A stretch of DNA of 64,000 nucleotides from Paragordius varius (Eukaryota; Animalia; Nematomorpha). The stretch spans positions 3,472,001 to 3,536,000 of the forward strand of contig OZ176053.1 of NCBI GenBank assembly GCA_964247055.1. The letters run 5' to 3'. Of the stretch, positions 1 through 64,000 are shown in pieces. Every line of letters starts with the position of its first letter. The stretch's first letter is position 1. The notes under the pieces are model-generated. The model was not told where the DNA came from. It saw nothing but the letters and a program-made list of their open reading frames with translations, and ran no database searches. Made by a program: the position numbers and the translations under genes.

Positions 1-32396
<32,396 letters not shown>

Positions 32397-33163
32397 ATGT
32401 ATGCTACTACAGGGTTAATTGTTTCCGCATAAAGGCATTTCGGCACGTGCAAATAAATAAATACCTTCTTAACCCTTATATTATGTGATCAACCTCTTTT
32501 TGTATATATATATAAATATAATTATTTAATAAAATTAATTGAAAATATAATTTCTGTAAAAAATATGGGATGATTACAATTAAAATTGTGTTATCATACA
32601 ATTTTTCTTCCTTTATTGCAATATTTTAGACAAAAAATCTATTATTATTTATATTTATGATACATTTATTTATACCGATCGACATAATATAAATTATATT
32701 TTCATTATATGACAATGTATATATATTTATATATAAACTTATAAATAATTAGTTTTTTGTAAATATAATTACATCTTTGTTTGTTTTAATTCCTTCTGTA
32801 AAATTTGTTTTGAAGTTGAGAGGCTCCAAAAAGACTGGATACAGTTTTTTTGTTTTACTTTCAGACAATTATTAAACGTATTCATGAAAATATTTAACCA
32901 ATTAGCGGGATATTTAGCTGGTAAAAAAAGGTGTTAAAAAAGCTTTGGTTAACGGTTCTAGTTGCATAAAATTGGTTTAGTTTGCTTATGTTCCATTTTT
33001 TATAAGTTATATTTAAAGAAATTATGGCGACCACTTATAATTGGTAGCTGATAATCAACAAAAAACTTAATTTTTATTTGGAATAAAACAAATATTTATT
33101 TAATTAATTCTAAATTAAGGTGTTGATTAAAAGAATACCCCACAGCGCATTCGGAGCCATTTA

Positions 33164-33387
33164 CAGTCATGTATCCTTTATTTTATCAAAAATTGATTTT
33201 CTTTCGTTAAATGGGTAGAAATATTTGGTAAAGAATGGAAAAAATGAGCTCTATGGTATTAGCAATATATTCATCAAAAAAGTATAAGAATTACCATAGA
33301 GCTCTTGTTTTTTCCATTCTTTACCAAAAATTTATACCCATTTAACAAAAAAATTAAATTTTTGATAAAATAAAGGATACAAGATTG
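33164..33387. mobile_element. Palindromic MITE (TA|CAGT..ATTG|TA), about 95-bp arms
   Basis: cagtcatgtatcctttattttatc...gagctctatggta / taccatagagctc...gataaaataaaggatacaagattg. Confidence 0.75.
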
Positions 33388-34019
33388 TATGTTTAATAAT
33401 AACGAAAAATTATGCAAAACGGAAGAGTTCAGATTTTTGCAAAATTAAAAAACTAATACAAATTAATATGCGCTAATCACGCGAAATCAATATATATACA
33501 ATAATAAAAACGGAACCACAAATTATATCCTTCTGTTATTAACACTCTATTACCTTTTGGTGTATTTGAATATCTTAAATATTTAAGGTATTAGGTCGAA
33601 TTTAAATATATGCTTAATTTAGCCTTTTAGGCGCATTATACAAAAAATATTTTTTAAAAAATGTAAAATTGTAAAAAAGTCCTCAAGCCAAACTTTTTTG
33701 CCGCTATTTTTTTCTATAATTCTTTTAAATCGCTAATCAACAGGTAAATAAGTGTATATTATGGTTGGAATGTAAATTATAAGAAACTTTCAGGCTATAT
33801 GTTTGTTTGAATCCTTTGGAGCTGCCCAATATTAGACTCTAGAAGTCATAAAACTGTAAAAATTACTAATACACGAGAACAATGTTTGATATTTAAATTT
33901 TAAATAACTTTCAAAACTGTAGTCGATTTACAAAATTAAGCTTTGGGATATAAAACCACCCCAAGAGGTAAACTAGGACAAAAAAGGAAAAGATAATAAA
34001 ATGTTAAGTAAGTTTTTAT

Positions 34020-35538
34020 TTATTGATTTGGATTTTCAATTTTGGATTTTAATAAATTAATTTGAGATTGAGCAATATTTAAACATTTGATGTTGTCATT
34101 TTCGGCAAGTGGCTCAAAGCCTACAATATAAAATATTCTAAAGGTATAATAAAAATAAAACATATTTAAATGTATTAGTTTTCGTAATAATCTATTTATA
34201 TTCCATTTTTTTTAAAAAATAAATAAATAGTGCGAATAATCCTTACAAGAATTATAAAATAAGTGAAAGCCTCCATTGGCATACAATAACGTGATCCGAC
34301 CATCCGCAATACTTTCCTCTTCAGTGTTGGGATCAATCAAAACTTTTCTAAGATTATAAAAAATGGGAATATGAATTAATTTATAGTTTGTATACAATGA
34401 ATACAACAACGGTTTTAACTATGAAATTGAACGATTATTTTGATCACATTCTAATTTATTTTGATTACACATATCAATTAATAAAAAAGGACAAAAACAA
34501 AGTAATACATAAACCATTCAAATTATGTTGAAATGACATTATTTGGTAAATATTGTAAAAAATTTCATTATGGGACTATTTACATAAATTTCTATCTTTA
34601 ATAAATGTTATATAAAATTTTATCAGTTATTTATCGAAAATCAAATTAAAAATATCGATACCGTCATTAAAATGTAAAAAAATAGCACAAAAAGGAAATT
34701 TCGGAATTAACATTAATTAAACATAATTAAAAATTTTGGTGGGTATACCTTTCAAAGTTGGTAAAAGTGATTGATATGGGATATGAATTTAGGGTTAAAG
34801 AATATGATGGTATGTCTTTAGCTTTAAGTATGTCTTCTATCATAACATCAGGATGTGAAGTGATATAATTTTTCAAATCTGGTATTTTAGCTAATTAATA
34901 GTAAATTTTAAAAAATAATATATTTTGCCCATAATTTTAAAAAAAATATGTAAAACAAACTATTTTTAAGGGCGGACATTAGGGCTAAAAGTGAAGCATC
35001 CCATAAATTGCCGTCATCATTGATGCATATGAGATCACACAAAAAAACTGTTAAAATTTCACCGTTTATTAACATATCTGATGGCTCAATTAGATTTGAT
35101 ATGTCAAGTGATTGATATAGAAAATTTTGAATAGTATTGTGAATTTCTTTCATCTTTTCGCGATGTTTAGCTTCGACAAAACTATCAATACTGATTTCTA
35201 CAAACACAAAATATTAAACAGTTTTACCAAATATATCATTTAGATTTGGCAGAAATGTGAAATCGGTCTTATATTTCACTCTAATACCGCATGTAATAAG
35301 AGTATGTCCCAATTTAACCAAAGATGAGCCATTGGCTGTTGTGATCGATCCTATATAAATATTTTTTTTAGAATTTCGAAAAAAATTCAAAATATGAAAT
35401 TAAACCTGTAGAAATTTTACACGGTCGAAACTCTTCATATTTACGAGTATCTGGGCGCAAAGAGGATTCCTAATGTGTAAATTATTAAGTTACAAGGCAT
35501 TTTGAATAAAATTCTTCCAGTAAAAAATTTTTAAGCAT
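34020..35538 (-). CDS. EXOSC8: Exosome complex component RRP43 (RNase PH-like), 7 exons
   Basis: Exons 35538-35494, 35469-35406, 35350-35228, 35197-34961, 34890-34749, 34347-34247, 34120-34020 give MLKNFLLEEFYSKCL-ESSLRPDTRKYEEFRP..GSITTANGSSLVKLGHT..FLCDLICINDDGNLWDASLLALMSALKN..VLIDPNTEEE, matching RRP43 motifs (RPDGR, GSALVKLG, CDLICLDYDGN, VDPTGEEE). Confidence 0.9.
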
Positions 35539-35567
35539 GGTAACCGTATTTGTGAGTGTGCATCACG

Positions 35568-38500
35568 ATGATGGATAAAAATAAATGTGACATTACCTAT
35601 AGAAAGTTGTAAAATTAATTATTTTTAGGAATTTGGAATTGTGGAAGTTTTTTGACAAGAAAGTCAAGGAATTTAACGGGAATCCAAATGTTAAAGAGGC
35701 ATATCAAAAGTTTTTGAAGCCTTTAAAAAATATTTGTATGCATTATTTTTATAATGATAGCTAAAGAAATGTCATCATCGGACTATATTCCATTTTTGTG
35801 TGCCTATTTAATTAAAGTTTACATCAAAAAGGATCAAATTCAATTATCTGATTGTCGGCAAATTTTAGATGAATGTAAATTGGTGGATTTCGATGTTATG
35901 TCCAATTTTAGAGATTTTAAAGATTTTTTAAAATGCCTTCCAAAAGAGCTGATAAATGAATTTGAAAATATGTTTATCGATAAAATTGACTTTAATTCAT
36001 CCAATATTTTTGGACATAATATTAGTGTCAACTCGTTCAAATTTTTGAACGCCGAAAAATATATGGATAAAGAATCGAATTTCAGCGATATTAATAAATA
36101 TTTTTCGCACGATTTTCTGCAAACTATTGTATCGAATAAACACAATGATGATACGTTTGAAAAATTACTAAATATTTTAAAAACCCAAAATGGTGAGGAT
36201 TGCATCAATATATTATGTGAAATATTCCGATCGAAACGCGCTGGTGTTGAGAATGAGGTTATAATTATTGCATATTCATATTAAAATTGTTTTGTTATCG
36301 GTCAATAAAGAATAAAAAATTTAAACAAAGGTTTGGCCGAGGTTTACTTTTCTTTTAATAATATATAATATTTAATGATGATCATATCTCATTTCGTTTT
36401 TGACAAATGATTAAAATTCCCCATATAATAATTTGTTTGTCGGATATAAATATTACTTTTTTGCACGAAATGATTTAATTGAAACTATTTTGTAGCACTC
36501 ATTCCAATGTTTTTATTAGAATAATAATATTTTGATTTATTTATCCTTATTTTTTTAGTTGTTGGATTTACTTGGTTACGATCATATTGAATTAGTGGCT
36601 GATTTAGTAAGTGATATGGATAAATATGGGAAATTGTTTAATCAACATTTAAATAATAAAGATAATTTACCGAAAGCCAAACAATTTTATGCTCCCAAAT
36701 CTGAATGTTCTATGAGACCACAAGTTGTTGTTCAAGTGGATAAAATTTTTTACTACTATTTTTATTGATCCTTTTTTATCTTTCGGACCCATTTTTATCA
36801 AAATTGGTTTTTAAAAGTTAGTACACTTTATAATATGCCGTTTTTTATTTATAAATGGCACAATTCTTTACAAATGTTATTTATAAACAACATCTTTCAC
36901 AAAAGGTCATATTTTTGGATATATCAAGGTTTTTATTTCCATGTTTTTCTCTTTTAAATTATATATAAGTGTCCCATATTAATACATGAAAAAGCGAAGA
37001 ATTTTTTTATGTACCAATTTATTATAATAAATATTTTATATTTGTTTTAATAACATAAATACATGGTTAAATACTTTTTACATTTTCTCATATATATTTA
37101 TACCATTTTTTAAAACTTTTTTTTTAGACAAGTTATGAAAAAGCTTTACAACGACAACTCCAAAAAGACCAAAAACGGTTAGCCAAAAAACGATTTGGGG
37201 ACAATGCAAATGTCGAATATAACGAAAATGATTTTAATGATTTTTTAGCTTATCAGCAAAAGTAAATTTTGTGTATCATAAATTAATTTTTTAATTTTAG
37301 CATGCACAATCTTATGATAGATAACTTTCCTTATATTTATTATTTCATTAATTAAATGAAGTTAGTTTCAGTATCTAGGGTAAAAAATTCAAAATTTTTT
37401 GATTGCATACATAAGGCAACAGATGCTGACAGAAGTACAGAGTGAACCCATATATCGTTTACATTTACCATCGACTCTGGAACAGCAAATTCCTATTAGC
37501 ACGTTACCTTTTGTGTGGGATGGACTTTCACAAGCCAAATTAACCTCATCATTTATGCAATCTAATAAGGTGCTTTATTTTATTTTTATCATAATTTTTA
37601 TAGTGTTGTTTTTGTTTGATTTGGTTTTTTTATATTATATTTTTATATAAAATGTGATAGCTACTTGCTTTTACAAACAAATAGTTTAAAGAAAATATCG
37701 AATTTGCTAAATTGAAATATAAAGATATAAAATATTAAAAAAAAATACAAAATAATAAAAATTAAATGTTAATTTAAAAACACAATATTTTTGGTTAAAA
37801 TGTTATGATTTTATTTAGTTTTTTTGTGAAATTTTAGTTAAATTTACCCGAAGGATGTGAACGTCATCAAGGCAAAATATATGACCAAATTATAATACCG
37901 GCAGAACATATGTCAGATTCATTGAGAATACGGGAACCAATAAATATTTGCGATTGTGATCAGGTATATAGCCAATAACAAAATTTTAACTAACATTGAA
38001 ATAGGTTTTTAAAAGTCAATATAAATTCAAATTTTTTGATATATTTTAAGGTTAAAAGGGTGATTGAGATAATATATGTAAAAAAGTAAATCATAGTAGA
38101 ATTATTTTTAAACTCTTGACTTAACATAATGTTTCGCACAATTTTTTCTAAATATTATTTAAAAATTAAACTTTTTTAGATTTTTTGATTTTCCATTGAT
38201 ACCCTATAAATTTTCTGCCGACTAGTTATATAAAATGGATCATTTTATGTTGAAATCTTAATTAGCATAATATTTAAATATTTACGGTATAATATGCCTT
38301 TAAAAATTGAACTTGTTTATTTGTAAATCCTATTACCTTAAAAGATGGTTTTGAATTTACTTACTTTTTCATTATCTTAAAAAGTTACTTTAAAGTATCT
38401 TTATTAGATATCTGTCGACATTTTCTTTATCTTTTTTAGATAATTAGAATTGGTTTCAAAGGTGTTAAACAACTAAACCCCATCCAATCCATCGTGCATG

Positions 38501-41500
38501 ATGTGGCCTACAAAACAAATGATAATATGTTAGTTTGTGCACCCACTGGGGCTGGAAAAACTAATGTTGCCCTATTAACCATACTTAATCTCATTCGTCA
38601 ATACTATGATGTTGGTGATGACACGCATCAGACTGATATGGAGGAATTGACTGAAAAGTTATCAGACACTGGTATGTAAATTATGTGACATAAATAATTT
38701 ATATTTATCCTATAAAATAATATTTCATTTTTATTCTTGTTTTCTGGTTATATATATGCGTCTTAAAAGTGTGATTAAATCATGGTTCCACATTGAAATT
38801 ATATTGTGTTTTTGTTTTAATTAAGTTGTATTAACGCTTTATATAGTTTGTGTAAATGGATGGAATTAATATTTTCGTAGAAATTGGTTCTATCTATTTA
38901 TGGTAAACAACTATTTTTTATTTGATGATAAATATTTTCGGCCTGTAAACACTACCATGACTAGGTTTTTTAATTAATTCTTTCATTTTATATTCGGATG
39001 TATTTAAAAAGTTTTTTAGAGTAAAAAAATTATATTACTCTACATATTTTTAACAATGCTGCCACAAGTTCAACACAGATGTTACTATTGATAATCAAGA
39101 TTTTATATGTAAGCTATTATAACATCGCGGCGTTCAATTTAATTTATTTTTTTAGATAATGATTCCAATACAGAACTTAACTCGTCTTGTGAACAAGGGC
39201 CCTCGGCTAATATGAAAGGAGATGATGTGAAAGAATCAAATTTTATCCCTGGAATGTTAAAAAAAGATCAATTCAAAATTGTTTATGTGGCACCGATGAA
39301 GGCATTAGCCGCAGAAATGACCGCTAATTTTGGTAAAAAACTTGCGCCTTTTGGCATTAGCGTAAGAGAACTCACTGGTGATATGCAATTGACTAAAAAA
39401 GAAATTATTGATACACAAGTACATAAATAAACTATTAAAATTGATTAATAATTGGTGGAAACGATTATTTAAATTTATTCATAATAATATGAAAGATATT
39501 ACGGATTTAATTGTTATATTTTTTATTGTTTTGAATAAATATGTGTATCCTATCATAAATAAAAATAATACGTTATTTATCATTATACATATAACTTGTT
39601 AAAACTCAACAGTTGGAAAAAAAATTTTTAAGTTTATTTATTTTTTGATTACCAAATAATTATTTTTAATAATAAATTTTATTAATAAAATCTTATTTAA
39701 TTATTGGATTTACAATCATAATGTATTAGATGATAATTACGACGCCTGAAAAATGGGATGTTATTACCCGTAAAAATACGGGAGACGTGGCTTTAACACA
39801 ACTCGTTAAACTGCTCATTATAGATGAAGTCCATTTACTTCAAGATACGAGGGGTCCGGTTATTGAAGCTTTGGTTGCCCGAACACTAAGACAGGTTTAT
39901 CGGAGAATAATTGAAATATAATCGAATTTTTTTTGTCGGAATATTTTTATTAGTTAATCGCTTTTTACCGCTCTTTGGAAATATGGGGTTTTGTGAATTA
40001 TCATATATAAAACTATATTGATTTTTAACAATTTTTATAATAATTATGTAGTGTTTAAATGATTGAATGTTTCATTTATCAAAAACTTGAATGCCATCAT
40101 GGGTAATATTTATGTTTAGTATTCTAATGGAGTTTATTAAATACTATATATAAAAATTGAGTTCAATACTGGTTTTTAGTCCTAACTTTATTATTTTAAA
40201 TGTTTTTTTTGCTTTTTATACCGACTAATATAATTTCCTATTTCTAATTACAATGTATAACTTTTATAGAATTTTCATGCCCGTTCGCGAAAAGCAATTT
40301 GCTTCTAGGACTAAAATCGTTTACCAACATAAAATATTTATATCTATAAAATAGGTTGAAACCATGCAAGTTATGATTCGAATCATTGGTTTATCCGCCA
40401 CTCTTCCTTCATATCTTCATGTGGCAAAATTTTTACGGGTTAACCCATATAAAGCTTTGTTCTTTTTTGACGGGCGGTTTCGGCCAGTACCCCTCTTACA
40501 AAACTTTATTGGTATTAAAAGTTCCAACGCTTTTGAACAACGTAAGCATATGGAAGAAATTTGTTACAATGAAGTTGTTAAGAGACTTAAAAGGGGTTTA
40601 CAGGTTATATGTTATGAATTTAGAATAAAATCTAAAACAATAAAGACAAAAATAATAATATAAATATTCTTTTTAGTATAAAGACAAACATATTCAATAG
40701 CTATAAGTTTTATGATTACATGTGAAATTAAAAAAGTTTAGTATCAATTAACATTTTTATTTCTTATTTTGAAATATGGGTGGTTATCTTCTATAAATAA
40801 ATGTTTTTTTCAGTATCTTTTGTCCTTATAATAATTTTTATATAAATACGAATAAATGAGCATTTTTTACTTTTGAATGCAATTATATACTATTTTTTAG
40901 AGTTATAATCAAAGGTATAAGCTTATTTATTTTTTTAGATTTTGGTTTTCGTACATGCCAGAAATTCTACAATAAAAACCGCCCAATTATTACGGGAACA
41001 GGCGGCACAAGAAAATAAACTGGCCCTTTTTCTACCCCCTTGTATGCAAAAACACAGGTAATCATTTAAAATTCAATAATTTATATTCCATTATTTTTTA
41101 TATAATAACATCATTTAAATAATAACTAAAATATACAACTTTTTTAAGCTAATTTTATTCATAAACTGCAAATTGATATAATTTTGCTTATCTGTACTAA
41201 ATATATAATATATTAACTATATACAATTTATATTTCATTCACCTTTTTATATGCAGGCAAGATGAGGAAATCGATACAACGAGCGATGAGAATAAAAAGA
41301 AAGGATATTTTAAACAATTATTGGCTAACATAACACATTGTCGGGATAAACGTTTGAAAGATATGTTGCAATTAGGTAGTATCATTTTTTGATGTATTTA
41401 ACTACTAATCATCACTAATCGGTTTACGTAATAATTTGCAAGATGTAATCCATAATAAATGGATGTTTCTATAATATATCGTAATTTTTTACGGTTAAAA

Positions 41501-44500
41501 CGAACTTATAAAACAACTTTTTTTTCGAAAAAAATTGACCGTTGTCTTAGAGCATCAGATATCCAGCTTTATAAGACTGGGATTAGTCGGCACAATAATT
41601 ATTGCAGATTCAGTAATAAGACAATATGATAGGTGTTGTTTAATATGAATATTTTTTAGTTTTATAATAAATTTTTTAAAATATGTATATTTACCTATTT
41701 TTTAATAACACACATATTTAACTAATTATCATATAAGACAGATTATTAATTTCTATTAATGCGATTCACGTTCCAAATCATCAAAACAATCTGATAAATT
41801 ATATTTTTATCTTCTAGTTTTTGATTTAATCCGAATTGAGTTAATTAATTTACAGGCGCTGTTTATTAAAAAAAGTTCATCTAGAGAGAGGGTCCACCCT
41901 AATAACAATTATTAGAATAAAAAAATATATACCCAATTTTGATGATATGTATTTAGGTATAGGATTTCATCATGCAGGATTACTAAGGAGTGATCGAAAT
42001 ACGGTTGAACGTTATTTTTCCGAGGGTGCCATACGTGTCTTAGTATGTACTGCAACTTTGGCTTGGGGTGTCAATCTCCCCGCTCATTGTGTTATTATAA
42101 AGGTAGTTTTATTTTATTTGTCATTTTTGTATTTTTTATAATTTTTATTTTTTATATAATTATATTTGTTGAGAAAATGTCTTAATTATAAATGTATAAT
42201 TGTTTTAAACATTCAGAAATTGTAATAAACCTAATTTTTTACCACTTTATTTTAAATGGTAATTGGTTTTTATCGATGATTAATAACTAATTTAAATAAT
42301 GAAAAATTTGTAAATTATTCGTAAACATATATTTATAAAAAAGAGATTAGAATCTTTAATAATTATATTTCATAAGGGTACTGAAATTTACGATGCACAA
42401 GCCGGTGGTTTTAGGGATATGAGTATTATTGATGTCACCCAAATATTTGGTAGGGCGGGTCGTCCTCAATACAGCGTGAAAAAGGGAAAATCTGACGGTA
42501 TTCTTTTTTTGCAAAAATATAAATAATTTATTTTTAAGAATTATTTCATGATTAAAATTAAATTCTAATCTAGAATATAATATGGGTGAAGCCATATTAA
42601 TCACCCTACATGACAAAGTTACAACGTACATTACATCCCTTTTGCGTAAAAGTCCGATTGAGAGTCAATTTCAAAAATGTTTATGTGACAATTTGAATGC
42701 CGAAATCGTTTTAGGTATATCAAATTTTTGTTCAAAAAATCTTAAAATTTGCTTAATTACAGTGTATTTAGTTGTTTAAACTCTTAAATTTAAAATAGAA
42801 AATCGAAAGATAAATAGGAAGTTCATATTTTTTTGTTTATATTTTTGATCCGTGATTTATTATATAACCAATATGATTCGATTGAATATAGAATAGAAAA
42901 TTTAGGGGTTTAGCAATTTCCATTTATTTTTATTTAGCAACTTCTAAAAAATTATCTGGCTGGCTTTTTCTTTTGATGTTTTGTCTTTTTTTATTATAAA
43001 TACGCTTTTTTATATGTCACATCATCTAAAGCGTGTCATTTTTCTAAAATAGCGCCATTTAAATTTGTGTTGTAATATTTTATTGTCAACCGTATATTAG
43101 GTACTGTGAGTAACATTGAAGAGGCCGTCGAATGGTTAGCATACACATATCTACATGTGCGCATGAAATCAAATCCATTGGCTTATGGGATAACGTTTGC
43201 CGAAGTCCATGTATGATTATGAACACAACTCATAAATTATTTTTTGTAAATCAAATTCATCCTAAAAATAAATTATGAATTATTGGGCTAATATAACTAT
43301 CATTTATGAAATATGAAATATATCTCTATGGTAAAGTTTATTATTTCTTCAGTATTTTATAAGCAAAATCTCTTTTTTTAGAATATTAAAAAAGGAGATA
43401 ATTTTTAATCATAAAAAACACATAATTTATTTTAGGGTGAACTTTGTTCGAGGGTGAATTTGAATTGTTCAAGGGTGAATTCGAATAGCTCAGGGGTGAA
43501 CTTGAAGTGTGAATAGTATATATATATCCGAAATTAAACTCATTGTTGAAAAAAAAGTAACCTTAAGAATTTGTTTAAACAAAAGAGCCACCTTATTATT
43601 CTAAATGGATTGTTTCGTTTTTTATTACGCCATGATAAAATATGCGCGTTAAAAAATATATTGCTATAAAATTAGTTTCTTAACAACCATATTTTTTTAC
43701 ACGAAATATCCATAGAAAGATCCCGATCTTATTCGCTACGAACATGAGTTGATAAAATGCGCAGCGAAACAATTAGACCGGGCACGTATGATAAGGTTTG
43801 ATGAAACAAATGGATATTTTTATGCCACTGATATTGGACGAACCGCTAGTCATTACTATGTAAAAACGGAAACAATCGAACAATTTAATGCGCATCTTGA
43901 GCCTAATGTTACGGAATCACAGTATTTTTATCATTTAATAAACAATTCACAATTGTTAGTTTTTTTTGATAGTTACTAAAAAATGGTAATTAACACACGA
44001 TTTTTTAATGAACGTATTATTTTGGGTATTTAAACCCTTTTTTAGCTAACTGGAAACCGTATTTAAAACCTCAACCGGGATTCCAAAAATGATATTTTAT
44101 ATTAACTACTATTACAATTTATATTGTTTTCCATTTTCTTTGAATTTAAAAAGCATTAAATTTTTCCAGTTTATGAGTTTTTAGTTATTTGTTCATTTTT
44201 CATGAAATAATTCGGAACAAAATATAATTGTAACCATTTGCCTAAACTATAACGGTATTAAAACTAAAAAAAAATTATTCAAAATTTTTTTAATCAGATC
44301 CGTAATCACAGGCAAACAAATAAGTTTAATTTTAAAACATACCCCGATTTTTTATAAATATTTTCTTACACATTAAATAGGATACTTGGCTTAGTATCAA
44401 CTAGTAGCGAATTTACACAAATTAAATTACGCGAGGAGGAAATGGACGAGTTATCATTTTTGGCTCATAATGCATGTCCTCTACCTGTAATTACAAATCT

Positions 44501-47500
44501 CCAACCTCAAGGAACAGCGATACCCGTTAAGTAAATCTTATTTCGAATTTTATTGAAGCTTTTTTCATAAAACTATGATAGAAATGCTCTAAAATAACCA
44601 TATATTTGGAAATTACTGTTATAAAAATGAATTCATATAGATAAAGTGTTAAATTAAAAGATTAAAGGACCAATTTTCTATAAAGACAATCATATATCTT
44701 AAACCTTAATTTTTTGAATATTACTCATTAATTTGGGTTGCGAAAAACATAAATAATGAAGATTACAAACTCTTCTTACTTTTTGGAAAATACAAGGTTT
44801 ATAAAGTATGGCTGTTTTTATGCAAAACAATATTTGCTTTTCTGTTTTTTGTTTTGTATTTATAATGTTAATTTTGTACTGTAATAATGTTTTAATTCAA
44901 TAGGCAAACTACAAATCTCTCAAAATCTGAGGATACGATTGCTGCCGAATCGGCCAAAACAAACATATTGATTCAAGCATATGTTTCTAGGGAAAATTTG
45001 CAAAGTTTTTCACTCATATCCGATACAAATTACATTAGTCAAGTAATTATATAGTTCTTAATCTTGTTATAGTTTAATTAGTAGTTTTTTAGCTTATTAT
45101 ATACTTACTAAACATTGGCAATTAATTATCTCCCTAAAATACATGTATTCACCCAAATATTTGTCTCAAATTGAGTTTAGTTATTTGCTATGGTATTATT
45201 AATGCTTTTTCGTTCATAAATTACCTTTATCTAAAAAAACTTAAAATTAAATAAATTATATCAACAGGATATAATTTAATTGCGACTTACCTAAAACATA
45301 TAATTTTGTAATGTGTAAGGATGAAAAGAGTGATTTTTTATGTGGGTATCTGGTTTATAAGTTAAAAATGGGAATTTTAAATTTTGAGTAAGTTTAAGTG
45401 TTTTAGCAATCATTTAAATAATTTCGTAAACACGATGTAATTCCTAATGAATATATTTTTTAGAATATATGTCGCATTGTACGCGCCCTATTCGAAATCG
45501 TTTTACGGAAGGGTTGGCCTATCGCTGCATCTCGCTTACTTAACCTTGCTAAGATTTGTGATAACAAATGTTGGAGTTTCCAACATCCCTTGAGACAATT
45601 GGAAAACTTTCAATTACCAACAATGGCTAGTCAAGAAAATATGGAATATGGTTCCTCCACTCAAGATGGCTACAAAGGTTTGATTTGTTTAAATTAGTTT
45701 AATTTTTTAAAAAAAAGGAAGTGATTTTTATTTTTTATATTTGATTATGGTTAGTTACACTATTTAAAACATTATTATGTATAAGATGTAAAATGTTTTT
45801 AAATTATCTGAATGGATTACAAGGAATGTTTTATCATGGTTTAGAGGACACATAGATTGTTTTAGAAAATCGAATAAATATGCCTATAAGTTAAATTTTA
45901 TTTACGCAATTCTCTGTAGTTTTCTCTGATATTTTTTGTGTTCTTATGGCCAAAATTATTGTGATTTAATAATTTGTTAATTTTTATTCATATAATATTT
46001 ATATTGCGCTTTCATAGGTAATATTCGTAGCCAAATGAAATTCAATTTGAGTAACAATGTCCTCAAACTGCTTGAAGAAAAAAATGTTAGTATTGATCGT
46101 TTACGGGATATGGAATCCATAGAAATTGGTAAATTATTTAATTAAATTGTGCACACTTTAATAAAATGGACAATTTTTTTATCTTTTAGATATTAAAAAT
46201 TAAATCTGAGTTATGAATGCCAAAATACAAATTATAACTCTTTTAAATGAATAAAACTTTTTTTTGAAAAAGAAACATTTTCTTAAAAAATTATAACGCT
46301 CCTATAAATTTTTACATATAATTTTTAATCAAAGGTAATTCAAATATTTTTTTTAATTTAATTTATTTTACATTTTATATGATTTCCAGGGCTAATGGTA
46401 AATAACTCCAAAGTTGGTCACAGCATAAAATATTTGGCTTATTGTTTCCCCCAACTGCAGTTGAAAGCTTTAATACAACCTATTACACGTTCAATATTAC
46501 GGATTCGTTTAAGTATTGAACCTGATTTTGAGTGGAACGATAGAGTAAAAATTTTATTAATTATTTGGAAAGTAATTTATTTTATGAATTAAATTAAAAA
46601 TATATCCTATAACTCCGTTTAACACAATTTTCGGTCTGTAGACGGTTATTTAATAATTAAATAACCTTATAAGCGCTTTTTTAGACGCTATATTTTTTCC
46701 AAAATATTTTACATAATATTTAGATTCATGGAAAGTCTGAAAGTTGGTGGATATGGATAGAAGATCCAGACAATAATAACGTTATTTATCACTCAGAATA
46801 TTTTATTTTGACAAAGAAACAATATGTAACATATCACAAACACGTAAGGCGAAAACGGAAATTAGAAGAGGAAAATAAGGTAATACATTACCTTAAAAAC
46901 TGCATTAATTATATATATATATATAAATATACGTATTAAACGAAAATTTGAGTTTGGTCAATTTGATTCAAGTTATTGGCAGAAATACTATATATGATAT
47001 TATCTGAACAATTTTTTATCATCAATATTAGCCCTAGCTAGGGGTATTTTTGAAGCCATCATAGGTTTTTCTTTTTAGTAATAAAAAATGGACGAATGTT
47101 GTTTTAATAATAATTACATTATGTTATATCCGTAATTTTTCTATATTATAGCGTTTTTTGAATCTAAAAAAAGTTATGAGATATATATATATTGTTCATA
47201 CGCATCTAGGCGGGTTCTCCATTCAAATATTCCTTTTCCTACAAAACAAGTGAAAATGTGAATGAATCCACATCGCACAGAGATGATGGTATGTTGGAAC
47301 TTGTATTTACCATACCAATCTTTGAACCATTACCCACCCAGTATTATGTAAAATGTGTTTCGGATCGATGGATAGGATCAGAAAATATCTTACCTCTATC
47401 GTTTAAAACACTCATTCTCCCAGAACATTATCCACCACAAACTGGTAATTCACAATATTTTACGATTTCAATTATTTTGAGCTATAAATTACCCATTATT

Positions 47501-48835
47501 TCAATTAACAAAATAAGTTTGAATCATATCGAAATTTAAATATATTCATTTTTGAGTATAAATTCGACAAAATTCCATGAAAGTATGTAAAAAGGTAATA
47601 TTAGTTTATACCTACCAAATTTTGTTTTAAATTTAAAACTTATTATAATGTTATCATTTTTGAGAGTAACTTAATTTTATATTTTCAAAAATGGCTTTGT
47701 AAAATCCTCACTCATCTCATAGTTAAATTTTTGAATAATATATTTGAAACCAAATAATTATTCCGTTTTTTTAGGATTTAAGCGCAAAATAAATGATTAT
47801 TTATGATTATTTCTTTTGCATTACAGATCTGTTGGATTTACATCCGTTGCCAATTACGGCTTTGCAAAATCCTTATTTGGAGCTCTTGTATAAGTTTTCG
47901 CATTTCAATCCCATTCAAACTCAAGTATTTCATTGTATGTACCATACTGATCACAATGCTTTGATTGGGGCACCGACGGGATCTGGAAAAACTATTATGG
48001 CAGAATTAGCTATTTTTCGGTTTTTATTTTTTTTATTAAAGCAAAATATAAAAGTCCGATTAATTTTAAGAAAAAGGTAAATGATTGTTATAAAGTCAAC
48101 AATATTTTTAGTTCTTAATTTTCTCTAATTACAGCGTTTATTTAATCAAATAATATGTTGTACCATGCTATATAACACAATAACTATCAGACTTTATAAA
48201 AATATTAATATTAAAACGACATAGTTCTAAGGAGGACATATTATTTATAATTAAGCTCAGATATTAATTATCCCTTATATATTTATATTTCTGTACTAGA
48301 CTTTGGCAAAATTACGTTGGAGAAAAGGCAGTGTACATTGCCCCATTAAAAGCACTCGTTAAAGAACGTATAAAAGATTGGTCAGAACGTTTAACACGGC
48401 TTACACTTTCATCCCTACAACAAAGTAATAAAAATCCCCCTGATGATCCATCATTATTACAAATTCCACCATATTTAACTCATTTAGAAACGACTGATAA
48501 ATCAGTAAATACTCCTTCAACAAGCGATAGCAAACTTTCATCATCATTAAAAAATGGCGAACAAACAATAAAAATTGTTGAACTTACAGGCGACCATTCA
48601 CCTGATATTAGGTTATATACTATATAATTTTTTGTGCGAAAATTTATTTTAAATATTAGTTGACTCATTGGTATATTTTTTGGGCCTCTTAATTGGTTAT
48701 TTGACTCTTAAATTTAATATATTGAGTTGATAATGTAAATTGGTAAATACACGCTATTTTTTAGTATGGATGAGAAAATTTTCATTACAATTTAAAAACG
48801 TTAACCATAAATCTTATAAGAGAGACCGGACCTAC

Positions 48836-48869
<34 letters not shown>

Positions 48870-51800
48870 CTGATTGTCAATTTTATCCTATATTTTGCAA
48901 TGATTAGATCAATTGCTCAAGCTGATTTGATAGTTACTACGCCTGAAAAGTGGGATGGTATTAGCCGAAATTGGCAAACGCGAAATTATGTCCAGAAAGT
49001 GACTTTAATTGTAATGATTATGACTAGTTTTTGTCATTTTTAGGATACTACAACTAAATTAATTATTTTTTTAAAAAAAACAAATTAAATTTGATTATTT
49101 TAAAAGCTATAAATATTTGACGAATAGAATATCAAATTCTAATATTATAGTTTATCAGAAAAATTGATTGCAAAGCACAACTTTTTACTTATATTATAAA
49201 TATTTTAAATTTGATAAATTATATTATTGTGTATCTTTCGATGAATTTTATTTTATAATCAATTTATATTTTTATAAATGTTTCATAGATTATAGATGAA
49301 ATTCATATGTTGGGAAGTAATCGAGGTCCTGTGTTAGAAGCTATTGTGAGCCGAACGAATTACATAACATCACACACGGGGAAACGGGTTCGTATTATTG
49401 GTTTATCTACCGCATTGGCTAACCCCACAGATTTATCTATTTGGCTTGGTAAGGTTTTTGTATTATTTTGCGTATTATATGCATAATATAGAATGTTTGA
49501 GACGCAATATATAATGCATTTTAAATATATAGTTTTAGGTTAAATTGAATATATATGGAATGTCCATGTTTCCAAGGTTTTCTGTGATTATTTATATTTT
49601 CCATACTTAATTTAACGATGTGTGATACATTTAACCTTAAAATTTTTGCATTAAAGTAGGTTATTAATAACTTTTAATGGAATTGTATTATATTATAGCA
49701 GATTTTTTATTAATATAATTAGATTATATTTTTCTCGATTATTTGCTTTCTTCTCAAATTATTGGTTGATTGACACATTAAATGTATTTTGATCTTATCA
49801 GCACATAATTCTTGGATTATAAATTATTCCATTTTTTGAGTTACTATAATACATTTTTTAGGTATCAAATCAAATATTGGACTTTATAACTTCAGACCTT
49901 CGGTTCGCCCTGTACCATTGGAGGCACACATATCAGGATTCCCCGGGAAACATTATTGTCCTCGTATGGCAACTATGAATAAACCAACATATCAAGCCAT
50001 AAAGTACTTTTAAATAATATTACATTATTTAATAAAAAGTTTTTGTGGGATTTATACAATTATAATAATTTTAAATTATTCTATGTTTCTGGCCTGTAAA
50101 TCATTTGTTTTTTGTTATTTTAAGGTAATTTGGTTTACCATTTAAGAATATCCAGTTAGGGTGATATAATTTGTAATTGAATTGGTTTTAATATTTAAAA
50201 TAAATATTTTTTGCCTAAAAAATCTATATTTTTTTAAATTTAGAACATACTCTCCGACCAAACCAACCATAATATTTGTTTCATCTCGACGTCAAACGCG
50301 ACTTACAGCCCTTGATTTAATAGCTTATCTGGCTTTAGAAAATGATCCAAAACAATGGTTAAAATTAACGGATGATGAAATAGAAAATATTGCTTCAACT
50401 GTCAAGGATAGGTAGAGAATTATAATATTTTGATTTAATTTAATAAAGGTTGGAACAGACCTATAAATTTTTTTAAAACATTTTCTTTCAAAACGGTTCC
50501 GAAACTTTTCTAACTGGTGTGAAATTTTTAAAAAAATGTTTTTTACAAATTTTGATACATATTATACTTAAAGATATTATTTATTTTATTATAGATATAT
50601 AATTTTTTTGAGAGAAAAGTGGCACATAATATATTATTGCGTGCATGCTTATATTTTAGGTGATTTATTCCATTGTGTTATTAAATAATTATTAAGGCAT
50701 ATGTTAAAAAAAGAAGGAACTATTTTATTTTAAAAAACAATGGAACCGAAACAAAAAACGGTTTAAATGTTTAAAAAACAACATTATAATTTGCTACATT
50801 ATTTTTATATTATATTTTTTGTTTGAATATATATAGCAATTTAGCCCATTTTCTGCTATTTGGCATTGGAATGCATCATGCTGGTCTGCATGAAAGAGAC
50901 CGCAAAATAGTTGAAGAACTTTTTGTGAATCAAAAAATTTTAGTGCTTATTGCAACCTCAACCTTGGCTTGGGGTGTTAATTATCCGGCACATTTAGTCG
51001 TAATCAAAGGAACCGAATTTTATGATGGAAAAACTCACAAATACGTCGATTTCCCCATAATGGGTTAATAGTATATAATATTAAATAAATTTAACTCCGC
51101 CATAATGACCCCAATTATGGGTAAAATACATAGATGATGATCCATCAGGATGAAAATAAAATTAAAATTTATTTTATATTCATTTTTTAATATATATATG
51201 TATATATATATATATATATATGATTATTTAATTTTATAAGGTGAGGTTGATTGAGAGAGAGATTTACTAAAATTAGTTTTTTCGTAGTTTCATGTTAGAA
51301 TGACTGATAAGTTACTTGATTATATATTCGCTAAAAGATTTAAATTTATACCACACTTCTCATGAACTATTTATTAATATATGATGGGTTAAAACCCTCT
51401 ATTTTAATCAAAGAGTTTTACCTTATTATAGTTGCTATTCATGTTTTAATACATATATATTTCAATATGTTTAGATGTGTTACAAATGATGGGGCGAGCT
51501 GGAAGACCCCAATACGACGATCAAGGCGTTGCAGTCATTTTAGTTCAGGATTGTAAGAAACAATTTTACAAAAAATTCTTATACGATCCTTTCCCGGTCG
51601 AATCTAATTTATTAGAAGTAATGCTCTGTAAAACTTTATTAATTAGCATTTTCCATTTAAAGCAACGTTTTTTGCAGAGCACATTCAAAGTTTTTCACTT
51701 AAAGATAACATTATATATTTTATCAATTTTTTGATGGTTTATAGGATCGAGAAGTCTTTGAATTGAAGATTACTCTTATAAAGTCTATTTTTTAAAATGA

Positions 51801-54800
51801 AAAAATTGCATATCAAAAATAAATTTTCTTTTCTTTGTTTGTTATTAAGATAACTTATATTTTTGGTAAATAAATTAATACAGTATTCATTTTAATGGTT
51901 TTACACTATAGTTGGGCAATTTGCAACACAGTAGTGTATGGAAAAAACAATAAAATTCTGAATAAACAATTTTTTTCTTTTTCCATACACTACTGTGTTG
52001 CAAATTGCCCAACTATAGTGCGAATCCATTAAAATGCATACTGTAATAGGTGATTGCAGATCATATGAATGCAGAAATCGTGGCCGGTACTATACAATCA
52101 AAACAGGAGGCTTTGGATTATTTAACTTGGACCTTCTTTTTTAGGCGAGTTTGGCGTAATCCTTCATACTATGGTCTAGTCTCCAATCAACTTGAAAATG
52201 ATACATCTGACCAAACAAAGCAGATTGATGCAAAAAGTAAATATAATGTTAATTAAAATTCGCTAAATTTAGCAATAATTGAATTACCATAAATTTCCAC
52301 CTACCGCTGGTAAACTTTGACAAACAAAATTCCATTTTTTTGCATCTAGAGTTCTTACCGCCAGTCTGACCTTTTAGGAATGCAGTCATTCGCGGTCATA
52401 ACCAGTCAATTTTTAATGCAAGTAAAAAATAAGTTTGTAACTATCTATTGAAGAATAATAATATTTAGCAATTTGGTAAATTTTAAAATCCAAATCTTCC
52501 AATTTTTTTAAAAATTCAAATTTTATAACATTCATATTCACTGGACAAAATTTTTAAATATTTTATATTGTTGGCATTAAAAACCGACACAGTCATGATT
52601 ATAAATTCATGCTAAAACAGTCAACTCCAACATAATTAGGATGTTTAATATATTAAATATCCTGTTTTGGTTTTATATAGCTGTCAACGAATATTTAAGC
52701 GGATTAATAGAAAACACACTCCGTGACCTAGAAAATTCACATTGCATACAATTTGATGAAGATCAAAGGTTTAATCACATTTACATAATATTGCATTTAT
52801 TTTTTATTTTCACCGCCAATCTTACTTTATAATCTATAACTATATTGTAGAACTATTTATCCAACTCTGTATGGGCAAATTTCATCATTTTATTACCTGT
52901 GTCATTTAACGATTCAAACATTTTGTGCCCACAAAAATCAATACTTTCGAACAAATATGGATAGCCTGCCAAATGCTATAAATTCAATTCTCCAATGCGT
53001 TTCAAGCGCTCATGAATATGCTGAAATGCCGGTCCGTCACAATGAAGACGCAATGAATGCCGAGCTATCCGATTCTGTCCAATATAAAGTTTTCCAAATA
53101 TATACTTTTTAAAATATTTGGCATCTACTGTGCTAGAAAAAAAACGAATAAAACTCTGGTTTTTTGTAAGAAAATTTTAAAGAATTTTTAAGTGATTATT
53201 AAGGACACGTGAGAAGAATTATTTGAAAAAAATATTATCCCATAAGATAATTTGAAACACATAGCGCATAGTAGGTTCTATTAATATTCATCCCAATACG
53301 AAATATTCTAGCCGGTCAAATCATATGTTAACATTATATAGTTTCTCTTTTTGAAACAAAATTTCATTTGTGAGATATTGTATATATTTTAATAACTCCC
53401 CAAGTTAAACATAATTGGGTCTAATTTTTATTACTTTCTTGAACTAAAAGTAAAATTGCCATTTTTAAATCTTTGTTACGCTAAATTTAGGTTGATCCTT
53501 CTACGTTTGATTCACCCCATACAAAAGTTAATTTATTATTACAATGTCATTTCGGGCGTGTCAAATTGCCGTGTTCCGATTACTTTACTGACACAAAATC
53601 TATGCTTGATCAAATTTCTCGTATACTCCAGGTACACTGTTTTTTCTTATTACTTAAACATTTGTTATGTTAAAGATGTGTATTAGGGATATAAACTAAA
53701 ACCATTGTTTTTACCGTACCGTTTTGAAACTGTTTCAATTTATATGATACCTTTTAATCGATTTTATCTGATATAAAAATAATGGATAAGATATTACAGA
53801 GAAAAAAGGAAACAATATAATCTTTTTGTAAAGAAGCAATCGAAGCGGAATCGTTCAAAAAAAATTTTACAAAAAAACAGTTATAACGCAACCGTTGCCA
53901 AAAAATTTTGCAAAAGCAATGGAGTTGAGATTCTAATATTCATTCGTTAAATATTTTTGGGAAACGGGAGTTTTATTTTAAAGAATTACTTGGATCTATT
54001 ATAAAATTAGTCTTAACCTGCAAATTATGAAAAGAAATATAGTAAACGAACACTGTATTATATTAACTACTTTTTTATTACTTTTATATAAAAATAAGGC
54101 TTTGTTGGACATAGTTGCTGAAGATGGGTTATTGGGTATGGCGCTCTGTATCATAAATTTCATGCAAATGTGCTCTCAAGCCCTTTGGTATTCTGATTCT
54201 CCACTGCTAATGTTACCACATTTAAAACCTGAACATTTATTTATATTTAGGTAATAGTAAGTAACTTAGATAAACTTATTCAATGTTTTTAGCAATAAAT
54301 GTATGATATGAAAAAATAAAATTTTCCGCGAAGATGGATAACACATTTCTTCGATGTTTGAAACGTTTAAGTTTTATACGATAATAAACTTTTGTAATTT
54401 TCAATTTTTTTATAAATATTTTTATTAGCAAAATAGCAACAAATATCCCACAACTTGTTAGGTTTTGTCAGGAAGAACGTTCAAAATTAAGGGAATTGTT
54501 AGTGCGCGATCCATATTTTACTCATTCTCGAGTTGAAGATGTATATTAATTTTATTTTTTTTAATTTAAATATATATTTTATATATGACTAATTTTTACT
54601 TATATAGATATTTACAGCGCTAATCAAGTTTCCTTTAATAAAGATTGATGCAAAACTTATTAATGATTCTAAAACTAAATCATTGGACCTTACAAGTATA
54701 TTTACATTCATATGTTTAATTCAATTAAATATTATTCATATAATTATCTATATTATTCAAAATAATATATTTTATTGCGAATATTAGAAATGCCTAAATC

Positions 54801-55944
54801 TGACCAATGGGTTAGGGTGGAGTCAAATCAAAATTTATCAATACAGATAACATTCCATTGCCTAAATAAAATTCATGTATGATATATTAAATTATAATTA
54901 ATTTAATCAGAATTATTAATATATGAACAGCTGAACAGCTTATTTTACTAAATTTTAAAATGTTTAGTAAAAATTATATTTTAAAACCAAATCGCTTTTT
55001 ATTGTGACAATTTTTGATATCAGAAAAGGAGTATGAAAGCATACTGCCCGCGTTTTCCAAAAGATAAAGATGAATCTTGGTTTATGATATTGGCAACAAC
55101 TGATAATCCCGAATTAATAGCTCTGAAACGAATGGGACCTGTAAATACAAATAGACCTTCGACATCAAACATAATGTTTCAGGCACCTGATTTAAAAGGT
55201 TACGTGCGCATGTTTTGAATTGCATATTTTTACTGTATAGACCTGTGTTTACCCGCTAATAATAAAAACCGGTTAGACAATATAAGATTATAGTCATTAA
55301 CAATCATAAGCAATCAATAAATACCACAAATGCAAATATATGACAAAATATTTACATTCCATGGCATCTTAAATTTTCAAAAATATTTAAAGTTTAGATG
55401 TTATAAAAATGGTGTATGGAAGAACGACTGCTTATGATAGAGAGTGTGACTGGTCATACTCAACCCTACTTTTATAAAATTGATCGATATTAACCAAAAA
55501 AGGGGCCAACAAAGTCCTATTACCTTGCCACCTTCCCGCGGTGTTGGCTGGGGCATGAAAATGCGCTAACGGCAAAGGCCAGTTTTCTAATATCTGTAAA
55601 TCATCATTTGTTGTACACAAGGGCATGTGTTATGTAAAAAAATCGCCTCAGAATAACACGAAGTATAAATATTATTAATATAAATTATATCGTGAAAACT
55701 CTGAATCCGGAGTCCTGACCCTTTTATGTTTTACCAAAAATGCATAATTGGATTGTATATGTATTATTTTTCATTTAGTTTTATGAAATCAACTCCATAG
55801 TTTACATTTTACATGTATTGCTATACAATTCAATTTATATAATTTTTTATATGCATAGGCCCCATATTATACACATTATACATAATGAGTGATTGTTATA
55901 TCGGCCTCGATCAACAATACCAATTTGGAATCAATATAGTTTAG
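35568..55944 (+). CDS. ASCC3: Activating signal cointegrator 1 complex subunit 3, tandem Ski2-like helicase with Sec63 domains; start codon uncertain
   Basis: Cassette 1: [37 protein letters not shown]. Cassette 2: [50 protein letters not shown]. Last exon 55859-55944 [22 protein letters not shown] in the second cassette favours ASCC3 over BRR2. Confidence 0.93.
43250..43517. mobile_element. MITE family A copy 4, left end truncated
   Basis: Internal and right-end sequence (repeated gggtgaatttgaattgttc units) match copies 2 and 3. Confidence 0.65.
51881..52043. mobile_element. Palindromic Tc1/mariner-type MITE, family B (TA|CAGT..ACTG|TA)
   Basis: Perfect 43-bp inverted repeat (51904-51946 vs 51978-52020) plus outer arms cagtattcattttaatgg / ccattaaaatgcatactg. 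Confidence 0.85.
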
Positions 55945-56682
55945 GAAAAAGCGGTGTTAGTCAATTAATACGTTAACATATAGTAATAATTATATTTATT
56001 TATCTATGATACAAAAATAGAAAATAAATGATATGTGTGCCAATAATTATATTTTTTATAACCAAAATAAATACTCTTTAACGTAATTAAATTACTTTTG
56101 GAATGCATTTTTCAACAAATTATAAATGATTCATTATATTTACATATTTTGCCAACTAATTATATTTATGCATGAGTGCTTGTTTTTAATTTAGCTTATT
56201 AAAAAAGATGCAAACATAAAAATATTTTAAATATTACCCTTGAAAGAAACGTAGACCCAATCATATATGCTATATGTTTTACTTACTCCTCTTCTCCAAA
56301 AAATTGCCATTAAAAAATCAATACTTATTATAGGCCTGTAAAAATATGTTTGCGTGTACTTTTTTTTGTGTTCAAAGGAAATGTCTAATTTTTTGTTTTG
56401 AAATGTAAAAACAAACTGCATATTAGGAGGGTTAAATAGGTAGTATACTTTTTTTCCTAAGAATTTTGCTATTTACTTAACTAATAAAATATTGTCACAA
56501 GAAATTAATAATATAAGAAAAATTTATATTTATTTGGCATTACTATCATATAAAATAAAATAACTATAAATATAAATAATAATTAATGATGACATGTAAT
56601 ATAAAAGACATATTGCATCAGATGATATCAGTATTGTTTCAAGTTTTAGAGATATCTGGTAAGAATGTGATTCTATAATTAA

Positions 56683-57754
56683 TTAATTAACGATTCCCGG
56701 TGACAATTGCGCTGACGATATTATACCTTTCCTAAACAAAAAAGTAGCGTAAATTATCTTTGTATTTAAAAATATTTTTAAATTAACCAAAAACGAATAA
56801 GATTTATTGAAAATATGACAACTCTTTTATCTGGAAAAAATTAGCTTTATATAAATAAAATAAAAATAATGGAGAAAAATATTTTTACTCGCATAAAAAT
56901 TGTTCCAAATCTTTGAACGTAAAATTTCTTTTGAGATATTCATGGAGCTTGACAAAATGTGTCAAAAGCTCACCACCCTTGTAAATCAGTAAAGCAGGTA
57001 CGCCATTTGATGACTATAGTGTATAAAAATAAAAAATTTACAAAGTTTTTGCTAATACCAGGTATTTGTGTGGGTGCTGCACAAAATTTTATATAGGGGT
57101 ACATTTTAGAAAAATTTTCCATCATTTGATAAAGTTTTGGATCTGAATTGAGCTAAAAGAGAGGTAAAAAATACGGTTTTACTTCATTGTATATATAGAT
57201 AATGACTAAAACATTAGTATCCTCTTGATCCACATTCCGTATATAATCTTCTCCATTTTGAATTTTAATTAAAGATCCGAACACAGGACTAAAATTGAGA
57301 TAAATAATACAGTTTCTGTAGTTTTGATAGCATTTCTTGCATCTTCTTTTGCCGATAATATTCAAAAAATTCTTTGTCATCTTCATCCATTTCGTTTTGA
57401 ACTTGCTCATCAATTTCACGACATTTTTGGTCCAATTGCTTTTCAATCGACTAAATTTTAAATGTAATTTACATGTGGTAACACGGTAAAAGCAGATTTT
57501 TGTACGCTTTCATAAAGTTCTTTTTGTTTCTTATCTTTTTCAGCCTTCTTAAATTTTTCGTATTCTTTAAAATCTTCGATTACGCCTTTTGGACCAGTCT
57601 ATGTTAAAATTTAATATACTTGTTGGGTTGAACCAGTGACATCCTTCATTACCAATTCTTTCCTTGGTGAAAAATTTCTTTCAACTTCTTCATCTGAAGA
57701 ACTACAGTACGATTCCTTTGGGCCTCCCAATATCTTATCCTCTAGTGTAGACAT
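56683..57754 (-). CDS. PDCL: Phosducin-like protein (PhLP1), 7 exons
   Basis: Exons 57754-57620, 57598-57473, 57450-57311, 57288-57183, 57152-57042, 57013-56889, 56731-56683 give MSTLEDKILG..YCSSSDEE..TGPKGVIEDF..DDKEFFEYYRQKKMQEM..NGVPALLIYKGGEL..DLEQFL, the diagnostic PhLP1 motifs (TGPKGV, LPALLIYKGGEL). Confidence 0.92.
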
Positions 57755-59501
57755 AACCTAATGGGTTTAACTAAAAAACATTTCAGTTGTTTTATTTATA
57801 AAATATAATCCTGGTTATTGCCATAAATATAATGTTGTTAATTCACAGCCACGAGAATCGATCACTTTCAGCAAAGAATTTTAGCAAAATTACCCTTTTA
57901 ACCGGCAAAAATAATAAATATAAAAAACTTTTATACCTTGAGTTTTTATAATAAAAGGTCATACCTATGATTACAAAATTAAAATCATACAAACAAATCG
58001 TAGAAACTTATAGAAAAATATTTTTTTAAAAATCGTTGTACTTTTATCACTTACATTTTTTAAATTTTTGACAATAGAGCTTAAAAAACAAATTAGTGTT
58101 GTGAAGGTGATTCGACATAAATTTAATATCGAACCTTCTCTCTCCTGTAATTTCTATGGTTTTTTTTCTGAGTCCTAAAATTATAGTTCCGAAATTTGAT
58201 TGAAAATAGCTGGTATAAAATAAATAAATAGCAAATATTCTGGTAAATTGTAATTGAAAGTTCAAAGTTAATTAAATATTTTAATCCTAATATACAGTTT
58301 GGTATAATTAACGATATTTTAGAAAAAAAAAATTGACGGCGAAAATTGTTGCGGGGTTTTTTTCAATTATAATTTAAAAAACTTATTTGTATTGACCTTT
58401 TAAAAGTCATAATCTGATTTACTATGCCAAAACCCCAAGAATTGACTTCATTTTTTGAATAACAAAAATTGAACACAATCCATTATATATTTTGAAATTG
58501 TAACTTATAATTTATACATAATTAACTATGTAATCAGGCTAAATATAAAAAAGAAATTGACACTTGGATACAAATTGGAGTACCTATATACCTCAGACTA
58601 TATTTAAGTTAATATTTTTCAAAACTACTGAATGAAAGAGTCCCAATTTAAATTCATTCCTCTATCCTGATAAATATTATATAAATATACCGAAATATAT
58701 AGATAAAAATTAGTATTGAAAAAAGTTCCATATCAAACGACATCGACGCCATTTTTATTTTGCAAAAAGGTAAAATTAAAGCTAATTTATTATTTAAATC
58801 TAATCTAACATTGATAGAAACAGAAAAAGTAGGTAATTTTGTATTAATCTTAAATTTAGCTAATGCCCACATGTCATGTTGACTAAAACCTTTGAATTTT
58901 ATTTTAAAATTAATAGCATATTTTTGAATGAACCCTTTTATATTTCGGTCATTAATGTTATATAAGTGCAAACTTTTGCCATGGTTTCGGTTTCTTCAAT
59001 ATTTATTGAAGTATTTAATTTTAAACAGGCCCAATTTGAATTGAAGGACTGAAATGTATCCAAGCGTTAAATCCTAAAGCGTTCACTCGATAGAGTTTTA
59101 GGCCAAATTATGATTTTTTTATTTAATTCCTTTCAGTTCAGATAGCCTTTAAAAATTCGAAAATCTTTTCAATAATACGCCTTTTCCTCTATATAGTTTT
59201 TTATTTTATTTGTTCTAATTTTTGGCTGAGACAGAAAAATAAAATAGTACTTCCATTTATGATTTCAATTATTTTTCTAAAGTTATTTGCTAGGTATATA
59301 ATCATAATTAATAATGTTTTGATCCTCATCTTGCAGCACAGTGTTACACAGGACAAGAGTTATTTTGCCAAAATTTTGTAAATTAAAATGTTATTAGAAA
59401 ATTAAATAAATATTGCCACCTATATGATTTTCAATGAGTTACCCTCTGCGAAAAACATTCTTTGTAAAAGATTGCAAATATATGATTTTTTTTGAGTAGA
59501 G

Positions 59502-59575
59502 CAGGGGTGTCCAACAAATGGCTTGAAGAGCCACATTTTCGACCTCAAAAATCCGAAGAGCCACGTTTGAATTAG
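59502..59575. mobile_element. Single hAT-type terminus (CAGGGGTGTCCAAC); partner end not in the window
   Basis: Typical hAT/Charlie terminal motif followed by a duplicated GAAGAGCCAC subterminal motif. Confidence 0.5.
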
Positions 59576-60311
59576 TATCACATCATAAGAATCAAATAAT
59601 TTATTATATAAACATATAGAGATATCTTTATTTTCTAAATAACAAAATAAATACTAAAAATATTTTAATATTGCTAAATTTATGTTATACTATGTGTAAA
59701 AAATTTGATGAAATACATCGAGAAATCGATGAATTTTTCACAGAAAACAATTTAAACTTACCACACTTAGATTCTTGCTGAACTGTTAGCAATTTTTAAA
59801 TCGAAAAATTAGAAATATATGTATGGGCTATCGAGGAATCTTTTATAAATACTTTTCACTAAATAATTAACATCTCAAAATTTTTAAAAAGCCACAAGTG
59901 CGACTAGATAGAAATAATACACATCGCAACTTGTATTTAGTCACTGATAATCACCCAATTAATATTAGCCTAACTTGAAATGAATACTTAGAAGGTTTAT
60001 ACTAAAAAAGATTCAAAAAAATTTACATGCTCTCATACAACTACTGAAGGTTATCTATCGGAAAAAGGGAGCTACTAATAGAAACGAGCAATAATCGATT
60101 TAATATTCACCACATTGAAGGTAACATTGAGTGGATATGTAAAAGCCGGTGTTTTGTTAAGATAACTATTGTTATTTGAGTATTTATAAAATATTTTTTA
60201 TTATTCATTATATTCAGTTACCTAAGAGCAGAAATCTCCATTTGTATGTTCATATTGTAATTATTATCAGCTTAAGGAATTTAAGAGTGTTTGTTGTGTT
60301 GTTGTTGTTGT

Positions 60312-63300
60312 TTAACAGTAAGCTTTGATGGTGCACCATCGTAAGCTATCCAACTTTTTATGAAATAGTTCTTTATCAATACAATCTGTTTTTAGCAGTT
60401 TGAGTTGTTGGAAATCCAGATCAATCTTTTTAGTCCAGGTTAAACGTGGACGACCGGGCTTATTGTTCCCGGGTGGAATGATGTCGAATGAGGTCCTGAT
60501 CGGATTGTCAGGATTCATACGATCAAGGTGACCGTAGTACCTCATTCTTTTGAATTGAATGAATTTGTCTATAGGCTCCATTTGTATGTGATTGCGGATA
60601 TCTTGAGGATTTAGTTGCGTTGACATCAGGCGTAGTATGCGATTTTCCGCGCTGATAAAACGTTTCTCTTGAGTTTGTGTCAATGCCATGGTTTCTGTGG
60701 CATATGTCAAAACTGGTCTTATGCCCATTTTATAAATTAAGCCTTTTGTTTTAATAGATATGTGCTTTTGTTTAAGAATGTATTTTAGCTGATGATATTT
60801 TCCCCAGGTACGGTTTATTCTTGCATTTATTGCGCTATTGTTTGATGAGTCTGATGTTATTTTGTCGCCAAGATAGGTAAACTCGGTTACCACTTCAAAG
60901 CTTGAGTTACTAAGGACTATGTGCTTAATTGATGGGGGCGGTGAATGCTGCACGCATGATTCGCATTTGAAATTTATCTGTTCAGATAGTTTGCCGATAA
61001 TGTTTGTACATTTTTTGTGACACCATTTTTTACATGCAGAGCAGAGAATAGAATCAAATCCAACATTTAATCCGCAAACTCCGCATGGGTATTTAATTTC
61101 ATTGTGGGGTTCACCCGTTATCAGGATTTTACTTTTATTTTCATTTATTTTGAATCCGAATTTGGTTAGCTGTTGTTGCCATTGTATGAACATTTTCTCT
61201 AAGTCTGAAATCGAGGTTGCGGTAAGAACTATGTCATCTGCATATATACTTTCATATGGCAGATTTAACCGAATATCGCGAGTAACAGCGTCTAATATTG
61301 TAATAAACAGCAAGGGACTTAAGGCTGAACCTTGATGGAGTCCTACTTTAATTTCAAAGGAATCAGAATCTCCCATAGGGGTTCTAACAAATGTTTTAGA
61401 ATTTTGATATAGAAGCATGATAGCTTGGATTAGTTGTTCATCCACGTTATTTACTTTTAAAGCCCATGGAATTAATGATCTGGGAACTCTATCAAAAGCT
61501 TTCTCCAAATCAAGAAAAAGATGATATAGTTTTTTATTTTTTAAAAGATAGTTATCTTGTATACGTTTTAAGACGAATATGGCGTCTGTAGTTGAGTGGC
61601 TTGGACGGAAGGCAAATTGAGAGGATGATAATGTTACCTGGTTCCTTAATTTATTTTCTAATACAACTTCGAATATTTTTAAAGCATGTTCTAAAAGTTT
61701 AATCGATCTATAGGAAGAACATTCTAACTGACTGCCTTTATTTTTATAAATGGGGATTGTAATGCTTTCTTCCCAATCCGGCGGTATGGTTTGGTATCGA
61801 ATTATAAGATTAAAAAGATTAGTGAGGTATTGTAATCCGATTTTTCCTGATTTTTTTATTATATCGGAAGATAGTTGGGTAGGTCCACATGATTTATTAT
61901 TTTTCATTTTTTTTAGCGCATTTTCCACATCAGCTAACGAAAATTCTAAAATCGAATGTTTATTGTTGATATTCATGGAAGGAATATGATATGGATTTGT
62001 TGTATTCAGAAGATCTTTGGTATAGTCTTCCCATATTTTTATAACCTCGGAATGATTTGTTTGAATATTACCATTTTTATCTTTAATATATTTCGTTTTG
62101 GGAATATCTTTTTTGTTTTCATTTGATAATTTCATTCGATTAAAGATTTTGAAATTTTTTGCATCCTTCTCTAGCGACTCTGCAATTTTTATGCTGTTTT
62201 CGTGTTTGAGTTTGGTAATTAATTTCGCAACTTCGCTACGTAATTGTAAGTATTTTTTTCGATCTTCCTCTTTATGGGTTTTTTTCCACAATCGAAAGGC
62301 TCGGTTTCGTGATTTGATTTGGGGTTTAATCTCATCACTCCACCACCAATTTGACTTCCTTTTCCTAGCGCCCTTTGTCATGCCACATATTGCCTTGGTG
62401 TTCTTGAGTAAGGAATTTTTAAAAAGATCCCAGGTTTGACCCACGTTGTTATCGGTTAAGCGACTTTCGTTTAAATCTATATTGACAGCTTCCATAAACT
62501 TATCAGCATATATGGGTTTTTGAAGCATTTTAATGTTTGGTTTGGGTTTGTGGTGTCTTATTGGTATGGATTTGGAATTTGATCCAAATAGTAAGGTAGA
62601 TACTACTAGCCTATGTTGGGTGTCAGTATTGTAACATTTTGTATCATTGCATATTTTTCTTTTCTCCTTTGGAATCAGAATATAATCAATTTGAGATTTT
62701 GCATTTCCTGAGGAATATGTATATAGCTTATGATCAGGTTTGGTAAAGTTTGTATTTAATATGCATAGGTTGAACATTGCACAGAAATCAAGGACGGATT
62801 CTCCTTCTTTGTTTAGCAGTCCGTATCCAAAACCACCATGTATACCAGCATATTCGATTCCTTGTTTACCCACGTGTCCATTCATGTCGCCGGCAATCAT
62901 TATCAGGTCTTTATCATGAACTTTACGCATTATTTCAAAAAGTTGATCCCAAAATTTTTGTTTTAGACTGTCTGCGAGTCCTGGTTGTGGGGCATATACA
63001 CATATAATATTTATTATGGAGTTACTATGTACTAATCTAATTTGGATTATACGGTCATTGTGTCTTAAAACATCGAGGATGTTGTCACAGTGCTTTTCAT
63101 GTAAAAGAATTCCGACACCTCCTGTCGCCTTATTTCCTCCCTGATAAAAGCATTTATAATCACCAGCGGTGAAGTTGCCGCTTCCAGAATACCTTGTTTC
63201 TTGTAAGCAACACACATCGACTTGTAATAGTTTAAGCTTTTCTACAATATCTATAGTTTTGTTTCTTAGAGATCCTACATTCCACGTCGCATATTTAAAA

Positions 63301-63338
63301 GTTTGTCGTTTTAAAATCATTTTAGTTGTAGTTATCAT
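60312..63338 (-). CDS. LINE ORF2: APE endonuclease + reverse transcriptase with PHD-like Cys-rich insert (1008 aa)
   Basis: TWNVGSL, CLQETR, VYAPQ, GDMNGHVG, QIDYIL (APE); YRSIKLL, FLDLEKAFD, GLHQGSALSP, YADD, FTYLG (RT); CGVC..ILCSACKKWCHKKC..CESC insert. No stops or frameshifts. Confidence 0.96.
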   Translation of the reverse strand: MITTTKMILKRQTFKYATWNVGSLRNKTIDIVEKLKLLQVDVCCLQETRYSGSGNFTAGDYKCFYQGGNKATGGVGILLHEKHCDNILDVLRHNDRIIQIRLVHSNSIINIICVYAPQPGLADSLKQKFWDQLFEIMRKVHDKDLIMIAGDMNGHVGKQGIEYAGIHGGFGYGLLNKEGESVLDFCAMFNLCILNTNFTKPDHKLYTYSSGNAKSQIDYILIPKEKRKICNDTKCYNTDTQHRLVVSTLLFGSNSKSIPIRHHKPKPNIKMLQKPIYADKFMEAVNIDLNESRLTDNNVGQTWDLFKNSLLKNTKAICGMTKGARKRKSNWWWSDEIKPQIKSRNRAFRLWKKTHKEEDRKKYLQLRSEVAKLITKLKHENSIKIAESLEKDAKNFKIFNRMKLSNENKKDIPKTKYIKDKNGNIQTNHSEVIKIWEDYTKDLLNTTNPYHIPSMNINNKHSILEFSLADVENALKKMKNNKSCGPTQLSSDIIKKSGKIGLQYLTNLFNLIIRYQTIPPDWEESITIPIYKNKGSQLECSSYRSIKLLEHALKIFEVVLENKLRNQVTLSSSQFAFRPSHSTTDAIFVLKRIQDNYLLKNKKLYHLFLDLEKAFDRVPRSLIPWALKVNNVDEQLIQAIMLLYQNSKTFVRTPMGDSDSFEIKVGLHQGSALSPLLFITILDAVTRDIRLNLPYESIYADDIVLTATSISDLEKMFIQWQQQLTKFGFKINENKSKILITGEPHNEIKYPCGVCGLNVGFDSILCSACKKWCHKKCTNIIGKLSEQINFKCESCVQHSPPPSIKHIVLSNSSFEVVTEFTYLGDKITSDSSNNSAINARINRTWGKYHQLKYILKQKHISIKTKGLIYKMGIRPVLTYATETMALTQTQEKRFISAENRILRLMSTQLNPQDIRNHIQMEPIDKFIQFKRMRYYGHLDRMNPDNPIRTSFDIIPPGNNKPGRPRLTWTKKIDLDFQQLKLLKTDCIDKELFHKKLDSLRWCTIKAYC

Positions 63339-63703
63339 TATTTTAAAAATGAGGCAAAGTTTTACAATTTTATGCCCTTAAAATAAACCTCTTAACTCCG
63401 AGGAGGGGTAAATGCAATCCTAGCATTTAATAGGGAAATTTATTTGGCTTTCAAACCTAGGAAATTGCCTTACGGGGCTAACGAAGTTTCCTCCCCGCAT
63501 TCAGATATCGATAGTATATCATACGTTGTAAGTCCATCATTTTTGTGTCGTTGGAAAGAAGGGCTCTGGTTATAGCGCCAGTTCCCGCTTTATCGATTGT
63601 GTGACTGCAGGCATTGTGGTATTTTATAGAGCATGAGAAGCCTTCTTTCCCATGCTCACCACGCCCCACACCACATCAGACCATACGCATGCCTTTCCAT
63701 GTG

Positions 63704-63755
63704 CCGCTCTCGTTGGTTGGATATCCAGGGTGCACCACGTGGAGGTGAGAGTCGG
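63704..63755 (-). ncRNA. HDV-like self-cleaving ribozyme core, lacking the P1 5' strand
   Basis: Minus strand: CUCUC(P2)-ACC(P3)-UCCACGU(L3)-GGU(P3')-GCACCCU(P1')-GG-AUAUCCAA-CCAAC(J4/2)-GAGAG(P2'). L3 and J4/2 resemble CPEB3 (UUCACGU, CGAAU). RTE 5' UTRs are known to carry HDV-like ribozymes. Confidence 0.65.
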
Positions 63756-64000
63756 ACTTTTTAAAAAATAAATTAATATGGATTTTTTAAGTATTTGCCT
63801 TCAAGCTTTTTTAACTAGATATAGTAATATTTTTTAGCAATTGATATTTATATGACAAATTGTTGATGTAATAGACAAATAGGGTGGCCTTAGCATCCGT
63901 GCTATTTTTCAAAGCTAAACTTTATAAAATATTACAATGTTCATTAATATGCACTAGATTATTTTAAAAAGGCTTATGGTAAAAAACAAACTCTTAAAAG

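Follow-up and report, generated by a model that had tools for sequence, protein, structure and literature searches.

The gene for phosducin-like protein (PDCL, or PhLP1) in the window, meaning the whole 64-kb stretch of DNA from the nematomorph Paragordius varius analysed here, is interrupted by five GT-AG segments of 21–30 nt that are almost certainly genuine introns, which brings the animal groups with introns of this size from the two published so far to three. As judged from the sequence and its comparison with other animals, these segments are very probably U2-type introns of a working gene, which have shrunk from ancient introns and are most likely removed by the ordinary major spliceosome. 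For animal introns, a lower limit of ~30 nt is generally assumed. Introns below this length test how little RNA may separate the 5′ site, the branch point, and the 3′ site if a spliceosome is to work on them.

The gene occupies 57754–56683 on the minus strand. From its start ATG at 57754, the frame is open solely when the five segments (21, 22, 22, 30, and 28 nt) are skipped, giving the following exons and introns in the direction of transcription.

57620–57754, minus strand: exon 1, 135 nt; 45 codons from the ATG, ending in ...GSTQQ; 42% identity to the Gordionus N-terminus
57599–57619, minus strand: intron 1, 21 nt, phase 0, GTATAT...CATAG (GTATATTAAATTTTAACATAG)
57473–57598, minus strand: exon 2, 126 nt; begins with TGPKGVIEDF; Pfam Phosducin 23–57
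57451–57472, minus strand: intron 2, 22 nt, phase 0, GTAAATTACATTTAAAATTTAG
57311–57450, minus strand: exon 3, 140 nt; Pfam Phosducin 88–120
57289–57310, minus strand: intron 3, 22 nt, phase 2, GTATTATTTATCTCAATTTTAG
57183–57288, minus strand: exon 4, 106 nt; Pfam Phosducin 122–155
57153–57182, minus strand: intron 4, 30 nt, phase 0, GTAAAACCGTATTTTTTACCTCTCTTTTAG, with the pyrimidine run CCTCTCTTTT ahead of the AG
57042–57152, minus strand: exon 5, 111 nt; ...YPYIKFC...PGISKNF; 51% identity to Gordionus, with the identical end GISKNF
57014–57041, minus strand: intron 5, 28 nt, phase 0, GTAAATTTTTTATTTTTATACACTATAG
56889–57013, minus strand: exon 6, 125 nt; SSNGVPALLIYKGGEL...EQFLC and two bases of a split codon; Pfam Phosducin 195–236
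56732–56888, minus strand: intron 6, 157 nt, phase 2, GA/GTAAAA...TTGTTTAG/G
56683–56731, minus strand: exon 7, 49 nt; KGIISSAQLSPGIVN; stop TAA at 56685–56683

The five short introns are all GT-AG with 14–30% G+C, and intron 6 is GT-AG as well. Read directly from the sequence, the five segments have the minus-strand coordinates and lengths assigned to them in the preliminary description, and its account of their retention is borne out: keeping the 21-mer brings in an in-frame TAA, at which the listed open reading frame 57611–57754 stops, and a frame shift results when the 28-mer or one of the 22-mers is kept. If retained, the 30-nt intron 4 ends in an in-frame TAG. Intron 3 splits the codon CT/T for Leu, the residue that Gordionus PDCL has at the same place. 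The five introns had thus been drawn correctly, whereas the sixth intron (56888–56732) and exon 7 (56731–56683) had been missed. Intron 6 was placed by the homology of exon 7 and because Gordionus, scallop, and Limulus PDCL each have a phase-2 intron at this codon; the tail encoded by exon 7 resembles those at the C-terminus of the Gordionus (NGILSAHE) and Anopheles (NGIIN) proteins. The 3′ end assigned to intron 6 depends on the homology of these 15 residues, and with one of the nearer AGs the protein would be slightly shorter. Retention of intron 6 leads to an immediate stop (GAG TAA, 56890–56885), leaving a protein of near full length.

On sequence grounds, the gene is PDCL of the PhLP1 type. 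PhLP1 is a CCT co-chaperone in G-protein βγ assembly. When the translation of each exon was searched separately, the Pfam Phosducin (PF02114) matches of exons 2, 3, 4, and 6 were colinear, with exon 6 alone scoring 36.7 bits, over the curated cut-off, and exon 2 with its TGPKGVI region matched PDB chains of phosducin-like protein from solved CCT complexes. The best match to exon 6 in a full-library protein search was the phosducin-like protein of Gordionus sp. m RMFG-2023 (63% identity; 60–63% for exon 6 against this PDCL). The translations of exons 1–6 tile the Gordionus protein (XP_065316106.1) end to end at 42–60% identity, and no residue is lost or duplicated where they meet, so that removal of the segments restores PhLP1 homology on both sides, as had been claimed. 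Every exon is open and conserved, both in translation and in alignment to Gordionus PDCL. The relatives of Gordionus PDCL in a protein search were all named phosducin-like protein or phosducin-like protein 1, with identities of at most 40% for all matches besides its own isoform, making PDCL/PhLP1, not PDCL3 or TXNDC9, the closest relatives. A whole-genome profile scan of the 110.6-Mb genome found a single Phosducin-family locus, recovering the same three pieces. The window PDCL shares with known PhLP1 the TGPKGVI motif in the N-terminal part, a helical region of acidic character, and a thioredoxin-like C-terminal part; unlike known PhLP1, it is short (about 240 residues by exon sum), and its function is a predicted one. 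The in-frame 21-nt segment prompted consideration of a ciliate-type genetic code, which was rejected: Gln is encoded by CAA/CAG in the exons, TAA and TAG are absent from their frame, and the relatives are animals.

The age of the introns was assessed from the structures of three annotated PDCL genes (Gordionus, the scallop Ylistrum, and Limulus), which we rebuilt by exact splicing of the loci to their proteins. The phases are 0, 0, 2, 0, 0, and 2 in all three reference genes, and six of six introns in the window gene share both codon position and phase with them. The sites, common to all four species, and the intron lengths are listed 5′ to 3′.

Site 1, before TGPKGV: 21 nt in the window gene, 38 nt in Gordionus, 1285 nt in the scallop, 9423 nt in Limulus
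Site 2, after the helix ending in ...SH or ...SS: 22, 39, 1439, and 17088 nt in the same order
Site 3, within the codon before P-x-F/H-G: 22, 41, 492, and 2943 nt
Site 4, after I-Y/H-x-x-E/Q: 30, 41, 286, and 4380 nt
Site 5, before x-x-G-V-P-A-L-L: 28, 43, 297, and 1039 nt
Site 6, within the codon after E-x-F-L-x: 157, 43, 423, and 7708 nt

In addition, exons 2, 3, 4, and 6 equal those of Gordionus PDCL in length. Together with the colinear Pfam matches and the gapless tiling, this agreement lies far outside what chance would produce. The six positions common to the four species argue that the segments are shrunken ancient bilaterian introns, rather than insertions or chance GT..AG pairs. In the proposed course, introns of the bilaterian ancestor, which measure kilobases in Limulus and hundreds of nucleotides or more in the scallop, would have shrunk to ~40 nt in Gordionus and to 21–30 nt (with one of 157 nt) here. 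Intron length climbs from 5′ to 3′ in both the window gene and Gordionus PDCL, which with six introns per gene could be chance. Exon 4 of Gordionus PDCL ends in 18 residues (VIDKENPNVTVIIFIYNE) that isoform X2 lacks, which implies an alternative 5′ site within that exon.

Outside the window, two genes were read for introns of this class.

G000:C1:5438012-5438454 (L042:1295-1737), minus strand: RPS12, in which GT-AG segments of 21, 22, and 28 nt need removal
G000:C5:3276150-3276900 (L050), plus strand: SNU13/15.5K-like gene (L7Ae family), its conserved exon pieces separated by three GT-AG gaps of ~32, 32, and 25 nt, placed by eye

Both were found via a whole-genome scan for the L7Ae family. The horsehair worm Gordionus is the nearest relative in public data, being the best relative for two genes. 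The 21-mer of RPS12 is in frame and stop-free, so that a caller working from open reading frames would run through it and add seven residues, exactly those that Gordionus RPS12 is without. The introns shorter than 30 nt thus comprise those of 21, 22, 22, and 28 nt in PDCL and all three in RPS12. The SF1 gene (G000:C5, L041:925-1505), by contrast, has in its helix-hairpin region GT-AG introns of ordinary size, 124 and 381 nt. An annotation-free length scan is powerless here, because in 264 kb, where GT..AG pairs bridging open frames of at least 30–40 codons were counted, five decoy motif pairs were as frequent as GTA..YAG in every length bin. Two further micro-intron candidates in the window were dropped: one in Cav1 at 19684–19705, the flanks of which are not coding-like, and one upstream of PDCL at 57990–57965, which precedes the conserved start codon.

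The splice signals of the short PDCL introns are sparse. Their 5′ sites (GTATAT, GTAAAT, GTATTA, and GTAAAA) all begin with GTA and are weak, none having G at +5, and among the five only the 30-nt intron has a clear pyrimidine run before the AG. In the five introns of 21–22 nt (three of PDCL and two of RPS12), a yUnA-like motif provides a candidate branch A 14–16 nt from the 5′ end and 5–8 nt from the AG, the motif being loose for sequence of 26% G+C and possibly due to chance; it is too loose in AT-rich sequence to carry weight as branch-point evidence. The core snRNAs are all present in a genome scan and look standard: the U1 copies with the best scores start with the canonical ACUUACCUG, their U2 counterparts contain GUGUAGUA (GUAGUA, for branch-point pairing), the best-scoring U5 has the standard loop I, and U6 has ACAGAGA and the AGC triad. 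For SF1, the protein that binds the branch point, the genome encodes the helix-hairpin domain. The modified mechanism put forward in the preliminary description is therefore unsupported at the level of RNA recognition, a statement that concerns the snRNA level only.

It is most plausible that the ordinary major spliceosome would remove these introns, recognising them across the intron with very tight spacing, with the weak GTA-type 5′ site pairing with the canonical U1. The branch adenosine would then lie about 14–16 nt from the 5′ end and 5–8 nt from the AG in the introns of 21–22 nt, a placement that we infer. In a public run search, no run holding the stretch was on record as RNA; two runs of the same species label, presumed to be RNA, match only a low-complexity piece of 35–42 nt, with unlike flanks. 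Likewise, the public protein collection gave no spliced product of PDCL or RPS12 from this species with Gordionus PDCL and the RPS12 open frame from exon 1 to exon 2 as queries. We infer the removal of the segments from RNA on the basis of the gene anatomy, the homology of the exons, the orthologous positions, the DNA described below, and the canonical snRNAs.

AT-rich, low-complexity sequence is error-prone in both assembly and polishing, and the true introns might accordingly be longer, having been collapsed or mis-polished. We examined this possibility, of which the collapse had been named in the preliminary description as fatal to its reading, on contigs built independently from the public DNA runs of two studies (at least 99% identity over the gene). 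A contig of run X5 covers 57270–57714 (445 nt, introns 1–3) and one of run X1 covers 57055–57303 (intron 4), both gapless; intron 5 carries in both runs a +T allele at 57029 (29 nt), at about half of the depth in X1, and has one base variant in the public DNA runs as well. Introns 1–5 are thus spanned by contigs of the two studies, there are no loose ends or joints at the introns, and the 1-nt length difference between reads in one intron, which might be taken as a sign of error, is the +T allele and the only departure from the assembled lengths. Equal intron lengths in the DNA runs of the two studies rule out a collapsed assembly, and the probability left to an artefact of assembly or polishing is vanishingly small. 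Programmed DNA elimination is known in some nematodes and in ciliates, and could conceivably remove short internal segments from the DNA of somatic cells. However, the runs X1 and X5 contain the segments throughout, with no joined form free of them, and under splicing one would expect just such GT-AG ends, at places where orthologous genes have introns; their removal from the DNA is scarcely credible.

The segments could also be small insertions in a dead, decaying copy of PDCL, with GT-AG ends by chance. GT and AG are common in AT-rich DNA, and in the decoy scan GT..AG pairs bridging open frames were frequent by chance; moreover, the search for RNA and protein products from this species gave nothing. 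A pseudogene is nonetheless very improbable, because all six segments agree exactly, in codon and in phase, with introns of three other animals, four exon lengths equal those of Gordionus, each exon is open and conserved, and the genome scan found this single Phosducin-family locus. The variants point in the same direction: the 13 calls in the exons comprise 8 synonymous changes and 5 conservative replacements, and the +T in intron 5 is the sole indel within PDCL, the remaining indels being in the flanks. This pattern, along with the lack of a joined form in the DNA, argues against both a pseudogene and DNA-level removal. Finally, the introns may be real and yet poorly or conditionally spliced, being often retained so that the message is partly unproductive, or splicing serves as a control point. 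This is compatible with the weak 5′ sites lacking G at +5, with the inefficient splicing of extremely short microsporidian introns (PMC13644364), and with the immediate stop and near-full-length protein upon retention of intron 6. However, the same class of introns interrupts RPS12, a gene needing very high expression, which argues against generally poor splicing, and we consider this explanation unlikely.

Regarding the intron sizes in the window, the neighbouring Cav1 introns had been given as 65–4100 nt, and the one case checked agrees: the intron at 12371–13778 has 1408 nt, about 43 kb from PDCL, with flanking exons corresponding to residues 643–698 and 702–758 of the solved Cav1.2 and VFQ between them. 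The coexistence of two size classes, as had also been claimed, is therefore real (21–30 nt versus 157 nt in PDCL and 1408 nt in Cav1). Animals normally have a sharp peak of minimal introns together with a long tail, and PDCL of Gordionus has a tight set of 38–43 nt; the only unusual thing in the intron sizes of the window is where the short peak lies. Two elements lie near PDCL.

60312–63338, minus strand: uninterrupted 1008-codon open reading frame of an RTE-type non-LTR retrotransposon (endonuclease and reverse transcriptase), adjoining PDCL
55505–55640: element of ~130 nt with about 50% G+C, a dispersed repeat, between ASCC3 and PDCL

The repeat has 40 scored copies (from 162 candidates) with 82–94% identity on many contigs, and Rfam and tRNA scans of the 64-kb window found nothing. 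The intact RTE frame beside PDCL indicates that tiny introns coexist with apparently young transposons. Taken with the introns of 157 nt and 1.4 kb and the dispersed repeats, it suggests that intron shrinkage is not tied to overall compaction.

In a study of 51 animal genomes (PMC13644364; Mol Biol Evol, September 2026), introns shorter than 30 nt were found only in myxobolids and Dicyema japonicum, and further animal lineages with such introns were predicted; recognition in myxozoans was proposed to be conventional, U2-dependent, and across the intron, as indicated by conserved snRNA sequence. The dicyemids named as a known exception in the preliminary description thus stand, while its list was incomplete in omitting the myxobolid myxozoans. 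The word Nematomorpha is absent from the text of that study (species list aside), and the word intron is absent from the Gordionus genome paper and from a comparative paper on Nematomorpha and Mermithidae. A search for hairworm or horsehair worm together with introns gave nothing relevant among the full texts open to search, a scope that does not extend to the main nematomorph genome paper. Like D. japonicum and the myxobolids (Henneguya, Thelohanellus, and Myxobolus), the present genome belongs to a parasitic animal and has GT-AG introns of ~20–30 nt in protein-coding genes, weak splice-site motifs, and conserved snRNA sequences. Unlike in those groups, the lineage is ecdysozoan, a nematomorph, and the tiny introns share the gene with an intron of 157 nt and the window with one of 1.4 kb, the RTE, and repeats. 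The introns resemble the minimal class of Gordionus in the same six PDCL positions and phases and in the AT-rich GTA...AG style; on the other hand, the short class is roughly half (21–30 nt) that of Gordionus (about 38–43 nt) and of other ecdysozoans, and one PDCL intron (157 nt) is outside the short class, unlike in Gordionus. It is likely that Nematomorpha contain a third and independent animal lineage with introns below 30 nt, and that within the phylum the short class was halved from ~40 nt, as in Gordionus, to ~21–30 nt without compaction and with snRNA recognition unchanged.

The comparison is cleaner than with Dicyema or the myxobolids, since the same introns measure ~40 nt in a related worm, and the tiny ones occur beside ordinary and kilobase introns with standard snRNAs. 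Given standard snRNA recognition and orthologous introns of ~40 nt, the cause is to be sought in the spliceosomal proteins or in mutation and selection acting on intron length. If this holds, such genes would be broken up by gene finders and completeness tools in which the minimal intron is set longer, and the heavy loss of universal genes reported for Nematomorpha could partly be an artefact of annotation. Some micro-introns are in frame and stop-free, such as the RPS12 21-mer, and all are below the usual minimum of gene finders, so that annotation and BUSCO-type scores may mislead.

As to the snRNA genes themselves, those of U1 are clustered at G000:C6:565000-634000, with many decayed copies (31–124 bits) and few that look intact, and those of U2 form a large array at G000:C3:257000-528000, again with many degraded copies and few that look intact. 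A U6atac gene (L040:1501-1643) scores 66 bits, over the cut-off, and a weak U12-like gene (L039:1501-1651) scores 34 bits, under the cut-off, although its 5′ branch-site region is canonical; this worm may thus have kept the minor spliceosome.
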